This document shows positions 1-64,000 of a stretch of DNA of 64,000 nt, piece after piece (positions within the stretch are counted from its first letter, which is position 1; every line of letters starts with the position of its first letter). The stretch lies in IMG/VR virus record IMGVR_UViG_3300043618_000034, positions 2,287-66,286 of that record; one strand, given 5' to 3'. A program made the position numbers and the translations under genes. Under the pieces are notes generated by a model. That model saw nothing but the letters and a program-made list of their open reading frames with translations, ran no database searches and was not told the DNA's origin. This stretch comes from a virus. Taxonomy: Duplodnaviria > Caudoviricetes.

Positions 1-142
1 CGCGCAACTTCTCGGTCATATCCGTTGCGAGGATGAGCCAGACGAGCTCGCCCTCGATCTCCACGGGGTAGCAGGCCCGCCCTCCGGGCAGGTAGTCGAC
101 CAGCTCAATCCGTACCTGCGCTGCTCCGTTTTTGTCCGCCAT
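1..142 (-). CDS. Hypothetical phage protein, runs off the left edge (MADKNGAAQVRIELVDYLPGGRACYPVEIEGELVWL...)
   Basis: Hand translation; ATG at 142 with AAGGGGG SD; same strand as and downstream of repressor. Confidence 0.7.
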   Translation of the reverse strand, partial: MADKNGAAQVRIELVDYLPGGRACYPVEIEGELVWLILATDMTEKLR

Positions 143-322
143 CGAGCCCCCTTGCATGGGTGCATCACGAAGATTCGTTCGCTTGTTCGAACGCGTGAAT
201 GCACTGAGCTTATCGATTCGCCCCCCAGGCGGATCACCGACGATGCCATACAGGCCACAGCGTGACCAGAGTGAACCCGTCAGTAGTCAAAGATTGCCCC
301 ACTGCTGTCACGTACGCATGTG

Positions 323-715
323 TCAGCTCTTGCGACGCGCGAACGTTTCTGCGATTGCAGCCAGCTGCGCGATGTCTTCCGGATCCATCTCCTGAATGCG
401 GGCAATCAGCAAGCGCGCAGTCCCATCCTCCGACCGCACCTCACCCATCCCCATGAACTGAGCGGCAGCGGCCTCTTGGACGATGCGCGGCGGGAGCTCT
501 AGGCCGGCGGCCAACGCGCGGAGCAGCTCCTCAGATGGCGTGTCCATTGGCTTGCTGTTCTCCAGCTTGCTGATCCAACCGAACTTCGCCTGCTCTCCCG
601 TCTTCCGGTCGAAGCTCTGCTCGGCCAGCGTGCGCAGGCTGATGCCCAGCTCGGCACGCCGCGTTCGTACGAGGTCGCTTAGCTGTGTTCGTGTCTGCTC
701 GGCCATGAGGCTCAT
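323..715 (-). CDS. Immunity repressor, XRE-family HTH
   Basis: LSDLVRTRRAELGISLRTLAEQS...WISKLENSK...PSEELLRALAAGL; divergent from Cro-like gene. Confidence 0.85.
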   Translation of the reverse strand: MSLMAEQTRTQLSDLVRTRRAELGISLRTLAEQSFDRKTGEQAKFGWISKLENSKPMDTPSEELLRALAAGLELPPRIVQEAAAAQFMGMGEVRSEDGTARLLIARIQEMDPEDIAQLAAIAETFARRKS

Positions 716-970
716 CCTGCCTGCTCGCTCCCCTGTCGCACGACTGGTGTCTATGGGGCGAGATGGACGGCTGCGAGTCTGCCCTGATCAGCGGCCACCC
801 TGTTCACGCGCCACAACAGAGTGTCTACGGTATCGACCCTTGCCGGATAGGGCGCGCGGGGGGTAAGGCTGATTCCGCACGGCTTGTGCGTCTCTGTAGA
901 CAGTACGTCTATGGGTGTGTACTGTCGTTCTTGTTCACAGAAACGCACACTGCGTCTACGGAGGTGAATC
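716..970. promoter_or_regulatory. Lysis/lysogeny switch region: rightward promoter TAGACA-N17-TACTGT (897-925) and repeated operator-like motifs
   Basis: GTCTAYGG at 749, 823, 907, 954; TGTTCAC-N15-GTCTAC at 801-828 and 932-959; lies between divergent HTH genes. Confidence 0.65.
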
Positions 971-1258
971 ATGCGCAACACCAACGAGATGGACGTCCTC
1001 GTCGACCCTGACCTGCTCGTCCTCCTGATGAAGCGGACCGGCGACGGCAAGAGCGTCAGCGTCCGCGACCTCGCCGCCGAGGCCGGAGTCCACCCGAGCA
1101 AGGTCGGATTCCTCCGGAACGGCAGCCACAAGTCCGCCCCTCATGAGGCTGCATTGGCAATTGCCAGGCGGCTTGGAGTTGACCACCTCGTCCTCTGGGC
1201 ACCGGTCGGCAGGGCGGTCCCCGCTCCGGCGCACGACCCGGAAGCGGTACCGGCATGA
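971..1258 (+). CDS. Cro-like HTH regulator
   Basis: SVRDLAAEAGVHPSKVGFLRNG HTH; GGAGG SD; divergent from repressor. Confidence 0.8.
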   Translation: MRNTNEMDVLVDPDLLVLLMKRTGDGKSVSVRDLAAEAGVHPSKVGFLRNGSHKSAPHEAALAIARRLGVDHLVLWAPVGRAVPAPAHDPEAVPA

Positions 1259-1521
1259 AGCGCCACACCTACCCCGAGGCGGCGGCCATCCTCCGCGTCG
1301 AAGAGCGGTGGCTCCGAAGGAACATCACTCGCCTGCCGCACTCGAAGCTCGGCCGGATCGTCCGCTTCACGGACGACGACCTCAGCCGCATCGACCAGCT
1401 GTTCCACCACGAGCCGACGTCCGGGCCGCTGGCCCTCACGCCCACCTCGTCGACCACCGCTCACCCGCTGGCGCAGCTGCGACCGCTGCCGCCGCGCGGT
1501 GCCCCGGTCCGCATCACCTGA
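1255..1521 (+). CDS. Excisionase-like (MerR-type HTH) DNA-binding protein
   Basis: YPEAAAILRVEERWLRR...LPHSKLGRIVRFTDDDL pattern; ATGA overlap. Confidence 0.7.
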   Translation: MKRHTYPEAAAILRVEERWLRRNITRLPHSKLGRIVRFTDDDLSRIDQLFHHEPTSGPLALTPTSSTTAHPLAQLRPLPPRGAPVRIT

Positions 1522-1612
1522 CCCACCGCATGATGCGGGGCCGCCCGGACCGGGCCTGGTCCGAATGCGACCCCTCGGCACACCGCTCACCACAAGAACT
1601 GAGAGGTACACC

Positions 1613-2002
1613 GTGACGATCAATCTACTTGCCCCCGCACCTGAGGTCTCCGCCGAGACTGCCCAGCGGGACGGGCACATGACCGCACTGTCGGTCGCCG
1701 AGCACATCATCAGCACCTCGCCGGTCATCCCGACCGAGCTGGAGACGCACTGCAAGCCGTGGTCCGTGAACCGCGTAGAGCTGGTGCTCCACTTCTTCGA
1801 CGCCCCTGCGGCTGTCCGCCACTTCGGCGAGCACTTCAAGCTCTCGGTCTACGACGCCGCCCGCGGTGACCACGGCACTGACGTCATCGCGGAGGGAGTC
1901 ATCTCCGGGGTGCAGGTTCGGGCCTGGTGCCGTGTCCGCCCGACGCCCGACGAGTCCGCCGCCCGGCTGGCCGGGTTCCTCGCCCCGGTGGTGACCGCGT
2001 GA
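1613..2002 (+). CDS. Hypothetical protein
   Basis: GTG start with GAGAGG SD; coupled to the next gene. Confidence 0.7.
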   Translation: MTINLLAPAPEVSAETAQRDGHMTALSVAEHIISTSPVIPTELETHCKPWSVNRVELVLHFFDAPAAVRHFGEHFKLSVYDAARGDHGTDVIAEGVISGVQVRAWCRVRPTPDESAARLAGFLAPVVTA

Positions 2003-2538
2003 GCGCGCACCGGGTGACCGCGGCGGCCGGGGTGGTTCGGGCCGAGATGGAGCAGGGCCGTACGACGGCCGAGGAGATCGCTGCCGCGCTGGAGATGGCG
2101 CAGCTGCTCCAGGACCCGGAGACCGCAGCGCGGGCGGCACGACTTCAGGAGCACCTCGACCGGCGTACGGCTGAGGCGTCCGCGGTGCTGGAGCTTGCCG
2201 GGGCGGTCCGTGCGGAGGACCAGCGGGAGATCGGCCGACTTCAGGCCCGGGTCGCTGAGTTGGAGGCCGCGCCCACGGTGATCTACCGGGCGGAGCACCC
2301 GGCGAGCGGCATCGTCCTAGGGACGTACGCCACGGCCGACGCGGCCCGCGCGCACTGCGAGGCCGTCGTCACGCGGGAGATGCCGACCCTCCACCACCTG
2401 GTCTGGCGCCCAGAGACGGACGAAGAGGACTCGCCCGTGTGGCTGTTCGCCCTCGTCGCGGGCTCGGAGGTCGACACCGAGACCACCGTGACCGCGCTGG
2501 AGATCGCCGCCTCGTACGACGAGGAGGCCAACAAGTGA
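1999..2538 (+). CDS. Hypothetical protein with coiled coil
   Basis: GTGA overlaps at both ends; typical codon use. Confidence 0.75.
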   Translation: MSAHRVTAAAGVVRAEMEQGRTTAEEIAAALEMAQLLQDPETAARAARLQEHLDRRTAEASAVLELAGAVRAEDQREIGRLQARVAELEAAPTVIYRAEHPASGIVLGTYATADAARAHCEAVVTREMPTLHHLVWRPETDEEDSPVWLFALVAGSEVDTETTVTALEIAASYDEEANK

Positions 2539-2645
2539 TCGCCCTTCAGATCTTCATGGCCGCCTTGCTGGTCTGGCTCGGCGTGATCTGCGGCCTCGCC
2601 CTCGACGACACCCACTTCGACGTGGACCACCGGGAGGACCGATGA
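2535..2645 (+). CDS. Small membrane peptide
   Basis: MIALQIFMAALLVWLGVICGLAL hydrophobic segment; overlaps at both ends. Confidence 0.6.
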   Translation: MIALQIFMAALLVWLGVICGLALDDTHFDVDHREDR

Positions 2646-2839
2646 CCGACGCCCGCGTCCTCTGCGCGCACGGCTACGTGCTGATGCAGGACTCGTGCCC
2701 TGGCTGCGACCACATGGGCGAGACGCCCCACGTGGCCGACGTCGTCCGGGTGGTGCCGAGTTGGACCGCCACCGTTCACCGGCGCTGCCGTCAGTGCGGG
2801 CTCGTCGGCTCCGCCAAGATCCACAAGGGGAACCGATGA
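2642..2839 (+). CDS. Small Cys/His-rich hypothetical protein
   Basis: CAHG, CPGC, CRQC motifs; coupled overlaps. Confidence 0.65.
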   Translation: MTDARVLCAHGYVLMQDSCPGCDHMGETPHVADVVRVVPSWTATVHRRCRQCGLVGSAKIHKGNR

Positions 2840-3186
2840 CCGACCACGAGCCCGTGCGCGGGCCCATGTACGTCACCTCGACACCGCTGCTCGTCACAGT
2901 CGACGTGACGCCGCTGGTCGAGAACAACGTCCACGAGGTGCTCGAACTCCTCGCGACCGACGACCTCTTCGAGACGTTCATGGAGCTCGCCTGCGCCGAG
3001 CCGACCGGGCACGACGGGCACGCCCCGGACCGGCTGGCGTTCGAGGAGCTGAAGACCACGCTCGTCGCCCGGTTGTCGACCCGGGTCGCGCTCACCGGGA
3101 TGCAGGCCCTTCGGGTCGCCGAGCAGATGCAGACCCTCGGCAAGGCGCGTGCGCTGCCGTCGCAGCAGCAGGGTGGTGCGGCATGA
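2836..3186 (+). CDS. Hypothetical protein
   Basis: ATGA overlaps at both ends. Confidence 0.7.
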   Translation: MTDHEPVRGPMYVTSTPLLVTVDVTPLVENNVHEVLELLATDDLFETFMELACAEPTGHDGHAPDRLAFEELKTTLVARLSTRVALTGMQALRVAEQMQTLGKARALPSQQQGGAA

Positions 3187-3557
3187 CCGCCCTCACTGGT
3201 GTCCTCATCTCCGTCGACGGCGCGTACTCGGACCTGACCATCGAGGGCCGCGTCTGCCCGGTCCTCCTCGCCGCAATCGGCGGGACGCCCGAGTTCGCGT
3301 ACTACGGGCGGCTGGGCGGCACGGCCATCTGCGTGATCGTCCATGAGACCGGCGCCGTCGACGGCCTGCCCATCAACCGTCTGGCCACCCGACTCGTCGA
3401 GTACGTCCGTGGCGGTCTCCTCTCCTACTCCCTGCGCGGGCCCGTTGCCGTCATGAGTTACGACCGGCAGACCGAACAGCTCCTGCCACTCAGCAGCTCC
3501 CACCGGTCGCTTCTGGTGGAGGCCGCCATGCACGAGGCAGAGGAGGGGCAGGCATGA
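3183..3557 (+). CDS. Hypothetical protein (DUF3846-like)
   Basis: IVHETGAVDGLPINRLAT...LRGPVAV pattern. Confidence 0.6.
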   Translation: MTALTGVLISVDGAYSDLTIEGRVCPVLLAAIGGTPEFAYYGRLGGTAICVIVHETGAVDGLPINRLATRLVEYVRGGLLSYSLRGPVAVMSYDRQTEQLLPLSSSHRSLLVEAAMHEAEEGQA

Positions 3558-4237
3558 GCGCCTACAACCAGATTGCCCTCCTGGGGCGCCGCGCTGGGCT
3601 GACGGATTCCGAGTCCGAAGCCCTGGCCGAGCAACTGCTCGGGGGCCACCGGGCTGAGGTCCTCGCCGAGGCGAAGACCGAGATCATCACGTACCTGTCG
3701 AGGAAGGCGAGGGAGCACCGCAGCGCTGGAGGCCAGCAGCACGCGGTGCAGGCTGAGTTCGTCTTCACCCTCGCGTCGAAGATCCAGCGCGGTGCCGTGC
3801 GGATTTTCCTCGACGCAACGGAAACAACGGCCACTCCTCACCCGATCCCGCTGGCCGTGTCCCGCTTCGACACCGCGATCGAACCCGCACCCGAGGAGGA
3901 GCCCGTCCTCACCGTCGGGTGCATCGCCGAGGACGGAACCCCCGTCGCGCTGCTCCTGGACCCAGAGGCTCGGGCCAAGGTCGGCCGGTGGCTCCTCCCC
4001 GAGAAGGACATGGACGACCGGCTCGGCCGCCTCGCCGATCACATCCTCGACACCGGCGGCGAGTGGACCACCGGCAAAGCCCACCAGTGGCTCCTCGCCG
4101 AGGTCGACCCCGGGGTGTCCCGGCATCGGGCCCGCCACGCACTCCAGCACCTGGCCGCGCTCGGATACCTCGCGGAGCACGACCGGGACGGACGCCGCTC
4201 CTACACCCTGAACTACCCGAAGGCGGCGACCGAGTGA
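3554..4237 (+). CDS. Hypothetical protein, possible C-terminal winged helix
   Basis: C-terminal WTTGKAHQWL...ARHALQHLAALGYL...RRSYTL. Confidence 0.65.
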   Translation: MSAYNQIALLGRRAGLTDSESEALAEQLLGGHRAEVLAEAKTEIITYLSRKAREHRSAGGQQHAVQAEFVFTLASKIQRGAVRIFLDATETTATPHPIPLAVSRFDTAIEPAPEEEPVLTVGCIAEDGTPVALLLDPEARAKVGRWLLPEKDMDDRLGRLADHILDTGGEWTTGKAHQWLLAEVDPGVSRHRARHALQHLAALGYLAEHDRDGRRSYTLNYPKAATE

Positions 4238-5076
4238 CCAATCCCAAGCACGCCCGGGACACCGAGCGGGGCCGCTACTACAGCGACCCCGCCGGGGGCC
4301 CGGACCTCGTCTCCGTCACCAACGTCCTCGGCACCGCCGTCGCCAAGCAGGCACTGATCTCGTGGGCCGTGAAGCTCACCACGGAGTACGTCCTCGACAA
4401 CCTCTACGACGTCCAGACGCGCGTCGACGACGACCGGCCCGCGCTCACCCGCGACATCAAGGCCGTGCACCGCGAGGTGAAGGAGGCTGCGGCCGACCTC
4501 GGCAGCCGCGTCCACGCCGCGGCCGAGGCCCGCGTCCTCGGTGCTCCCGTCGCCGACGATCCCGAGGCCGCTCCGTACGTCGCGCAGCTCGACCGGTGGC
4601 TGTCCCTGTGGGCAGTCGACCTGGACGAGCACGTCGTGGCCACCGAGGTCACGTGCCTGCACCGCCGTCTCGGCTACGCGGGCACCGCCGACCTCCTCGT
4701 CTGGCTGCCGACCGGCACGAACGGCGCGCTGGAGCTGTGGCTCATCGACTACAAGACGTCGGCCACCCGCTCCGCGAAGTCGGTCTACCCGGAGAACACG
4801 CTCCAGTTGGCCGCGCTCCGCTTCGCCGAGGTGGTGCTCCTGCCGGACGACACCGACGCACCGATGCCCAAGGTCCAGCGGACCGGCGTCCTCAACCTCC
4901 GCGCGAAGTCGCACGCCCTGGTGGAGATGCCCGCCGGCCGCGACGCCCACAGGGCTTTCCGCGGCCTCCTCGAAGGCACCCGCTGGCTCCACGCCGCGCC
5001 GTCCTCGTACCCCGCCCTCCTCGCCCCCGGCCAGACGGCCGCGCCGCGGCGACGCACAACCCGAAAGGCGGCCTGA
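4234..5076 (+). CDS. PD-(D/E)xK exonuclease (RecB/Cas4-like phage recombination exonuclease)
   Basis: SVTNVL, GSRVH, TEV, YAGTADL, LIDYKT, QLAA motifs intact. Confidence 0.85.
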   Translation: MTNPKHARDTERGRYYSDPAGGPDLVSVTNVLGTAVAKQALISWAVKLTTEYVLDNLYDVQTRVDDDRPALTRDIKAVHREVKEAAADLGSRVHAAAEARVLGAPVADDPEAAPYVAQLDRWLSLWAVDLDEHVVATEVTCLHRRLGYAGTADLLVWLPTGTNGALELWLIDYKTSATRSAKSVYPENTLQLAALRFAEVVLLPDDTDAPMPKVQRTGVLNLRAKSHALVEMPAGRDAHRAFRGLLEGTRWLHAAPSSYPALLAPGQTAAPRRRTTRKAA

Positions 5077-5077
5077 C

Positions 5078-6094
5078 ATGGGCTCGCGACTCCTGAACAT
5101 CCAGCGGCGGGCCGCCGAGCACGGCCGCCTGCGCACCGGTTACACCGACGGCAAGCGGCCGATGCGCTCCCCGAACTGGGTCGTCACCTCGCACTCCGAG
5201 GAGCACGTCCGCGCCGCCGCCACCCTGTGGGGCGGTGAGCCCGAACAGTGGTCGCCGCTGAACTCCACCATCACCCAGTGGCGGGTCATCACGACGTCCT
5301 CGTCGATCGAGGCCCTGATCACCCCGGGCGACCCGCTGAACCAGTACAACGAGATGTGGTCCGCCGGCGGTTGTCAGCGCCGCTGCGACGGGGCGACCGA
5401 ACTCCTTACCCGGCAGCCCTGCGTGTGCGCCTCCCAGTTCGGCGAGGACTGGCACACCCAGCCCAAGGGCCGCGTCTGCTCCACCACGTCCCGCCTGAAC
5501 GTCATGCTGCCCGACCTCTCCGGCATGGGCATGTGGCGGGCCGAGACGCACAGCTTCTACGCCGCGTCGGAGTGGGGCGGCATGGTGGACATGGTCCTCG
5601 CCGGAACCGACGGGCGCGGGTTCGTCCCGGTGACGCTGCGGATCGAGCCGCGGCAGGTCGTCCGGGCCGGGCAGACGAAGAAGTTCCCGGTCGTCGTAGT
5701 CGAGCTCCGCGGAGTCACCCCCCGCCAAGCTTTGGCCGGGCCGATGAACGCGGCGACCGCCCTGGACCCGGCCGGTACGGCGCGGGCCGCGATCGAGGCG
5801 CCGCGCCCCGACTACCTCGCCCGCGCCGAGGGTGCGCTGACGTCCGACGACGTCCGCGACATCTGGATGGAGGCGCAGGACGCCGGACACGTCCACTTCA
5901 AGGGGACTGACCCGCTCTCGCAACAGCTCATGGCCATTGCTGCCCGCAAGGACGAGGAAGCCCTGCCGAAGGCGGGGACCTCCGTGCCTGAACCGGACGA
6001 GGACGGCGCCTACCCGGCCGAAGTCGTCGAGGACGAGGGACGGTCCTCCGGGTGGCCGGCCGCCGTGCAGCCCGGATCGGGGGCCCGCGCATGA
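5078..6094 (+). CDS. phiC31 gp3-like (recombination directionality factor-like) protein
   Basis: LLNIQRRAAEHGRLRTG...GGCQRRCDG...C.C...CSTTSRLNVML...WRAETHSFYAASE pattern recalled for this family. Confidence 0.65.
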   Translation: MGSRLLNIQRRAAEHGRLRTGYTDGKRPMRSPNWVVTSHSEEHVRAAATLWGGEPEQWSPLNSTITQWRVITTSSSIEALITPGDPLNQYNEMWSAGGCQRRCDGATELLTRQPCVCASQFGEDWHTQPKGRVCSTTSRLNVMLPDLSGMGMWRAETHSFYAASEWGGMVDMVLAGTDGRGFVPVTLRIEPRQVVRAGQTKKFPVVVVELRGVTPRQALAGPMNAATALDPAGTARAAIEAPRPDYLARAEGALTSDDVRDIWMEAQDAGHVHFKGTDPLSQQLMAIAARKDEEALPKAGTSVPEPDEDGAYPAEVVEDEGRSSGWPAAVQPGSGARA

Positions 6095-6819
6095 GCTGGC
6101 ACCTGGGCCGCATGTGCGGCTTTGACCTGGAGACCACCGGCATCGACGTCGAGTCGGACCGCATCGTCACCGCCTGCGTCGTCCAGTGCGGCGGCAAACA
6201 CCCCACCCAGTCCGCGACCTGGCTCGCTGACCCCGGGGTGGACATCCCGGAGGGTGCCGCGAAGGTCCACGGCATCACCACCGAGCAGGCCCGCGCCGAA
6301 GGTCAGCCCGCTGGGCAGGTCGTCGAGCAGGTCGTGGCCGCCCTCGTGCAGGTCGTTTTCTCCGGAATCCCGATTGTCGCGATGAACGCTGCGTACGACC
6401 TCACCCTCCTCGACCGCGAGGCCCGCCGCCACCGGGTGATGCCGCTGGCCGACCGCGTCGGCGACGAGATCCGCGTCATCGACCCGAGCGTCCTGGACAA
6501 GGTCGTCGACCGGTACCGCAAGGGCGGCCGCAAGCTCACCGACCTGTGCCGCACCTACCAGGTCCGCCTCGACGGCGCGCACTCCGCGGACGCCGATGCC
6601 ATCGCCGCGTGCCGGGTGGCCTGGCGGATCGCCTCGACGCGGCCGCAGATCGGCGAGCAGAACCTCGACGAGGTCCACGCCGCACAGATCGGTTGGGCGC
6701 GCGAGCAGGCCGAAGGGCTGGCCGCTTACTTCCGCAAGACGCCCGGCAAGGAACACCAGGCCGACGGTGTGCGCACCGAGTGGCCGTTCATCCCGCAGCA
6801 GGCCGGAGGGGACATCTGA
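6091..6819 (+). CDS. DnaQ-like DEDDh 3'-5' exonuclease
   Basis: FDLETTG, NAAYDLTLL, HSADADA motifs. Confidence 0.9.
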   Translation: MSWHLGRMCGFDLETTGIDVESDRIVTACVVQCGGKHPTQSATWLADPGVDIPEGAAKVHGITTEQARAEGQPAGQVVEQVVAALVQVVFSGIPIVAMNAAYDLTLLDREARRHRVMPLADRVGDEIRVIDPSVLDKVVDRYRKGGRKLTDLCRTYQVRLDGAHSADADAIAACRVAWRIASTRPQIGEQNLDEVHAAQIGWAREQAEGLAAYFRKTPGKEHQADGVRTEWPFIPQQAGGDI

Positions 6820-7193
6820 TGTTCACCGCGAAGAACCGCCGCATCGCCGAACTGGAAGCGCGGGTGGACCGCCTCGTCGACCAGCGCGACACGGAGAGGG
6901 CACAACGGATCACCGCCGTTTCCAGCATGTCGACGGTGGCCGGGCACGCCGACCTCGACGCCCGCCGGTACACCGCCGCCCAGTCCCGGTACCAGCGGCG
7001 TCTCGCCCGCCTCGCGTACGCGGTCGTCGGCCTGCGCCGCGAGCTGGCCGCCGCCGACCGCCGGTGCCGCGCGCTCCAGGCCCGCCTCGACATGGCCGTG
7101 GGCCTCGACGACCCGGGCATCACGCTCGGCGCCGGATGGCAGAAGCGACGCGAAGACAAGCCGCGTACCCACAGCACAACCCAGGGGGCCTGA
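6819..7193 (+). CDS. Coiled-coil hypothetical protein, copy A
   Basis: Paralog of 7891..8292 (shared MSTVAGHADLDARRYTA and RREDKPRTHSTT). Confidence 0.75.
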   Translation: MFTAKNRRIAELEARVDRLVDQRDTERAQRITAVSSMSTVAGHADLDARRYTAAQSRYQRRLARLAYAVVGLRRELAAADRRCRALQARLDMAVGLDDPGITLGAGWQKRREDKPRTHSTTQGA

Positions 7194-7196
7194 CCG

Positions 7197-7604
7197 ATGG
7201 GCTACATCACCCGCGTGACCGGCGAGTTCGCCATCACGCCGCCGCTGACCTGGGACGAGATCATGGGCAGCCGCTTCCATGTCGTCTGCCCCGACCTCCA
7301 GTACGCCGACGGAATCGACCTCGGCCTCCGCATCCACGAGGAGAGCACCGAGACCCCCGAGGGCACGCTCATCCGTCGTACCGCGGCTGCACTGGTTATG
7401 CCGGAGATCGACGAGTACCGCGCGTACACGCTGATCGAGCAGGTACAGCGGGTGGTGGACATGTTCCCGGCCCACGACTGGACGGGGCGTCTCGACTGCG
7501 AGGGCGAGGACAACACGGACGTGTGGCGTGTCGTCATTCGCGACGGCCGCGCCCTGAAAATCGAGCCGCGCATCGTCTGGCCGGACGAGGACGGTGCCTT
7601 GTGA
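7197..7604 (+). CDS. Hypothetical protein
   Basis: MGYITRVTGEFAITPPL...CEGEDNTDVWRVVIRDG; GGGGG SD. Confidence 0.75.
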   Translation: MGYITRVTGEFAITPPLTWDEIMGSRFHVVCPDLQYADGIDLGLRIHEESTETPEGTLIRRTAAALVMPEIDEYRAYTLIEQVQRVVDMFPAHDWTGRLDCEGEDNTDVWRVVIRDGRALKIEPRIVWPDEDGAL

Positions 7605-7891
7605 CTGCACCGGCCCTGTTCGGCACGACTCCTGCGGCCGGGCTGTCCCCCCGCCCGGCCGCAGGACCCACCCCGCTGGTCATCGGATTGGATCTTTCGC
7701 TCACTTCCACAGGGATCGCCGGGACGGACTGGGCAGACGCGCTCCGTACCAAGGGGCGCGGGCACGTCCGCCTCGCCTGGCTCCGCCAAGAGATCACCGA
7801 GCGCGTCCGGCTCGCGGACCTCGTCGTCGTCGAGGGCCCGTCGGCCGGGTGGCCGACCGCCGCGCAGCCCGGATCGGGGGCGAGCGCCTGA
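7601..7891 (+). pseudogene. Truncated RuvC-like resolvase (N-terminal half fused to a copy of the gp3-like C-terminus)
   Basis: IGLDLSLTSTG and VVVEGPS motifs present, C-terminal catalytic Asp region absent; tail AGWPTAAQPGSGASA matches SGWPAAVQPGSGARA of 5078..6094. Confidence 0.75.
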
Positions 7892-8292
7892 TGTTCGGAT
7901 CACAGAAGTCCCGTCGCATCGGCGAGTTGACGGCCAGGGTTGAGCGCCTCGTCGAGCAGCGCGACGCGGAGAAGGCGCACCGGATCGCCGCCGTCACGAG
8001 CATGAGCACGGTTGCCGGGCACGCCGACCTGGACGCCCGCCGCTACACGGCTGTCCTCTCCCGTTACCAGCAGCGCCTGGCCCGCCTCGCGTACGCGGTC
8101 GTCCGGCTCCGCCGCGAGCTGATCGCAGCCGAGGACAGCAGGGCCGCCGCCGAACGCCGGTGCGCCGCGCTTCAGGCCCGCCTCGACAGTGCCCTCGGCC
8201 TGAATAAGCCGGGCATCGCGCTCGGCGCCTCGTGGCAGGACCGCCGCGAAGACAAGCCCCGTACCCACAGCACCACCAAGGGGAACCAGTGA
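7891..8292 (+). CDS. Coiled-coil hypothetical protein, copy A'
   Basis: Paralog of 6819..7193. Confidence 0.75.
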   Translation: MFGSQKSRRIGELTARVERLVEQRDAEKAHRIAAVTSMSTVAGHADLDARRYTAVLSRYQQRLARLAYAVVRLRRELIAAEDSRAAAERRCAALQARLDSALGLNKPGIALGASWQDRREDKPRTHSTTKGNQ

Positions 8293-8483
8293 CCGAGCCC
8301 AAGCCCGAGAACACCATGGTCGCCATCGACGGCACGGACGCGCTCGCGTTCGTCATCATCCGCCCCGGCAGCACGGAGGACAGCGTCGCCCTGGAGGCCG
8401 CCGCCCAAGGCATGAGCAAGCAGGCCGCCGCTCACGTGCTGCGCCGCGTCGCTGAGATGTGGGAGCAGGAGGAGCAGGCGTGA
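8289..8483 (+). CDS. Hypothetical protein
   Basis: GTGA overlaps at both ends. Confidence 0.65.
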   Translation: MTEPKPENTMVAIDGTDALAFVIIRPGSTEDSVALEAAAQGMSKQAAAHVLRRVAEMWEQEEQA

Positions 8484-9085
8484 CCACCTTGTTCGACACC
8501 CAGACTCCTGCGGCCGGGCTGTCCCCCCACCCGGCCGCAGGGCCCACCCTTCTCGCACCTCTCGTCGCGGGCATTGACGTTTCCCTCACCGGGACCGCCG
8601 TCGCCGTCCTCGGTGGTACCACTCGCATCGCCACCAAGGGCCGCCGACGGGACCCCCTTCCGGTCCGCCACTCCCGGCTCCAGGCCATCGCCCGTCAGGC
8701 CCTCGAAGCCATCGGCGTCGTCCACCTCGCGGTCATCGAGGGGCCGTCGCACCACAGTGTCGGCGGTTCCCCCTGGGACCGGGGCGGGCTGTGGTGGCTC
8801 ATCGTCGACGGGCTCCTCGACCGGGAGATCCCCACCGCCGTCGTGCCGCCCGCCTGCCGAGCCAAGTACGCCACCGGCTCCGGCGCCGGGCGCAAGGCGG
8901 GCGTACTGGCAGCAGTGGCCAGCACGTACGGGGTGACCGGCATCACCGACGACGAGGCCGACGCGATCGTCCTGCGGGCGGCTGGCCTCGACTGGGCAGG
9001 ACACCCCCTCGCTGTACTCCCTGAGTCCCACCGCGGTGCGCTCCTCAGCTGCGAGTGGCCCGGCCGAGAGGCGGTGTCCCGATGA
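8480..9085 (+). CDS. RuvC-like Holliday junction resolvase
   Basis: AGIDVSLTGT, VIEGPS, KYATG, DDEADA motifs. Confidence 0.85.
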   Translation: MTTLFDTQTPAAGLSPHPAAGPTLLAPLVAGIDVSLTGTAVAVLGGTTRIATKGRRRDPLPVRHSRLQAIARQALEAIGVVHLAVIEGPSHHSVGGSPWDRGGLWWLIVDGLLDREIPTAVVPPACRAKYATGSGAGRKAGVLAAVASTYGVTGITDDEADAIVLRAAGLDWAGHPLAVLPESHRGALLSCEWPGREAVSR

Positions 9086-9348
9086 CGGACTGGAACGACT
9101 CCGCGAACTGCGCCACCGTCGGCGTCGACTTCATGTTCCCCGAGCATCGGGACAACGACGGGCGTCGTACGGCAGTGGAAATCTGCGACGCCTGCGACGT
9201 CCGCGAGAAATGCCTCAACGCCGCCTTGGCTGAGGAGGCGGGCAAGAACCGCTTCAACCGGTACGGCATCCGCGGCGGGTGCACCCCATCCCAGCGTGCA
9301 CGCCTCGAAACGCAGCGTGCGGCGGCCAGCCAGGAGGTGTCCGAATGA
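9082..9348 (+). CDS. whiB: WhiB-family Fe-S transcription factor
   Basis: C-x21-CDAC-x4-C (four Cys), YGIRGG turn, basic C-terminus. Confidence 0.9.
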   Translation: MTDWNDSANCATVGVDFMFPEHRDNDGRRTAVEICDACDVREKCLNAALAEEAGKNRFNRYGIRGGCTPSQRARLETQRAAASQEVSE

Positions 9349-9785
9349 AGATCCGCGCAGACGTCGCCGCGCTTCTCCGCGCCGGACTCTCCGACCGCGA
9401 GATTGCCCGACAACTCAAGGTCGACGCGAAAACGGTCGGCAGGAACCGCGAGCATCTCCGCATCGCCAAGTCTCGACCTGGGAGGCGGCCTGCTGCGGGG
9501 CCGCAAGAACTGTTCAGGAAGCGCACGCGCCCGACCGAGACGGGCGGCCACCTGGAGTGGACCGGCCACCGAAACAGCAGTGGTGTGCCCGCTTTCCGGT
9601 GGGCTGGCCACCTCGTCACGGCCACTCGGATCGCGTTCATTGCCCGCTACGAGCGGGAGCCCGTCGGCTACGTCCGCGCCACCTGCGGTCACCCGGGATG
9701 CGTCGCCCCCGACCACGTCGAGGACCGACCGATGCGGGCACGCAACAAGGCGACGTTCGACGCGATCTTCGGCGGGGCCACGTGA
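9345..9785 (+). CDS. HTH plus degenerate HNH/His-Me finger protein
   Basis: GLSDREIARQLKVDAKTV HTH; HLEWTG...TCGHPGCVAPDHV finger. Confidence 0.65.
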   Translation: MKIRADVAALLRAGLSDREIARQLKVDAKTVGRNREHLRIAKSRPGRRPAAGPQELFRKRTRPTETGGHLEWTGHRNSSGVPAFRWAGHLVTATRIAFIARYEREPVGYVRATCGHPGCVAPDHVEDRPMRARNKATFDAIFGGAT

Positions 9786-10003
9786 TCGCCCGCCGGCCGC
9801 GCCCGCAACCCCCGCCCACCGGAGTCCTCGACTGGCGCGACCCCTCGCACTGGTCGTGGCAGGCGAAGCAGTGCCGGTACTGCCCCGGCATGACGAACCT
9901 CCGCGACTCCCACGGCAAGCCCGCCCACAAATGTTGCGCCGAGGCAGCCCTCCAGCAGCAGGCAGCCGACGCGGCCGACGCCTACCAGAACGGGACCCTC
10001 TGA
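9782..10003 (+). CDS. Small Zn-binding hypothetical protein
   Basis: CRYC...AHKCC; overlaps at both ends. Confidence 0.65.
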   Translation: MIARRPRPQPPPTGVLDWRDPSHWSWQAKQCRYCPGMTNLRDSHGKPAHKCCAEAALQQQAADAADAYQNGTL

Positions 10004-10350
10004 TGGCCACCATCGTCCAGCCCACCGGCCCCCTCAACAAGGCCGCCCTCGCCGCGGCCGTCGCCGCCGAGCTCGGCACCACCACCCAGGAGGGCCACCT
10101 CGCCGTCGACGCCGTCCTCAACGCGATCACCCGCACCCTCGCCGCCGGACACAGCGTCAGCATCACGAACTTCGGCAGCTGGCACTCGGTACCTCGGCCT
10201 GCCCGCCAGACCCGCAACCCGCAGACCGGTGAATCGCTCACCGTCCCCGCCCGCCAGGGGATCCGCGTGCGGACCTCCCCGCGGCTCCGGGACCTCGTAC
10301 GGGCAGGCGACGTGACCGCCGCGTCGATCCGCAAGAACCCCAGCAGGTAG
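10003..10350 (+). CDS. HU-family DNA-binding protein
   Basis: NKAALAAAVA...VSITNFGSW...RPARQTRNPQTGESLTVPAR HU/IHF signature. Confidence 0.9.
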   Translation: MATIVQPTGPLNKAALAAAVAAELGTTTQEGHLAVDAVLNAITRTLAAGHSVSITNFGSWHSVPRPARQTRNPQTGESLTVPARQGIRVRTSPRLRDLVRAGDVTAASIRKNPSR

Positions 10351-10388
10351 CCCGCACCCGCCGACACGTACGAGAACGGACACCTCGA

Positions 10389-11198
10389 ATGACGATCAAC
10401 GCCGCCACCCTCCACCGCATGATCACCCAGACCACCCCGCACGTCAGCGACGACGACACCCTCCCCGTCATCCACTGCCTGCGCCTGGAAGCCGACGGCG
10501 GGCAGCTGTTCGCCGTCGCCAGCGACCGGTACACCCTGGCCGCCGCACGAGCCCAGTTCGACGAGGCTGCAACGTGGCAGGCCGCCATCCCCTTCGCTGA
10601 CATTCCTGCCGTCACCGCGTGGCTGGCAGCTCAGGGCTCGGACTCGGTCAGTCTCCAGGCCGACTCCGGCAACGGGACAACCACGCTCGCCCTGAGCACC
10701 GCGAACGGCACCCTGCGCATCGCCAGCACGGATAGCACGTACGAGAACTTCCCCAACTGGCGGTCGATCCTCCTCAAGAACCTGAACACGAAGACCGCCG
10801 CGATCCCCGTGACGTGCTTCACCTCGTCCTTCCTCGCCCGGTGGCAGCACGCAGCCACGCGGCTCCTGACGTGGCAGAACAGCCCCACGGGAATGCTGCT
10901 GGTCGTGGACCCCGGTGGCACGTTCATCGGCGCCCAGATGCCCGTCCGCCAGGACGAGTTCACCCGAAACGACCTCGTCGGCGACTGGACTCTCCGCCTC
11001 GCGCAGATCGCCTACGTGGAAGGGCAGAGCCACCGGCTCGACATCCCGTGGGAGGACAAGGACGGCGACCGCTGGGAGTACTCCGGCCGCCGCCGCAACG
11101 GTGAACCACTGATGCACATCGCCGAGTTCGGGGACGACCCGCACACCCTCGCTGACGTGATCGACCTGTTCGGGCCCATCCGCTCGGCCTCCGGCTGA
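10389..11198 (+). CDS. Beta sliding clamp-like protein with extra C-terminal domain
   Basis: DTLPVIHCLRLE...LFAVASDRYTLA and YENFPNWRSIL resemble DnaN repeats. Confidence 0.65.
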   Translation: MTINAATLHRMITQTTPHVSDDDTLPVIHCLRLEADGGQLFAVASDRYTLAAARAQFDEAATWQAAIPFADIPAVTAWLAAQGSDSVSLQADSGNGTTTLALSTANGTLRIASTDSTYENFPNWRSILLKNLNTKTAAIPVTCFTSSFLARWQHAATRLLTWQNSPTGMLLVVDPGGTFIGAQMPVRQDEFTRNDLVGDWTLRLAQIAYVEGQSHRLDIPWEDKDGDRWEYSGRRRNGEPLMHIAEFGDDPHTLADVIDLFGPIRSASG

Positions 11199-11279
11199 CC
11201 GTCCCCCGTGAACCGTCCGGGGCGGACGACTCCCCGCCCCGGACCACCAACCGCACACGCGCAACCGAGAGAAGGACCG

Positions 11280-12188
11280 TTGAGTCTCGAAGCCACCGTA
11301 TGGGCGCTCAAGTTCGCACCGCCCATGCCTCCGCAGCTGCTCGGCACACTGCTCGGCCTCGCCGATCACGCCGACAAGCGGGGACGTGGCGCGTACCCGT
11401 CCGTGCCCACCCTCGCGGCCTACACGTGCAAGGCGGAGCGGTCGGTTCAGCGGGACCTCAAGGAGCTGGCGAAGCTCGGTCTCATCCGGAGCGGCGATCA
11501 AGGGGCAGCAGCCCACATCCCCGCCGAGCGCCGACCGCATGTGTACGACCTAGCTGTGGAGAACACCGTTCCCGGCGGCCGCGCAGGCGCGGATGAGGTG
11601 ACGCGGACGTCACGGGTGACGCTGGCGTCATCCCGTGCACGAGGCGGACGCAAGAGCGCAGCTCAGAACGGTGAAGGGGTGACGCCCACGTCAGGGGTGA
11701 CGCCCACGTCACCCCCCGACGTCCACGTCACCCCCGGGGTGACGCCCACGTCCGAGTGGGGTGACGCCCACGTCGCAACCGGGGTGACGCCCACGTCACC
11801 CAAACCGTCCTTTGAACCACCCACTAACCGTCAGTTGAACCAGGAGGGGGCTGGAGTCGGCTTCAACCTCACCGCCCCCATCGACCTCGACAGCTTCACC
11901 CTCACCGACTCGATGCGCCGCTGGGCTCACGCCACATACCCCGGCCACGACATCGAGCACTCCACCAACCAGTTCGTCAGCCACTACAGATCCACCGGCG
12001 CCCGCCGCCAGTCCTGGCCCGACGCCTGGCAGAAGTGGATCCGCGACGACGCCAAGCGCGCAGCAGAACGCCGCCCCAGCAACGTCGTCCAACTGCCCTC
12101 CGGCCAGACCCTCACCGGCACCGACGCCAAGGTCGCCGGATGGCTGGCCATCTCCGAGCAACTCCGCCAGGAAGAAGGCTCCGCATGA
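11280..12188 (+). CDS. Replication initiator (N-terminal winged HTH, lambda O-like arrangement)
   Basis: LLGLADHAD...AYPSVPTLAAYTCKAERSVQRDLKEL; internal iteron array; C-terminal WPDAWQKWIR; TTG start with GAAGGA SD. Confidence 0.85.
   Translation: MSLEATVWALKFAPPMPPQLLGTLLGLADHADKRGRGAYPSVPTLAAYTCKAERSVQRDLKELAKLGLIRSGDQGAAAHIPAERRPHVYDLAVENTVPGGRAGADEVTRTSRVTLASSRARGGRKSAAQNGEGVTPTSGVTPTSPPDVHVTPGVTPTSEWGDAHVATGVTPTSPKPSFEPPTNRQLNQEGAGVGFNLTAPIDLDSFTLTDSMRRWAHATYPGHDIEHSTNQFVSHYRSTGARRQSWPDAWQKWIRDDAKRAAERRPSNVVQLPSGQTLTGTDAKVAGWLAISEQLRQEEGSA
11598..11801 (+). repeat. Iteron array, probable phage replication origin
   Basis: GGGGTGACGCCCACGTC at 11676, 11694, 11736, 11758, 11781; degenerate GTGAC-N6-GTCA at 11598 and 11616; followed by a less GC-rich tract. 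Confidence 0.8.
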
Positions 12189-12574
12189 CCAGCACTACAC
12201 CTGCTGCCACCGAGTTCCTGTACGAGCTGTGGGACGCCAACTGGGACGACGGCCCCGTGGGCAACTGGCAGATCCTCGCTCACCCGATCACGAAGAAGAC
12301 CACCAAGAGGATCTACTTCGAGTACCTCAACGGCCGGAAGGGCTTCGTCGACCGTCAGAAGATCGAGACCGACGGCGAGATCTACCACGGCTACACGCTC
12401 CGTCGCCTGCATCTGTCGCTGCCGGAGATCCCTCACCAGCTTGAGTCGACCCCGCTCGCCGAGCTGAAGCAGGCAATGGCCGACGCGCATCCGGACCGTG
12501 GCGGCACCGACGCGACGTTCATCGCGGCTCGCACCCGCTACGAGCGCGCCAAAGTTCAGGGGGCAGGCCGGTGA
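12185..12574 (+). CDS. Hypothetical protein with C-terminal J-domain-like HPD motif
   Basis: LAELKQAMADAHPDRGGTDATFIAARTRYERAK. Confidence 0.7.
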   Translation: MTSTTPAATEFLYELWDANWDDGPVGNWQILAHPITKKTTKRIYFEYLNGRKGFVDRQKIETDGEIYHGYTLRRLHLSLPEIPHQLESTPLAELKQAMADAHPDRGGTDATFIAARTRYERAKVQGAGR

Positions 12575-13326
12575 ACGCCAACGAAGCCGCCGAACTCCTC
12601 GCCCACTGCTCCGGGTTCGACAACCGGCAACCCTCCGTCGCCGCCGCCCACTCCTGGGCCGCAGCCCTCCACGACGTGCCCCTCGACGCCGACACCAAGA
12701 ACGCCGTCGCCGCCTACTACACAACCGCCCCCAAAGACCCAGACGCCCGGCTGTGGATCTACCCGCACCACGTCCGCACCCTCCGCGCGAAGATCCGCAA
12801 CCAGCGCCTGGCCAACTTCCAGTACGAACCCCTCGGCGACGAGACCACCGCCGCCTACCTCACCCGCTACCGCGGCCAAGTCCAAGCCATCGCCGGTGGA
12901 CACGTCCCGCCGCCCGCAGGCCGACTCGCCCTCGACGGCGGCCCCGACCGCAACGTCCTCGCCGAGCTGGAGGCCCGGGGCTGGCAGGGCAATCGCGCCG
13001 TCGCCGACGAGACCCCCGTAGACGCCGAACTCGTCGACACCGTCCGCCGATCCGGCCCCCTCGGTGTCGAGTGCCCCACCTGTCACGCCGCCCTCGGCCG
13101 CCCCTGCAAGGCCGCTGGAGGCAGCAGCAAGCAGCCCCTGGGCAAGACCCGCCCCACACCCCACAACGCCCGCCGCAGAGCCGCACAGGGCCGCGACGAA
13201 CTCCCCGCCGCCGAACTCGCCGCCCGCGAACAACGCATCCGCGACGCCTCAGCCCGAGCCCTCCAACGCCCCACCCCCAACCAGAACACCTCCGACGCCG
13301 AACTCATCGACAGCGAGGCGTCATGA
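12571..13326 (+). CDS. Replication protein: helicase loader/inhibitor-like N-terminus plus Zn finger
   Basis: EAAELLAHCSGFDNRQPS...W..AL.DV...A..AV..YY pattern; CPTC...PC...H; follows the initiator. Confidence 0.6.
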   Translation: MNANEAAELLAHCSGFDNRQPSVAAAHSWAAALHDVPLDADTKNAVAAYYTTAPKDPDARLWIYPHHVRTLRAKIRNQRLANFQYEPLGDETTAAYLTRYRGQVQAIAGGHVPPPAGRLALDGGPDRNVLAELEARGWQGNRAVADETPVDAELVDTVRRSGPLGVECPTCHAALGRPCKAAGGSSKQPLGKTRPTPHNARRRAAQGRDELPAAELAAREQRIRDASARALQRPTPNQNTSDAELIDSEAS

Positions 13327-13484
13327 CCGGCGCACCCCGCCCCGACAACCTCCGCCGTGCTCCCACCCCCGAACTCGCCGTCGCCTGCCCCTACTGCCAC
13401 GCCCGCCCCGGCACCCGCTGTACGAACCGTCGCGGCCGGTACCTCACCGACACCCACGCCAGCCGCAAGGAAGCCCGCCGATGA
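13323..13484 (+). CDS. Small Zn-finger protein
   Basis: CPYCHARPGTRC...H. Confidence 0.65.
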   Translation: MTGAPRPDNLRRAPTPELAVACPYCHARPGTRCTNRRGRYLTDTHASRKEARR

Positions 13485-13711
13485 CCGCCACCCACCGGTG
13501 CCCGCCGAACTGCCACCGCTGCCCCGACCTCGACGACGACGCCATGCCGTACTGCACCGGCACCGCCGCAAACCAGGGCCAGCCCGAAACCAACCGGCTC
13601 CTCACCTGGTGCACCTGCGCCGCCAACCACACCCTCCCCGCCGAGGACCACCAGGCCGCCCGCATCGCCGCACTCGAAGCGCGGCTCGCCGAACTGGAGG
13701 CACGCCTGTGA
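13481..13711 (+). CDS. Cys-rich hypothetical protein
   Basis: Overlaps at both ends; C-terminal coiled coil. Confidence 0.6.
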   Translation: MTATHRCPPNCHRCPDLDDDAMPYCTGTAANQGQPETNRLLTWCTCAANHTLPAEDHQAARIAALEARLAELEARL

Positions 13712-13881
13712 CCCCCATCCCCGACGCCGCCCTCGCCATCGTCACCGCCGCACTCGACGACGCCGACACCCTCCACGAAACCGGACCCGCCCGAGCCGAC
13801 CGCGTCGCCCACTACCTGATCAGCAGCGGCTACACCATCACCCCCGACATCGACACCCGCGCCGAACCCACCGCCGCCTGA
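13708..13881 (+). CDS. Hypothetical protein
   Basis: GTGA overlap, GGAGG SD. Confidence 0.6.
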   Translation: MTPIPDAALAIVTAALDDADTLHETGPARADRVAHYLISSGYTITPDIDTRAEPTAA

Positions 13882-13923
13882 CCGCTCATCCGGTCCAACC
13901 ACCCACACCACGAGGAGCAGCAC

Positions 13924-14310
13924 GTGAGCAAGCGCACCGGCCGTCCTACCAGCGGCGACCCTCGTAAGAGCGGCGGCGACATCGCTGGCCCCGGCGGCCC
14001 CCACGACCGCGACAGCGTGATCGTCGACACCACCAACGCCGTCATCCTCGACCACTCCACCGTCACCCAGGTCGAGACCCTCACCGGCGCACCAGCGCTC
14101 GCGATGCTCCTCGAAGGCCGTATCGCACGAACACCCGACCGCGCCCGGAACCTCTACCTCATGAACGAGGACGGCGCCGCTGCGCTGGTGACCGAACTCA
14201 TCGCCCTCGCCCACCGCATGGGCCCCGAGTTCGGCGAACGGTTCACCGCACGCCTCCAGCACCTCATCGACACCAAGTCCTTCACTGGCGACCAGGGAGA
14301 CCCCTCATGA
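13924..14310 (+). CDS. Hypothetical protein
   Basis: GAGGAG SD; coupled downstream. Confidence 0.7.
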   Translation: MSKRTGRPTSGDPRKSGGDIAGPGGPHDRDSVIVDTTNAVILDHSTVTQVETLTGAPALAMLLEGRIARTPDRARNLYLMNEDGAAALVTELIALAHRMGPEFGERFTARLQHLIDTKSFTGDQGDPS

Positions 14311-14846
14311 CCGCACAGCCCCGCCGCTTCGCCCTCCAGCGTGACGTCGATGTGACCGGCGTGTCCGGAACGGGCGTCGTCGCCCTCGGCGTCCGCTGGC
14401 CCGACGGAACCGCGTCCGTCAGGTGGCTCGGCGACCGGCCGTCGACCGTGCACTGGGACCGCTTCGAGGACGCGGTCGCCGTCCACGGACACGGCGGGGC
14501 CACCCGCATCGTGTGGACCGACGAGGAGCTCGCCGACGGTGCGGAGCCCCGCCTCCGCGACCGCATCGCGCAGGCGCTCGCCGCCGATGACGGCCATCCC
14601 TGGGACACGCTCAGCATCAAGCCTCAGCAGCACTACCTCGACAACGCCGACGCGGTGCTGGCCGTACTCCCCAGGGGCGTCGACCGGGTGGCCGTACTGC
14701 GCGAGGCCGCTGCTGCTGCCTATCAACTCCCCACGCCCGACTGCGCGGAGATGGGCAGTCTTACGAGCGCGTGGAACCGCGGCGCTCACGCCGTCGCCGC
14801 CGAGCTCCGCCGCATGGCCGACGACGCCGAGGGGAGCGCCTCGTGA
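14307..14846 (+). CDS. Hypothetical protein (N-terminal domain paralogous to 17566..18021)
   Basis: RRFALQRDVDVTGVSGTGVVA...TRIVW. Confidence 0.75.
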   Translation: MTAQPRRFALQRDVDVTGVSGTGVVALGVRWPDGTASVRWLGDRPSTVHWDRFEDAVAVHGHGGATRIVWTDEELADGAEPRLRDRIAQALAADDGHPWDTLSIKPQQHYLDNADAVLAVLPRGVDRVAVLREAAAAAYQLPTPDCAEMGSLTSAWNRGAHAVAAELRRMADDAEGSAS

Positions 14847-14932
14847 TCGCCGTCCTGGCCGGAGCAGAGATCTGGCTCGTCGCGATGCTCCTCTGCGGCC
14901 ACTTCCTCTTCCCGCCCTGGAGGAAGCAATGA
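14843..14932 (+). CDS. Very small membrane peptide
   Basis: Hand translation MIAVLAGAEIWLVAMLLCGHFLFPPWRKQ; overlaps at both ends. Confidence 0.5.
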   Translation: MIAVLAGAEIWLVAMLLCGHFLFPPWRKQ

Positions 14933-15201
14933 CCACCGCCCTGATCGCCGTCGGCGCGCTCGCCCTCGGGTACGTCCTCGGCCGCGTCCGCCCCTTCGAT
15001 CAGCTCGACACCTGGGTCTGGCGGCGCATGACGTTCGGCGGCCCCTGGGTGCACTCCCGGACGCAACGGATCTTGACGTTCGCCGCGCACGGACTCGTCC
15101 GCCCCCGCGCCACGGTCTACGCCTGGCGCCACCGCAACGACCCACCCCCGACCGTCGACCCGCCCATCCGCGTCCGCAGGCTCACCCCGGAGGACCAGTG
15201 A
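14929..15201 (+). CDS. Membrane-anchored hypothetical protein
   Basis: N-terminal ALIAVGALALGYVLG; GGAGG SD. Confidence 0.65.
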   Translation: MTTALIAVGALALGYVLGRVRPFDQLDTWVWRRMTFGGPWVHSRTQRILTFAAHGLVRPRATVYAWRHRNDPPPTVDPPIRVRRLTPEDQ

Positions 15202-15401
15202 CCACCAGCCCCTGCTTCACCCGCTGTGGACGCGACCGTGCCCCCGGCCGCTACCTCTGCCGCGCCTGCTGGAACAAGATCCCCAGCCACTCCCGCCGCG
15301 CCCTCAACACCCGCGACTCCCACGCCATGACGCGGCTTCGTGCCCTGCACGCCCAGCTCAGCGCCGGGGTGCCGCTCGCCAAGATCGAGGTGTCACCGTG
15401 A
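15198..15401 (+). CDS. Small Zn-finger protein
   Basis: CFTRC...LCRACW. Confidence 0.65.
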   Translation: MTTSPCFTRCGRDRAPGRYLCRACWNKIPSHSRRALNTRDSHAMTRLRALHAQLSAGVPLAKIEVSP

Positions 15402-15811
15402 CCCGCTACGCCCGAACCCAACTCCTCCTCGGCGTCCTCACGATGGGCTCGGCCCTGTCCGCCGTGGAGTTCATCCGCCGCGGCCTCTACTGGCACGCCG
15501 CGTGCTGCGCGTTCGTCGCCGTGCTCCTCGCCGACGCGATGACCCGCACCGCCTACCACCACCGCATCGCCCGTAGACGCCTCTCTGCGGCCCTGGAACG
15601 TGCCGCCCGACCCCACGACACCCACCAGAGCGCCTACGCCCCGTGCTGCGCCATGTGGGCCGCCTCCCGCACCGTCCACTCCGGAACCTGCGGCATCGAC
15701 ACCCTCATGCGCAACCTCAACACCGTCTGCTGCGAACTCTGGTGGACGTCCGTCGGTACCACCCACGACCCCCAATGCCCCACCCGAACCAGGAAGGACC
15801 GAGCAGCATGA
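15398..15811 (+). CDS. Membrane protein with Cys-rich C-terminal repeats
   Basis: Two hydrophobic segments; PCCAMW...H...C and VCCELW...HD..C repeats. Confidence 0.65.
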   Translation: MTRYARTQLLLGVLTMGSALSAVEFIRRGLYWHAACCAFVAVLLADAMTRTAYHHRIARRRLSAALERAARPHDTHQSAYAPCCAMWAASRTVHSGTCGIDTLMRNLNTVCCELWWTSVGTTHDPQCPTRTRKDRAA

Positions 15812-16596
15812 CCGAGCCCACCACCGAGCAGCTCCTCCACCTCGTCGACCGCGCCGCCGACGGCCGACTCCTCCCCGACGAGGCCGCGTTGCTCCGCACG
15901 GAGATCGAGCAGCTCCTCACCGAACTCGACGGTCGCGACGAGGAGGCCCGCGAACGGTGGATCACCAAGCAGCTCGACGAGACCGGCATCCGGTCTATGG
16001 ACTTCCGCAACGGCATCGACATGGAACTGGCGCCCGCCCGCGACATGGTCGCCCAATGGGTCGGCGCCGCACGGGCCATGCTCGGCGACGCGGAGAACTA
16101 CACCGAGACGCCGATCGAGATGACCGTGAAGGTCGCCGAGGAACCGGAGCGGTACGCGTTCGTACTCCAGCGCGTCGGGAAGCTCACCCCGCACCAAGCG
16201 CGGCAGGCCGCCGAGGAGCGCGCCGAGCACGCCGAGTCCCAGCACTCCGAGGCCTGCCAGACCATCGCCGCCATGCACGCCGCCGCCATCGGCCACACCG
16301 GCGACGGACCTGCGCGCGGAGTGGTCGAGGACGTGGAGGACATACGGCTCCGCGTCGAGCAGGCCCAGGCCGCCGTCGCCCGCGTCCGCGCCCTCCACCA
16401 CCCCGTCGAGCACCGCGGGCAAATCATCTGCGCTGAGTGCTCCGCCTACGACGGCACCAGCAGCACCGACAACCCGCCCGCCCCGTGGCCCTGCCCGACG
16501 AATGGAGCGCTCGGACGCCCCGCCCCGGCAGGGACCGAAGAGACCAACTCCCCGATGTCCGCACGAACTCGAGCGACCGAAGCGACCCAGGAGTAG
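15808..16596 (+). CDS. Hypothetical protein
   Basis: AGGA SD; ATGA overlap; C-terminal CAEC...WPC. Confidence 0.75.
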   Translation: MTEPTTEQLLHLVDRAADGRLLPDEAALLRTEIEQLLTELDGRDEEARERWITKQLDETGIRSMDFRNGIDMELAPARDMVAQWVGAARAMLGDAENYTETPIEMTVKVAEEPERYAFVLQRVGKLTPHQARQAAEERAEHAESQHSEACQTIAAMHAAAIGHTGDGPARGVVEDVEDIRLRVEQAQAAVARVRALHHPVEHRGQIICAECSAYDGTSSTDNPPAPWPCPTNGALGRPAPAGTEETNSPMSARTRATEATQE

Positions 16597-16598
16597 AC

Positions 16599-17156
16599 GT
16601 GACACGAGTGTTTTACGACTGCGAGTTCATCGAGGACGGCAAGAGCATCGTCCTGATCAGCATCGGAATGGTCCGGGAGTCCGACGGCGCGGAGCTGTAC
16701 CTCGTGAACCGCGACATGCCCGTCAAGCGGATCAAGAAGCACCCCTTCCTGTCCAAGCACGTCTGGCCTTCGCTGCCACGGTTCCACGGCGAGCTCCGCA
16801 TCATCTACAAGGATCCGCTCAACGTGGCCGACCCCTGTGTGCAGCCACTACATGAAGTCGCCGCCCGTGTCCGCCGCTTCATCACCGACACCCCCGACGC
16901 ACAGCTATGGGCCTGGTACGGGGCCTACGACCACGTCGCCCTCGCCTGGCTGTACGGGCCCATGAGCGACCTGCCCACCGGCATTCCCATGTGGACCAAC
17001 GACCTCCGCCAGGAAGCCGAACGGCTCGGCAACCCCCAGCTCCCCGAGCAGGCCAGTGGGGTTCACAATGCGCTCGCCGACGCACGCCACAACCTCGTCC
17101 GCGCCCGGCATCTAGACGAGCTGGCTGGCCGGAACACCAACACCACGGAGGCATGA
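16599..17156 (+). CDS. RNase AS-like (Rv2179c-type) DEDDh 3'-5' exoribonuclease
   Basis: FYDCEFIEDG...LISIG, WAWYGAYDHV, HNALADARH motifs. Confidence 0.85.
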   Translation: MTRVFYDCEFIEDGKSIVLISIGMVRESDGAELYLVNRDMPVKRIKKHPFLSKHVWPSLPRFHGELRIIYKDPLNVADPCVQPLHEVAARVRRFITDTPDAQLWAWYGAYDHVALAWLYGPMSDLPTGIPMWTNDLRQEAERLGNPQLPEQASGVHNALADARHNLVRARHLDELAGRNTNTTEA

Positions 17157-17157
17157 A

Positions 17158-17382
17158 ATGCCCATCAGAGACGGCCAGACCTACACCTCCTGCGACCCAC
17201 GCGACAGCATCCACATCCGGATCGTGGCGTACACCCCCGGACACGACCGCGCCTGGGTCGCCGACGCCACCACCGGCAAGCGAGCCCGATGGGTGCAAGT
17301 GCGGTCGCTCCACGCCAGTGCCACCCGCGCCGACGGGCAGCCCCGCCGTACCGGATACGCACTCGACACCACGGAGGACTGA
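17158..17382 (+). CDS. Hypothetical protein
   Basis: GGAGG SD; ORF track. Confidence 0.7.
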   Translation: MPIRDGQTYTSCDPRDSIHIRIVAYTPGHDRAWVADATTGKRARWVQVRSLHASATRADGQPRRTGYALDTTED

Positions 17383-17383
17383 C

Positions 17384-17569
17384 ATGCCGAAACGCCCGAC
17401 CGGACACCGCGAACCCACCATCCACAACCGGGCCCTGATGGTGACCTGCCCCCGCTGCCGCTGCGTGCCAGGCGCCCCCTGCATGGACACCCGCGGCATG
17501 CGACTCAAGGAGGGCAAAGCTCACCGGGACCGCACCGCGCTCTACCTCGAACTGAAGGTGCAGTCATGA
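17384..17569 (+). CDS. Small Zn-finger protein
   Basis: CPRCRCVPGAPC...HRDR; GGAGG SD. Confidence 0.65.
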   Translation: MPKRPTGHREPTIHNRALMVTCPRCRCVPGAPCMDTRGMRLKEGKAHRDRTALYLELKVQS

Positions 17570-18021
17570 CGGAACAGCTGCCCCGACGCTTCATGCTCGT
17601 CCGTGACGTCGACACCCCCGTCGCCGAGGGCATCGAGTTCACCGATAGCACCGTCGCTGTGCGGTCGGGAGCGTCGACTCTGATCTACATGTGCGTTGCC
17701 GAGATGGAGGGCGAATCCATCTTCGCGGACACCCGAGTCGTCTGGACCGACGATCAGCTCTGGGCGGGCCTGCTGGCTCTACTCGAAGGCAAGAACGCCG
17801 AGCTCAAGCGGCATCACCTCGACGCACGAGTCGGCAACCTTCAGGGCAGTCGCGTCGCCCTCGTCCGCGAGGTACTAGAGCAGTGGGCGCCAGCAGAAGG
17901 AACTCCGCTCGAAGCCCTTTGGATCCAAGTACGCGAGGCCGTCGAGAGCTACAGCGACGAGATCGCCCGAATCCATGCAGAAAGCGATCGCGGCATTTCC
18001 GGCATCGACCCCACCGCCTGA
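17566..18021 (+). CDS. Hypothetical protein
   Basis: RRFMLVRDVD...TRVVW, paralogous to 14307. Confidence 0.7.
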   Translation: MTEQLPRRFMLVRDVDTPVAEGIEFTDSTVAVRSGASTLIYMCVAEMEGESIFADTRVVWTDDQLWAGLLALLEGKNAELKRHHLDARVGNLQGSRVALVREVLEQWAPAEGTPLEALWIQVREAVESYSDEIARIHAESDRGISGIDPTA

Positions 18022-18052
18022 CCCACCCCGTACGCCCGCAAGGAGCCAGCCC

Positions 18053-18694
18053 GTGAACCTCGCCCTCGCCGACGACACCCCCGCCTGCACGATCTGCCGC
18101 ACCGCCCTGTACGACGACGAGATCAGCCAGCAGGCATGCCGCCGCTGCGTTCGTACCACCGACGAACACCTCCTCGCCCTCGCAGGGCCCCGTGGCCTGT
18201 ACGCACAACTCGACCGGCAGCTCGTCCCCGGATCCCGCACCGCCGACGTCGTCGTCTCCGGCGGACAAGCCACCGCACCCGTCCCCGTCAGTCTGGAAGT
18301 CCTCGACCTCCTGGCCGTCGGCGGCGCCGTCACCATCCTCCAGTCCTGGGTGGAGGTGTGGGCCGAACACGGACGAGCCCAAGCCAACCGTGCGGGCACC
18401 ATGCAGCAGCAACTTGACGCGGCGATCGGAACCCTCCGCTTCAACCTCGACTGGGCTGCAACGAGCGCGCCAGCCTTCGGTGACTTCGCCCACGAGGTCT
18501 ACAAGCTGAGGCGCCGCTGCGAACGCCAGATCACCCAAGAGCCGCCAGCCACCCGCATCCCCGTCCGCTGCCCCTGCGGAACAATCCTCCGCTTCACCAT
18601 CTCCACCCCCGGCACCACCTGCCACGGCTGCGGCACACGGTACGGCCGAGACACCATCACCACCCTGCCCCTCGCCCACGGGGCAGCAGCATGA
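18053..18694 (+). CDS. Zn-binding protein, candidate late-gene activator/antiterminator
   Basis: CxxC pairs at both ends (CTIC, CRRC, CPC, CHGC); near the end of the early operon; function is inference only. Confidence 0.6.
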   Translation: MNLALADDTPACTICRTALYDDEISQQACRRCVRTTDEHLLALAGPRGLYAQLDRQLVPGSRTADVVVSGGQATAPVPVSLEVLDLLAVGGAVTILQSWVEVWAEHGRAQANRAGTMQQQLDAAIGTLRFNLDWAATSAPAFGDFAHEVYKLRRRCERQITQEPPATRIPVRCPCGTILRFTISTPGTTCHGCGTRYGRDTITTLPLAHGAAA

Positions 18695-18912
18695 GTCAGA
18701 CCACGCCCGCGTTCGGACGCGTCCCGATCTACCTCAGCACCGACGGTCGGCCGTGCCTGGATGCCGACACCGTCGTACTCCTCCTACGCGCCATCGCCTC
18801 CACCCACCGCAACCTCGCCGACGATCCCGACTGCGACCTCCACACCGCCGCTGAGGCGATCGACCAGGAGGCGGACGCGCTCAGCGTGAACGTCATTCTC
18901 CATACTCGGTGA
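18691..18912 (+). CDS. Hypothetical protein
   Basis: ATGA overlap. Confidence 0.65.
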   Translation: MSQTTPAFGRVPIYLSTDGRPCLDADTVVLLLRAIASTHRNLADDPDCDLHTAAEAIDQEADALSVNVILHTR

Positions 18913-18914
18913 GG

Positions 18915-19145
18915 TCAGCCCGCCCACCCGATCTCGCGGATCTGAACCGTCCCGTCGACAGGCTCGTACTGCACCCAGGCCAGCCCGCTCCACGCCTCGC
19001 GGATCTCCTCGACCGAGCCCAGGTCCGCGACGCACGGCCAGGCACGCGGCTCGGACCGTACGGTCTCGATCAGGGCGAGCACCTCGCCGAGCGCCTCAAC
19101 CGGCAGCTCAGCCATCACCTCAGCGGCCAACTCCTCGAACACCAT
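18915..19145 (-). CDS. Small RelE/ParE-fold-like protein
   Basis: LALIETVRSEPRAW...REAWSGLAWVQYEPVDGTVQIREIGWAG; AGGGAGG SD. Confidence 0.6.
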   Translation of the reverse strand: MVFEELAAEVMAELPVEALGEVLALIETVRSEPRAWPCVADLGSVEEIREAWSGLAWVQYEPVDGTVQIREIGWAG

Positions 19146-19204
19146 GAGCACCTCCCTTGATCGGCAGTGGGAGGACCGTACGGCGCACAGCAGAAACACC
19201 GCGA

Positions 19205-19232
19205 CCCCTGTGGATAAGGTTTTCCACAGGGG
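19205..19232. promoter_or_regulatory. Inverted pair of DnaA-box matches
   Basis: TGTGGATAA (TTATCCACA on minus, 19209-17) and TTTTCCACA (19220-28) inside a 10-bp inverted repeat. Confidence 0.5.
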
Positions 19233-19346
19233 CCTTCAACGTGCCGGTGGGGGTCTGTACCCGGGTTCGCCGACGCCCCACCCGTAGTCGTGCGCGGGTG
19301 CTCCCCTCCACCGTCACCCCAGACGGGGCCGGACGCATCCGGACCG

Positions 19347-19550
19347 CTATCCGGCCGCCAGCTCCGGGTGGCGGACGTGCTTCTTCAGCTCCCGCTCCAC
19401 GTCGATCCGCCGCTCCCCGATGGTCTCCGCGTGTGCCACGGTCGCCGTGTGGACTGCGAGCGCGGTCTCCACGGTGAGGGTCCCGGCCTGGATCTCCGCC
19501 CACGCGGTGCGCTCCAGCTCGATCAGGTCGTCAGAGAGTTCGATAGCCAC
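19347..19550 (-). CDS. Hypothetical protein, probably leaderless
   Basis: GTG at 19550 lies 6 nt after TACGAT; MAIELSDDLIELERTAW... Confidence 0.65.
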   Translation of the reverse strand: MAIELSDDLIELERTAWAEIQAGTLTVETALAVHTATVAHAETIGERRIDVERELKKHVRHPELAAG

Positions 19551-19575
19551 CGCCGGATCGTATCTGCACAGCACA

Positions 19576-19621
19576 GAGCCCCCGCCACGACCACTAGAAC
19601 TCAAGGACCCGGCGGGGGCTC
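19576..19621. terminator. GC-rich hairpin
   Basis: GAGCCCCCGCC / GGCGGGGGCTC 11-bp inverted repeat downstream of 19640..19990. Confidence 0.55.
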
Positions 19622-19639
19622 CGTCACGCAGGGGCGGGG

Positions 19640-19990
19640 CTACGACGGTGGAAGTGGCTTTACGTCGTTATAGATCGCGTACTCGCCTTCACGCTTCCAC
19701 TCGTCATCCCAAGGCTGCAAGCCAATCTCACCCAGAACCCGCCGCACCTCAGACTTTCCCGCGCGGATTGCCTCCGGAGTCAGCTCTGCCAGCACCTCCA
19801 GTTCCTCGCGCAGGATCTCACCGTCGGGCAGCTCCTCATACTCCCCGGGGACGTCCTCCCCATAGCTGACTCGGCGCAGCTCCATCTCCATCTTCCCGTC
19901 CAAGTAGGCGGGGTGGAACGTGAGACGAACCTGCATTGCTTCGTCGGAGTCGAATGCACCGCTGGCCACCAGGTCAGAAAAATCGTCCAC
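19640..19990 (-). CDS. Small acidic hypothetical protein
   Basis: GAGGAG SD; 29 D/E versus 12 K/R in 116 aa. Confidence 0.7.
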   Translation of the reverse strand: MDDFSDLVASGAFDSDEAMQVRLTFHPAYLDGKMEMELRRVSYGEDVPGEYEELPDGEILREELEVLAELTPEAIRAGKSEVRRVLGEIGLQPWDDEWKREGEYAIYNDVKPLPPS

Positions 19991-20022
19991 CGTTACGGCT
20001 CCTCATCCTTCTCGGCCTTCTC

Positions 20023-20346
20023 TTATTCCTCGGCGGCCTTCTTGGCCGCGTTGGCCTGCTTCTTCGCCTTGACCTTCTGGGCAGTCGTTACCCCTGTGCC
20101 GATCTGCCGGGCACGCTCCGCCGATACATCGCCGATGATGTTCGCGATCTCGGGCCAGGTCTTCTGCTGCTCTTCCCGCAGGGCGCGAACACTGGCTTCG
20201 CGGACCTGGCGCAACCGAGCGTGATACCCCGGCCAATCCCGCAGCGCTTGCGAGACCGCGCTGGTACGGGCAGCCGGATCCTCCATCGCCTCGAATGCAT
20301 CGATGGCTTCCAACAGCCTCTTCACCTCCTCTGGAACCTCTGCCAT
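20023..20346 (-). CDS. HTH DNA-binding protein
   Basis: QKTWPEIANIIGDVSAERARQI HTH; GGGAGAG SD. Confidence 0.75.
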   Translation of the reverse strand: MAEVPEEVKRLLEAIDAFEAMEDPAARTSAVSQALRDWPGYHARLRQVREASVRALREEQQKTWPEIANIIGDVSAERARQIGTGVTTAQKVKAKKQANAAKKAAEE

Positions 20347-20384
20347 GTTCGCTCTCCCTCTCTCCCGGGAGGCGGCTCGGATAT

Positions 20385-20437
20385 GACACCAAGCCTAGGC
20401 CTTGCACTCTCACAGGGCAAGGCCTAGGCTTGGTGTC
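20385..20437. promoter_or_regulatory. 21-bp perfect inverted repeat forming overlapping divergent promoters
   Basis: GACACCAAGCCTAGGCCTTGC-N11-GCAAGGCCTAGGCTTGGTGTC; TTGCAC-N17-TAGGCT on + and TTGCCC-N17-TAGGCT on -. Confidence 0.75.
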
Positions 20438-20475
20438 TGCGAGGCCGCTCCTTGGTCTCGTGCTCCAACAAGAAC

Positions 20476-20514
20476 GGCCCCGGCCGGAGTTCACAGCTCC
20501 AAGCGGCCGGGGCC
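20476..20514 (+). other. Leader hairpin upstream of the accessory operon
   Basis: GGCCCCGGCCG / CGGCCGGGGCC 11-bp stem. Confidence 0.55.
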
Positions 20515-20540
20515 TGCCATCAGCCTGACTTCACCAGGAG

Positions 20541-20915
20541 ATGACTGTGCAGAAGCGTACAGATCACACACCCACCCGCGAAGAGGCCACCCGCGGCCTG
20601 ATCGCCGCCGCGCTCGGACTGCCCACCACCTGGACGCCCGACCCCGCCGACGGCGAGACCGAGCGCCGCGCCGCCCTGTGGTCCGTGACCGAGCTCAACA
20701 CCGCGTTCCAGCGCCTCGGCGGCACCGTGACCCTCGCCGAGGTCACCCGCACCACCAACTGCGGCACCACGTACGACATCACCGAGATCACCCTCACCAT
20801 CACGGTCCCCGAGGTCGGCGAGGTCCAGGCCGTCACCGACTGGAACGCCGAGACCGAACCCGCGGCGATCCTCCTGCCCGTCCTCCGGGCCGTCACCGCG
20901 GGGGCCGGCCGATGA
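20541..20915 (+). CDS. Hypothetical protein
   Basis: AGGAG SD; first gene after the palindromic promoter. Confidence 0.75.
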   Translation: MTVQKRTDHTPTREEATRGLIAAALGLPTTWTPDPADGETERRAALWSVTELNTAFQRLGGTVTLAEVTRTTNCGTTYDITEITLTITVPEVGEVQAVTDWNAETEPAAILLPVLRAVTAGAGR

Positions 20916-21160
20916 ACTCGACCACCCGCGTCCGGGCCGCGCTCGCCACCATGGCGACCATGTGCCGCAACCGCCCGGGCGACGCCTTGAACGACGGTGG
21001 CCGGCTCACCCTCGCGAACGCAGCCAGCGCCGCCGGTACGAGTGGCGTCGCCGAGATCCTGGACGCCGCACCCCGGATCTGGGACCCCACCACCAGGGGC
21101 GAGTACGCCATGGTCCTCGACAAGGCCGCCTATGCGCTCGCCGACGGCGAGGTGGCGTGA
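20912..21160 (+). CDS. Hypothetical protein
   Basis: ATGA overlap; MNSTTRVRAALATMA... Confidence 0.65.
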   Translation: MNSTTRVRAALATMATMCRNRPGDALNDGGRLTLANAASAAGTSGVAEILDAAPRIWDPTTRGEYAMVLDKAAYALADGEVA

Positions 21161-21417
21161 TGCCCACGACCCACTACACCGACGACGCGGGCAACTTCGT
21201 GAACGTCCGCGAGGTTGCCGAGTACTTCATCCAGGTTCAGCAAGACGACGGGAGCTGGGAGAGCGACAGCAGCACCAGCAGCCCTGACATCGAAGTCGCC
21301 TTCGAGTGCCTTGAGGTCCGCCGTCAGCGCAGCCCGGGCCTCGTGCAGCGAGTTGCGAGTGCCACGACCACGGTCATCATCGGGCGAGACGTCGAGACTG
21401 GCGAGGAGGACCGATGA
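21160..21417 (+). CDS. Hypothetical acidic protein
   Basis: TGATG overlap, GAGGTG SD. Confidence 0.65.
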   Translation: MPTTHYTDDAGNFVNVREVAEYFIQVQQDDGSWESDSSTSSPDIEVAFECLEVRRQRSPGLVQRVASATTTVIIGRDVETGEEDR

Positions 21418-21638
21418 GTACGTCAACCTCTCTGTCCTTGCAGTCCCGTTCTGTCGGCGAAGGCGGTGGGTCGCTGATGGCCGACGAGCAGCGGCCGGAC
21501 CGCCGGCCTCGGCCGAACACCGTCGCCGACGCACCCGCGACCCCGGACGCTTGTCGTCGCGACTTCGAGCAGGGCGCGGCCGACCGGGCCACGTCCGCGA
21601 AGAAGGACGCGCACGCCAACCGGGGGGGCACCCGATGA
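21414..21638 (+). CDS. Hypothetical protein
   Basis: ATGA overlaps at both ends. Confidence 0.5.
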   Translation: MSTSTSLSLQSRSVGEGGGSLMADEQRPDRRPRPNTVADAPATPDACRRDFEQGAADRATSAKKDAHANRGGTR

Positions 21639-21922
21639 CCACGAACTGGACGGCCGTAGCCGACGCCCTCGGGCGGGTCGCTGACGCCCTGGAACGTATG
21701 CCGCACCTCGACCCCGACGCAGCCGTACGCCTCGTCGTCTGGGGCCACCCGGAAACGCCCTACCCCGGAGACGACGCCCCCGGCGCCGACCTCTTCGACG
21801 AGGTGTCGTCCTTGATCGAGTGCGCGACCGGCTGGCAGGGCAACGGCATCGCCGACGTCCCCGTGGCCGATGCGATCACCGCGGCCCGGTCCGAGGCCGC
21901 CCGCATCCGCTCGTTCGGCTGA
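21635..21922 (+). CDS. Hypothetical protein
   Basis: MTTNWTAVADALGRVADALE...; GGGGG SD. Confidence 0.7.
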   Translation: MTTNWTAVADALGRVADALERMPHLDPDAAVRLVVWGHPETPYPGDDAPGADLFDEVSSLIECATGWQGNGIADVPVADAITAARSEAARIRSFG

Positions 21923-21932
21923 CCTCACCATC

Positions 21933-21962
21933 GGCCGGGCCACCCACTGCGGTGGCCCGGCC
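21933..21962. terminator. GC-rich hairpin
   Basis: GGCCGGGCCACC / GGTGGCCCGGCC 12-bp stem between genes. Confidence 0.55.
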
Positions 21963-21986
21963 CCTACTCCGCTCCCGGAGACCAAC

Positions 21987-23000
21987 TTGAACCGCATCGT
22001 CTGGTGGGCATCCCTCGCACTGATCGGAGGCGCCGCCGCATCCATCGCCGCCTGGTCCCTCTACGTCGTCGCCCACGACATCTACGGCGTCCCCGCACAG
22101 CTCGCCGTCCTCACCGCCGCCGTGTTCGACGGCGCCGCCATCGCGTGCCTCTACCTCGCCAACGAAGCAGCGAAGGAGGTGCGTTCCGCGCTCGGCCCGC
22201 ACCTCGCGACCATCGGCCTCATCGGCGTCTCGATCTACCTCAACCGCCTCCACGCCGAGCACATCAACGGCGGCATCGGCGCAACGCTGCTCTTCGCCGC
22301 GCCCGCCGTCGCCCTGCTCCTGGTGACCAGCCTCGCCTGGTCCGGAGTACGCGCCCGCCGGCGGACCGACCGAGGAGAACGGCCCGTGTCCCTGCCCCAC
22401 TACGGGCTATGGGGGTGGCTCCTCGCCCACGAGCAGGCATGGAACGCCACCAAAGCGCGCGCCGTACACCAGGTCACGACCGGTGCGGATCCGATCCGCA
22501 CCGAGTCCGCACCGGTCCGCAGCGCATCCGCCGCCTTGCGCGATCACTTCAAGGGCATGAACCCCGAGGACGCTATCCAGTTCGCCCACTCCGCGAAGCC
22601 GGGCACCTCGCCTGCGGAGCTCGCTGCGGAACTCACTTCGTACGGGGTTCACGTCTCGGCGGTGCAGGTCGCCCTCGTCCTCGGATACGAGCCTCCGAGG
22701 GTCCGGATCGAGCGTCCGCACCGATCCGCACCCGATCCGCACCGCCCCCTCGACGAGGGTGATGACGAGCCGCTGACCGGCCCGGACCCGATCCGCATCG
22801 GATCCGCACCGCGTCCCACCAACGTGCTGGAGGCCGTGAAGCTCCTCGCGTCCCAGGGGATCGTCGACGAGGTGCAAGTAACCGCCGAAGCCACCCGCCT
22901 CCTCGGCCGGGAGGTCAAGCAGGAGACCGTACGCAAGTACCTCGGCGGCAAGGCCAAGCCCACGGACGGCATCGGTATGGGTGGCGGGGGCTACAACTAA
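21987..23000 (+). CDS. Multi-TM protein, DUF2637/Spd-like (plasmid spread family)
   Basis: Four TM segments with SLYVVA, AVFDGAAIAC, VSIYLN..H, PAVA motifs; cytoplasmic tail ending in HTH-like VKQETVRKYL; TTG start, GGAG SD. Confidence 0.7.
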   Translation: MNRIVWWASLALIGGAAASIAAWSLYVVAHDIYGVPAQLAVLTAAVFDGAAIACLYLANEAAKEVRSALGPHLATIGLIGVSIYLNRLHAEHINGGIGATLLFAAPAVALLLVTSLAWSGVRARRRTDRGERPVSLPHYGLWGWLLAHEQAWNATKARAVHQVTTGADPIRTESAPVRSASAALRDHFKGMNPEDAIQFAHSAKPGTSPAELAAELTSYGVHVSAVQVALVLGYEPPRVRIERPHRSAPDPHRPLDEGDDEPLTGPDPIRIGSAPRPTNVLEAVKLLASQGIVDEVQVTAEATRLLGREVKQETVRKYLGGKAKPTDGIGMGGGGYN

Positions 23001-23170
23001 TGCCCCTCGCCCTGATCGCCTTCCCTCTGTGCGCGGTCCTCGCCGTGGTCGGCGTGATCGCCACCCGCCCCCAAGGCCGCCTCCGCCTCGTGCTCCCCCT
23101 CATGGCGCACGTCGGCGCATTCGTCCTCGGCACGATCGTCGGCGTCCTCGGCTGGCAGGTGTGGACGTGA
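23000..23170 (+). CDS. Small two-TM protein
   Basis: Hand translation MPLALIAFPLCAVLAVVGVIA...; TAATG overlap. Confidence 0.6.
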   Translation: MPLALIAFPLCAVLAVVGVIATRPQGRLRLVLPLMAHVGAFVLGTIVGVLGWQVWT

Positions 23171-23370
23171 CCGAGACCCCACTCCGCGACCTCGCCGAGG
23201 CCTGGCACGCCGTGACCCTCCTCGGCCTCACCAGCCCCCAGGCCGCTATCGCCACCGACGTGCTGACGCTGCTCCTCGCCGGGCTCGCCATCCGCCGCGG
23301 CCACCACCGCACCGCCGCCACCCTCACCGCCGCGACCACCGCGGCCACCCTGTGGAGCCACACATCGTGA
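23167..23370 (+). CDS. Small membrane protein
   Basis: GTGA overlaps; hydrophobic. Confidence 0.6.
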   Translation: MTETPLRDLAEAWHAVTLLGLTSPQAAIATDVLTLLLAGLAIRRGHHRTAATLTAATTAATLWSHTS

Positions 23371-23507
23371 TCTACCTCGTCCTCGCCGTCGGCATCATCG
23401 CCTTCGCCGTTGCCTGCGTCTCCCGATCGCAGAACAAGCGTGACGCGGCCCTCGGTGCCGCCCTCGCCGCCCTGCTGATCGCCCTGATCTTCGGGGGCCA
23501 GTGGTGA
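23367..23507 (+). CDS. Small two-TM protein
   Basis: Hand translation MIYLVLAVGIIAFAVAC...ALGAALAALLIALIFGGQW. Confidence 0.6.
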   Translation: MIYLVLAVGIIAFAVACVSRSQNKRDAALGAALAALLIALIFGGQW

Positions 23508-24094
23508 CCAAGCGCCGCCCCATCGTGCCCACGCGGATCATCCCCGCAGGCCAGCCGCTCCCGGGGGAGCTGCCACCGAAACCGGCCGCACCACCGCCAC
23601 CTCCCCCTCGACCACCTGCACCGCCCACCACGGCGTGGCCGTTCCCCATCCCGGTGCCGCCGCCCGCCGCCCCGCCCGTGGTGCCGCCCCCTGGCGACAT
23701 CCACTTCCACACCCACTACGTCTTCACCAACCTGCCCGCCATCCCCGAGCCGGAGCCCGGCCCCGCCTGGTGGGTGAGGTGCAGGCCCTTCTACAACCTC
23801 GCCTGCATCCTCGCCGGATACCCGGTCACCACCTGGTGGGCGGACGTCCTCGGCAGCGCCCGCGAGGAGGCCGGACTCGCCGGAGCGTGGGTGATCGCAC
23901 TCATCCCACTCGCAATCTTGGTGTTCGCCGACCAAATCCACCGCGTCGCCGCCGCCGGAGCCGCCGAAGACCTGTGGATCCCTAAGGCGAAGTCGGCCGT
24001 CACGCGCACCCTCCTGTGGTCCGCGCTCATCGCCACCTGCATCGCCCTGCCCTTTCTGACCGTCGCCTACGTCCTGACGGGGGTACGCCCGTGA
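23504..24094 (+). CDS. Pro-rich membrane protein
   Basis: Poly-Pro N-terminus followed by three TM segments. Confidence 0.7.
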   Translation: MTKRRPIVPTRIIPAGQPLPGELPPKPAAPPPPPPRPPAPPTTAWPFPIPVPPPAAPPVVPPPGDIHFHTHYVFTNLPAIPEPEPGPAWWVRCRPFYNLACILAGYPVTTWWADVLGSAREEAGLAGAWVIALIPLAILVFADQIHRVAAAGAAEDLWIPKAKSAVTRTLLWSALIATCIALPFLTVAYVLTGVRP

Positions 24095-24699
24095 TCAGCC
24101 TCGCCGCCGGGTTCGGCAACATGGCCAGCTACTCCGTCACCAGCGCTGGGCTCGCTCTCGCAGTCGGGATACTCGCCATCGAACATGCCCGTTGGTGGGG
24201 CATCGGCAAGGGCGGAGGCAGTGCGGCAACCGCCGGGGCAGCCCCAGGCGGCAAGGCCAAGGACCCGAAGGAACTGATTCCGTTTTGGTTCGGCATGGCC
24301 TTCGGCACCCTCATGGTTGCCTGCCCCGCCGGGATCCTCGGTTACGCATCCGGTTTCCTCCGCTGGGGCGGTAACGGCATCGGCGGGTTGATCATGTCGT
24401 GGATGACCGGCCAGAAGGCCACCACCATCGCCTCGTCATCTGCGCCCCGCCTCGACCAGAACGGGGCCATCGTGGTGACCGTCCTCGTCGTCGTGCTGTT
24501 CGCGCTGCGCAAGCAGTTCCCCAAGGGACCCCAAGGGTCAAAAGGCAAGTTCAAGAAGGGCGCGTTCTGCGGGGTGCTCCTGGCCATCAGTACCGGGATC
24601 TTCGCGTTCGTAGGCAACCTCGTCGTACCCAGCGCCAACCAAGTCGGTGCGTGGGCGATCACTTCAATCGCCACCTTCGACCTCGGCAGCCTCGTATGA
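24091..24699 (+). CDS. Multi-TM membrane protein
   Basis: At least four hydrophobic segments; GTGA/ATGA overlaps. Confidence 0.7.
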   Translation: MISLAAGFGNMASYSVTSAGLALAVGILAIEHARWWGIGKGGGSAATAGAAPGGKAKDPKELIPFWFGMAFGTLMVACPAGILGYASGFLRWGGNGIGGLIMSWMTGQKATTIASSSAPRLDQNGAIVVTVLVVVLFALRKQFPKGPQGSKGKFKKGAFCGVLLAISTGIFAFVGNLVVPSANQVGAWAITSIATFDLGSLV

Positions 24700-25502
24700 C
24701 CACCGCACAGTGGCTCCGCGCCGCCGCCCGCCGCATCGGCCACGGCTCCAGCTACCTCTGCTGGTCCATCAGCCGCCGCGCAGCTGGAACCGCCCGTCGG
24801 TGGGCCGGCGGGATCCGTGGCTGGCTCGGCGCGGCAAGCGGGTGGGAGTGGTGCCTCCGCACCGGGATCCTCCTCGTCCTCGCCCTCGTCGCCCGCAAGC
24901 TCGGCGGCGGACTCCTCGGCGCCGTCGCCGCCCACGCGGACCGGGCCGCCTGGCTCCTCTGGCCCCTCACCATCGGCTGGTGCATCGCCGCCTACCGCAC
25001 CCACGACCGACCCCGCGTCCTCCCCCCACCGCCGGACAAGCTCACCGACGAGAAGCCTGCCGCGGACGCCGAGGGCGAGGCAGACGACCCGACCCCAGCA
25101 CCCGACGAAGACGCGGCCCGACCGGCCTTCGCAGACCTCATCGCCACCGCGCAGAAGGTCGGCACCCCCCACGTCCACATCGCCGTCCTCGCGAAGGAAC
25201 TCGGCACCACCACGGCCGCCGTCCGCGAGCGACTCACCGCCGCCGGTGTCCCCATCGAGCCGGTGCGGATGAAGGGGCACGGCAGCAGCACGGGCGTCCG
25301 GCACGAGGACATCGCACCCCACTACCCCCCCCCACCCGCCCCTTCTGAAGGTGTTGTTGGTGCAGGTCAGGAGACCAACAACAACGACAACAACACCCAA
25401 GGGCTCCGCGTGACCCGCAGTGCGGGAGGGGCTCAGATCACCATCAACGACAGCTCGAAGCACCACACCACGACCTCCGGGCGGGAGGTGAACGAGCCGT
25501 GA
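24696..25502 (+). CDS. Membrane protein with C-terminal winged-helix-like domain
   Basis: Two TM segments; HVHIAVLAKELGTTTAAVRERLTAAGVP. Confidence 0.7.
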   Translation: MTTAQWLRAAARRIGHGSSYLCWSISRRAAGTARRWAGGIRGWLGAASGWEWCLRTGILLVLALVARKLGGGLLGAVAAHADRAAWLLWPLTIGWCIAAYRTHDRPRVLPPPPDKLTDEKPAADAEGEADDPTPAPDEDAARPAFADLIATAQKVGTPHVHIAVLAKELGTTTAAVRERLTAAGVPIEPVRMKGHGSSTGVRHEDIAPHYPPPPAPSEGVVGAGQETNNNDNNTQGLRVTRSAGGAQITINDSSKHHTTTSGREVNEP

Positions 25503-25594
25503 TCACCCGCCTGTTGTCCGTCCTCCGCCTCGACATCCCGGAACTTCCGTACTGCCCCCGATGCGGCGGCCACTACCCCGAACACACCCACTGA
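25499..25594 (+). CDS. Small Zn-binding peptide
   Basis: Hand translation MITRLLSVLRLDIPELPYCPRCGGHYPEHTH; GGGAGG SD. Confidence 0.5.
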   Translation: MITRLLSVLRLDIPELPYCPRCGGHYPEHTH

Positions 25595-25605
25595 AGGAGA
25601 CCACC

Positions 25606-25782
25606 ATGAGCACCCACCAGAGCGTCGCCGACTACATCGCCGCCCGCCAGGCAGGGGACGACGCCACCTGCCGCCGAATCGTCGCCGAGGTCGGCGCGCG
25701 CTTCGCCACCCGCACCACCGACGGCAGCGAACTGGCCGAGCTGTACGAGGCCAACCGCACCGTGCCGCTCGCCGAGAACTGA
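25606..25782 (+). CDS. Hypothetical protein
   Basis: AAGGAG SD. Confidence 0.65.
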   Translation: MSTHQSVADYIAARQAGDDATCRRIVAEVGARFATRTTDGSELAELYEANRTVPLAEN

Positions 25783-25795
25783 CACCCTGAGACCA

Positions 25796-25831
25796 GGCCC
25801 CGCCGCGACCCACCCCCGACGCGGCGGGGCC
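25796..25831. terminator. GC-rich hairpin
   Basis: GGCCCCGCCGCG / CGCGGCGGGGCC 12-bp stem. Confidence 0.55.
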
Positions 25832-25853
25832 CTCGCACGAGAGGACCACAGCC

Positions 25854-26111
25854 ATGGCCGACACCTACTCCGGACCCGGCACGCTCACCCTCCCCGACGA
25901 GGACGGCGTCACCACCTTGCCCGTACACGTGGACCTCGGCGTCGACCCCATCACCGGGGAATGGCGCGGCGCCTGCGAGCCGACCAGGCCGCTCTCGCTG
26001 ACGCACGAAGTCGTCGAACTCGTCTTGCCCGACTGTCTACCCGCGACCGCGTACCTCCTGGAGGGCGCCGGGCTGGAAATCTACGGCAGCGGCACACCGC
26101 CGTGGTGGTAA
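25854..26111 (+). CDS. Hypothetical protein
   Basis: GAGGA SD. Confidence 0.65.
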   Translation: MADTYSGPGTLTLPDEDGVTTLPVHVDLGVDPITGEWRGACEPTRPLSLTHEVVELVLPDCLPATAYLLEGAGLEIYGSGTPPWW

Positions 26112-26141
26112 CTGTTCCTCGCTACCCTGACCGCACTGGAG

Positions 26142-26477
26142 GTGCCCGTGCCCACCGAGCTCGTTCCCCTGCTCGCCGCCGAGATCATCTACGTCCTTGC
26201 CTGCATCACCTACGGCACCCGCCCCGGAGCTCCCATCTGGCTGAGCTGGCCCGCCCGGCTTTGGACCAGGCTCAAGAACGTTGGCAGACCCAAGACCTCG
26301 CTCGCCCCTCCCCCTGACTACGCGAAGATCCACCGCCTGGAACGCGAGCTCGGCCTCGTCGACGAGCGGCCCCTGCGTGCCACCCCCGTCTGCCTGGTCA
26401 AGGGCTGCACCGACGCGGATATCGACGAGCTCCGCAGCTGGGGCGGCATGCTGCTCATCCGCGTCCACAATCACTGA
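26142..26477 (+). CDS. Membrane-anchored hypothetical protein
   Basis: N-terminal hydrophobic segment; PDYAKIHRLERELG. Confidence 0.65.
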   Translation: MPVPTELVPLLAAEIIYVLACITYGTRPGAPIWLSWPARLWTRLKNVGRPKTSLAPPPDYAKIHRLERELGLVDERPLRATPVCLVKGCTDADIDELRSWGGMLLIRVHNH

Positions 26478-26486
26478 GGAGATGCC

Positions 26487-26981
26487 GTGACCGACCATCT
26501 GGTGACGTTCCTGCGCGCCCGCCTCGACGAGGATGAACAGATCGTGCAGCGCAGCTACTACAGCGACACGTACTGGGAGCTGTTCACGACGACGGCTCGC
26601 CTTGGTGCCTGGCGGGCTTGGCGTGGGTACTTCCCGCGTGAGCTGTGGGACGCGAAGGCGACCGACGCCATCGCAGACGCCACGCGGGATGCTATCCGGG
26701 ACCGGATCACGGCCCATGAGGCGGACCGGGCAGAGCGTGCCCTCGCCGAGGTCGACGCCAAGCGAGAGATGCTGCGCGAAGCGGACTCCTTCTGCGCGGA
26801 GTACTACGCCGACATGGACGACGACAACAGCAACTACCAACGTGCGGAATGCTGGCGACAGACGAACGCCCGCCTCCTCGCCCTGCCCTACGCCGATCAC
26901 CCCGACTACCGGGACGAGTGGCGGCCGACGACATGCCACACTCAGGCGCCACTTGACATCCCACCAGCACCGAAGCCATGA
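26487..26981 (+). CDS. DUF6221-like hypothetical protein
   Basis: LVTFLRARLDEDE...AEVDAKR...LLALPYADHPDYRDEWRP. Confidence 0.75.
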   Translation: MTDHLVTFLRARLDEDEQIVQRSYYSDTYWELFTTTARLGAWRAWRGYFPRELWDAKATDAIADATRDAIRDRITAHEADRAERALAEVDAKREMLREADSFCAEYYADMDDDNSNYQRAECWRQTNARLLALPYADHPDYRDEWRPTTCHTQAPLDIPPAPKP

Positions 26982-26982
26982 T
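26953..26982 (+). promoter_or_regulatory. Strong housekeeping-sigma promoter, probable late promoter
   Basis: TTGACA-N18-CATGAT, immediately upstream of the long rightward late region. Confidence 0.7.
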
Positions 26983-27007
26983 CTGCTCATCTGGAACTTT
27001 TGTCGCT

Positions 27008-27038
27008 AGGGCCACCCATGGGTGGCCCTTCGTCATTC
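27008..27038 (+). terminator. Leader terminator/attenuator after the late promoter
   Basis: Perfect 22-bp palindrome AGGGCCACCCATGGGTGGCCCT followed by TCGTCATT. Confidence 0.6.
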
Positions 27039-27050
27039 CCGGGGGTGACC

Positions 27051-27281
27051 ATGGCCTCCACACCGCAGCTCGTCACCGCAGCCGACGCCGCCGTCTACAC
27101 AGGGCGGTCGGTCGGCACCATCTGGCGGTGGGCCTCCGAGGGTCGCATCCACCGGTACGGCACCGGCAAGCAAGTCCGGTACGACCTCCGCCAGCTCCAG
27201 CGCCGCACCGTCGACGAATGGACCGGCGACGTCACCCTCGCCGAACCCCCACCGCTACCCGAAGGCGCGCACGCCGCGTGA
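27051..27281 (+). CDS. MerR/excisionase-type HTH protein
   Basis: VTAADAAVYTGRSVGTIWRWASEGRI. Confidence 0.75.
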   Translation: MASTPQLVTAADAAVYTGRSVGTIWRWASEGRIHRYGTGKQVRYDLRQLQRRTVDEWTGDVTLAEPPPLPEGAHAA

Positions 27282-27291
27282 GAGGAGCCTC

Positions 27292-27531
27292 ATGAGCACT
27301 ACCGCCGACAGCACCCGCTACCTCGGTACCGTCTGGCGCGGCCAGAAGCCCTGGCAGTGGAAGGCCCTATACGCCGGGCACGTGCAACCGCGCGGGTACC
27401 GCACCCGATGGACCGACAGCCGTCGTTGGCAACTCCACCTCACGCCGATTCACATCGAGCGCGACGGGGACAAGTGGGAGATCGGCCTCTGCCTCGGCAA
27501 GCGCACCGTCTTCCTGAAAACCCACCGCTGA
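27292..27531 (+). CDS. Hypothetical protein
   Basis: GAGGAG SD. Confidence 0.65.
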   Translation: MSTTADSTRYLGTVWRGQKPWQWKALYAGHVQPRGYRTRWTDSRRWQLHLTPIHIERDGDKWEIGLCLGKRTVFLKTHR

Positions 27532-27551
27532 CCGAGAGGAGCCCGCGCGCC

Positions 27552-27791
27552 ATGGCCGAACAGCCCGTCGGGCAACTCCTCGACGCACTCGGCGTGACCG
27601 TGGACCTCGACGACGGCGACATGCCCGTCGACGCCCACGTCATGATCAAAGCCGTCAAGGGCGACGGAACCGTCACCCTCATCAAAGGCGTCAGCGAATC
27701 CCTCGACTGGATCTCAGCCCTCGGCATGCTCACCGCCGCGCTAGAGATCGAAAACAGCGGCTACATCAGCAGCAGCCGCGACGACGGCTAA
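27552..27791 (+). CDS. Hypothetical protein
   Basis: [23 protein letters not shown]...WISALGML; GAGGAG SD. Confidence 0.7.
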
Positions 27792-27993
27792 CCCACAAAC
27801 CCGGAGCCGACTTCCCCCGGACCGGCTCCGACGTCCGCCGCCAGGCCCCCACCTCCACGGCTCCTGGAGTAAGCCCGGCGGCGGACACCCCCCAACTCCT
27901 GCCGCTGGTCGCTCATCCGGCCGCAAGAACCGCTCCGGCCCTACACCGATGGCTCCCCGGGCCGGAGCGGACCCCACCACGGCGGAGGTGACG

Positions 27994-29085
27994 ATGCCAC
28001 TGCCCAACTGGCTGACCACCCGCACGATCACCCACACCTACCTCCGACTCGACGGCACCCCCCGCACAGGCCCCGTCACCTTCCGGGCCGAGCCGAACGT
28101 GCTGACCTCTGCCACCCACGGCACGACCATCGTGGGCGACATCGAAGTGCAACTCGTAGACGGCGTCCTGTCCGTCGCACTGCCCGTGAACGACGACCCG
28201 GACATCAAACCCACGGGATTCACCTACCGGGTCTTCGAGCGCTGGTACGACAGCCCAGGCAGCACCTACTCGATCTCCCTGCCCTCCGGGTCCTCAACGA
28301 TCAAGCTCGCCGAACTGGCGCCCACGGACCCCAACGGCGGCGACTACGTCATCGTCCCCGGCCCGCCCGGACCACCAGGCCCAACAGGCTCGCAGGGGCC
28401 GCCCGGCACGACCGGGCCCACAGGAGCAACAGGGCCAGCCGGACCGAAAGGCGACACCGGCAACGAAGGCCCCACTGGCCCGACGGGGCAAACCGGCGCG
28501 ACCGGACCCGCCGGCGCAACCGGCGCAACCGGTACCGCAGGACCCAAGGGCGACACCGGCAGCCAAGGCCCCCAAGGCCCGGCGGGCGAATCAGGCCCGG
28601 CCGGACCTGCGGGACCGGCAGGCCCGATCGGGGCGGCAGGGCCGCAAGGTCCCACCGGGCCCGCCGGAGCCGACGGCAGCAACGCCGAGGCCGAGGCGTA
28701 CACCGACACCGCCATCACCACCCACACGGGCGCCACAGACCCGCACGGGGATCGCGCATGGGCTAGCTCGGTGTTCGCCACCTTGGCCGCGCTCGCGACA
28801 ACCAACGGCAACGTCTCCAACCTCGACGGCTACCTCGCCGACCTCCTCAACCGGATCGCCGCAGTCGAGAACGGAACGGCCTTCCTGGCCGGAGTGCAGA
28901 CCAGCACCGTCAACGTGGCGTACAAGCACACCCTCGACGGCACCGGCGACAAGCTCGGCTTCCACGGCGTCGCCCCCATCGCACGGCAGACCGCCACCGG
29001 CAGCCGCACCGACGGAACCGCACTCGCCAGCCTCCTGGCCGCGCTCCACAACCTCGGCCTGATCACCAACAGCACCACGACATAG
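27994..29085 (+). CDS. Collagen-like fibre protein
   Basis: 36 uninterrupted Gly-X-Y triplets (13 with Thr at Y), phage-fibre-type N-terminal domain, DPHGD motif; GGAGGTG SD. Confidence 0.85.
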
Positions 29086-29088
29086 GAG

Positions 29089-29481
29089 GTGGACGTCATC
29101 GCCGATGCACTAACCAACACTGCCGAAAACCGGATGATCGACTGGGTCATGGGCAACACGACCACGGCGCCCACCATGCCGCTCAAGGTCGCGCTCGTCA
29201 CGGTCGTCGGAACGGACACGACGGCAGGCACTGAAGTGACCGGCGGATCCTACGCACGGAAGACGCTGACAGCTGGCGCCGCAGTCAACGGTGCCACCAG
29301 CAACAGCGCCGACCTCATTTGGACAGGAATGCCAGCCGCCACCGTCGTAGGCGTCGACGTATGGGACTCCGCAGGCACACCGGTGAGGCTTTGGTACGGG
29401 TCGCTCGCCGCCAACCGCACCGTCCTGGCAGGCGATGAACTCAAAATCTTGGCCTCCCAGTTGACGTTCTCGCTCGCATAG
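29089..29481 (+). CDS. Small virion/fibre-associated protein (SD spacing points to ATC at 29098)
   Basis: TEVTGGSYAR, VVGVDVWD, LWYG motifs typical of phage fibre-associated beta proteins. Confidence 0.7.
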   Translation: MDVIADALTNTAENRMIDWVMGNTTTAPTMPLKVALVTVVGTDTTAGTEVTGGSYARKTLTAGAAVNGATSNSADLIWTGMPAATVVGVDVWDSAGTPVRLWYGSLAANRTVLAGDELKILASQLTFSLA

Positions 29482-29493
29482 TCAGGGGGAACG

Positions 29494-30330
29494 ATGCCCC
29501 TGTTCACCGCCCTGGTCGACAACTTCAACGACGGCATCACCGGGCCCGAGTGGGGCAACGCCTACGGCGGCGTCACTGAACCTGGCGGGCGTGCACGCGT
29601 CCCCTGCACCACCGGATACGCGGGCTACCAGACCGGATACGCGTACACGCTCACGGGAAGCAGCGTGTACCTCCAGGTCCCCGTCGTACCGGCTCTGTCG
29701 ACGGCGACGACCGAAGCTATCGCCTGCATGATGATCCTCTCCGGAACCGCAGGAACCCGGCTCGGATTCGTGATCAACGCTGTCGGCGGCCTGCTCCGCT
29801 GCAAGTCGGAGGTCGGCTACTACGACCCCGCCAGCGTCGACATCACCTACAACGCCACCACTCACAAGTGGCTGAGGGTCCAGGAGACCGGCGGGACCAT
29901 CCTCTTCGACACCTCACCCGACGGAACCACGTGGACCAACCGCAGGACGCTCGCGACACCGCCCTGGGTGACGAGCGCGGTCGACACGCTCGCGCTCGAC
30001 CTGTTCTGTCACCGCGACGCAGGGACCGCCGACTACGCTGAGTACGACCAGGTCAACACCCTGAGCAACGGCGCCGTGTACACCGCCTCGGCCACCCTCA
30101 CCGCGGACAGCACACTCACGGCGACCGGGGTCTACTCGGCGGTCGTCAGCTCGGCGCTCACAGCCGACGGCACCCTCACCGCCGACACCCGGCTCACTGC
30201 CGTCGCGTCCGCGGGACTCACGGCCGAGTCCGACCTCAGCGCCACCACGGTCGGCCCGGACCTCGACGACGTCGACGCCTACGTCGGCAAGGCGCGAAGC
30301 GGATGGACGGTCAGCGAACCATGGAAATAG
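29494..30330 (+). CDS. Virion protein with lectin/ConA-like beta-sandwich and Thr/Ala-rich stalk
   Basis: DNFNDG start; WLRVQETGGTILFDTSPDGTTW; LTADSTLT repeats. Confidence 0.65.
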   Translation: MPLFTALVDNFNDGITGPEWGNAYGGVTEPGGRARVPCTTGYAGYQTGYAYTLTGSSVYLQVPVVPALSTATTEAIACMMILSGTAGTRLGFVINAVGGLLRCKSEVGYYDPASVDITYNATTHKWLRVQETGGTILFDTSPDGTTWTNRRTLATPPWVTSAVDTLALDLFCHRDAGTADYAEYDQVNTLSNGAVYTASATLTADSTLTATGVYSAVVSSALTADGTLTADTRLTAVASAGLTAESDLSATTVGPDLDDVDAYVGKARSGWTVSEPWK

Positions 30331-30614
30331 CCGCCACCAGCACCGAGTTCATCCACGTCACCGCCGTCGCGAAGGTGGCCAGCGCGAGCGTCCCGTCACC
30401 CGCGCCACCAAAGTTCGCGTTCCTCTCAACGGCTGCCAACCCGGCGCCCGGCGACTGGCTCACCGGCGAGTGGGCCACCCCGCGCGCCCGCATCCTCGTC
30501 GGCCCGGCTGGTGGCGCCGTCACACTCGCGGCTGGCGAGTACGCAGTCTGGGTCACCTTCACCGCTGGCACCGAGACGCCCGTCTACCGGGCTGGCACCG
30601 TCACCGTCTACTGA
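30321..30614 (+). CDS. Small Ig-like (BppU-type) adaptor protein
   Basis: Beta-rich; GEYAVWVTFTAGTETPV motif. Confidence 0.6.
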   Translation: MEIAATSTEFIHVTAVAKVASASVPSPAPPKFAFLSTAANPAPGDWLTGEWATPRARILVGPAGGAVTLAAGEYAVWVTFTAGTETPVYRAGTVTVY

Positions 30615-30631
30615 TCGCAGGAGCCCGCGCC

Positions 30632-31342
30632 ATGGCCGACGACCTGCTCGTCATCATCCCCACCCGCGGCCGACCCGGCAGCATCCCCGCCCTCGTCAAG
30701 GCATGGGACGACACCGGAGCCACCGCCGACCTTCTCTTCGCCGTCGACACCGACGACCCCGAGATCGGCGAGTACAAGAAGCATCAGGCCGCCCTCAAGG
30801 GCGACGCCCGCTTTCGGTTCACCTTCGGCAAGCGGCGACGCCTCGTCGGCACCCTCAACCAGCAGGCGGTCAAGGCGGCCAAGGGCTACCGCTTCCTGGC
30901 GTTCATGGGCGACGACCACCAGCCACGCCCTGCTGATCGGGCATGGGACGCGCGGATCCGCGAGTGCCTGACTGGCGGGCCCGGCATCGTCTACGGCAAC
31001 GACCTGCTCCAGGGTGAGGCCATGGCGACCGCCGTCGCGATGACGTCCGACATCGTCACCACGCTCGGCTACATGGCGCCTCCCTCGTTCGTGCACCTCT
31101 GCATCGACTTGGTCTGGGTCGACTGGGGCAAGGGCATGGAGCGCATCACGTACCTGTCCGACATGGTCATCGAGCACCTCCACCCCGCGGCAGGGAAAGC
31201 CCAAGGAGACGCGGTCTACGAGGAGTGCAACAGCCGCGAGCAGGTCGGAGCCGACGGCGCCGCCTACTACGCCTACCGCGACGAAGGCGGACTCGAAGCC
31301 GACCTGGCCAAGCTCCGGAAACTCGTCGAGGAGGCAGCATGA
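30632..31342 (+). CDS. GT-A fold glycosyltransferase (GT2-like)
   Basis: LLVIIPTRGRP, FAVDTDDP, FMGDDH, DLVW, IEHLH motifs. Confidence 0.8.
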   Translation: MADDLLVIIPTRGRPGSIPALVKAWDDTGATADLLFAVDTDDPEIGEYKKHQAALKGDARFRFTFGKRRRLVGTLNQQAVKAAKGYRFLAFMGDDHQPRPADRAWDARIRECLTGGPGIVYGNDLLQGEAMATAVAMTSDIVTTLGYMAPPSFVHLCIDLVWVDWGKGMERITYLSDMVIEHLHPAAGKAQGDAVYEECNSREQVGADGAAYYAYRDEGGLEADLAKLRKLVEEAA

Positions 31343-31506
31343 CCGACCCGGTTTACTTCCTTGAGGTTCCAGACGACGGCCGCCACATGGAAAACGCTGC
31401 CCCGAACCTGCCGAAGGAACACAACACGCTCGCCGATGCCCGCCGCCACAACCAGGCCGTCCTCCGCCGCTGGCTGGCCGACCGAGCGCGGACGCAGGAG
31501 GCGTGA
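31339..31506 (+). CDS. Small hypothetical protein
   Basis: ATGA overlap, GGAGG SD. Confidence 0.5.
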   Translation: MTDPVYFLEVPDDGRHMENAAPNLPKEHNTLADARRHNQAVLRRWLADRARTQEA

Positions 31507-31509
31507 GGC

Positions 31510-32382
31510 GTGTTGCACGTTCTCCTCACCGGTCACCGCGGCTTCATCGGCAGGCACCTGCACGCAGCGATGGAGGCGCGCGGGTGGGACGTCGACGGCA
31601 TCGAGCTCGAACCGCGGCACTCCGACACGCTTGACCTCTTCCGCTACAGCACCGACGTCTATGACCTTGCCATCCATTGCGCGGCGGTCGTAGGCGGCCG
31701 AGCCTCCATCGACGGCAGTCCGCTCGGCGTCGCCACGAACCTGGCGCTCGACTCCTGGTACATGCGGTGGTTGGCCCGCAGCTACATCCCGCGCGCCGTG
31801 TACTTCAGCTCCTCAGCCGCCTACCCGACCGCCCTCCAGCAGCCGGGCGAGATCCACCGCCTCGTCGAGGACGACATCAACTACGAGCAGCCCGGACGCC
31901 CCGACGCGACCTACGGGCTGGCCAAACTCACCGGAGAGCAGCTCTGCCAGTATGCGGAGGCCGAGGGCACGCAGATGACGATCCTCCGGCCGTTCTCCGG
32001 GTACGGCGCGGATCAGGCCGACTGCTACCCGTTCCCCGCATTCATCGCCCGCGCGAAAGCGCGGCAAGACCCGTTCGAGGTATGGGGCGACGGCGGATCG
32101 ACGCGCGACTGGATCCACGTCGACGACCTCGTCGGCGCCACCCTCGCCGCCGTCGACCAGGACGTGCGCGGACCGGTGAACTTGGGCTGGGGCAGGGCGA
32201 CCTCATTCGACGAACTCGCTGGCTACGTCACCCAGGCCGCCGGGTACAGCCCGCGCATCAAACACGTGAGCACCGCGCCGCAGGGCGTGCACCACAGGGT
32301 GTGCGACCCCAAGCGCATGCTCGCCTTCTACGACCCGAAGGTGACCTTGGAAGAGGGCATCCGACGGGCGCTCAACGCCTGA
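31510..32382 (+). CDS. NAD-dependent NDP-sugar epimerase/dehydratase (extended SDR)
   Basis: TGHRGFIG, HCAAVVGG, SSSAAY, YGLAK, VWGDGGSTRDWIHVDD. Confidence 0.9.
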   Translation: MLHVLLTGHRGFIGRHLHAAMEARGWDVDGIELEPRHSDTLDLFRYSTDVYDLAIHCAAVVGGRASIDGSPLGVATNLALDSWYMRWLARSYIPRAVYFSSSAAYPTALQQPGEIHRLVEDDINYEQPGRPDATYGLAKLTGEQLCQYAEAEGTQMTILRPFSGYGADQADCYPFPAFIARAKARQDPFEVWGDGGSTRDWIHVDDLVGATLAAVDQDVRGPVNLGWGRATSFDELAGYVTQAAGYSPRIKHVSTAPQGVHHRVCDPKRMLAFYDPKVTLEEGIRRALNA

Positions 32383-32406
32383 CCCGCCACTACAGGAGCC
32401 CGCGCC

Positions 32407-32685
32407 ATGGCCAAGGACTTTCCCGCATGGGTACCGAAGGACGACGCCTACAAAACCATCCCCAAGCCCAAGGCCCAGGGTGTGGACATCGAGATCCTCG
32501 ACCGAAGCGACGCCGGTTCACACGACGTACTGGCCCCAACTGCGCTACGGATCAACGGTCAGGAAGTGCTGATCCCGAGGGACGCCACCGTGATGGTCGG
32601 CGACGTGCGGTCTGACGAGCTGGTCACCGTGACGCTCACCGTCTTCGCGAGCAGCCTCAGCATCCGGCATGAGCCGACGTCATGA
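32407..32685 (+). CDS. Hypothetical protein
   Basis: AGGAG SD. Confidence 0.7.
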   Translation: MAKDFPAWVPKDDAYKTIPKPKAQGVDIEILDRSDAGSHDVLAPTALRINGQEVLIPRDATVMVGDVRSDELVTVTLTVFASSLSIRHEPTS

Positions 32686-32987
32686 GCGGCGGGTGGAGGG
32701 GGTCGGACCGGAAGCGCCGGCTGCCCCCAGGGTGGGCGACGATCCGCGCGCGGATTCTGGAACGCGACCCGGCGTGCAAGATCTGCGGCGTGCGGCCGTC
32801 GACGATGTGCGACCACATCGTGGCCAAGGCCGATCTCAACGGACCTGCGGATCTTCAGGGCGTGTGCGGACCCTGCCACGACAAGAAGAGCAGCGCCGAA
32901 GGGAACGCCGCCCAACGTGCAAACCCCCGCCCCGGACGCACCCGGCCCGCCGAGCAGCACCCCGGGTTGAGGCAGGAGGAATCATGA
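32682..32987 (+). CDS. Packaging-associated HNH endonuclease (HK97 gp74-like)
   Basis: W...RARILERD..CKIC...CDHI...LQGVCGPCHDKKS; upstream of terminase. Confidence 0.85.
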   Translation: MSGGWRGSDRKRRLPPGWATIRARILERDPACKICGVRPSTMCDHIVAKADLNGPADLQGVCGPCHDKKSSAEGNAAQRANPRPGRTRPAEQHPGLRQEES

Positions 32988-33160
32988 ACAGACTCCGCCA
33001 CGAGTTCTGGTGGTGGGCTGAGCAACGGGCTGGCGTCCTGTGGCACAGGGCCTGCAAGGACGGAGTGTCCTGCTGGCTCGACGGCCTTGTCGGGATCTGC
33101 ATGCGCCGCAGGTATGCCGCTCAGCGAGCCCTGCATCCCGAGCTGTTCCAAGCGAGGTGA
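32984..33160 (+). CDS. Small hypothetical protein
   Basis: AGGAGG SD; ATGA overlap. Confidence 0.55.
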   Translation: MNRLRHEFWWWAEQRAGVLWHRACKDGVSCWLDGLVGICMRRRYAAQRALHPELFQAR

Positions 33161-33161
33161 C

Positions 33162-33359
33162 ATGCCCGGCTACCTGATCACCTACCCGAAGGGGCAGGGC
33201 GAGGACGTACTCGCCGAGGACGACCAGCTGGAGCTCAGCATCGCGCACGGCTGGGCAGTACTCACCGACCAGCACGGACCATGCCTCGCACTACCAGCCC
33301 ACGCAGGCGCGACCATCACCCGCATCGATGAACCCGAGGACGACCAGCACGAGGAGTGA
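33162..33359 (+). CDS. Small hypothetical protein
   Basis: GAGGTG SD. Confidence 0.65.
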   Translation: MPGYLITYPKGQGEDVLAEDDQLELSIAHGWAVLTDQHGPCLALPAHAGATITRIDEPEDDQHEE

Positions 33360-33610
33360 TCCACGTGGCACGAGGACGAGGTAGTAGGCGCAACCGTGGC
33401 AACGCCGAGACCCTGCGCAGGTATTGGAGCGCAGGAGGTCAGGGCGGAGCCAAGATCCGATGGGGCGCTCCGGGCGACTGGACACGATGCACCCGCCAGC
33501 TCCACACCTACCTCGGCGCCAGAGCCAAGGGCTACTGCCAGCTCCTCCACATCCGGAACACCGGCGTGGGCACGGGCAGTCGCATGAACCCCGGCCGCCG
33601 GCGGCGCTGA
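33356..33610 (+). CDS. Basic actinophage head-region protein
   Basis: LRRYW...AKIRWGAPGDWTRC...GYC..LH motif. Confidence 0.65.
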   Translation: MIHVARGRGSRRNRGNAETLRRYWSAGGQGGAKIRWGAPGDWTRCTRQLHTYLGARAKGYCQLLHIRNTGVGTGSRMNPGRRRR

Positions 33611-33707
33611 ACCACCACACAACCGAAGACGCCTGCGGGTCGCTCCCGCGGGAAGAAGGGCCCGATGTCTCCAGGCATCGGGCCTTTCGCATGCCCTGGA
33701 GACAGAC

Positions 33708-34454
33708 ATGAACCCCTGCCATTACTGCGGCACCCCTATGGACAACCCCCGCCGCGTTCAATGCGGAGACCCCGAGTGCAAGAGGCAGCACGTCAACGCG
33801 CGCCAGCGTGAGTTCCAGCAGCGCTACAAGGCCGAGCATGGGAACTACCACAGCAGGCAGTACGACAGGGGCAAGAAGCGGCAGCGCGCGATCACATGCC
33901 AGCAGTGTGGCAGCGATGCAACTGTGACCAAGGCGACCGCGAGGTACTGCTCGCACGCGTGCTTCTACGACGCGCAGTACGGAGTCGACCGGGAGCCCAG
34001 CGCGCCGAAGCGGACACCGCTCGAACAGGCACAGCGCAGGTTGGACAAGGCCGCCGCAGGTACCGCGGGAGAGATCGTGTGGGTCGTCGGCAACTGCACG
34101 CGATGCGGGCAGCACTTCACGCGCAGGCGGTCAGGGATCGGGGTCCAGCACTGCTCGAAGCAGTGCCAGGCCAGGGATAAGGCGTCACGCAGGCGGGCCC
34201 GTGAGGTCGGCTCGGCGGTCGGCTCCGTCTCCCGATGGCGAGTGCACGAGCGTGATGGCTGGAGATGCCACATATGCGGTGACCTAGTCGACCGCGATGC
34301 GGTCGTACCTGACCTTGCTGCACCTGTGCTTGACCACGTCGTTCCGCTGGCCCGCGGTGGACCGCACGCCGAGACCAACATCAAGACCGCCCACTTCTAC
34401 TGCAACAGCGTGAAGCGGGACCTCGTCGACGACTGGTCGGCCGTCGCTGCGTGA
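33708..34454 (+). CDS. HNH endonuclease with N-terminal Zn-finger repeats
   Basis: CHYC, CQQC...YCSHAC, CTRC...CSKQC; VHERDGWRCHIC...LDHVVPLARGG.H...N...AHFYCNSVK. Confidence 0.85.
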   Translation: MNPCHYCGTPMDNPRRVQCGDPECKRQHVNARQREFQQRYKAEHGNYHSRQYDRGKKRQRAITCQQCGSDATVTKATARYCSHACFYDAQYGVDREPSAPKRTPLEQAQRRLDKAAAGTAGEIVWVVGNCTRCGQHFTRRRSGIGVQHCSKQCQARDKASRRRAREVGSAVGSVSRWRVHERDGWRCHICGDLVDRDAVVPDLAAPVLDHVVPLARGGPHAETNIKTAHFYCNSVKRDLVDDWSAVAA

Positions 34455-34655
34455 CCAGGGGGGTTGGGGGTACCGGCCGGCTCTCACGGATCGGGGACGT
34501 ATACGCGGCGTGGGCGGCTACGGGTCTGGGGATCCTGTGACCTGCGACGATGCACACTCGGTCTAGACCACTCGCCCACCCCTCGATGTGGTCGATCAGG
34601 CATCTGTGCAGGTCAGGGGCTAGTAGCCTACACACAGAGGCGGTATCATGGACGC
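34455..34655. other. Non-coding gap, candidate cos/packaging region
   Basis: Position between HNH genes and terS; G-runs; no credible ORF; cut site cannot be located from sequence. Confidence 0.35.
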
Positions 34656-35264
34656 ATGTCCGCCACCTCGTGCGTCGCCTGCGCCGGCCCCCTCCCGGTG
34701 ATCCACCGGTCGGACCGGCTGCACTGCTCGCGGTCGTGCGAGGCGAAGGCCTACCGCGCGCGCCGTCGGCAGCGGGCCGATGTGGACCCGATCCCCGCGG
34801 AGTTGCGAGTGCGGGACCGGTGGGTGCGCTGGAATGAGCGGAAGGTGCCGCTGCGCACCGACTCGCGGTTCGCGTCCGTGACCGACCCCTCGTCGTGGTC
34901 GGACTACGGCACCGCGGCCCGCAGTACGGCCGGCGTGGGCCTCGGCTACGTCCTGACGGTCGCCGACGGCGTCCTCTGTATCGACCTCGACCACGTTCTG
35001 GATGAGCGGGGCGTTCTCGCCTCGTGGGCCGCCGACCTCATCGACGGTCTGCCGGAGACGTTCATCGAGGTGAGCCAGTCCGGCACAGGGCTGCATGTCT
35101 GGGGCCGTGGCAGCCTCACGAACGGCCGGCGAATCTCGATGCCGGGCGGCACCGGACTTGAGGTGTACGGCGACCGCCGGTACATCGCCGTGACCGGAAC
35201 GGTCTGGCGCAACTCACCGAGCAGCCTTGCCGATCTGTCCGAGGTACTCCTCGCTCTGACGTAG
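34656..35264 (+). CDS. Zn finger plus stand-alone AEP primase-polymerase catalytic domain
   Basis: CVAC...CSRSC; IDLDH, SQSGTGLH, LEVY...RYIAVTG motifs; TATCAT 6 nt before ATG, no SD. Confidence 0.8.
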   Translation: MSATSCVACAGPLPVIHRSDRLHCSRSCEAKAYRARRRQRADVDPIPAELRVRDRWVRWNERKVPLRTDSRFASVTDPSSWSDYGTAARSTAGVGLGYVLTVADGVLCIDLDHVLDERGVLASWAADLIDGLPETFIEVSQSGTGLHVWGRGSLTNGRRISMPGGTGLEVYGDRRYIAVTGTVWRNSPSSLADLSEVLLALT

Positions 35265-35279
35265 CTCTGGACGGGGGTG

Positions 35280-35765
35280 ATGGCCATGGCCGGCCGAGGC
35301 CCCCAGCCGAAGAACCCGTCGAGGCGCGCACGCGCGAACAGGGACCCGGTCTCGCAGACGCTCCTGCGCTTCGAGCAGGCGGAGGCGCCGGAACTTCCCA
35401 CCCTTCAGGTGATGAAGGACGGCGACCTCGTCGAGCACTCGTGGCCCGCGCGCACCCTGGACTGGTGGGAGATGTGGAGGGCGTCCCCGCAGGCGGAGCA
35501 CTTCTCCTCGACCGACTGGGACTTCCTCCTCGACACGGCCATCGTGCACGCTCGCCTCTGGTCGGGCGAGGTGTCGGCAGCGGCTGAACTGCGGCTTCGT
35601 GTCGCGAAGTTCGGCGCCACTCCGGAGGACCGCGCCCGGCTGCGGATGCAGTTCGCGCAGGCCGACGAGGCGGATAGCAAGCGTCCGGCCGGTGGCTCGT
35701 CGAAGCAGCGGTATGCGGATCTCAAGGTGCTTCCTGGGGGTGGCGATGCCGTGGAGGGGGCCTAG
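35280..35765 (+). CDS. terS: Terminase small subunit
   Basis: MAGRGPQPK...RRARAN, W..W..SPQA, TDWDFLLDTA, ELRLRVAKFGATPEDRARLR; overlaps terL start. Confidence 0.85.
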   Translation: MAMAGRGPQPKNPSRRARANRDPVSQTLLRFEQAEAPELPTLQVMKDGDLVEHSWPARTLDWWEMWRASPQAEHFSSTDWDFLLDTAIVHARLWSGEVSAAAELRLRVAKFGATPEDRARLRMQFAQADEADSKRPAGGSSKQRYADLKVLPGGGDAVEGA

Positions 35766-37379
35766 GTACGCCGGGGAGATGCCGACCCTGGGCTATGACG
35801 TCTTGGACTGGATGAGCGAGATGCTGGCTGCACCGGACCGGACGGACTTCGAATCGCTGGTTCTCACTCGTGAGCAGGCTCAGTTCATCCTGAACTTTTA
35901 TGCCGTCGACCCGCGCACGGGGAGGAGGCGGTACCGCCGGGGCGTGCTTTCCAGGCCGAAGGGTTGGGGAAAAGCCCTGTGCTCGCCGCCATTGCCTGCG
36001 CGGAGGCGCTGGCGCCGGTCGTTCCTGACGGCTGGGACGCGGACGGCGAGCCCGTAGGGCGCCCGTGGGCCGATCTGCGAACTCCGTGGGTGCAGCTCGC
36101 GGCCGTATCTGAGGATCAGACCCGCAACGCGTGGGCTCCGCTGCTGGAGATGCTCCGCGAGGGGCCGGCTCTCGACGAGTATCCGGGGCTTGAGGCTCTG
36201 GACACTTTCGTGAACCTCCCCAAGGGCCGCATTGAGTTCGTGACGAGCGCGGCGACGTCCCGTGAGGGCAACCGTCCGGTGTTCTGCGTGCTCGACCAGA
36301 CGGAAGAGTGGCGGCCGTCGAACGGCGGTGTGAAGCTCGCGGCGACCTTGCGCAGGAACCTCGGCAAGACGAACGGCACGAGCATCGAGTCGCCGAACGC
36401 CTATCTCCCCGGCGAGGGGAGCGTGGCGGAGGACTCGGCGGAGTATTGGAAGCGGATCGCTGAGGGGCGAGCTCGGGACGACGGCCTGCTGTACGACCAC
36501 CGTGAAGCCGACGCCGGTACGGACATGACGGATCGCGAGTCTCTGCTCGCTGGCCTGCGCTTCGTCTATGGCGATTCGGCAGAGGCTGCGGGCGGCTGGG
36601 TTGACCTGGAGCGGATCGCCGCGGAGGTGTGGGACCCGTCGACTCACCCGCAGGACGCCCGGCGCTTCTACTTGAACCAGATCACTCACGCGTCCGACTC
36701 GTGGATCTCGCAGCCGGAATGGGCCGGGGTTGCTGCAGCGGACGCCGTCGTGGGGCAGGGCGAGGAGATCGTCATGGGCTTCGACGGGTCACGCCGTCGG
36801 TCCCGCGGCGTGACGGACGCGACGGCCCTGGTGGGCTGCCGCGTCTCCGATGGCCACCTGTTCCTGCTGGGCTGCTGGGAGCAACCTGAAGGGCCGTTCG
36901 GGATCGACTGGCAGGTTCCGACGATGGAGGTGCTGGCCACCGTGGAGGACGCTTTCAAGCGCTACCGGGTAGTCGGCATGTATGCGGACCCCGCGAAGTG
37001 GGAGTCGCACATCGCGACTTGGGAGGCGAAGCACGGCCGTCGCTTGAAGGTGAAGTCGACGGTGCAGCATCCGATCGAGTGGTGGATGACGGGCGGGCGG
37101 TCGAACTTGATCGTGCGCGCGCTGGAGAAGTTCCGCTCGTCCGTCGTGGACGGCGAGCTCACGCATGACGGGTCGAGCGTTCTGGCGCGGCACGTGTTGA
37201 ATGCCCGGCGACGCGAGTCCCGCAGCGGTATCCAGATCGCCAAGGAGCATCCCGAGTCACCCCGGAAGATCGACGCGGCTGTCGCCGCAGTTCTGGCCTG
37301 GCAGTGCCGGGTCGACGCGGTTGCCAAGGGCCTCGGCAAGAAGAAGCGCAGTTCGGGAAGGGTGGTGGTCCTCCGGTGA
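35746..37379 (+). CDS. terL: Terminase large subunit; needs a -1 frame change at 35967-35973 (544 aa when joined)
   Basis: Frame 1 gives ...SRPKGWGK, the -1 frame continues SPVLAAIA...; Walker B LDQTE; nuclease GFDGS and KIDAAVA. Confidence 0.9.
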
Positions 37380-38812
37380 CGACTCCCACCCTCCCGCTGA
37401 TCGGCCTCTCCGACGACGAGCTGCAGATCCTGACGATGCTCCGCTCGGACCTGCTTTCCCAGCGCTTCAAGCTGGAGCTGTTCGACGCGTACTTCGGCGG
37501 CGAGCAGCTGGTGCGCGACCTCGGCATCAGTATCCCGCCCCAGCTGAAGGGGCTGCATACGGTCATCGGCTGGCCGCGGATCGGTATTGAGGCCCTTGAG
37601 CAGCGCCTCGACTTGGAGGCGTTCCGGTGGGCTGACGGCTCTGACGGCGCGGACTTGGACGAGATCGCTGAGGCGAATGACCTGTACGACGAGTCGTCGC
37701 TGGCGCACCTGGACGCGCTGACTTACGGCCGCGAGTACATCACGGTGGGGTCGGCGGACGACCCTGATTCCCCGCCGCTGATCACGTTCGAGTCGCCGCT
37801 GGACATGACGCTCGACTGGGATGCGCGTCTGCGGCTGCCGCGGTTCGCGCTGCGGGAGTCGGTCGACAAGTGGGACTTCGGGCTGGCGCCTGACGAGCGG
37901 CTGGTCAGCCTGTACTTGCCGGACGAGACCATCTTCGCGGTGGAGGCCAATGGGGGCTGGGAGGTCATCGACCGGGATCAGCACCGCCTCGGGCTGCCGC
38001 CGGTTCTGCGGATGGCGAACCGCCAGCGCACCGCGGACCGGGTGGGCAAGTCCGAGATCACCCCCGAGGTCATGTCGATCACCGATGCGGCGTGCCGCAG
38101 GTTGATGGGCATGGAGGTTGCGGCCGAGTTCTTCGGGGCGCCGCAGCGGTACATCCTCGGCGCGTCGGAGTCTGCCTTCCAGGATGCCGAGGGCAATACG
38201 AAGAGCGCCTGGGAGACGTACATCGGCCGTGTCCTGGCACTGGAGCGGGACGAGGACGGCCAGGTCCCGACCGTCGGCCAGTTCACTGCCCATGACCCGT
38301 CAGGCCAGACGAAAATCATCGACTTGTACGCCCGCATCATGGCCACCCAGCTCGGTCTTCCGCCGCACATGCTGGGATACACCAGCGACAACCCCGCCAG
38401 CGCGGACGCGATCCGCTCCAGTGAGGCCATGCTGGTGAAGAAGGCCGAGCGACGCGTCAAGCGGTTCGGTGCCACTCACCGGGATGCGATGCGGCTGGCT
38501 CTGTGGGTGCGTGACGGCACTCCGCCGGACCGGAGTCGGCGTATCGAGACGGTGTGGCGCAACCCTGCGACTCCGACGCTGGCAGCTCAGACGGACGCGG
38601 CGGTGAAGCTCGCGCAGGCGGGCATCGTCCCGGCGGACAGTGATGTGCTGCTGGAGATGGCCGGCCTGTCGGAGGACCAGCGCCGCCGGGTCGCCGCCGA
38701 CAGACGGAGGGCGCAAGGCGCCTCTCTGCTATCCCGGCTGACGCAGGCAGGAGCCCAGGAGGCGCTGCCCGCCGACGAGTCGGAGGCCGACGATGGCGAC
38801 GAGAGTCTCTGA
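37376..38812 (+). CDS. Portal protein (SPP1 gp6-like family)
   Basis: GWPRIGIEALEQRLDL...AHLDALTYG...NPASADAI...WRNPATPT; follows terL. Confidence 0.9.
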   Translation: MTTPTLPLIGLSDDELQILTMLRSDLLSQRFKLELFDAYFGGEQLVRDLGISIPPQLKGLHTVIGWPRIGIEALEQRLDLEAFRWADGSDGADLDEIAEANDLYDESSLAHLDALTYGREYITVGSADDPDSPPLITFESPLDMTLDWDARLRLPRFALRESVDKWDFGLAPDERLVSLYLPDETIFAVEANGGWEVIDRDQHRLGLPPVLRMANRQRTADRVGKSEITPEVMSITDAACRRLMGMEVAAEFFGAPQRYILGASESAFQDAEGNTKSAWETYIGRVLALERDEDGQVPTVGQFTAHDPSGQTKIIDLYARIMATQLGLPPHMLGYTSDNPASADAIRSSEAMLVKKAERRVKRFGATHRDAMRLALWVRDGTPPDRSRRIETVWRNPATPTLAAQTDAAVKLAQAGIVPADSDVLLEMAGLSEDQRRRVAADRRRAQGASLLSRLTQAGAQEALPADESEADDGDESL

Positions 38813-39587
38813 CGCTTCACCTGCCGTCGCCCGGCTGCGGGCTCGGCAGTCCCTGCTGACGCGGCTTCTCGTACGGGATCTGCGAGGGCTGCGACGGCTG
38901 ATCAATCCGGATCGGCTACAGGACTCCGTACCGCTGTGGATGACGGCTGTGCGGGCCCTGGTGGACCAGTACGGGGCGGCGTCGGCGTCGCTGGCGTCGG
39001 AGTCGTACTCCCAGGAGCGTGTGGCCGCCCGAGCGGGTGGCGTCTTCGACCCCCGTCCCTCCGATCCGCTGCCGGACGAGCAAGTGGACAAGAGCTTGCG
39101 GTGGGCCGTGGCGGACTTGTGGCAGACCGACTCGGACGTGCCGCTCGACGTGCGGCTCGACCAGGCGCAGGCGCGCGCCGAGGCCGCCGTGCAGAAGCTG
39201 GTAGCCGATCAGGGCCGGTCGACGATGCGCAAGGCCGTCGAGCGGGACCGTGCGGCGGTCGCCTACGCGCGGGCGGCGGCCCTGGGCGCCTGCTCGTTCT
39301 GCAAGCTGATGGCCACCCGCGGGGCCGTATACAAGAACGCCCGGACCGCAGGCAGGGATGCCGACGAACGCTTCACCGGTGACGCCTCGGTCGTGAAGTT
39401 TCACGACCACTGTCACTGCGCGATCATTCCCGTCTTCCGGGGGCAGCGTTTCGAGCTGTCTCCGCATGCAGCTGAGTGGGACCGCTTGTACCGCGAGTAC
39501 GCGCAGGGCCACTCGGGCGATCAGCTCAGGCGTTTCCGTCTGGCGCTCGCCGAGCACGACAGCAATCCGCTGCCGTCCTCTTCCTGA
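38793..39587 (+). CDS. MuF-like minor capsid / head maturation protein
   Basis: ACSFCKLMATRGAVY...FHDHCHC motif; between portal and scaffold. Confidence 0.75.
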   Translation: MATRVSDASPAVARLRARQSLLTRLLVRDLRGLRRLINPDRLQDSVPLWMTAVRALVDQYGAASASLASESYSQERVAARAGGVFDPRPSDPLPDEQVDKSLRWAVADLWQTDSDVPLDVRLDQAQARAEAAVQKLVADQGRSTMRKAVERDRAAVAYARAAALGACSFCKLMATRGAVYKNARTAGRDADERFTGDASVVKFHDHCHCAIIPVFRGQRFELSPHAAEWDRLYREYAQGHSGDQLRRFRLALAEHDSNPLPSSS

Positions 39588-39596
39588 ATCACTCAT

Positions 39597-39632
39597 GGCC
39601 GCCCTGGTGGTGGCCTTTCTCAGCCCCTGGAG
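39597..39632 (+). terminator. Hairpin, U-tract and SD leader
   Basis: GGCCGCC/GGTGGCC then TTTCTCAGCCCCTGGAGG. Confidence 0.5.
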
Positions 39633-39644
39633 GGCGACACCGTC

Positions 39645-40232
39645 ATGCCCGAGAACATCGAACCCGAGCAGCAGGTCGACGAGCAGCCGCAGGAGACCGA
39701 TTCCGCCCCGGAGGCGGAGGTCGCCGAGGAGGAACCGTTCGACCGTGCACGCGCCGAAGCCAAGATCAAGAAGGCGAACAGCGAAGCGGAGAACCTCCGT
39801 AAGCGTTTGAAGGAACTGCAGCCGCTTGCCAAGCGGGCGCAAGAGCAGGAGGACGCGCAGAAGTCGGAGGCCGAGCGGCTTACAGGTCAGCTCGCCGAGG
39901 CGCAGGAGCGCGCTGAGAAGGCCATCCGCGGCGCGGTCGCTTCGAAGGTCGAGGCTCTGGCGTCGGCGGACTTCGCCGATCCGGAGGATGCGGCTGGTGC
40001 GCTCGACCTCACCGCCTACGTGGACGACGACGGGGTCATCGACACCGACGCCATCAAGGCGGACCTCGCCACGCTCCTCAAGCGCAAGCCGCACTGGGGC
40101 AAGCCGGACGAGGGTCCGCGCTCGCCGAGGCCGGACCGCACGCAGGGCTCCTCGGGCAACGGCAATCGCACATCTTCCGATCCCGGCGTGATCTTCGCCG
40201 GGCTCATGAACGAGGCCCTGAAGGGCCGCTGA
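39645..40232 (+). CDS. Head scaffolding protein
   Basis: Acidic coiled coil, EAENLRKRL, FADPEDA; precedes the capsid gene. Confidence 0.85.
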   Translation: MPENIEPEQQVDEQPQETDSAPEAEVAEEEPFDRARAEAKIKKANSEAENLRKRLKELQPLAKRAQEQEDAQKSEAERLTGQLAEAQERAEKAIRGAVASKVEALASADFADPEDAAGALDLTAYVDDDGVIDTDAIKADLATLLKRKPHWGKPDEGPRSPRPDRTQGSSGNGNRTSSDPGVIFAGLMNEALKGR

Positions 40233-40247
40233 GAGAGGTAGCCCTCC

Positions 40248-41204
40248 ATGGCTCACACCAATCCGATCAAGCTGAGTGACGTCAATGCGACGTTCCTCCC
40301 ACCGACTCTGACCGGCCCGATCTTCGAGAAGTCCGTCGAGCAGTCGGCGGTCATGTCTCTGTCTCGGCGTGTGCCGCTGAGCATGTCGGCGACCACCGCT
40401 GTGCCGGTCCCACTGGATGTGCCGACGGCCGACTGGGTGGACCAGGCAGGCCGTAAGCCGCTGGGTACGGGCGGCGTGGACATCAAGACGATGGCGGGCA
40501 AGAAGATTGCCGTCCTCATCCCCGTCGCGATGGAGGTGGTGCAGTCCAACGCTGCGGGCCTCTGGACCCAGCTGCAGTCCGACCTGCCGACGGCCTTCTC
40601 TCGCGCTTTCGACCGGGCGACGATCCACGGCAAGACCATGAAGGGTGCGACGGGCCCGTTCGCCGACTACCTGGCGATGACGTCCAAGTCAATCGCCCTG
40701 GGCACCTCGGCACAGAACGTCGGCGGTATCTGGCTGGACTTCGTCAAGGGCATGGAAGAGATCGTCGACGACGTCTGGGACTACACCGGCACGGTCGCCG
40801 ACCACCGGCTGCAGCCCAAGCTGCTCGGCGCGACGGACACCACCGGCCGCCCGATCTTCGTCGAGACTCGTGAGACCGGGACGGGCATGGCGGTGGCCGG
40901 CTCTCTCGTCGGGAACCCGCTCGCGTACTCGCGCAGCGTGTCGGGGAAGGTGCGACGCCAGTCCACGAGTACGGACACGGGGCTGCGTGCGATCGGCGGG
41001 GACTGGTCGCAGACGGCGTATGGCGTCGGTATGGACATCACGGTGAAGATCAGCCGTGAGGCGACGTACATCGATGAGGACGGCGGCGTGCACAGCGCCT
41101 TCCAAGAGAACTTGGTGTTGCTCCTCGCGGAGGCGTACTACGGGTTCGTCCTCGGCGACCCGGAAGCGTTCGTGAAGTTCACCGGCACCCCGAGCGGCAC
41201 GTGA
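40248..41204 (+). CDS. Major capsid protein (HK97 fold)
   Basis: IFEKSVEQSAVMSL, KKIAVLIPV, AFSRAFD, AFQENLVLLLAE; 318 aa. Confidence 0.9.
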   Translation: MAHTNPIKLSDVNATFLPPTLTGPIFEKSVEQSAVMSLSRRVPLSMSATTAVPVPLDVPTADWVDQAGRKPLGTGGVDIKTMAGKKIAVLIPVAMEVVQSNAAGLWTQLQSDLPTAFSRAFDRATIHGKTMKGATGPFADYLAMTSKSIALGTSAQNVGGIWLDFVKGMEEIVDDVWDYTGTVADHRLQPKLLGATDTTGRPIFVETRETGTGMAVAGSLVGNPLAYSRSVSGKVRRQSTSTDTGLRAIGGDWSQTAYGVGMDITVKISREATYIDEDGGVHSAFQENLVLLLAEAYYGFVLGDPEAFVKFTGTPSGT

Positions 41205-42235
41205 GTAGGGCCGTCCCGGCATCCGCGCCGGGCGGGACGGCCAAGCCGCTGCGCATCGTGGCCCGCGTGCACGCCATGCCTCCGGAGCACAATGCCGGGG
41301 CCGAGCACATGCTGGTGTCGATGCTGCGTCCCCTGGTGGAGCGCGGTCACGACGTTTCCGTGTGGCTGTCCCGGTACAGCAAGGCTCACGAGCCCTACGA
41401 CTACCGGGGGATTCGGGTGGTGCCCTTGGAGGCCCGCCTCGACTTCTCGTCGGCCGTGCGAACTGCCAACGTCCTGGTCTCGCACCTGGAGTGCGTGCCC
41501 TCGACGCTGGCCTTGGCCCGCGGGTACAGCAAGCCGGTGATCACGGTGTGCCACAACACCCACCGGCCCACCTACCGGGACATGGCTGCGGGCGGGACCG
41601 CGATGGCGGTCTACAACTCCCAGTGGATGCGGGCCGAGGCAGAGTTGTTTTTTGCCGAGTACCCCAAGTCCGTGCGGCCGGACAGCGAACTGGTGGTACG
41701 CCCGCCGGTGTTCGCCGAGGACTACGCGACGAAGCCCGGTAAGGCGATCACGCTGGTCAACTGCAATCCGGAGAAGGGCGGCAGGGTCCTGGAGGCCTTG
41801 GCCCGCCGGATGTCCGACCAGCAGTTCCTCGCCGTGCGCGGCGCCTACGGCGAGCAGGTCCTCCCCGACCTGCCGAATGTGGAGATCGTCGAGCACGTTG
41901 ACGGCCAGGAGATGCGGGATCGGGTCTACTCCCGGACTCGGGTGCTGCTGATGCCGTCGTCCTACGAATCGTGGGGGCGCGTGGGGTGCGAGGCGCTAGC
42001 CTCCGGTATCCCGGTCGTCGCCCACCCGACCCCTGGCCTGTGTGAGTCCCTTGGTGAGGCTGGGATCTTCGTCGACCGGAATGACGTCGGCGGGTACGAG
42101 GCGGTCCTGCGCAAGCTGCTGACACCGGCCGAGTACCGGCTCGCGAGCAAGAAGGCGCGGGCCCGGTCTGCGGAGCTCGACCCGTCTGACGAGCTGTCCG
42201 CCTGGTGTGACGCCGTGGAGTCCTTGGCCCGCTAG
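41201..42235 (+). CDS. GT-B fold glycosyltransferase (GT4-like)
   Basis: NAGAE, TLVNCNPEKGG, MPSSYESWGRVGCEALASGIPVV (EX7E), GLCESLG; GTGA overlap with capsid stop. Confidence 0.9.
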   Translation: MSRAVPASAPGGTAKPLRIVARVHAMPPEHNAGAEHMLVSMLRPLVERGHDVSVWLSRYSKAHEPYDYRGIRVVPLEARLDFSSAVRTANVLVSHLECVPSTLALARGYSKPVITVCHNTHRPTYRDMAAGGTAMAVYNSQWMRAEAELFFAEYPKSVRPDSELVVRPPVFAEDYATKPGKAITLVNCNPEKGGRVLEALARRMSDQQFLAVRGAYGEQVLPDLPNVEIVEHVDGQEMRDRVYSRTRVLLMPSSYESWGRVGCEALASGIPVVAHPTPGLCESLGEAGIFVDRNDVGGYEAVLRKLLTPAEYRLASKKARARSAELDPSDELSAWCDAVESLAR

Positions 42236-42244
42236 GAGGTTACC

Positions 42245-42661
42245 GTGGCATTCATCGCTCCCACCGCCGAGCAGCTCGCACTCTTCCTGGGCATCGAAGA
42301 GATCCAGGGTGACCGCGCGGACCTGCTCATCCAGCAGGCCGTCGCGCTCGCTGAGTCGATCGTGAAGCCTTTGCCGACCCAGGCCACTGCGGTCGTCCTG
42401 TCGGTCGCAGGCCGCGCCTACGTGAATCCCCAGCAGGTCAGCTACGAGACGATCGGCCCGATGTCCGTACAGCGGCCGTCAGGCTCGGGCGGTTTGTACC
42501 TGACCAAGGCGGACAAGGCGGCCCTGAAGTCGTTGGCGGGCCGTGGTGGCGCCTTCACTGTCGACCCGACTCCGGCGACAGCGGACCCCTCGCCGACATG
42601 GCCCTACGACGACTCCTACGGTCCGGGGCTGGAGTACGAGCCCGGGTGGGGGTGGGTCTGA
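42245..42661 (+). CDS. Head-to-tail adaptor
   Basis: AGRAYVNP...ETIGP...GGLYLTKADK; position. Confidence 0.8.
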   Translation: MAFIAPTAEQLALFLGIEEIQGDRADLLIQQAVALAESIVKPLPTQATAVVLSVAGRAYVNPQQVSYETIGPMSVQRPSGSGGLYLTKADKAALKSLAGRGGAFTVDPTPATADPSPTWPYDDSYGPGLEYEPGWGWV

Positions 42662-43024
42662 GTGCCAGCCCCGTACCCGTATGGGGAGACCGTCCGCATC
42701 CTGCGCACCGCACCGTCGCCCGGCCGCGATCCACGTGGCCAGCCACTTCCCGGCTCCGACGAGTCCTTCGACCTGAAGGGTTGCGTCGTCACTCCCCGGG
42801 CCGAGACCCCGTCCGTGGGCGGCACACAGCAGCAGGAGCGGGACACCGTGATCGTCGGGTGGACCGTGTATGCCCCTCCGGGCAGCGTGGTCCGTACTAC
42901 CGACCGAGCCCGAATCCGGGGCGTGGTGTGCCAGGTGACGGGCGAGCCGGGCGACTGGCTGCGATCCCCGTTCACCGGCACCAAGGGGCCCGTGCAGTTC
43001 GCCGCGGACCGGGTGACCGGCTAG
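42662..43024 (+). CDS. Head-to-tail stopper
   Basis: TVYAPPG...TDRARIRG...VTGEPGDW.SPFTG; position. Confidence 0.8.
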   Translation: MPAPYPYGETVRILRTAPSPGRDPRGQPLPGSDESFDLKGCVVTPRAETPSVGGTQQQERDTVIVGWTVYAPPGSVVRTTDRARIRGVVCQVTGEPGDWLRSPFTGTKGPVQFAADRVTG

Positions 43025-43341
43025 CCGCGGGCCTGTTCCACGGCCGCGACGAGCTGTGCCGCCGCGTCGTTGCTGCGGTGCGGGATGGACAGGCTGTGCG
43101 GGTCGTCGTAGCGCGGCCGGCCGCCCTGAAGAAGCCCGCTCTGCTCGGGGGCTGGCATTGAGCCTGGCAGCACGATCTGCACGTACCCGTGATTCAGGCG
43201 GGTGGCCGCTTTGAGCCGGGTGCCGGTGACGTCGGCGGCCCGGATGCGGAACTGCCTGGCCTGCTGACCGACCGGACTCTTGGTGATGGTCACCCACTCG
43301 CCGTCGAAGCTGATGCTGCCGAGCACTCCCTTGACGTGCAT
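43021..43341 (-). CDS. DUF4429-like (PH-like) protein inserted antisense in the neck operon
   Basis: VKGVLGSISFDGEWVTI...K.AT..NHGYVQI...DPHSL; AAGGGGG SD. Confidence 0.7.
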   Translation of the reverse strand: MHVKGVLGSISFDGEWVTITKSPVGQQARQFRIRAADVTGTRLKAATRLNHGYVQIVLPGSMPAPEQSGLLQGGRPRYDDPHSLSIPHRSNDAAAQLVAAVEQARG

Positions 43342-43368
43342 ACGTCCCCCTTGGGTTGAAAGGGGTCC

Positions 43369-43701
43369 ATGATGCCCGCGAAGTTCAAGATGTCCAAGAG
43401 GGGTGTCGGGCAGCTCCTTCGCAGCCCGATGATCCAGGCGGAGATGGTCCGCCGCGCCGAGGTCATTCGCTCGACCGCGGTTGCCATCGCTCCCGTGTAC
43501 GTGGGGTCTTGGGGCGGTACGCCCGGCCACTACAAGGCGTCCTTCGAGGTCACATCCACTGCACGTGGCGGTCGGCGTCGGGACCGTGCCACGGCCACGG
43601 TGCGGAACGGCGCCTACTACGCCCGTTGGGTGGAGTACGGCACCGAGCGAGTCCCCGCCCACCACGTGCTCCTGCGTGCCGCGCGGGCGGGTGGTCGCTG
43701 A
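43369..43701 (+). CDS. Neck protein (HK97 gp10-like)
   Basis: GHYKAS...AYYARWVEYGT motif. Confidence 0.8.
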   Translation: MMPAKFKMSKRGVGQLLRSPMIQAEMVRRAEVIRSTAVAIAPVYVGSWGGTPGHYKASFEVTSTARGGRRRDRATATVRNGAYYARWVEYGTERVPAHHVLLRAARAGGR

Positions 43702-44099
43702 TGGCGGCCGTCGGCTCCGTCGACGTGGAGCTCCTTGTCATCGGTTGGTTGCAGCAGCGCCTTGGTGCTGGGGTCGTTGTCCGCGACGAGCTCGACAACA
43801 ACCTTCTGTCCGAGCTGCCGACCGTGCAGGTCAATGTGGTCGGTGGGGACGATGACGGGCTGCGCCTGGACCGGGCGCTCGTCGACGTCGACGTCTACCA
43901 CTCCACCCGGGCGGCGGCGATCGCCCTGGCCTCGACGATCCACGGTGCTTTGCTCGGCGAACTGCGGGGGTCCACCACCTCCGCTGCCGTCGTCGGTCGT
44001 GTGGATGCGGTCAGCCGTCCTGCCGTCCGCCCTTACGAGAACACGGCCCTGCGCCGTGTGGGTGGCGTCTACCAGCTCTACAGTCACCCGGTCTCCTGA
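43701..44099 (+). CDS. Tail terminator
   Basis: DVELLVIGWL...LPTVQV..VGG.DD...VDVDVY; position. Confidence 0.8.
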   Translation: MAAVGSVDVELLVIGWLQQRLGAGVVVRDELDNNLLSELPTVQVNVVGGDDDGLRLDRALVDVDVYHSTRAAAIALASTIHGALLGELRGSTTSAAVVGRVDAVSRPAVRPYENTALRRVGGVYQLYSHPVS

Positions 44100-44107
44100 C
44101 CGGTCGG

Positions 44108-44161
44108 GCCCGCGCCGGATCCCGAACTCCCGCCCGTGCGCGGGCTCTTCCATGTCTGGAG
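44108..44161 (+). terminator. Hairpin, U-tract and SD leader
   Basis: GCCCGCGC/GCGCGGGC then TCTTCCATGTCTGGAG. Confidence 0.45.
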
Positions 44162-44166
44162 ACATC

Positions 44167-44754
44167 ATGGTCAACATCACCCGCGCTGCGGATCTCACGA
44201 TGGTCGGCGCCAACGGCGGAGGCTGGGTCAGCCCCGTGGGCACCCCGGCCCTCGCATCCCCGCTGGCTCAGCCTCAGTCCCCGTGGCAGGCGCTGGGGGC
44301 GATCTCGGACGACGGCCTGGTCAACGGGTGGGACGAGGACAGCCAAGAATTCACCCCGTGGGGGCTGACCTCACCCTTCAGGACGCAGATCACCAAGTCG
44401 GTCCGGACGTTCGGGCTGACGGTGTGGGAGACCTCCCGCAAGCCCGTCATGTCCCTCCACTACCGGCTGGACGACGCCGATCTGGTCCCGGACGGTGACG
44501 GGATCACCAAGTTCGCGGAGACCGCGAGCCCGGTGCCGGACCGCAGGGCGTTCTGGTTCATCGTCGTCGACGGCGACAGCGCCCGCGGGTTCTACGTGCC
44601 GCAGGGCGAGATCTCGGACCGCTCCGACGTTACGTACAAGCAAGACGAAATGAGCGGCTTCGAATGGACCATCACCACCTACCCGGACGCGGCGGGCAAC
44701 ACCGTCTACCACGTCGACAAGCTCCCCATCACGCCGACTGACCCGGCGTCCTGA
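44167..44754 (+). CDS. Major tail (tube) protein
   Basis: LGAISDDG...FTPWG...TFGLTVWET...PQGEISDRSDVTYK...FEWTITTYPD. Confidence 0.9.
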   Translation: MVNITRAADLTMVGANGGGWVSPVGTPALASPLAQPQSPWQALGAISDDGLVNGWDEDSQEFTPWGLTSPFRTQITKSVRTFGLTVWETSRKPVMSLHYRLDDADLVPDGDGITKFAETASPVPDRRAFWFIVVDGDSARGFYVPQGEISDRSDVTYKQDEMSGFEWTITTYPDAAGNTVYHVDKLPITPTDPAS

Positions 44755-44757
44755 GCT

Positions 44758-44803
44758 GGACGGGCGGGCCTCTTCTGCTGGCGCGGGCCCGGCCCGCCCG
44801 TCC
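44758..44803 (+). terminator. Hairpin after the major tail gene
   Basis: GGACGGGCGGGCC / GGCCCGCCCGTCC 13-bp stem, then pyrimidine tract. Confidence 0.6.
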
Positions 44804-44848
44804 TTCCCCTTCCCATCGCCCGCGCCATCAACGAGGAGGCCCGCGCCC

Positions 44849-45274
44849 ATGGCCGCGAACAGCCGCACCGCATCCACCCGAAAGACCACCCCATCGCGAG
44901 CCGCCCGAGCGTCGCGCGAACTGGCGCCAGCAGTTCGAGGAGACGTCGATGAGATCGACGAACTCGATGCGGCCGACGCGCAGGAGGTGGAGGCCGTCGG
45001 CAAGCACATCACTGTCGCTCTTTGCGGCGAGGGGATGCGTGTCGCGCCTGCCGGAACCTGGCCTGTGTCAGCCCAGCGAGCCCTGCGCCAGGGAGACTTC
45101 GACGGTTTCATGGCTGCCGTGCTTCACGAGGAGGACTACGAGCTCTACGAGGAGCTCGACCCGACCTTCGACGAGATCAACCTGTTCATTGAGGATGCAG
45201 GGAACCTCTCGGGTGAGTCTCAGGGAAAATCGCGTGGACCCAATCGGTCGTCAAGGCGCACGCGGAATCGGTAG
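44849..45274 (+). CDS. Tail assembly chaperone (gpG-like)
   Basis: Position after tail tube gene; ends shortly after slippery G_GGA_AAA. Confidence 0.85.
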   Translation: MAANSRTASTRKTTPSRAARASRELAPAVRGDVDEIDELDAADAQEVEAVGKHITVALCGEGMRVAPAGTWPVSAQRALRQGDFDGFMAAVLHEEDYELYEELDPTFDEINLFIEDAGNLSGESQGKSRGPNRSSRRTRNR

Positions 45275-45681
45275 AGGCTGACCTCTGGCGTTTCTACCAG
45301 CGGGACCTCCTCGACGTACACCGCGGGGCAATGACGTGGCGGCAGCTGCGTGTGCTGATCCAGCACCTGCCGCCCGAGTCCGCCACCATGACCGCCCTGC
45401 GGAACGCCCTGGATCCGGCGGAGTACGAGCAGCAGGCGCGCAACGGGCGGCCCGAAGAGGGCCGCTGGTCGATGACGGAGCAGCTGCTGGCGGGCATCTC
45501 CGATTCCCTGCACCAGCTGGAGTACATCCTCATCCTCGCCAACTCCAGTGGTAAGGGCCATAAGCCCAAGCGCCCAACGCCGATGCGGCGCCCTGGCGTG
45601 ACAGTTCCCCAGGAGCGCGAGCAGCTCACGGAGCAGGGCTCAGAGTTCCTCTTCGCCCTGATCAACGGAGGCGCGGCCTAA
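44849..45681 (+). CDS. Tail assembly chaperone, -1 frameshift product (gpGT-like, 277 aa)
   Basis: G_GGA_AAA at 45223-45229; -1 frame is open: IAWTQSVVKAHAESVEADLWRFYQRDLLDVHRGAMTWRQLRVLIQHLPPES. Confidence 0.9.
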
Positions 45682-46622
45682 CGAGTCCCACCATTCAGTG
45701 TTTGATGGGGACAGACGCCGAAGCGGACAGCATTGTTACAGTTCCCGCAGAGCACTCGAAGCGGCGGGTCGTTAGGAAACCCGAGTTTCCGGAGCGTCGC
45801 GTAAAAGCCTCCGGGGTTCTTAGCCAGGGAGCGCCGATGCGCCTTTCCATTTCCGTCGACGTGATCCAGGTGGAGAAAGTCCACGCCTGCTTCACCACAG
45901 CACGCGCATGATCCGCCATAGGCCTCAAGGGTCTCGATCTTGAGGCGGCGACGATACCTTTGATTTGCATTCTTCGGGACCGTTGGAAGTACATGCGGGC
46001 AGTGGGTGCGTTTACTTTTGGCTCCATTACAGGACCAGCAGAGGGTCTGGAAATCCGCTGGGAAGTTGTTTTCGCGAAGCCACTTGTGGAACTGTGCCCC
46101 GCCGTTCATTCCGAGGGCCCGGCGGTGGTCGGCGCCTCCGCCGGAAATGTGGTCGAGCGACAGGAAGACGTCACTGGTGTCGATGCCGCAGCAAGCACAT
46201 CGATGCCCGTAGTGATCGAGAGCGTCCCGCCGAAGCCGTTCGCGGTATGCGGCTTTCTGTGCGCTGATAGCGTCTTGATTCTCCGCACGGTACTTCGCAT
46301 TCCTGCCTAGGATCACCTCCCGGTTCGCCTGGTAGTTTGCTGCCTGCCACGCCCGGATCTTGGCTCCGTCCTCTTTGTACTTGAGGACGTTGCGCGCTCG
46401 GATTGCGGGACGGTTCGCGGCGCGGTATTCAGCCTGCTGAGCCTTTCGGGCATCGCGGTTGGCGGCTCGATACTCACGACTCTTCTCTGCCGCACAGATC
46501 TTGCAAGAGCCGTTCGACGAGTATGTATTTTCCGGCACCATCTCATGCAGACCTCTCCTGCATATTCGCGGCTTAGCCCCGGAATTCGTTGCCGATGCTG
46601 GTTTCGCACCTCGTTCAACCAT
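45678..46622 (-). CDS. Endonuclease with two tandem HNH domains, antisense insertion
   Basis: YGHRCACCG...LSLDHISGGG...LCWSCN and YGGSCACCG...LHLDHVDGNG...LCGNCN; GGAG SD; lower GC than neighbours. Confidence 0.85.
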   Translation of the reverse strand: MVERGAKPASATNSGAKPRICRRGLHEMVPENTYSSNGSCKICAAEKSREYRAANRDARKAQQAEYRAANRPAIRARNVLKYKEDGAKIRAWQAANYQANREVILGRNAKYRAENQDAISAQKAAYRERLRRDALDHYGHRCACCGIDTSDVFLSLDHISGGGADHRRALGMNGGAQFHKWLRENNFPADFQTLCWSCNGAKSKRTHCPHVLPTVPKNANQRYRRRLKIETLEAYGGSCACCGEAGVDFLHLDHVDGNGKAHRRSLAKNPGGFYATLRKLGFPNDPPLRVLCGNCNNAVRFGVCPHQTLNGGTR

Positions 46623-46680
46623 GTCCGTTCTCCGTTGATCGGACTTCGTAGACGGTGACGACCGGAAGGGGGTCCCTTCC

Positions 46681-49600
46681 ATGGCAATCCAGGTCGGCTC
46701 CGTTGAAGTTGACGTAATTCCCTCAATGCGAGGAATCTACCAGCGTCTGCGTGACGGGCTCGTCCCGGCAGCCACCCGGGCGGGCGAGGATGCGGGCTCG
46801 GCGGCTGGCCGTTCCTTCGGCCCGGCGATGCAGGCGCAAGTCGGCGACATCGGTGTACGGATCGGTCAGCAGATCGGCAGCCAGATCGCCGCCCGTATCA
46901 CCGCGGAGATCCGCGGTGCGCTGCGTGACGGCATCACCCAGGGCGGTGCCGCAGCCCGCCCGGCGGCGACCCGGCAGGGCGAGGAGACCGGCGGCGCGTT
47001 CGCACGGGCGATGAAGACCCGTCTGGAGGCGGCATTCCGCAACCTCCCAAAGATCAACATCGACGCCAATACGTCGGAGGCCGACGCCGATCTACAGGCG
47101 CTCCGGGTCCGGATGGAGACCCTCGCCAGCAAGCGGATCGGTGTCGACATCGACACCGCCGCCGCAAAGGCGGAGATCACCGACATTGAGGAGCAGCTCC
47201 GCCGTCTCGGCGCCGCCCACCCGAACGTGTCCGTCCGCGCGGACACCGCAGCCGCGCGCGCCGAACTGGCAGCGGTCAAGGCGGAGATCGACCGTATCTC
47301 GGCCACGCCGGGACGGGTACGGCTGGAGACGGACGGCACGTTCGGCCAGCGGCTCCGCATGGCGGTGCAGCAGGCGGAGGCGTCCCTTCCGAACATCAAT
47401 ATCGGCGCCGACACGAGCGAGGCGGCGGCCGAGATTGCGTCGCTGCGCGGCCAGCTCACGGCCCTGCGGGACCAGCGCGTCGGCATCGACATCGACGCCG
47501 CGACCGCCCTGGCCAAGGTCAACGAGATCCAGGCCAGGTTGCAGCGCCTCTCAACGAGCGATGCCGACGTTGCCGTCCGCGTCGACGCTGCCGGTGCGTC
47601 GGCTCAGCTGGCCGCCGTCCAGGCGATGATCAGCCGCCTCGACGGGCAGACCGCCCGGGTCAACGTCGACACCTCCGGTGCCCTGTCGGCGATCCTCCAT
47701 CTGACGGTGGCGATCGCGGGCCTCGCTGCCATCCCTGCGGTGCCGATCCTCGCTGCGGGTATGGGTGCCATCGCCTCGTCCGCGGTGGCGGCTGGCGCCG
47801 GAGTCGGGGCGCTTGCTGCGGTAGCCGCACCCGCGATCATCAGCATCGGTGGTGCCCTCCAGGCGCAGAAGGCCGCTCAGGACGCTGCCACCAATGCCAC
47901 GTACAAGGGCGGGCAGGCGGCTGGCCAAGGGGCGTCGAAGGCGCTCCAAATGGCGGGTGCACAGCAGGCCCTGGCCAGTGCGCACAGGAATGCGGCCCGG
48001 CAGATCAAGCAGGCCGAGCAGGGTGTCGGCGACGCGGTGCGTAGTGCCGCCGAGGCGAACCAGCGTGCCGCGGAGCAGGTCAAGCAGGCCAAGCAGTCCC
48101 TGGCCGACGCCGTACAGCAGGCTGCGGACCGGCAGCGGGATGCGGCCGAGCGGGTTGTGCAGGCGGAGCAGTCCCTGGCGGACGCGCAGCGTACTGCCCG
48201 GCAGGCGCAGCAGGATCTGACCCGGGCCAGGAAGGACGCCGCGGCGCAGCTCGCCGAGATGGGCGACCGTCTCGCGAATGCGCAGCTCTCCGAGCGGGAC
48301 GCGGTCCTGTCGGTGCAGGAGGCCAGGGACCGGCTGCGGGCGACGCAGGCCAAGGGCACCAAGGCCACGCTCATCGAGCAGCAGCGCGCGCAGCTGGCCT
48401 ACGACCAGGCGGTGCAGCGGCTCAAGGAGCAGCAGGCCGAGACGAAGAACCTCACCGCGGAGAAGGCGGCGGCGGACCGAGCGGGCGTCGAGGGCTCGGA
48501 GACCGTCAAGGCCGCGCAGGAGCGGGTCGGTGCCGCCGAGCGCGGTGTTGCCGAGCAGCAGCGTGCGCTCGGGAAGGCGCGCTCGGCGGCGGCCCGCCAG
48601 CAGGTGCAGTCTCAGCGGGACATCGCCGCCGCGCAGCAGAAGGTCGCCGAGTCCCAGCGCAACGTCACGAAAGTCCAGGAGGACGGGGCTCGTTCGGTCG
48701 CCCGCGCACAGGACAGCTTGGCCGCCGCGCAAGCATCGGCCGCCGACTCGATTGCCTCCGCTCAGCGTCAGATCGCCTCCGCTCAGCAGTCGGCTGCGTC
48801 GACTGCGGCCGGGGGCATTGATCAGGCTGCCGTCGCGCAGGCCAAGTACGCCGCCGCGCTGGCGAAGCTGACCCCGGCCGCGCGCGGGACGTTCAACGCG
48901 TTCATTGCCCTGCGAGCGGCGTTCAAGGCATGGTCGGAGTCGTTGCAGCCAGCGGTGATGCCGATCTTCACGCGGGCGCTCGTCGGGCTGAAGAACAGCC
49001 TGCCGGGGCTGACGCCGTTCGTACTCGCGGCTGCGCGCGCGATCACCACGCTCCAGGACCGGGTGTCCCGCGGGTTCAAGAGCCCCTGGTGGAAGACGTT
49101 CAAGGCTGACCTGGCGGGCTCCGTCGAGCCCGCGATCGTCGGGCTCGGCGCGTCCTTCGGGCGGATCTTCAAGGGCATGGGCGGCGTCGTCCAGGCCTTC
49201 CTCCCGCACATGGAGTCCATCTCGAAGCGGATGCAGGCCATCACTGGCCGGTTCGCGAACTGGGGTTCCTCGCTGAAGGGCAGCCCCGAGTTCGAGCGCT
49301 TCCTCGCCTACGCCTCGCGCATGGGGCCGATCCTCGCGAAGTCCATCGGCGACATCAGCTCCGCGTTTTACCAGATGGCGAAGGCCACGTCGCCCTTGTC
49401 GGGGCCGGTTCTCCAGGCCCTGGGTGCCGTTGCCCGCGCCATCGCCGCGGTCGCGTCGAACCTGCCGTGGTTGATCCAGCTCCTGTACGGCGTCTGGATC
49501 GCGACGAAGCTCTGGACGCTCGCGGTGATCGCCTTCAACTTGGCGATGAACGCCAACCCGATCGTGCGGGTCATCGCCTTGGTCGTCGCGCTGGTCGCGG

Positions 49601-51570
49601 CCGTGGTGTACGCGTACAAGAACTGGACTTGGTTCCGGGACATCGTCAACCAGGTCTGGTCAGCGATCAGCGCAGCCGCGACCTGGGCCTGGCGCACAGT
49701 GCTCAAGCCGATCTTCGACGCCTTCGCTGCTGCCTGGCGCGTAGTGGCGGACGCCGCGACGTGGCTCTGGGTGAACATCCTCTCGCCCGTCTTCAACGCC
49801 ATCGCGGCAGCCGCCAGGGTGCTGTTCAGCGTGGTCTTCACCGTCCTGATCACCCCGCTGAAGATCGCGTTCGAGGTCATTGGGGCTGTGGTCAAGTGGC
49901 TGTGGACGAACGTCTTCCAGCCGGTTTTCACCTGGATCGGCGAGAAGGCGCGGTGGCTGTGGCAGGCGCATCTGAAGCCGGTCTGGGATGCCATGAAGGT
50001 CGGCTTGGGGCAGCTCGCGGCGAAGTTCAAGGAGCTGTGGGACGCCTATGTCCGCCCGGTCTGCAACTGGATCGGCGACAAGGTCAGTTGGCTGTGGACC
50101 AACCGCATTAAGCCCGCACTCGACCAGATCAAGCCCGGCCTAAAGGTCCTCGGCGAGCGGCTGATGCAGCTCTGGCGGGAGTACGCCAGGCCCGCCCTCG
50201 ATTTCATCGGCGAAAAGGCGTCGTGGCTGTGGCACAACGCGTTGCAGCCTGCGTTCAGGATGATCGGGATCGGGCTCACCACGCTGTGGAAGTCCTTCGA
50301 GATCACCGTGCGCAATATCGACGTGGCCTGGAGCCGACTCCGTGACATCGCACGGGCTCCGGTCCGTTTCATCATCGACAAGATCTACAACGGGGGCCTC
50401 GTTCCGACCTGGAACCTGATTGCGGCGGCTTTCGGCGCTCCGAAGATCGAGCGCATGGACATCCGGGGGTGGGCGACCGGTGGTGTCCTGCCCGGCTACA
50501 CCCCGGGCCGTGACATCCACCTGGCCGCCCTGTCCGGCGGTGAAGCCGTCATGCGCCCGGAATGGACCAGGGCGGTCGGTCCTGACTACGTGAACACCAT
50601 GAATGCCGCAGCTCGCGGCGGTGGTGTCGCGGGCGTCCAACAGGCGCTCGGCCTCCCCGCGTTCGAAGACGGAGGGATCTTCGACTGGATCGGCTCCGCC
50701 GCTTCGGCAGTCAAGGGGGTCGGCTCCAAAGCCTGGGATGGCATCAAGTCCGCCGCGGGCTGGCTGACCGACACGATCGAGTCCTCCGCTCGCGCTGGTC
50801 TGAACGCAGCGGTCACCCCGCTGATGGCCCTCTTCCCCACCGGCGGCGGGGACTTCGGGAAGATGACTCGGCGGATCCCGTCGAAGATGATCGACGCGAT
50901 CCTCGAGTACGGCAAGAAGGCCGACGACAAGGGCGCCGCCAGCGTCGGCACCATCGGCGGCGTCGTCCCCACTGGGCAGCGCCGTGCCGTCATCACCCAG
51001 GCGTTGGCCGCAGCTCACGTCCCGCCGCCTGGATCGATGGCTCAGTGGCTCGCGGGCATGAACACCTTGATCACCCGCGAGTCCGGTTGGAACCCCAAGG
51101 CGATCAACCGGTGGGACTCGAACGCCGCAGCCGGGCATCCAAGCCAGGGCTTGGCTCAGACGATTCCGGGAACGTTCAACGCCTACGTGCCCGCCTCGCT
51201 GCGGTCGCGCGGCATCCTCGACCCGGTGGCGAACGTGGCGGCCTCGATCCGCTACATCGTCAGCCGTTACGGGAACATCACCGGAGTCCAGCAGGCCAAC
51301 GCGAACAGGCCGCCCGCCGGGTACGACTCCGGCGGCTACCTCCAGCCGGGTTTGAACCTGGCGTACAACGGCACCGGGAAGCCGGAGCCGGTCTTCACCG
51401 CACAGCAGGCCAATGCGCTCACCAGCATGGCCGCCTCCGGGACGGGGCTCGGCGACCTGTCGGTGTCCGTGTTCGTCGGTGACCGCGAGATCACCGACAT
51501 CGCGCGCGCCGAGGTCCACACCGCTCAGGGCGAGCTGATCCAGGTCCTCAACGCGGGAGGGGGTAACTGA
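46681..51570 (+). CDS. Tape measure protein with C-terminal lytic transglycosylase (SLT) domain
   Basis: 1629 aa, Ala/Gln coiled coil and Trp-periodic repeats; LITRESGWNPKAIN...SQGLAQ...DPVANVAASIRYIVSRYG. Confidence 0.95.
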   Translation: MAIQVGSVEVDVIPSMRGIYQRLRDGLVPAATRAGEDAGSAAGRSFGPAMQAQVGDIGVRIGQQIGSQIAARITAEIRGALRDGITQGGAAARPAATRQGEETGGAFARAMKTRLEAAFRNLPKINIDANTSEADADLQALRVRMETLASKRIGVDIDTAAAKAEITDIEEQLRRLGAAHPNVSVRADTAAARAELAAVKAEIDRISATPGRVRLETDGTFGQRLRMAVQQAEASLPNINIGADTSEAAAEIASLRGQLTALRDQRVGIDIDAATALAKVNEIQARLQRLSTSDADVAVRVDAAGASAQLAAVQAMISRLDGQTARVNVDTSGALSAILHLTVAIAGLAAIPAVPILAAGMGAIASSAVAAGAGVGALAAVAAPAIISIGGALQAQKAAQDAATNATYKGGQAAGQGASKALQMAGAQQALASAHRNAARQIKQAEQGVGDAVRSAAEANQRAAEQVKQAKQSLADAVQQAADRQRDAAERVVQAEQSLADAQRTARQAQQDLTRARKDAAAQLAEMGDRLANAQLSERDAVLSVQEARDRLRATQAKGTKATLIEQQRAQLAYDQAVQRLKEQQAETKNLTAEKAAADRAGVEGSETVKAAQERVGAAERGVAEQQRALGKARSAAARQQVQSQRDIAAAQQKVAESQRNVTKVQEDGARSVARAQDSLAAAQASAADSIASAQRQIASAQQSAASTAAGGIDQAAVAQAKYAAALAKLTPAARGTFNAFIALRAAFKAWSESLQPAVMPIFTRALVGLKNSLPGLTPFVLAAARAITTLQDRVSRGFKSPWWKTFKADLAGSVEPAIVGLGASFGRIFKGMGGVVQAFLPHMESISKRMQAITGRFANWGSSLKGSPEFERFLAYASRMGPILAKSIGDISSAFYQMAKATSPLSGPVLQALGAVARAIAAVASNLPWLIQLLYGVWIATKLWTLAVIAFNLAMNANPIVRVIALVVALVAAVVYAYKNWTWFRDIVNQVWSAISAAATWAWRTVLKPIFDAFAAAWRVVADAATWLWVNILSPVFNAIAAAARVLFSVVFTVLITPLKIAFEVIGAVVKWLWTNVFQPVFTWIGEKARWLWQAHLKPVWDAMKVGLGQLAAKFKELWDAYVRPVCNWIGDKVSWLWTNRIKPALDQIKPGLKVLGERLMQLWREYARPALDFIGEKASWLWHNALQPAFRMIGIGLTTLWKSFEITVRNIDVAWSRLRDIARAPVRFIIDKIYNGGLVPTWNLIAAAFGAPKIERMDIRGWATGGVLPGYTPGRDIHLAALSGGEAVMRPEWTRAVGPDYVNTMNAAARGGGVAGVQQALGLPAFEDGGIFDWIGSAASAVKGVGSKAWDGIKSAAGWLTDTIESSARAGLNAAVTPLMALFPTGGGDFGKMTRRIPSKMIDAILEYGKKADDKGAASVGTIGGVVPTGQRRAVITQALAAAHVPPPGSMAQWLAGMNTLITRESGWNPKAINRWDSNAAAGHPSQGLAQTIPGTFNAYVPASLRSRGILDPVANVAASIRYIVSRYGNITGVQQANANRPPAGYDSGGYLQPGLNLAYNGTGKPEPVFTAQQANALTSMAASGTGLGDLSVSVFVGDREITDIARAEVHTAQGELIQVLNAGGGN

Positions 51571-51572
51571 AT

Positions 51573-53819
51573 ATGGCGATCCCCGGGAACTTCCTGTCGC
51601 AGGTCACGGAGTCCATCGACCCGAACACGAGTGGGTGGGCTCCCCTCCTCAACTGCACCCTGTCATTGGGCACGGGCGGGAGGAACGGCGGCGACGGCTG
51701 TCTCGCCATCAAGAGCATCGCAGCCGGGGAGATGCGGGCGCGCACCGCGTCGTCGTATCCGGTCGTCGTGGGCACGGTGTACTACGCGTTCGCCGACGCG
51801 GGCGGTGCGACCGTCCCGGAGCGGATCGGTATCCGATGGCTGAATGCGGCCAACGGTGAGGTCAGCATCCTGTGGTCGCTCACGACGGCGTCGGCGATGT
51901 CGGGCTGGCACCGCATCAGCGTGGCTGGGGCCGCCCCGGTGGGCGCAGTGCGCGCGCAGGTCGTCATCTCGTCGACTCCGGCCGGGGCCGCGGTCTACAC
52001 CTACATCGAGAACGTGTACCTCGGGCTGCCGATCAGGACGACCGGCAACCTGCTCAGCTTCGCGGCGGAGTCGACGGAGGTGTCCGCGTCGCAGTGGGCA
52101 CCCGAGGTCAACGCCACGCTCGGCAGGTCGGTGCCCGCCGTCGCCTGGTCCGTCGACAACTACCTCGGCGGCGGGCACGTATTGAACGTCGTCGCCACTG
52201 GTGCGGGCAATGCCGCAGCGCTGTGCACGGAACGCCCCAGCGTCACCCCGGGCACCGAGTACCTGGCCTACGCGTACATCGGCCCGCCCACGCTCGCCTC
52301 GGACACGTGGATAGAGCTGCGGTTCTACGACGTCAACGGCAACCAGATCCAGGCGACTCGGAGCAGCCTCGCGGCCCCCGGCACCGGGCTGTACCGGCAG
52401 CGGGTCAGCGCCTTCGCGCCCGCACTCGCGGCCACCGCCAGCGTCGCCGTAGGGATCAACGGCGCGTCCGCGGCGCAGGTGGTCCGCCTGGAGACGGTCG
52501 TCATCGCGGCGGCCTACGTCCTCCAGTACGGCACCGTCGTCCCCTACGCGGACGGTTCCGCCGAGCAGGGCATCGCGGGCTGGACCAAAACGGCCGGGGT
52601 CGCGACGCTCGCGCGCTCGACTCCGTGGGGCGCGTACAGCCTCGACGGGGCGTACTCCCTGACCGTGACGTCGACGACGGCCACCGCCTCGACCATCAGG
52701 TCCGCGAAGTTTCCGCTGCCTGTTGGTTCCGGGAGCAAGGGCTTCCGGCTCCAGGTCGGAGCCGCGGTCACCGCGGGCGGCTGGAACGCGGTCCGCGGGG
52801 TGCGCTGGTACAGCGCCACGAACACCGACCTCGGACTCACCTCGGCGTCGAGCGCGGCCGTACCGGGTGGCGGCGGCTGGTGGTACCTCAGCAATGACTT
52901 CACGGCCCCTGCCTCGGCGACGCAGGCGGCGATCGAGTGGACGGTCACCGCGACCGCCACCAACTCGGTACTCCGCCTCGACGCGTTGGCCTTGTGGCAG
53001 GCCCTGCCCTTGGTGTCCGTGACAGCTGTGGACGCCACCGCATCAATCACCCTGACGCTGCGCGAGCTGGCGGCCGGCGACCTCGTCACCGTGTGGCGGG
53101 TCCTCGGCGACGGCTCCCGGACGCTGGTCCGTGGGCCGTCCGGGCTGATGGATCGGGTGGTGCTCACCTCGGACCTGCTGGTCGTCGAGGACTACGAGGC
53201 GCCGCTCGGGGTGCCGGTGTCGTACTACGTCGAGGTACGCGACTCGGTCACCGAAGAGCTGCTCAGCAGCCGCACGTCGGACTCGGTCACGATCAGCGTG
53301 GGCGATCCGAACATGGCGTGGCTGAAGGATCCGGGCAACCCGATGCGGAACGCGCAGGTCATGGTGCAGCACGCCCCGGCCTGGCAGCGGTCCATCGAAC
53401 AGAGCGTGTACAGGGTCAAGGGCCGGCGAAACCCCGTCGTGCTCAGTGGCGTCCGCTCTGGCCTGGAGGGTGAACTGGCGATCTGGACGCAGACCGACGA
53501 CGAGCGGGCCGCCCTGCACTGGCTCCTCGACTCTGGCCACGTTCTACTGTGGCAGGCCGTCCCGGGCATGGGCGTGGCCGACATGTACGTCAGCGTCGGC
53601 CAGATCACCGAGTCCCGCATCGGCGGCACGGCGATGGAGCCGTGGAGGGCCTGGCAACTGCCGCTGGTCGAAGTCGATCTGCCCGTCAGCACCGGCGTCA
53701 ATGGATCCGGCGGCAGGACATGGATCGACGTCCTCGCCGAGTACGACACCTGCGACGCCCTGCTGGCCGCCTACGCCACCTGCGAGGATCTGCTCCTCGA
53801 CCACCGCATCGGGGGGTGA
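51573..53819 (+). CDS. Minor tail protein (distal tail with carbohydrate-binding-like repeats)
   Basis: Repeated beta-sandwich segments; DYEAPLG...WLKDP C-terminal domain. Confidence 0.8.
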   Translation: MAIPGNFLSQVTESIDPNTSGWAPLLNCTLSLGTGGRNGGDGCLAIKSIAAGEMRARTASSYPVVVGTVYYAFADAGGATVPERIGIRWLNAANGEVSILWSLTTASAMSGWHRISVAGAAPVGAVRAQVVISSTPAGAAVYTYIENVYLGLPIRTTGNLLSFAAESTEVSASQWAPEVNATLGRSVPAVAWSVDNYLGGGHVLNVVATGAGNAAALCTERPSVTPGTEYLAYAYIGPPTLASDTWIELRFYDVNGNQIQATRSSLAAPGTGLYRQRVSAFAPALAATASVAVGINGASAAQVVRLETVVIAAAYVLQYGTVVPYADGSAEQGIAGWTKTAGVATLARSTPWGAYSLDGAYSLTVTSTTATASTIRSAKFPLPVGSGSKGFRLQVGAAVTAGGWNAVRGVRWYSATNTDLGLTSASSAAVPGGGGWWYLSNDFTAPASATQAAIEWTVTATATNSVLRLDALALWQALPLVSVTAVDATASITLTLRELAAGDLVTVWRVLGDGSRTLVRGPSGLMDRVVLTSDLLVVEDYEAPLGVPVSYYVEVRDSVTEELLSSRTSDSVTISVGDPNMAWLKDPGNPMRNAQVMVQHAPAWQRSIEQSVYRVKGRRNPVVLSGVRSGLEGELAIWTQTDDERAALHWLLDSGHVLLWQAVPGMGVADMYVSVGQITESRIGGTAMEPWRAWQLPLVEVDLPVSTGVNGSGGRTWIDVLAEYDTCDALLAAYATCEDLLLDHRIGG

Positions 53820-53822
53820 CCG

Positions 53823-54914
53823 ATGTATCCGGTCTCGGATCGCTTCCTGGCCCGGCTCGCCGAGTCCCACCGACCCGTCACAGAGGTGCTCCTCATCCGC
53901 ACGACCGGGGAGGTCATCCCGCTAGAGCACACCGGCGGATCCGTGAGTGCCGACAGGGGGCAGGCCATCCGCCGCACCTGCACCGTCACCACCGCCGACG
54001 TCTCCCTCATCCCGCGCACGCCCGCGGACACGCTCGCCATGTACGGGGCACGGCTACGGATCAGCCGCGGCGTCGACTACGGCGACGGAACCCAAGAGCT
54101 TGTGCCGCTCGGGATGTTCCGACTGGACTCCGTCGAGGGCGACCCCACCGACGGGCCGGTCACCCTGACCGGCAAGGACATCTCGACGTGTGTTGCCGAC
54201 GACAAACTCACCGCCCCCTACCGGGCCTTCGGGACCGCGGCGGGGGCGATCGAGGCACTGATCCTGCGCAGCCTCCCGGCGGCCACCGTCCTCACGACCG
54301 CGGTCGACGCGGCGATCGGCGCCCGAACCTGGGACGTCGAGGCGGACCCGTGGGCGGCGGTGCAGGAGGTTGCCGCCGCGGTTGGCGCAACGTGCTTCGC
54401 CAACCCGGACGGCATCTTCACCATCGCCACCCTGCCGGACCTGCTGACCACCGACCCGGTGTGGGCAGTCGAGGCCGCCGAGGGTGGGGTGTACGTCCGA
54501 GGCTCACGCGGGATGTCCGCGGACAAGGTCTTCAACGGAGTTCTCGCCCGCGGGGAAAGCGCCGAGAACAACCTGCCTCCCGTGCAGTGGCTGGCCACGG
54601 ACGACGACACGGGCAGCCCTACCTACTGGGGCGGACCCTATGGGCGGCGGCCGATGTTCTACTCCAGTTCGACGCTGATCAGCGTTGCCGCCTGCCAAGC
54701 CGCAGCGAACCTCAAGCTGGCCGCGAGCAAGGCGCCGAACGCCAAGGGGGACTTCAGCAGCCTTCCGAATCCGGCTCTGGAGTGCGGCGACGTCATCCGC
54801 GTTACCCACCCCGACGGGCTGCGCGAACTCCACCAGGTGCAGAGCTTTGCTGTGCCTCTCGACGAGGGCGGCGAATTCCCGATCAGCACGATCTCGGCGA
54901 AGGAGGACGCGTGA
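53823..54914 (+). CDS. Minor tail / baseplate hub protein
   Basis: MYPVSDRFL...GGSVSADR...IRRTC...LPNPALECGDV. Confidence 0.8.
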   Translation: MYPVSDRFLARLAESHRPVTEVLLIRTTGEVIPLEHTGGSVSADRGQAIRRTCTVTTADVSLIPRTPADTLAMYGARLRISRGVDYGDGTQELVPLGMFRLDSVEGDPTDGPVTLTGKDISTCVADDKLTAPYRAFGTAAGAIEALILRSLPAATVLTTAVDAAIGARTWDVEADPWAAVQEVAAAVGATCFANPDGIFTIATLPDLLTTDPVWAVEAAEGGVYVRGSRGMSADKVFNGVLARGESAENNLPPVQWLATDDDTGSPTYWGGPYGRRPMFYSSSTLISVAACQAAANLKLAASKAPNAKGDFSSLPNPALECGDVIRVTHPDGLRELHQVQSFAVPLDEGGEFPISTISAKEDA

Positions 54915-55531
54915 CCACGTCTTCACACAGCCAAGTCCGGCAGCTGGCGGGCGCTCTGAAACAACAGGCCGTCGAGGTCGGGGCGTCCACGCCAGCCGTG
55001 CGGGGTGCGGACTTCCGCATGGCCGTGGTCGCCACCGTCGGTACGGACGGCACGGTCGCCACGACCGACGGCATCACTGCCCGCCGCGCGGAGACCTACC
55101 AGGCGCCTGCCGCGACGGACGTCATCGTCATCGAGTCCAGCGGCTCCGGCAGTTGGATCGCCCGCGGCCGGCTCGCCTCGACCACCGCCCCGACCGGGGA
55201 GTGGGTAACTCCCGCTCTGGCCGCTGGGTACACCGCGCTGACGGGCACCCCGATGTATCGCAGGGTCGTCATCGCAGGCCAGGTCTTCATCCAGTGGCAG
55301 GGCGGCGTGCAGTGGACGACGTCCGGAACGCCACCGAACGGCGGGGCGGTTCTTGCTGCCGCATTGCCGACCGTGTACCGGACGACCGTGCAACGGACGA
55401 TGGCGATCGGGGCTGGCGGCGCGGTGGTCAAGCTCGACGCCACCGTCGCCGGGCAGTTGCAGATCGTCGCCACGACCGCGGGCGGGCTCACCACGTGGGC
55501 CTCCCTCAACGGCGTCCAGTACGTCCCGTAA
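54911..55531 (+). CDS. Minor tail protein
   Basis: GTGA overlap; C-terminal KLDA...TWASLNGVQY domain. Confidence 0.75.
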   Translation: MTTSSHSQVRQLAGALKQQAVEVGASTPAVRGADFRMAVVATVGTDGTVATTDGITARRAETYQAPAATDVIVIESSGSGSWIARGRLASTTAPTGEWVTPALAAGYTALTGTPMYRRVVIAGQVFIQWQGGVQWTTSGTPPNGGAVLAAALPTVYRTTVQRTMAIGAGGAVVKLDATVAGQLQIVATTAGGLTTWASLNGVQYVP

Positions 55532-55543
55532 ACGAGGAGCCCT

Positions 55544-55906
55544 ATGTCCACCGATTCAGAGGCCCCCCTGGCCTGGGTCACGCCCGACTTGGCCGAAGGG
55601 TACGGGCCGCATCTCGGACAGCCGCAGTACGCGCTGATCGCTGCGGAGGGCGAGACGAGGATGCTGTGGCGTGGCGGTGTCACCTGGGAAGCCCCTGGCA
55701 CGCCCCCGCGGGAGGGGCGGTTCCTGTCCGAGCCGCTGCCCGTGTTCTGTCGTCCGCCCTGCATGCGCACCGTGTCCCTGCCCGCAGGAGCGGGGCTCTT
55801 GAAGCTGGACGCCCTGCCTGATGGTCAGATGGGCATCGTCGGCGCGTCCATGAAGGGGCTCACCACCTGGGTCAGCCTCCACAACGTCTCGTACACCCTG
55901 ACCTAG
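55544..55906 (+). CDS. Minor tail protein
   Basis: C-terminal KLDA...TWVSLHNVSY domain. Confidence 0.7.
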   Translation: MSTDSEAPLAWVTPDLAEGYGPHLGQPQYALIAAEGETRMLWRGGVTWEAPGTPPREGRFLSEPLPVFCRPPCMRTVSLPAGAGLLKLDALPDGQMGIVGASMKGLTTWVSLHNVSYTLT

Positions 55907-55913
55907 GAGTCTC

Positions 55914-56552
55914 ATGCCAACGACGGACGCCTACGGGCAGGGCATCAGCATCACGTCGCCGACCGACCCGCCGGACATCCCGTCCTCCGCGCAGGCGCTC
56001 GCAAGCGGTCTAACGCCACGGTCGATCATGCGGTTCACGAGTGCCTCGCAGCGCAATGCCACTCTGACGTCGCCGGTAGCGGGGATGGTCGCTTTCCTGG
56101 TGACCGAGAAGCTCTTCACCGGCTACGACGGCAGCGCTTGGGTGGTCCTGGCGGCCGGTTCGTCGACCTGGTCGACGATCTCCATGGCCGCTGGATATGC
56201 CCATAACGGCAACAGCAACGGCACCGTGCAATACCGGGTGGTCAACTTCTTCGGCGAGATCACCGTCATGCTGCAAGGCGGCCTTGATCTCGCCTCCGCC
56301 TACACCGGCTCACCGTCGAACATCACCAACGGCGGCGTCATCAACTCGGTTGCGCTGCCGGTGGCGGCCCGGCCGGGTGGCCTCCGCAGCGTTGTCGCTG
56401 CTTGCTCGCAGGTCAACTCGTTCTCCAACAGCGTGAAGCTCGATGCACAGCCGGACGGGTACCTCCGCATCGTCGGCACCACCCCGTCCAACGCCACCAA
56501 CCGCATCCAGCCCACGTGGGTCAGTCTGAACGGGCTCTTCTACAGCCTCTGA
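55914..56552 (+). CDS. Minor tail / fibre protein
   Basis: MRFTSASQRNA...GMVAFL; C-terminal KLDA...TWVSLNGLFY domain. Confidence 0.75.
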   Translation: MPTTDAYGQGISITSPTDPPDIPSSAQALASGLTPRSIMRFTSASQRNATLTSPVAGMVAFLVTEKLFTGYDGSAWVVLAAGSSTWSTISMAAGYAHNGNSNGTVQYRVVNFFGEITVMLQGGLDLASAYTGSPSNITNGGVINSVALPVAARPGGLRSVVAACSQVNSFSNSVKLDAQPDGYLRIVGTTPSNATNRIQPTWVSLNGLFYSL

Positions 56553-56573
56553 CCTGCATCAACTACCGCGCCC

Positions 56574-56608
56574 GCCCCGCCTTGTCGGGGCCTTTTGCAT
56601 GTCTGGAG
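56574..56608 (+). terminator. Hairpin, U-tract and SD leader
   Basis: GCCCCG/CGGGGC then CTTTTGCATGTCTGGAG. Confidence 0.55.
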
Positions 56609-56613
56609 GCATC

Positions 56614-57573
56614 GTGACCAGAACCGGACCGCAGCGGATTCCCGGGGCCGTGCTCGACCTGTTCTTCGGGGACGGCCGCTACTCAGGCTCCGACATGGAG
56701 GTCAATTGCGGCGTCATCCACACCACCGAGGGGCCCACCCTCTACGACTACGACGGCGGCGGCAGCGCCCCTACCGTCACGGCAGTGCCCGACTTCGCAG
56801 CGAAGAAGCTGCGCTGGCACCAGCACTTCGACGTTGACGAGTCCGCGCGCGCCCTCGTCAACCGGTCCGGCGGCGTCGAGACCAACACTGCGAACGCCTT
56901 TCAGATCGAGCTCGTCGGCACCTGCGACCCGTCAACGCACGGCAAGTGGACCGCCCAGGGCATCGACCACATCTACTGGCCGGAGCCCCTTGACTGGGCA
57001 GTCCGCGACCTGGCCTGGCTGATGCGCTGGCTCTACGACCAGCACGGCATCCCGCTCACCGGGGTGTCGACGTGGAAGGCGTACCCGGCGAGCTACGGCA
57101 GCACCAGCGTGCGCATGAGCTTCGCCGAGTGGACGAGCTTCCGCGGATGGGCTGGCCACCAGCACGTTCCCGAGAACGATCACGGCGACCCGGGCGCCCT
57201 GCCCTTCGCCCGCATCCTGGCCGTCGCGAAGGGCGGCACACCCCCCGAGGAGGACGACATGCCCACAGCAGCAGAGGTAGCAGCAGCAGTCTGGTCGCAC
57301 ACCGAGACCGGCCCCGCAGGCAGCAAGCCGGTACGGACTGGCGCGGTGATGGGGTGGATGGACACCGTCCACAACAACCAGGTTGCCGCCATCAAGGCCG
57401 TCGACGTCAAGGTGTCCGCGCTCTCGGCCGCGGTGGCCGCGCTCGCCAAGGTCATCGGCGACGGGCATGACGACGTCGACACCGCCGAGGTCGTTGCCGC
57501 CGTCCGGGCTGCCATCGCCGAGGCCGTCATCGACGTCGACGTCACCGTCGACACCACGGGAGCGACCAAGTGA
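56614..57573 (+). CDS. Endolysin, N-acetylmuramoyl-L-alanine amidase
   Basis: VIHTTEG, QIELVG, GHQHVPENDHGDPG zinc-amidase motifs. Confidence 0.9.
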   Translation: MTRTGPQRIPGAVLDLFFGDGRYSGSDMEVNCGVIHTTEGPTLYDYDGGGSAPTVTAVPDFAAKKLRWHQHFDVDESARALVNRSGGVETNTANAFQIELVGTCDPSTHGKWTAQGIDHIYWPEPLDWAVRDLAWLMRWLYDQHGIPLTGVSTWKAYPASYGSTSVRMSFAEWTSFRGWAGHQHVPENDHGDPGALPFARILAVAKGGTPPEEDDMPTAAEVAAAVWSHTETGPAGSKPVRTGAVMGWMDTVHNNQVAAIKAVDVKVSALSAAVAALAKVIGDGHDDVDTAEVVAAVRAAIAEAVIDVDVTVDTTGATK

Positions 57574-57920
57574 AGATCGTCGGAAGAGAACCCGCTGTCA
57601 TCCTCGGCATCGTCTCCGCGACGCTGAGCCTCGTGGTCACCTTCGGGATCGGCCTCACCTCCACGCAGGCCGGTGCGATCGTCGCCGTCATCAGCGCGGT
57701 ATTCGCGGCGATCACCGCCGCCATGACGAGGCCCATTGCCCCGTCGGCGTTCACCGGCCTTGTCGCCGCAGTCGTGGCACTCCTCGCCGCCTGGCACTAC
57801 GACGTGGCACCCGAGACCGTCGGCAGCCTCAACGCGCTCGTGCTCGCGATCCTGGTGTTCATCACCCGTGGGCAGGTGTCCCCCGTGCCCGTGCCGACAG
57901 CGTCTCGCGGACAGCTCTGA
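57570..57920 (+). CDS. Holin
   Basis: GREPAVILG; four hydrophobic segments; RGQVSPV; coupled to endolysin. Confidence 0.85.
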   Translation: MKIVGREPAVILGIVSATLSLVVTFGIGLTSTQAGAIVAVISAVFAAITAAMTRPIAPSAFTGLVAAVVALLAAWHYDVAPETVGSLNALVLAILVFITRGQVSPVPVPTASRGQL

Positions 57921-57932
57921 GGGGGTTAGCTG

Positions 57933-58280
57933 GTGCCCGATGAACTCAGCGTCGGTGAACTCGGGCGCACAGTGGACGCGCTACGTCACGAGATCCAGGC
58001 GCTGGGGCAGGGCATCAACGCCCGTCTGGACAGGGTGGTGTCCACCGAGGTGTACTCACTCCAGTCCGCGTACACCGACCAGCGGATCACCGCGCTCTCT
58101 CAAGATCTTCAGAAGGTGCGCGACGAGCGGGATGCGTTGGAGTCGGCCTTCGAGTCCTACCAGCTGGCCGAACGTGACCGGCGTGAGCGCGAGCGGCAGG
58201 CCCGCCTCTACCAGTTGATCGTCCCGGTGCTGCTGGCCCTCCTGTCGGCGGCGGTCGCGATTTGGGCGGTCGTCTCATGA
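57933..58280 (+). CDS. Coiled-coil protein with C-terminal TM segment (lysis cassette)
   Basis: Heptad pattern; [21 protein letters not shown]. Confidence 0.75.
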
Positions 58281-58903
58281 GCGCGGGCCGCAAGCGGCGT
58301 CGGGTGTGGAAGCTGCCACGGGCGGAATGGCTGGTCGCCCTTACCGCTGTCGTGCTGGTGGTGTTCCTGGGCTGGCTTGCGGTGCAGGTCGTCGCCCTGT
58401 CCGGGGACCTGCACACCGCGAACGAAGCCCGTGACGCTTTGGCCCGCCAGGTGCTGGGGCTCGGTGAGCGGCCGGTCGCCGGACCGCCGGGGTCACGTGG
58501 TGAGCCAGGGCGTGGAACCCCTGGCGCCTCAGGGCCCCCGGGACCGCAAGGCGAGCCGGGTGCCGTGGGGCCGACAGGACCACCCGGCCCGAAGGGCACG
58601 GACGGTGCGACGGGAGTCGGCGAACCCGGCCCGTCCGGGATCCCCGGAGCAGACGGGACTTCGGTGACGGGCCCGCCCGGGCCCGCTGGCCCCCAAGGTG
58701 AGCCCGGACAGCAAGGGGCACCCGGCCCGAAGGGAGACGCGGGGGCAGACGGTCAGAGCGGCCAGACGTGTCCCACCGGGTACACCCTCCAGCCGCCTCC
58801 TGGAGATCCCGATGCCCTGGTTTGCCGGCGGGACCCGCCACCGTCTCCGGCTCCGAGCCCGTCGGCTGGTGGGCTTGACCCGTACCGGCGCCAATACCCG
58901 TGA
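58277..58903 (+). CDS. Membrane-anchored collagen-like protein (lysis cassette)
   Basis: N-terminal TM; interrupted Gly-X-Y run; C-terminal Cys pair. Confidence 0.8.
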
Positions 58904-58908
58904 GGAGG

Positions 58909-59061
58909 ATGATGCCCCAACGCCCCGCCCGGCCCCGCGTCGACGACACGGCCGGTGACCTCGGCAGCCTGGTGCAGCTGGGGATGGTCGACCCGCCGCC
59001 CGAACCCGCATCCGCGGAGCTGGTCCTCACGCCGGAGGAACCACCACCCGAGTCGCCGTAG
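58909..59061 (+). CDS. Small Pro-rich protein
   Basis: Hand translation MMPQRPARPRVDDTAGDLGSLVQLG...; GAGGAGG directly upstream. Confidence 0.55.
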   Translation: MMPQRPARPRVDDTAGDLGSLVQLGMVDPPPEPASAELVLTPEEPPPESP

Positions 59062-59071
59062 AAATGACATA

Positions 59072-59097
59072 GCCCCCACCGCTTCGGCGGTGGGGGC
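59072..59097. terminator. End-of-late-operon hairpin, probably bidirectional
   Basis: GCCCCCACCGC-TTCG-GCGGTGGGGGC between convergent genes. Confidence 0.8.
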
Positions 59098-59157
59098 ATC
59101 TGTCGTGGGAGCAGTTCAGGTCAGGTCGGTACGCTGGCCCCGCCCTGGGCGGCACAG

Positions 59158-59541
59158 CTACTGGAAAATGTGGCGCTGGTCCTCGTCAGTGGTGTGCTCC
59201 TGCATGAGGAGGCACTGAAGTTCCATTCCTGGCTTCATCCCGGGATATGCCTGCGTCACGCCGCAGATCGGAGCGACGAACATCGCCGCCTCATCCCGCA
59301 GCCCCTCGATGTCGAGCCATGCCGCCCACCAGAGCACCGGGTCCCCAAACTCCTGGGCAACAAGGAACTGCACGTGGTGCCCCATGCCATGGTCTGCTGG
59401 TAGACCACACTCCAGCTCTCGGTGAGACAACGTCATGTGGCCCCCGGTCACGGGCAAATTCTGGAGCTTCACGGCATCGGCGTCGGACAGCGTGCCGGGC
59501 ATTCCGCACTTCTCTGGGTTCGTGGGAATTTGATTCGTCAT
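59158..59541 (-). CDS. Cys/His-repeat Zn-binding hypothetical protein
   Basis: ECGLPADHGMGHH and QCLLMQEH...RH repeats; AAGGAG SD. Confidence 0.7.
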   Translation of the reverse strand: MTNQIPTNPEKCGMPGTLSDADAVKLQNLPVTGGHMTLSHRELECGLPADHGMGHHVQFLVAQEFGDPVLWWAAWLDIEGLRDEAAMFVAPICGVTQAYPGMKPGMELQCLLMQEHTTDEDQRHIFQ

Positions 59542-59614
59542 GTTCGGCTCCTTGATAGTGACGGGGCGGGTCGTTGAGTCCTTCGTCGTGCCATTGCAGG
59601 CGGAGACGAAGGAC

Positions 59615-59908
59615 TCATCCGTCTTCATCTGCGCGCACGAACCGCCCGTCAACCCGGGGTGCCTCTCGCCTGCCGCTGCCGGGGCTGCGCTCCCTCGCCG
59701 CGCGGACCAGGTGCTCGAAGTACTGGGACTCACCTCGGCGGCCGGGCTCCCGCCCCACGGGCTCCAGCCCCTGCCGCGAGAGCCACCTGCGGGCGCTCCC
59801 GGTGGCGGCATCCCCGGTGTACCCGAGGTACTCCGCGATCATGCTGACGGTCCACAGCTCGGCGGGGGCGGGAACGTCGTCAGGGACGGGGGGCAGGGAG
59901 ATCGGCAT
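59615..59908 (-). CDS. HTH DNA-binding protein
   Basis: LWTVSMIAEYLGY...SARRWLSRQGL; GAGGTG SD. Confidence 0.7.
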   Translation of the reverse strand: MPISLPPVPDDVPAPAELWTVSMIAEYLGYTGDAATGSARRWLSRQGLEPVGREPGRRGESQYFEHLVRAARERSPGSGRREAPRVDGRFVRADEDG

Positions 59909-60000
59909 CGGTGTCACCTCGGGCTCGGAGCAGGAATCAGAAGGCGTTATGGCAGGGGGTGCGAAGCGGGCCAGCCCCGGACCTGGCTGTCCCGAGCCCA

Positions 60001-60669
60001 TCACTTGCCTTCCATGGGGGGTGTGCCGTCGGCGACGGCTGTCAGGAACTCGCGTACCGCACGGCACAGCATGTCGATGTGTTCCTGGTTGCGGTGGATC
60101 GGGTAGGTGCGGATGTCGGTGTCGTCGTCGCCCCACGCCATGACGTATGCGGGCTGGTCGGTGGTGAGGCCGAGGCAGTGGATCAGCCACTGCTGGTGGT
60201 CGTAGATGTCGAGCGGCACCTGGTCGCTGCCGGACGGCCCGTAGCCGAGGGCACCGAGCTCACCTCGGCGGCTGCGGAGAGTCAGCGCGCCGGTGACCTC
60301 GCGAGTGCCCCCGACCATGAGGACGCGGTGGGGCTGGAAGAGGACCTGCGGCTCGCCGCGGCTGAGCCAGCGGCCCGTAGCAGCGATGTCAAGGTCGCCG
60401 TGACGGGCGGCGAACAAGTCGACCAGGTGCGGCTGTCGGCCCCAACCCCAGCCCCTGCCCGCCGGGTTGGTCATTGCGGGGCGCTCCAGGATGCCGCCCC
60501 GCTTGCGCTCCCACAGCCGGACGGCCGACTGGTCACCGCGCCCGGTCAGCACGGCGATCTCGCTGGGAGCCACGCACCTGCGGCGCAGCTCGCGCACCTC
60601 ATCGTCACTGAGGGGGCCCGCGAGGTGGGCGCCGGGGGCGGTCAGGTCCGTGCGTGTCCCTGTATCCAT
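60001..60669 (-). CDS. YqaJ/lambda-exonuclease-fold protein with substituted active site
   Basis: APSEIAVL...SAVRLWERKRG, WGWGRQP, FQPHRV, LTLRS, YDHQQW, IHRNQEHID align by eye to YqaJ motifs. Confidence 0.7.
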   Translation of the reverse strand: MDTGTRTDLTAPGAHLAGPLSDDEVRELRRRCVAPSEIAVLTGRGDQSAVRLWERKRGGILERPAMTNPAGRGWGWGRQPHLVDLFAARHGDLDIAATGRWLSRGEPQVLFQPHRVLMVGGTREVTGALTLRSRRGELGALGYGPSGSDQVPLDIYDHQQWLIHCLGLTTDQPAYVMAWGDDDTDIRTYPIHRNQEHIDMLCRAVREFLTAVADGTPPMEGK

Positions 60670-60675
60670 GCCTCC

Positions 60676-60705
60676 ATAATGCCTCGCTGCGAGGCGTTAT
60701 GACAA
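60676..60705 (-). promoter_or_regulatory. Promoter TTGTCA-N18-CATTAT with an overlapping palindromic operator
   Basis: ATAATGCCTCGC-T-GCGAGGCGTTAT (60676-60700, 11 of 12 bp paired). Confidence 0.65.
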
Positions 60706-60734
60706 GAGGGTGGCCCGAGGAACGCAGCACGCTG

Positions 60735-60965
60735 TTAGTCCAGCAGTCCGAGCGCAGTGTCCGGCCGGCGCGTGGGGCACGCATCCGCCCCGTCGACCAG
60801 CTCCGCCCGCACCGCGTCCGCCCACTCCACCAGCAGCTCCTGATACCGGGCCTCCTGCGCCGGAGACAGGCGTCCGCCCGCCGCGTACTCCCACAACGAG
60901 CGGATCTCTGCGTTCACGGCGGCAGCAGAGCGCGCGGGAGTACGGCGGGGAGGGGCTGGGGGCAT
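60735..60965 (-). CDS. Small hypothetical protein, probably leaderless
   Basis: AAVNAEIRSLW...Y.ELLVEWA; TACGCT 6 nt before ATG. Confidence 0.7.
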   Translation of the reverse strand: MPPAPPRRTPARSAAAVNAEIRSLWEYAAGGRLSPAQEARYQELLVEWADAVRAELVDGADACPTRRPDTALGLLD

Positions 60966-61030
60966 GGATCAAGCGTAGGGGGAAGCGCTGACTTGCCACC
61001 CGCAGCGTTCTCCCCCAACCGCAGGAACCC

Positions 61031-61318
61031 GTGATGAGCACCCCTTCGGGCTGGCATGCTCGACACATGCCTAAAGCGGTGCCCCACGAGATGGTCCGGC
61101 TGTCCGTCACCACCTACATCGACGGCCGCGAGCACACCGCGACCATGCCCTACTTCCGCTTCCTGTGGGATGACGTAGACGACCACGACCGCGAGCAGCT
61201 GCGCCTCATCGCACGGTCACGATTTGCCAACTGGGTTCGGAAGGTCGCTGGTGTCCAGCTGCCCAGGGATCGCGTTGACGCCCTGCCGGTATCTGTGATC
61301 TACGGCCAGACCTCGTAA
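61031..61318 (+). CDS. Hypothetical protein (start may be 61067-61090)
   Basis: ORF followed by a terminator. Confidence 0.55.
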   Translation: MMSTPSGWHARHMPKAVPHEMVRLSVTTYIDGREHTATMPYFRFLWDDVDDHDREQLRLIARSRFANWVRKVAGVQLPRDRVDALPVSVIYGQTS

Positions 61319-61330
61319 CGGGATCGCTCC

Positions 61331-61368
61331 CCCCTCTCGCCTTCGGGCGGGAGGGGGCTTTCGTCATG
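61331..61368 (+). terminator. Intrinsic terminator
   Basis: CCCCTCTCGCC-TTCG-GGCGGGAGGGG then CTTTCGTCATG. Confidence 0.7.
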
Positions 61369-61430
61369 CCCGGTAACGCGATGTTCACGGTGCCTCTGTC
61401 GTGGCTGGAACCCGCGGTCGTACGCTGGCC

Positions 61431-62684
61431 ATGAGTACACCCGAGGTGGGGAGCAGCATGAGCACTGAGCACATCGGCATGCGTATCCGCAAGGTCCGGA
61501 AGATCCGGCAACTGACTGTTCGGGCGCTGGCCGGACGCGTGGCGATCAGCCCTTCCACGCTGGAGAAGTACGAGTCGGGTGACCGCAATCCCACGCCGGG
61601 CATGATCGCCCACCTTGCGCAGGCGCTGAGCGTTGGCCCCGAGAGGCTTACAGGTCAGCCGTACTGGAACGGCGCCGAGTCCGAGGCACAGGTCCAGGCC
61701 GTGATCCCGGAGCTGCGCCGGATACTCCTGACGTACGACAACCCCGACGATCTCCTGACAGCCCCCCGCCCCATGCCGGTGCTGGCTGCGGAGATGGACC
61801 ACATTGCGCAGATGCGGCAGGACGGCCAGTACGTGGCCATGGGCCCGCTGCTGCCGGGCGTCCTCTCCGAGCTGACGCACGCGGCGCTGTCCACCCGAGG
61901 GAAGGTGCAGCAGCGCGCGTACTGGTGGCTGGCCCGCGGCTACCGCGCCACGAACTCGCTCGCGCACAAGCTCGGGTACCACGACCTCAGCCTGACGGCG
62001 ATCGAGCGGGTGCGGTGGGCGGCTGACCGATCGGGCGACAACCTCATGCAGGTCACCGGCGCGTACCTGCGCGCGGGCGCGATGCTGCGCATGGGTACCT
62101 ACGCCTCCGCCCGCAGGGTGCTGGAGGCCCTCGTCGACGAGGTCGAACGGCTGGCCCCTGAGGCGTCCATGTCGGATGAGCAGATCGCCATGCAGGGCGC
62201 GATCCTGCTCAAGCTTGCCATTCTGGAGGCGAGGGACGGGCGGCCGGAGCACGCGGGTGAGCGTCTCGCCGAAGCGCGCACCGCGGCGGAGTGGTTGAGG
62301 GCCGATACGTCGTACTACGAGATGTCGTTCGGGCCGAGCAACGTACGCATTCACGAGGTGGCGGCATTGATCGATCAGGGGGACACGGAGCAGGCGCTCG
62401 CCCGTCTGCGTGAGTGGGGTGCGGAGCAGGACCGCGACGAGTGGGAGGTGCCGGTCGAGATTGTGGCCGAGCGCGCCTCGCATCACCACATCGACGTGGC
62501 TGCGGCACGCCTCGCGGAGGGGAACCGGAATGGCTCCCACCAGGACCTTTTGCAGGCCCGGCAGATCGCGCCGAACCATTCGCGGTTCCACCCTGGGTAC
62601 CGTGCGACGGCCGCTACGCTCGCGCGTCTGGACCGGGGCATGGACGAGTCGATCGCCGAAAACGCCCGCTGGTGCGGAGCATGA
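61431..62684 (+). CDS. XRE-HTH plus TPR-like helical regulator
   Basis: IGMRIRKVRKIRQLTVRALAGRVAISPSTLEKYESGDRNP; FGPSNVRIH motif; helical repeats. Confidence 0.85.
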   Translation: MSTPEVGSSMSTEHIGMRIRKVRKIRQLTVRALAGRVAISPSTLEKYESGDRNPTPGMIAHLAQALSVGPERLTGQPYWNGAESEAQVQAVIPELRRILLTYDNPDDLLTAPRPMPVLAAEMDHIAQMRQDGQYVAMGPLLPGVLSELTHAALSTRGKVQQRAYWWLARGYRATNSLAHKLGYHDLSLTAIERVRWAADRSGDNLMQVTGAYLRAGAMLRMGTYASARRVLEALVDEVERLAPEASMSDEQIAMQGAILLKLAILEARDGRPEHAGERLAEARTAAEWLRADTSYYEMSFGPSNVRIHEVAALIDQGDTEQALARLREWGAEQDRDEWEVPVEIVAERASHHHIDVAAARLAEGNRNGSHQDLLQARQIAPNHSRFHPGYRATAATLARLDRGMDESIAENARWCGA

Positions 62685-62754
62685 CGCCGCGTCAAGAGGT
62701 AGGACAAAGAATCATCCCCACAATGTGTGGGTAACCGCCCCACCTAGACGCGGC

Positions 62755-62788
62755 ACGATCCCCTCACTGATCGCAATGAGGGGATCGT
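62755..62788 (+). promoter_or_regulatory. 12-bp hairpin covering the SD of the next gene
   Basis: ACGATCCCCTCA / TGAGGGGATCGT, ending 3 nt before ATG 62792. Confidence 0.6.
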
Positions 62789-62791
62789 CGC

Positions 62792-63214
62792 ATGTCCACC
62801 CTGATGCCAGCCGCGAGCGCATGGCTCGCCGAGGCAGACCCAGACCCCGGCCGCGCGAGCCGATGGCTCAGCTCGACCACCATCGTCGTCCTGCCCACGG
62901 GCACGCTCTTCGACGCCGTGAAGGTGCCGCTGCACACCGGCCGACTTGTACACGAGGCCGGGATCGAGGGCCCCGTCATCAGCGACCCCATGGGCCAGGT
63001 GCTGTACTTCCTCGTCCCGCCCGGCACGTCGCGCACGTGGAAAGCGGGCGGCGACATCGTGTGCCGGGGCACCGGCACCTTTCTGACGGTGCCTGTCCCC
63101 GAGGTCACGGCTCCGCCGGGGCCGCACTGGCTCCAGCCTCCGACCGAGCACGGGCGGCTCGTCGACCCGGGTCGTCTCGCCGAGCTGCTGCGCACGGTGG
63201 GTGAGGCGTCGTGA
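62792..63214 (+). CDS. Prim-Pol-like fold protein lacking catalytic motifs, paralog 1
   Basis: LPTGTLFDAVKV...GPVISDP...LYFLVPPG...W...G.FLTVP. Confidence 0.65.
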   Translation: MSTLMPAASAWLAEADPDPGRASRWLSSTTIVVLPTGTLFDAVKVPLHTGRLVHEAGIEGPVISDPMGQVLYFLVPPGTSRTWKAGGDIVCRGTGTFLTVPVPEVTAPPGPHWLQPPTEHGRLVDPGRLAELLRTVGEAS

Positions 63215-63675
63215 GAACCGCCACCATTGCTGAGTGGCTTGCCCACGTGCATAGCTCTCCTCCCCAAGCGCGGGCGGAGTGGGCAGACCGGCGGCTCGCC
63301 ACGCTCCCTCTCGGCGCCCGCTTCGACTCGGTTCGGATCTCGGCCGATGTCCTGCATGCGGCGCTCGGCAACATCCGGCCCGCTGCGGTAGGCCCGCTGG
63401 TGGAGCAGCTGCTCCAGGGCCCCGTGATCCAGGACGCGGACTTCTCGTTCTACCCCCTGGTGCCGGTCGGCCGGGTCGGCCACTGGCAGTCCCGTGCAGG
63501 CGAGTATCTCGGGGCGGGCGGATGGCTCGGGGTGCCGCAGGTCAATCAGCTTGCCCCACCGGGGACCTACTGGGTGGTGCCGATGCGCGAGGCGGGTCAC
63601 CTCTGTGACCTGCGCCGCGTGGCCGAGCTGGTCGCCGTCGGCGCTGCACGACTGGCCCCGAGGGCGGTGTCGTGA
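63211..63675 (+). CDS. Prim-Pol-like fold protein lacking catalytic motifs, paralog 2
   Basis: LPLGARFDSVRI...GPVIQD...FYPLVPVG...W...LG...WLGVP. Confidence 0.65.
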   Translation: MRTATIAEWLAHVHSSPPQARAEWADRRLATLPLGARFDSVRISADVLHAALGNIRPAAVGPLVEQLLQGPVIQDADFSFYPLVPVGRVGHWQSRAGEYLGAGGWLGVPQVNQLAPPGTYWVVPMREAGHLCDLRRVAELVAVGAARLAPRAVS

Positions 63676-63839
63676 TGGCGCAGACCCAGCAGCCCGCGAA
63701 GCGCTACAGAACGCCGGAGTGCCGGTGTGGTGAACACGCGATGTGCTCGGGGCCGAAGACCCTCCGCCTGGCCTCGCAGCGGGCGACGGACATTCCGGTC
63801 ATGGTGTTGTGTTGCGCCTGCGGGTGCCATCGAAAATGA
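63675..63839 (+). CDS. Small Cys-rich protein
   Basis: Hand translation ...ECRCGEHAMC...LCCACGCHRK; overlaps at both ends. Confidence 0.55.
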   Translation: MAQTQQPAKRYRTPECRCGEHAMCSGPKTLRLASQRATDIPVMVLCCACGCHRK

Positions 63840-64000
63840 CGTACTGCATCCACGGTGGACGCAGCCACGAGTTCCCGATCGAGGGCGAGACCGGCGCGTA
63901 CTGCAAGGAGCACGGCGTGACGCTCCTGTACTACGGCGAACCGATCACGTGCGAAGACCTCACCCCCAGCACGGCTACCCCGGACGCGGATCAGGAGTAG
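63836..64000 (+). CDS. Small Zn-binding protein
   Basis: MTYCIHGGRSHEFPIEGETGAYCKEHGVTLLY; ATGA overlap. Confidence 0.6.
   Translation: MTYCIHGGRSHEFPIEGETGAYCKEHGVTLLYYGEPITCEDLTPSTATPDADQE

Follow-up and report, generated by a model that had tools for sequence, protein, structure and literature searches.

The window, that is, the whole 64-kb stretch of Streptomyces-type prophage DNA analysed here, carries the terminase and portal genes in the order TerS-TerL-portal, and its TerL gene is interrupted by a break of reading frame within the ATPase domain:

35277 to 35765, plus strand: TerS, the small terminase subunit (Pfam Terminase_7, E=9.6e-32).
35746 to 35973, plus strand: N-terminal part of TerL in frame 0, 76 codons (MPWRGP...SRPKGWGK), matching phrog_9, terminase large subunit (E=1e-16).
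35967 to 35973, plus strand: slippery heptamer G_GGA_AAA, the putative -1 shift site, inside the Walker A motif (GWG|KS).
36055 to 36057, plus strand: frame-0 stop codon TAG, which ends a 103-aa termination product.
35973 to 37379, plus strand: C-terminal part of TerL in the -1 frame, from SPVLAAIA... to the stop, covering the remainder of the ATPase plus the nuclease (phrog_9, E=1.9e-61; Pfam TerL_nuclease).
37304 to 38812, plus strand: portal protein (Pfam SPP1_portal, E=1.9e-19).

The 3' end of TerS overlaps the start of TerL, and the late operon is otherwise intact. No phage tRNA is encoded in the 64-kb window. Phrog_9 is matched by both halves of the broken gene, and 2042 matching phage records are annotated as terminase large subunit. 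The usual composition of a TerL (an ATPase N-domain and an RNase-H-like nuclease C-domain, encoded between TerS and portal) is met, the Walker A motif being formed only after the shift.

At the break, frame 0 reads AAG GGT TGG GGA AAA GCC, with GGA at 35968-35970 and AAA at 35971-35973, so that the phase of an X_XXY_YYZ heptamer is met. Of the 103 codons of the frame-0 product, the first 76 belong to TerL and the last 27 are out of frame. Between 35964 and 37379 the -1 frame stays open; it encodes GKSPVLAAIA... and contains the 468 TerL codons that lie outside frame 0. This reproduces a preliminary description of the locus, according to which terL halts in frame 0 at 36057 and its ATPase and nuclease continue in the -1 frame. 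A tandem -1 slip would yield RPKGWGK-SPVL and keep the product colinear with unbroken homologues, neither adding nor dropping a residue: the slipped motif SRPKGWGK-SPVL corresponds to SRPRGWGKSPFV in phages SF1, VWB and ReT1v, whose TerL is unbroken, and SRPKGWGK|SPVLAAIA lines up with ...SRPRGWGKSPFVSAIA of the same phages and also with about 130 intact loci. The Walker A motif that had been expected from such a slip is thus borne out by colinearity. The C-terminal part is 60-65% identical to the TerL of these three phages. Both codons of the slip site had been described as uncommon, and they are: GGA makes up 49 of the 628 Gly codons and AAA 10 of the 194 Lys codons of the late genes. The 103-aa product itself occurs in at least 11 protein clusters, one of them comprising 36 sequences on 29 contigs. 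On sequence grounds, we infer that full-length TerL would be obtainable only via a -1 slip.

The same heptamer is found a second time in this phage:

45223 to 45229, plus strand: second G_GGA_AAA, the G/GT frameshift site of the tail-assembly chaperone (G ORF, 44849-45274; T extension to 45681).

Both parts of the chaperone have matches among tail-assembly-chaperone PHROGs; for the T part, the match is to the C-terminal third of fused families. GGGAAAA occurs nowhere else on either strand of the 64 kb, and its phase is identical at the two sites, as the preliminary description had it. Two occurrences per 64 kb are not above chance (1.44 expected); what is beyond chance is that they coincide with the two frame breaks of the late operon, which has no others, and that they are conserved in relatives.

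The preliminary description had proposed to look in homologues for conservation of the break and of GGGAAAA against variable neighbouring synonymous sites, and this is what we observed. The same break is present in 10 relatives (L005-L009, L052, L085-L087 and L089; 85-94% protein identity) found in isolate genomes, MAGs and metagenomes, which make up, with the window, a clade of 11. In all of them TGGGGAAAAG is invariant, as is the heptamer, and neighbouring synonymous sites vary. Synonymous diversity is zero at codons 75-76, and the lowest 7-codon window of synonymous diversity in the entire gene (0.124 versus a mean of 0.37) begins at codon 75/76, that is, at the slip site. All 11 members of the clade, and phage SF1 too, keep the TerL start ATG at 35746 (MPWRGP...); 10 of the 11 share the position of the frame-0 TAG. 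Both halves are under strong purifying selection (median dN/dS 0.069 for the N-terminal and 0.080 for the C-terminal part, at median dS 0.66-0.76), and no other lesion is seen in any relative over about 545 codons. The frameshifted clade is monophyletic (support 0.973) and lies inside the intact TerLs. One intact member, L088, is nested within it, which indicates that the frameshifted state can be lost. The nearest cultured relatives (SF1, SF3, VWB and ReT1v) are unbroken, and no cultured plaque-forming phage with a frameshifted TerL was found among the close hits, all examples being prophages or metagenomic contigs; viability is therefore inferred from selection and patchy distribution.

Candidate stimulatory signals lie on both sides of the heptamer:

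35920 to 35928, plus strand: GGGAGGAGG, a Shine-Dalgarno-like string containing the rare Arg codons AGG AGG, 38 nt 5' of the heptamer; a candidate 5' signal of unproven role and atypical spacing.
35974 to 35980, plus strand: spacer of 7 nt between heptamer and predicted helix.
35981 to 35990, plus strand: 5' arm of the predicted helix, GCUCGCCGCC (RNAalifold consensus).
36041 to 36051, plus strand: 3' arm of the predicted helix, GGaCGGCGAGC; the helix encloses two inner hairpins.

GGAGG occurs within the 54 nt upstream of the heptamer in 11/11 members of the frameshifted clade versus 3/130 intact homologues, which write the same RRR with CGN codons. In the clade it sits 35-38 nt from the heptamer. 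Upstream Shine-Dalgarno-like elements are known to stimulate -1 shifting at 6-17 nt, and the clade spacing falls outside this range.

On the 3' side, the codons CTC GCC GCC of the 5' arm are invariant in the frameshifted clade and variable in intact relatives. They are predicted to pair with GAC GGC GAG to give a 10-bp helix after the 7-nt spacer, which is specific to the frameshifted clade. In the RNAalifold prediction, 10 pairs are kept in 8-10 of 10 sequences, with one G-C to G-U change and no compensatory change. The helix of the window clade is invariant, hence the absence of covariation, and its ungapped length of 8 bp, against a median of 7 in intact homologues, is ordinary for this GC-rich gene. 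Folding of the single sequence over 120 nt after the heptamer gives z = -0.62, not significant alone, and single-sequence z-scores overall reach only -0.6 to -1.5. Over 100 nt, the mean fold z is -0.97 in the clade, -2.2 in other frameshifted lineages and -0.18 in intact homologues; with few independent lineages, the lower values of frameshifted sequences are suggestive only. No Rfam family matched the region 35700-36300 at E<=1.

At least three further TerL lineages, each nested within a group of intact relatives, show the heptamer break as well, and each has a stem of its own 6-9 nt downstream. In lineage 2 (L164/L165, whose TerL is 44% identical), the heptamer is accompanied by AGGAGG 11 nt upstream and a helix of 13-15 bp 6 nt downstream; intact relatives at 91-94% identity have neither heptamer, AGGAGG nor helix, and the formation of this helix even changes amino acids. 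Lineage 3 (L209/L396) has a 12-bp hairpin 7 nt downstream of the heptamer. Two synonymous substitutions in it produced an A-U to C-G compensatory change (L350 versus L396), and in L351, an intact relative, the residues encoded by the L209/L396 stem are the same but their codons pair more weakly. A 13-bp hairpin is found in L397. When ungapped helices are compared, lineages 2 and 3 stand out (12-15 bp versus an intact maximum of 12); the window clade does not. The same break has evolved independently in these distant relatives. Still other relatives contain in-frame TGA inserts at the GWG|K junction, of either 6 nt (GGT TGA GGN) or 4 nt (GGT TGA C). The 4-nt form resembles the prfB shifty stop, and the 6-nt form may be read by a hop or by readthrough.

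Taken together, conservation, selection, low synonymous diversity and recurrence with lineage-specific stimulators strongly support the central proposal of the preliminary description, a programmed -1 frameshift in Walker A. We consider it highly probable that this prophage obtains its TerL through programmed -1 ribosomal frameshifting, an assessment that draws on comparative data alone: there are no experimental, RNA, ribosome-profiling or peptide data. Ribosomes would start at the ATG at 35746 and translate 76 codons, at which point GGA would occupy the P site and AAA, a rare codon, the A site. Some of them would slip back one base on G_GGA_AAA (35967-35973), re-pair on GGG AAA and go on in the -1 frame (AGC CCT GTG...), completing the GWGKS Walker A and a full-length TerL of about 544 aa; non-slipping ribosomes would end at the TAG at 36057 and release the 103-aa product. 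That the shift is ribosomal is inferred, as is stimulation by the helix 35981-35990/36041-36051 located 7 nt downstream, perhaps with the upstream AGGAGG. Dosing or timing is an inferred purpose: relative to TerS, TerL may be kept low, or its synthesis may depend on growth state or on the supply of rare tRNAs. Equally inferential are a short N-terminal product with a function of its own and a setting of the TerL:TerS ratio.

The explanation that best survives besides programmed frameshifting is a tolerated 'saviour' indel: a deletion in an A5 or G5 run made a shifty heptamer, which supplies enough TerL without having a regulatory role. Expression would still depend on -1 slippage, with only the heptamer kept by selection. 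We find this unlikely, although historically the break probably did arise by loss of one base from an A5 or G5 run. Intact alleles reading TGG GGA AAA AGT (A5; L131 and L357) and TGG GGA AAG AGC (L315) are each one deletion away from the frameshifted allele, only two of the six close relatives in lineage 2 are frameshifted, and L088 shows that the state is reversible. Against a merely tolerated indel, signals specific to the frameshifted genomes were added in each lineage: the window clade has its helix codons and AGG AGG, lineage 2 its AGGAGG at 11 nt and a helix, lineage 3 hairpin-strengthening and compensatory synonymous changes. Furthermore, four different kinds of recoding recur at the same junction.

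Transcriptional slippage, or phase variation at the DNA level, could also restore the frame in some mRNAs or genomes, given that the break falls in two adjacent homopolymer runs (G4A4). Only assembled contigs were inspected, not raw reads, and low-level DNA heterogeneity at this run is not excluded; no indel variant was present in any contig examined. Productive slippage by bacterial RNA polymerase requires runs of about 7-9 A or T, and from what is generally known of bacterial examples, runs of four are too short. Slippage would moreover leave unexplained the X_XXY_YYZ phase, the 6-9-nt spacers followed by stems and the AGGAGG at 11 nt, and we regard this class of explanation as very improbable.

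Among sequencing errors and pseudogenising lesions, none is commoner than a single-base frame break in a homopolymer, and the preliminary description had kept error or decay as its alternative. We reject it. Logan contigs of runs X1/X2 reproduce the stretch identically and without gaps; these runs may be the source sample, and independent support comes from a contig of a second soil study (X3, 87% identical), which crosses the site without an indel, and from the other assemblies. The same break stands in more than 10 independent assemblies, and the divergence of the relatives excludes that all are copies of one assembly. Nor does a TerL inactivated in a decaying prophage agree with the dN/dS of 0.07-0.08 obtained for either side of the break (dS about 0.8), with the lack of a second lesion or with an otherwise intact late operon. 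Just as implausible is a split TerL, in which the 103-aa protein would assemble in trans with a separately initiated 471-aa protein: a TTG at 35964 in the -1 frame does have AAGGG just upstream, but at the corresponding position six relatives have CTG and three GTG, leaving no conserved start, lineages 2-4 have CTG, GTG or TTG without pattern, and the P-loop would be cut between GWG and KS. Internal restart at TTG 35964 is thus ruled out.

The large terminase is an essential, single-copy packaging motor of tailed phages, and a frame break in its gene is read by gene callers and annotators as the mark of a dead prophage. Here, selection maintains such a break throughout one clade of soil Streptomyces prophages and in at least three lineages unrelated to it; elements of this kind should be recorded as intact, their TerL entered as a joined CDS. 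A catalytic P-loop can, on this reading, be encoded across two reading frames. Four forms of recoding at KGWG|K were seen in this analysis or in the literature: the G_GGA_AAA -1 shift (at least four lineages), the 6-nt insert, the 4-nt insert and the UUA bypass of phage Hau3. They represent a natural series in which different recoding solutions converge on a single site, and testable ideas follow from it: an effect of the KGWG nascent peptide, rare-tRNA sensing and dosing of a DNA-cutting enzyme. The KGWG nascent peptide may itself predispose the ribosome to recoding. More tentatively, and without claiming that the balance of evidence favours it, we may hypothesize that KGWG|K in the Walker A of actinophage TerL is a general translational gate, converted repeatedly by different mechanisms, with synthesis of the packaging motor deliberately coupled to the translation state of the host. 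If so, the couplings would involve a rare tRNA-Lys(UUU) or tRNA-Gly, RF2 and the bldA tRNA, and packaging would be timed or limited in temperate Streptomyces phages.

The closest known system is the Hau3-type TerL, reportedly described by Smith et al. in 2013 (J Bacteriol). UUA-triggered bypassing of TerL, with the junction GWG|K, is experimentally supported in Streptomyces phage Hau3, and the UUA type extends to prophage StrepC.1 and an S. catenulae prophage (Antonov et al. 2023, RNA Biol, PMC10732093; Atkins et al. 2016, PMC5009743). Among 100 ter genes, Antonov et al. (2023) counted only 3 disrupted genes, all of the UUA type (PMC10732093). A split terL has been suggested, speculatively, in a Microbacterium prophage, with no slippery heptamer (PMC9030533). 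We found no report in the literature of a canonical -1 heptamer in terL. Hau3 and the window share gene family, host genus and junction: recoding takes place after nascent KGWG, reading is taken up again at the GK(S/D)P lysine codon, and in both an essential packaging enzyme is made only via recoding. However, the Hau3 site, read directly, is TGG GGC TTA CTC CGG TAA GGA, whereas in the window the codon after GGA is AAA, not UUA, and the late genes contain no TTA codon. The window also lacks the 7-10-nt non-coding insert and the take-off/landing pair; it has one base missing relative to intact homologues and has a canonical X_XXY_YYZ heptamer with a predicted 3' stem, which would give a -1 shift.

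With the tail-assembly-chaperone G/GT frameshift, the TerL site has in common the heptamer and its phase, G_GGA_AAA, within this very phage (45223-45229). The G/GT shift of long-tailed phages is said to go back to Levin et al. (1993) and Xu, Hendrix and Duda (2004); in lambda the slippery site is G_GGA_AAG. There, two functional proteins with a shared N-terminus are made in a fixed ratio, frame-0 G being the major functional species. The frame-0 product of TerL, devoid of the nuclease and of the entire ATPase core, cannot be the enzyme, a role left to the trans-frame product alone.

The E. coli dnaX tau/gamma site combines A_AAA_AAG with a Shine-Dalgarno-like element 10 nt upstream and a stem-loop 6 nt downstream. 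This three-part layout is matched by lineage 2 (L164/L165); the window clade has the heptamer, the 7-nt spacer and the predicted helix, but its Shine-Dalgarno-like string is 38 nt away, not 10. The products differ as well: dnaX makes use of both its products, and shifting yields the shorter of the two, whereas the shifted TerL product is long and essential, as in IS3 transposases. In the orfA-orfB arrangement of the IS3 family, the catalytic transposase is made only as a trans-frame fusion, by means of a heptamer and a 3' structure, and the level of a DNA-cutting enzyme is kept low. The proposed TerL system shares with it a catalytic protein obtained only as a trans-frame fusion, as well as a heptamer, a predicted 3' structure and, by inference, a low level of the DNA-cutting enzyme. 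The two differ in gene, in type of mobile element and in position of the shift, which lies between two domains in IS3 and inside the P-loop of a single domain in TerL.

The gene for the large terminase subunit (TerL) lies in an IMG/VR provirus of 66,286 bases, complete by CheckV, of which the window covers most; close relatives of the window are hosted by Streptomyces genomes. The gene is divided between two frames at the GWG/K junction of Walker A (the slash marks the break):

35277-35765, gene of the small subunit (TerS), Pfam Terminase_7
35746, TerL start ATG (MPWRGP...), conserved and matching the start of phage SF1 TerL
35920-35928, Shine-Dalgarno-like string GGGAGGAGG, the RRR of ...TGRRRYRRG... 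written with rare AGG AGG
35964-37379, open -1 frame encoding GKSPVLAAIA... and the remaining ATPase and nuclease
35967-35973, heptamer GGGAAAA in X_XXY_YYZ phase
35981-35990 and 36041-36051, 5' arm GCUCGCCGCC and 3' arm GGaCGGCGAGC of a predicted helix starting 7 nt after the heptamer
36055-36057, frame-0 stop TAG

Codon and ORF reading agrees with the preliminary description: frame 0 runs through AAG GGT TGG GGA AAA GCC to the TAG, giving a 103-aa product, and the enzyme continues in the -1 frame. Both halves match phrog_9, terminase large subunit. The description had also pointed to an identical site, in the same phase, in the tail assembly chaperone; a search of both strands of the 64 kb returned only this second GGGAAAA, at 45223-45229, which ORFs and PHROG matches confirm as the junction of the G/GT frameshift pair. 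GGA and AAA, described as uncommon, account for 49 of 628 Gly and 10 of 194 Lys codons in the late genes, which contain no TTA codon. Every element of that description is correct. Starting from its ATG, the TerL gene overlaps the last 20 nt of terS (stop TAG 35763-35765), and because of this overlap the two genes are probably translationally coupled, which bears on any argument about TerS:TerL ratios.

Sequencing error and decay had been offered as alternatives, and both are unlikely. In the nearest cultured phages (SF1, SF3, VWB and ReT1v, 60-65% identical), TerL is unbroken and reads TGG GGN AAG TCN. The identical break is, however, present in ten close relatives with 85-94% protein identity (L005-L009, L052, L085-L087 and L089), out of 158 related loci taken from IMG/VR and GTDB genomes; the ten are from isolate genomes (such as those of Streptomyces sp. 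NPDC093598 and NPDC017936), metagenome-assembled genomes (MAGs) and metagenomes. The stretch recurs with zero differences in Logan contigs from two runs of one soil metagenome, possibly the source itself; a second soil study contributes an 820-nt contig, 87% identical, that spans the site without a gap. The proposed check, that break and heptamer be kept while neighboring synonymous sites vary, is met in the window and all ten relatives: TGGGGAAAAG is invariant, with GGT, GGC or GGG before TGG, and AGC or AGT and CCT or CCG after it. Decay is contradicted by median pairwise dN/dS values of 0.069 for the N part (76 codons, median dS 0.66) and 0.080 for the C part (468 codons, median dS 0.76), by the absence of further stops or frame breaks in the eleven frameshifted TerLs, and by the apparent integrity of the rest of the late operon, including portal, capsid region, chaperone and a 1643-codon tape measure. 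The 103-aa product occurs in at least 11 clusters of a large protein collection, one of which holds 36 sequences on 29 contigs. MAGs labelled Hyphomicrobiales, Kofleriaceae, Verrucomicrobiota or Gammaproteobacteria include several contigs with this actinophage TerL (L087, JBLNCO010000052.1; L144; L127; L134), probably through binning errors, since both the TerL and its codon usage fit Streptomyces phages.

The C-part tree groups the frameshifted TerLs in a single clade (support 0.973) that lies within the intact TerLs and includes one intact member, L088. A codon-wise scan of the joined 545 codons in 7-codon windows places the global minimum of synonymous diversity at codon 75/76, the slip site (0.124 versus a gene mean of 0.37). 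Consensus folding recovers the predicted helix, as do nearly all folds of single sequences. Its codons CTC GCC GCC and GAC GGC GAG are invariant in the frameshifted clade or change only from G-C to G-U; in intact relatives with the same residues they vary freely (CTG GCG GCA, CTG GCC GCG, etc.). As no compensatory change was found in the clade, the ungapped length of 8 bp is ordinary for GC-rich terL, and fold z-scores are modest, the helix is plausible but not proven. A second clade-specific feature, GGAGG within 54 nt upstream of the heptamer, is found in 11 of 11 frameshifted members versus 3 of 130 intact homologues; its role remains open because its distance to the heptamer, 35-38 nt, is outside the known stimulatory range. 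L088 (740-900; MAG Streptomyces sp. SMAG_U896) reads GGT TGG GGT AAA TCG, with Ser codon TCG, not AGC, and lacks heptamer, AGG AGG and helix codons together, all within about 130 nt. A short tract recombined in from an intact relative would fit this better than a simple one-base reversion. The joint loss is consistent with function but is no independent evidence, since a single recombination could remove all three.

IMG/VR pattern scans and look-up of short N-terminal products revealed the TGGGGAAAAG break at the same codon in further TerL lineages, each surrounded by intact relatives. In a second lineage (L164/L311 and L165/L314; TerL 44% identical to the window's), AGG AGG 11 nt before the heptamer and a 13-15-bp helix starting 6 nt after it occur only in the two frameshifted genomes. 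Their closest relatives (L312, L313, L315 and L316, 91-94% protein identity) are intact and read CGC CGC or CGC CGG at the AGG AGG position. The 3' helix arm alters the protein (HWSAEG versus HWTKDG or RWNEDG), and the two frameshifted genomes, 84% identical in DNA, show many synonymous differences just outside the cassette. A third lineage (L209/L350 and L396; TerL 51% identical to the window's) has a perfect 12-bp hairpin 7 nt after the heptamer, in which an A-U pair of one genome is C-G in the other, owing to two synonymous substitutions (TCA/GCT to TCC/GCG); in intact L351 (89% identical), stem-weakening codons (TTT CTT TCG ... GGC) specify the same residues. Right after this hairpin, 14 codons past the heptamer, the TerL frame contains a TTA Leu codon (GAG GGG TTA; L350:1540-1545 and L396), where L351 has ATG; TTA is the bldA-dependent rare codon central to the proposal for phage Hau3. 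A fourth lineage (L397/L398) combines the heptamer with a 13-bp hairpin about 8-9 nt downstream. The simplest history would be repeated origin by one-base loss from TGG GGA AAA AGY or TGG GGA AAG AGC, both of which exist as intact forms (L131, L357 and L315), with stimulators acquired or strengthened afterwards.

The frame-0 TAG of the window (36053-36057 region) arises from a rare Val codon, GTA, of the TerL frame (C GTA GGG), and 10 of 11 clade members share it, which gives each of them the 103-aa termination product. Since frame-0 tails in other frameshifted lineages measure 9, 15, 16 or 30 codons, no particular length is general.

The window terL has the features of a programmed -1 frameshifting site except experimental proof and with a stimulatory structure that is so far only predicted, and we consider it very probable that such frameshifting makes TerL, as first suggested. 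Directly observed anatomy, conservation and recurrence in other lineages support this; the slippage steps, stimulators and TerL dosing are inferred. tRNA-Gly on GGA and tRNA-Lys on AAA would re-pair on GGG and AAA, and the rare AAA may prolong the pause. The 3' helix would raise shift efficiency, as possibly would upstream Shine-Dalgarno-like pairing or slow AGG codons. Most ribosomes would probably terminate at 36057, so that TerL output would be a fraction of the level of TerS, to which it is coupled. A purely neutral 'saviour indel' keeps a small chance, and the signals added in each lineage speak against it. Transcriptional slippage, phase variation and a split enzyme are unlikely.

Other types of recoding were observed at GWG/K. 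One is an in-frame 6-nt insert, TGG GGT TGA GGN AAG (GWG*GKSP), carried by no fewer than five TerL genes from at least two lineages (L096:2995-3012, L098, L114, L290 on the minus strand and L399:460-480), with flanking synonymous sites varying. The insert is widespread, as 74-aa products ending in ...KGWG form eight protein clusters (P0018 and P0021-P0027). Its order of take-off Gly codon, stop and landing Gly codon (GGA in L114) has the appearance of a +6 hop over UGA; alternatively, the UGA may be read through, with GWGWGKS as the product. L400 (860-890) has a 4-nt insert after GWG, TGG GGT TGA C AAA AGC CCA, and its TerL goes on in the +1 frame (DKSPLMSAIS...), with TerS upstream and portal downstream on the contig. 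In the window, two frames share the coding of an essential P-loop, and this one codon is where at least four recoding solutions have converged.

Our literature search returned no paper describing a canonical -1 heptamer in terL; a split terL without a slippery heptamer has been speculated for a Microbacterium prophage (PMC9030533). The lineage-2 layout of AGGAGG, heptamer and 3' helix is that of dnaX, and GGU UGA C in L400 resembles the shifty stop CUU UGA C of prfB. The window's junction is the g6/g7 site of Hau3 TerL, which reads TGG GGC TTA CTC CGG TAA GGA. There, bypassing of a UUA plus a 10-nt gap has been proposed, and the junction peptide GWG/NDPLL... was detected by mass spectrometry in E. 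coli (PMC10732093). Of 100 ter genes, Antonov et al. found only three to be disrupted, each of the UUA type (PMC10732093), and Atkins et al. suggested that the preceding KGWG may be a nascent-peptide stimulator (PMC5009743). The window terL shares with Hau3 the gene and the junction but has neither of that mechanism's defining features, UUA and coding gap. Recoding of Streptomyces-phage TerL at GWG/K and programmed -1 frameshifting in general are known; the form seen here is new.
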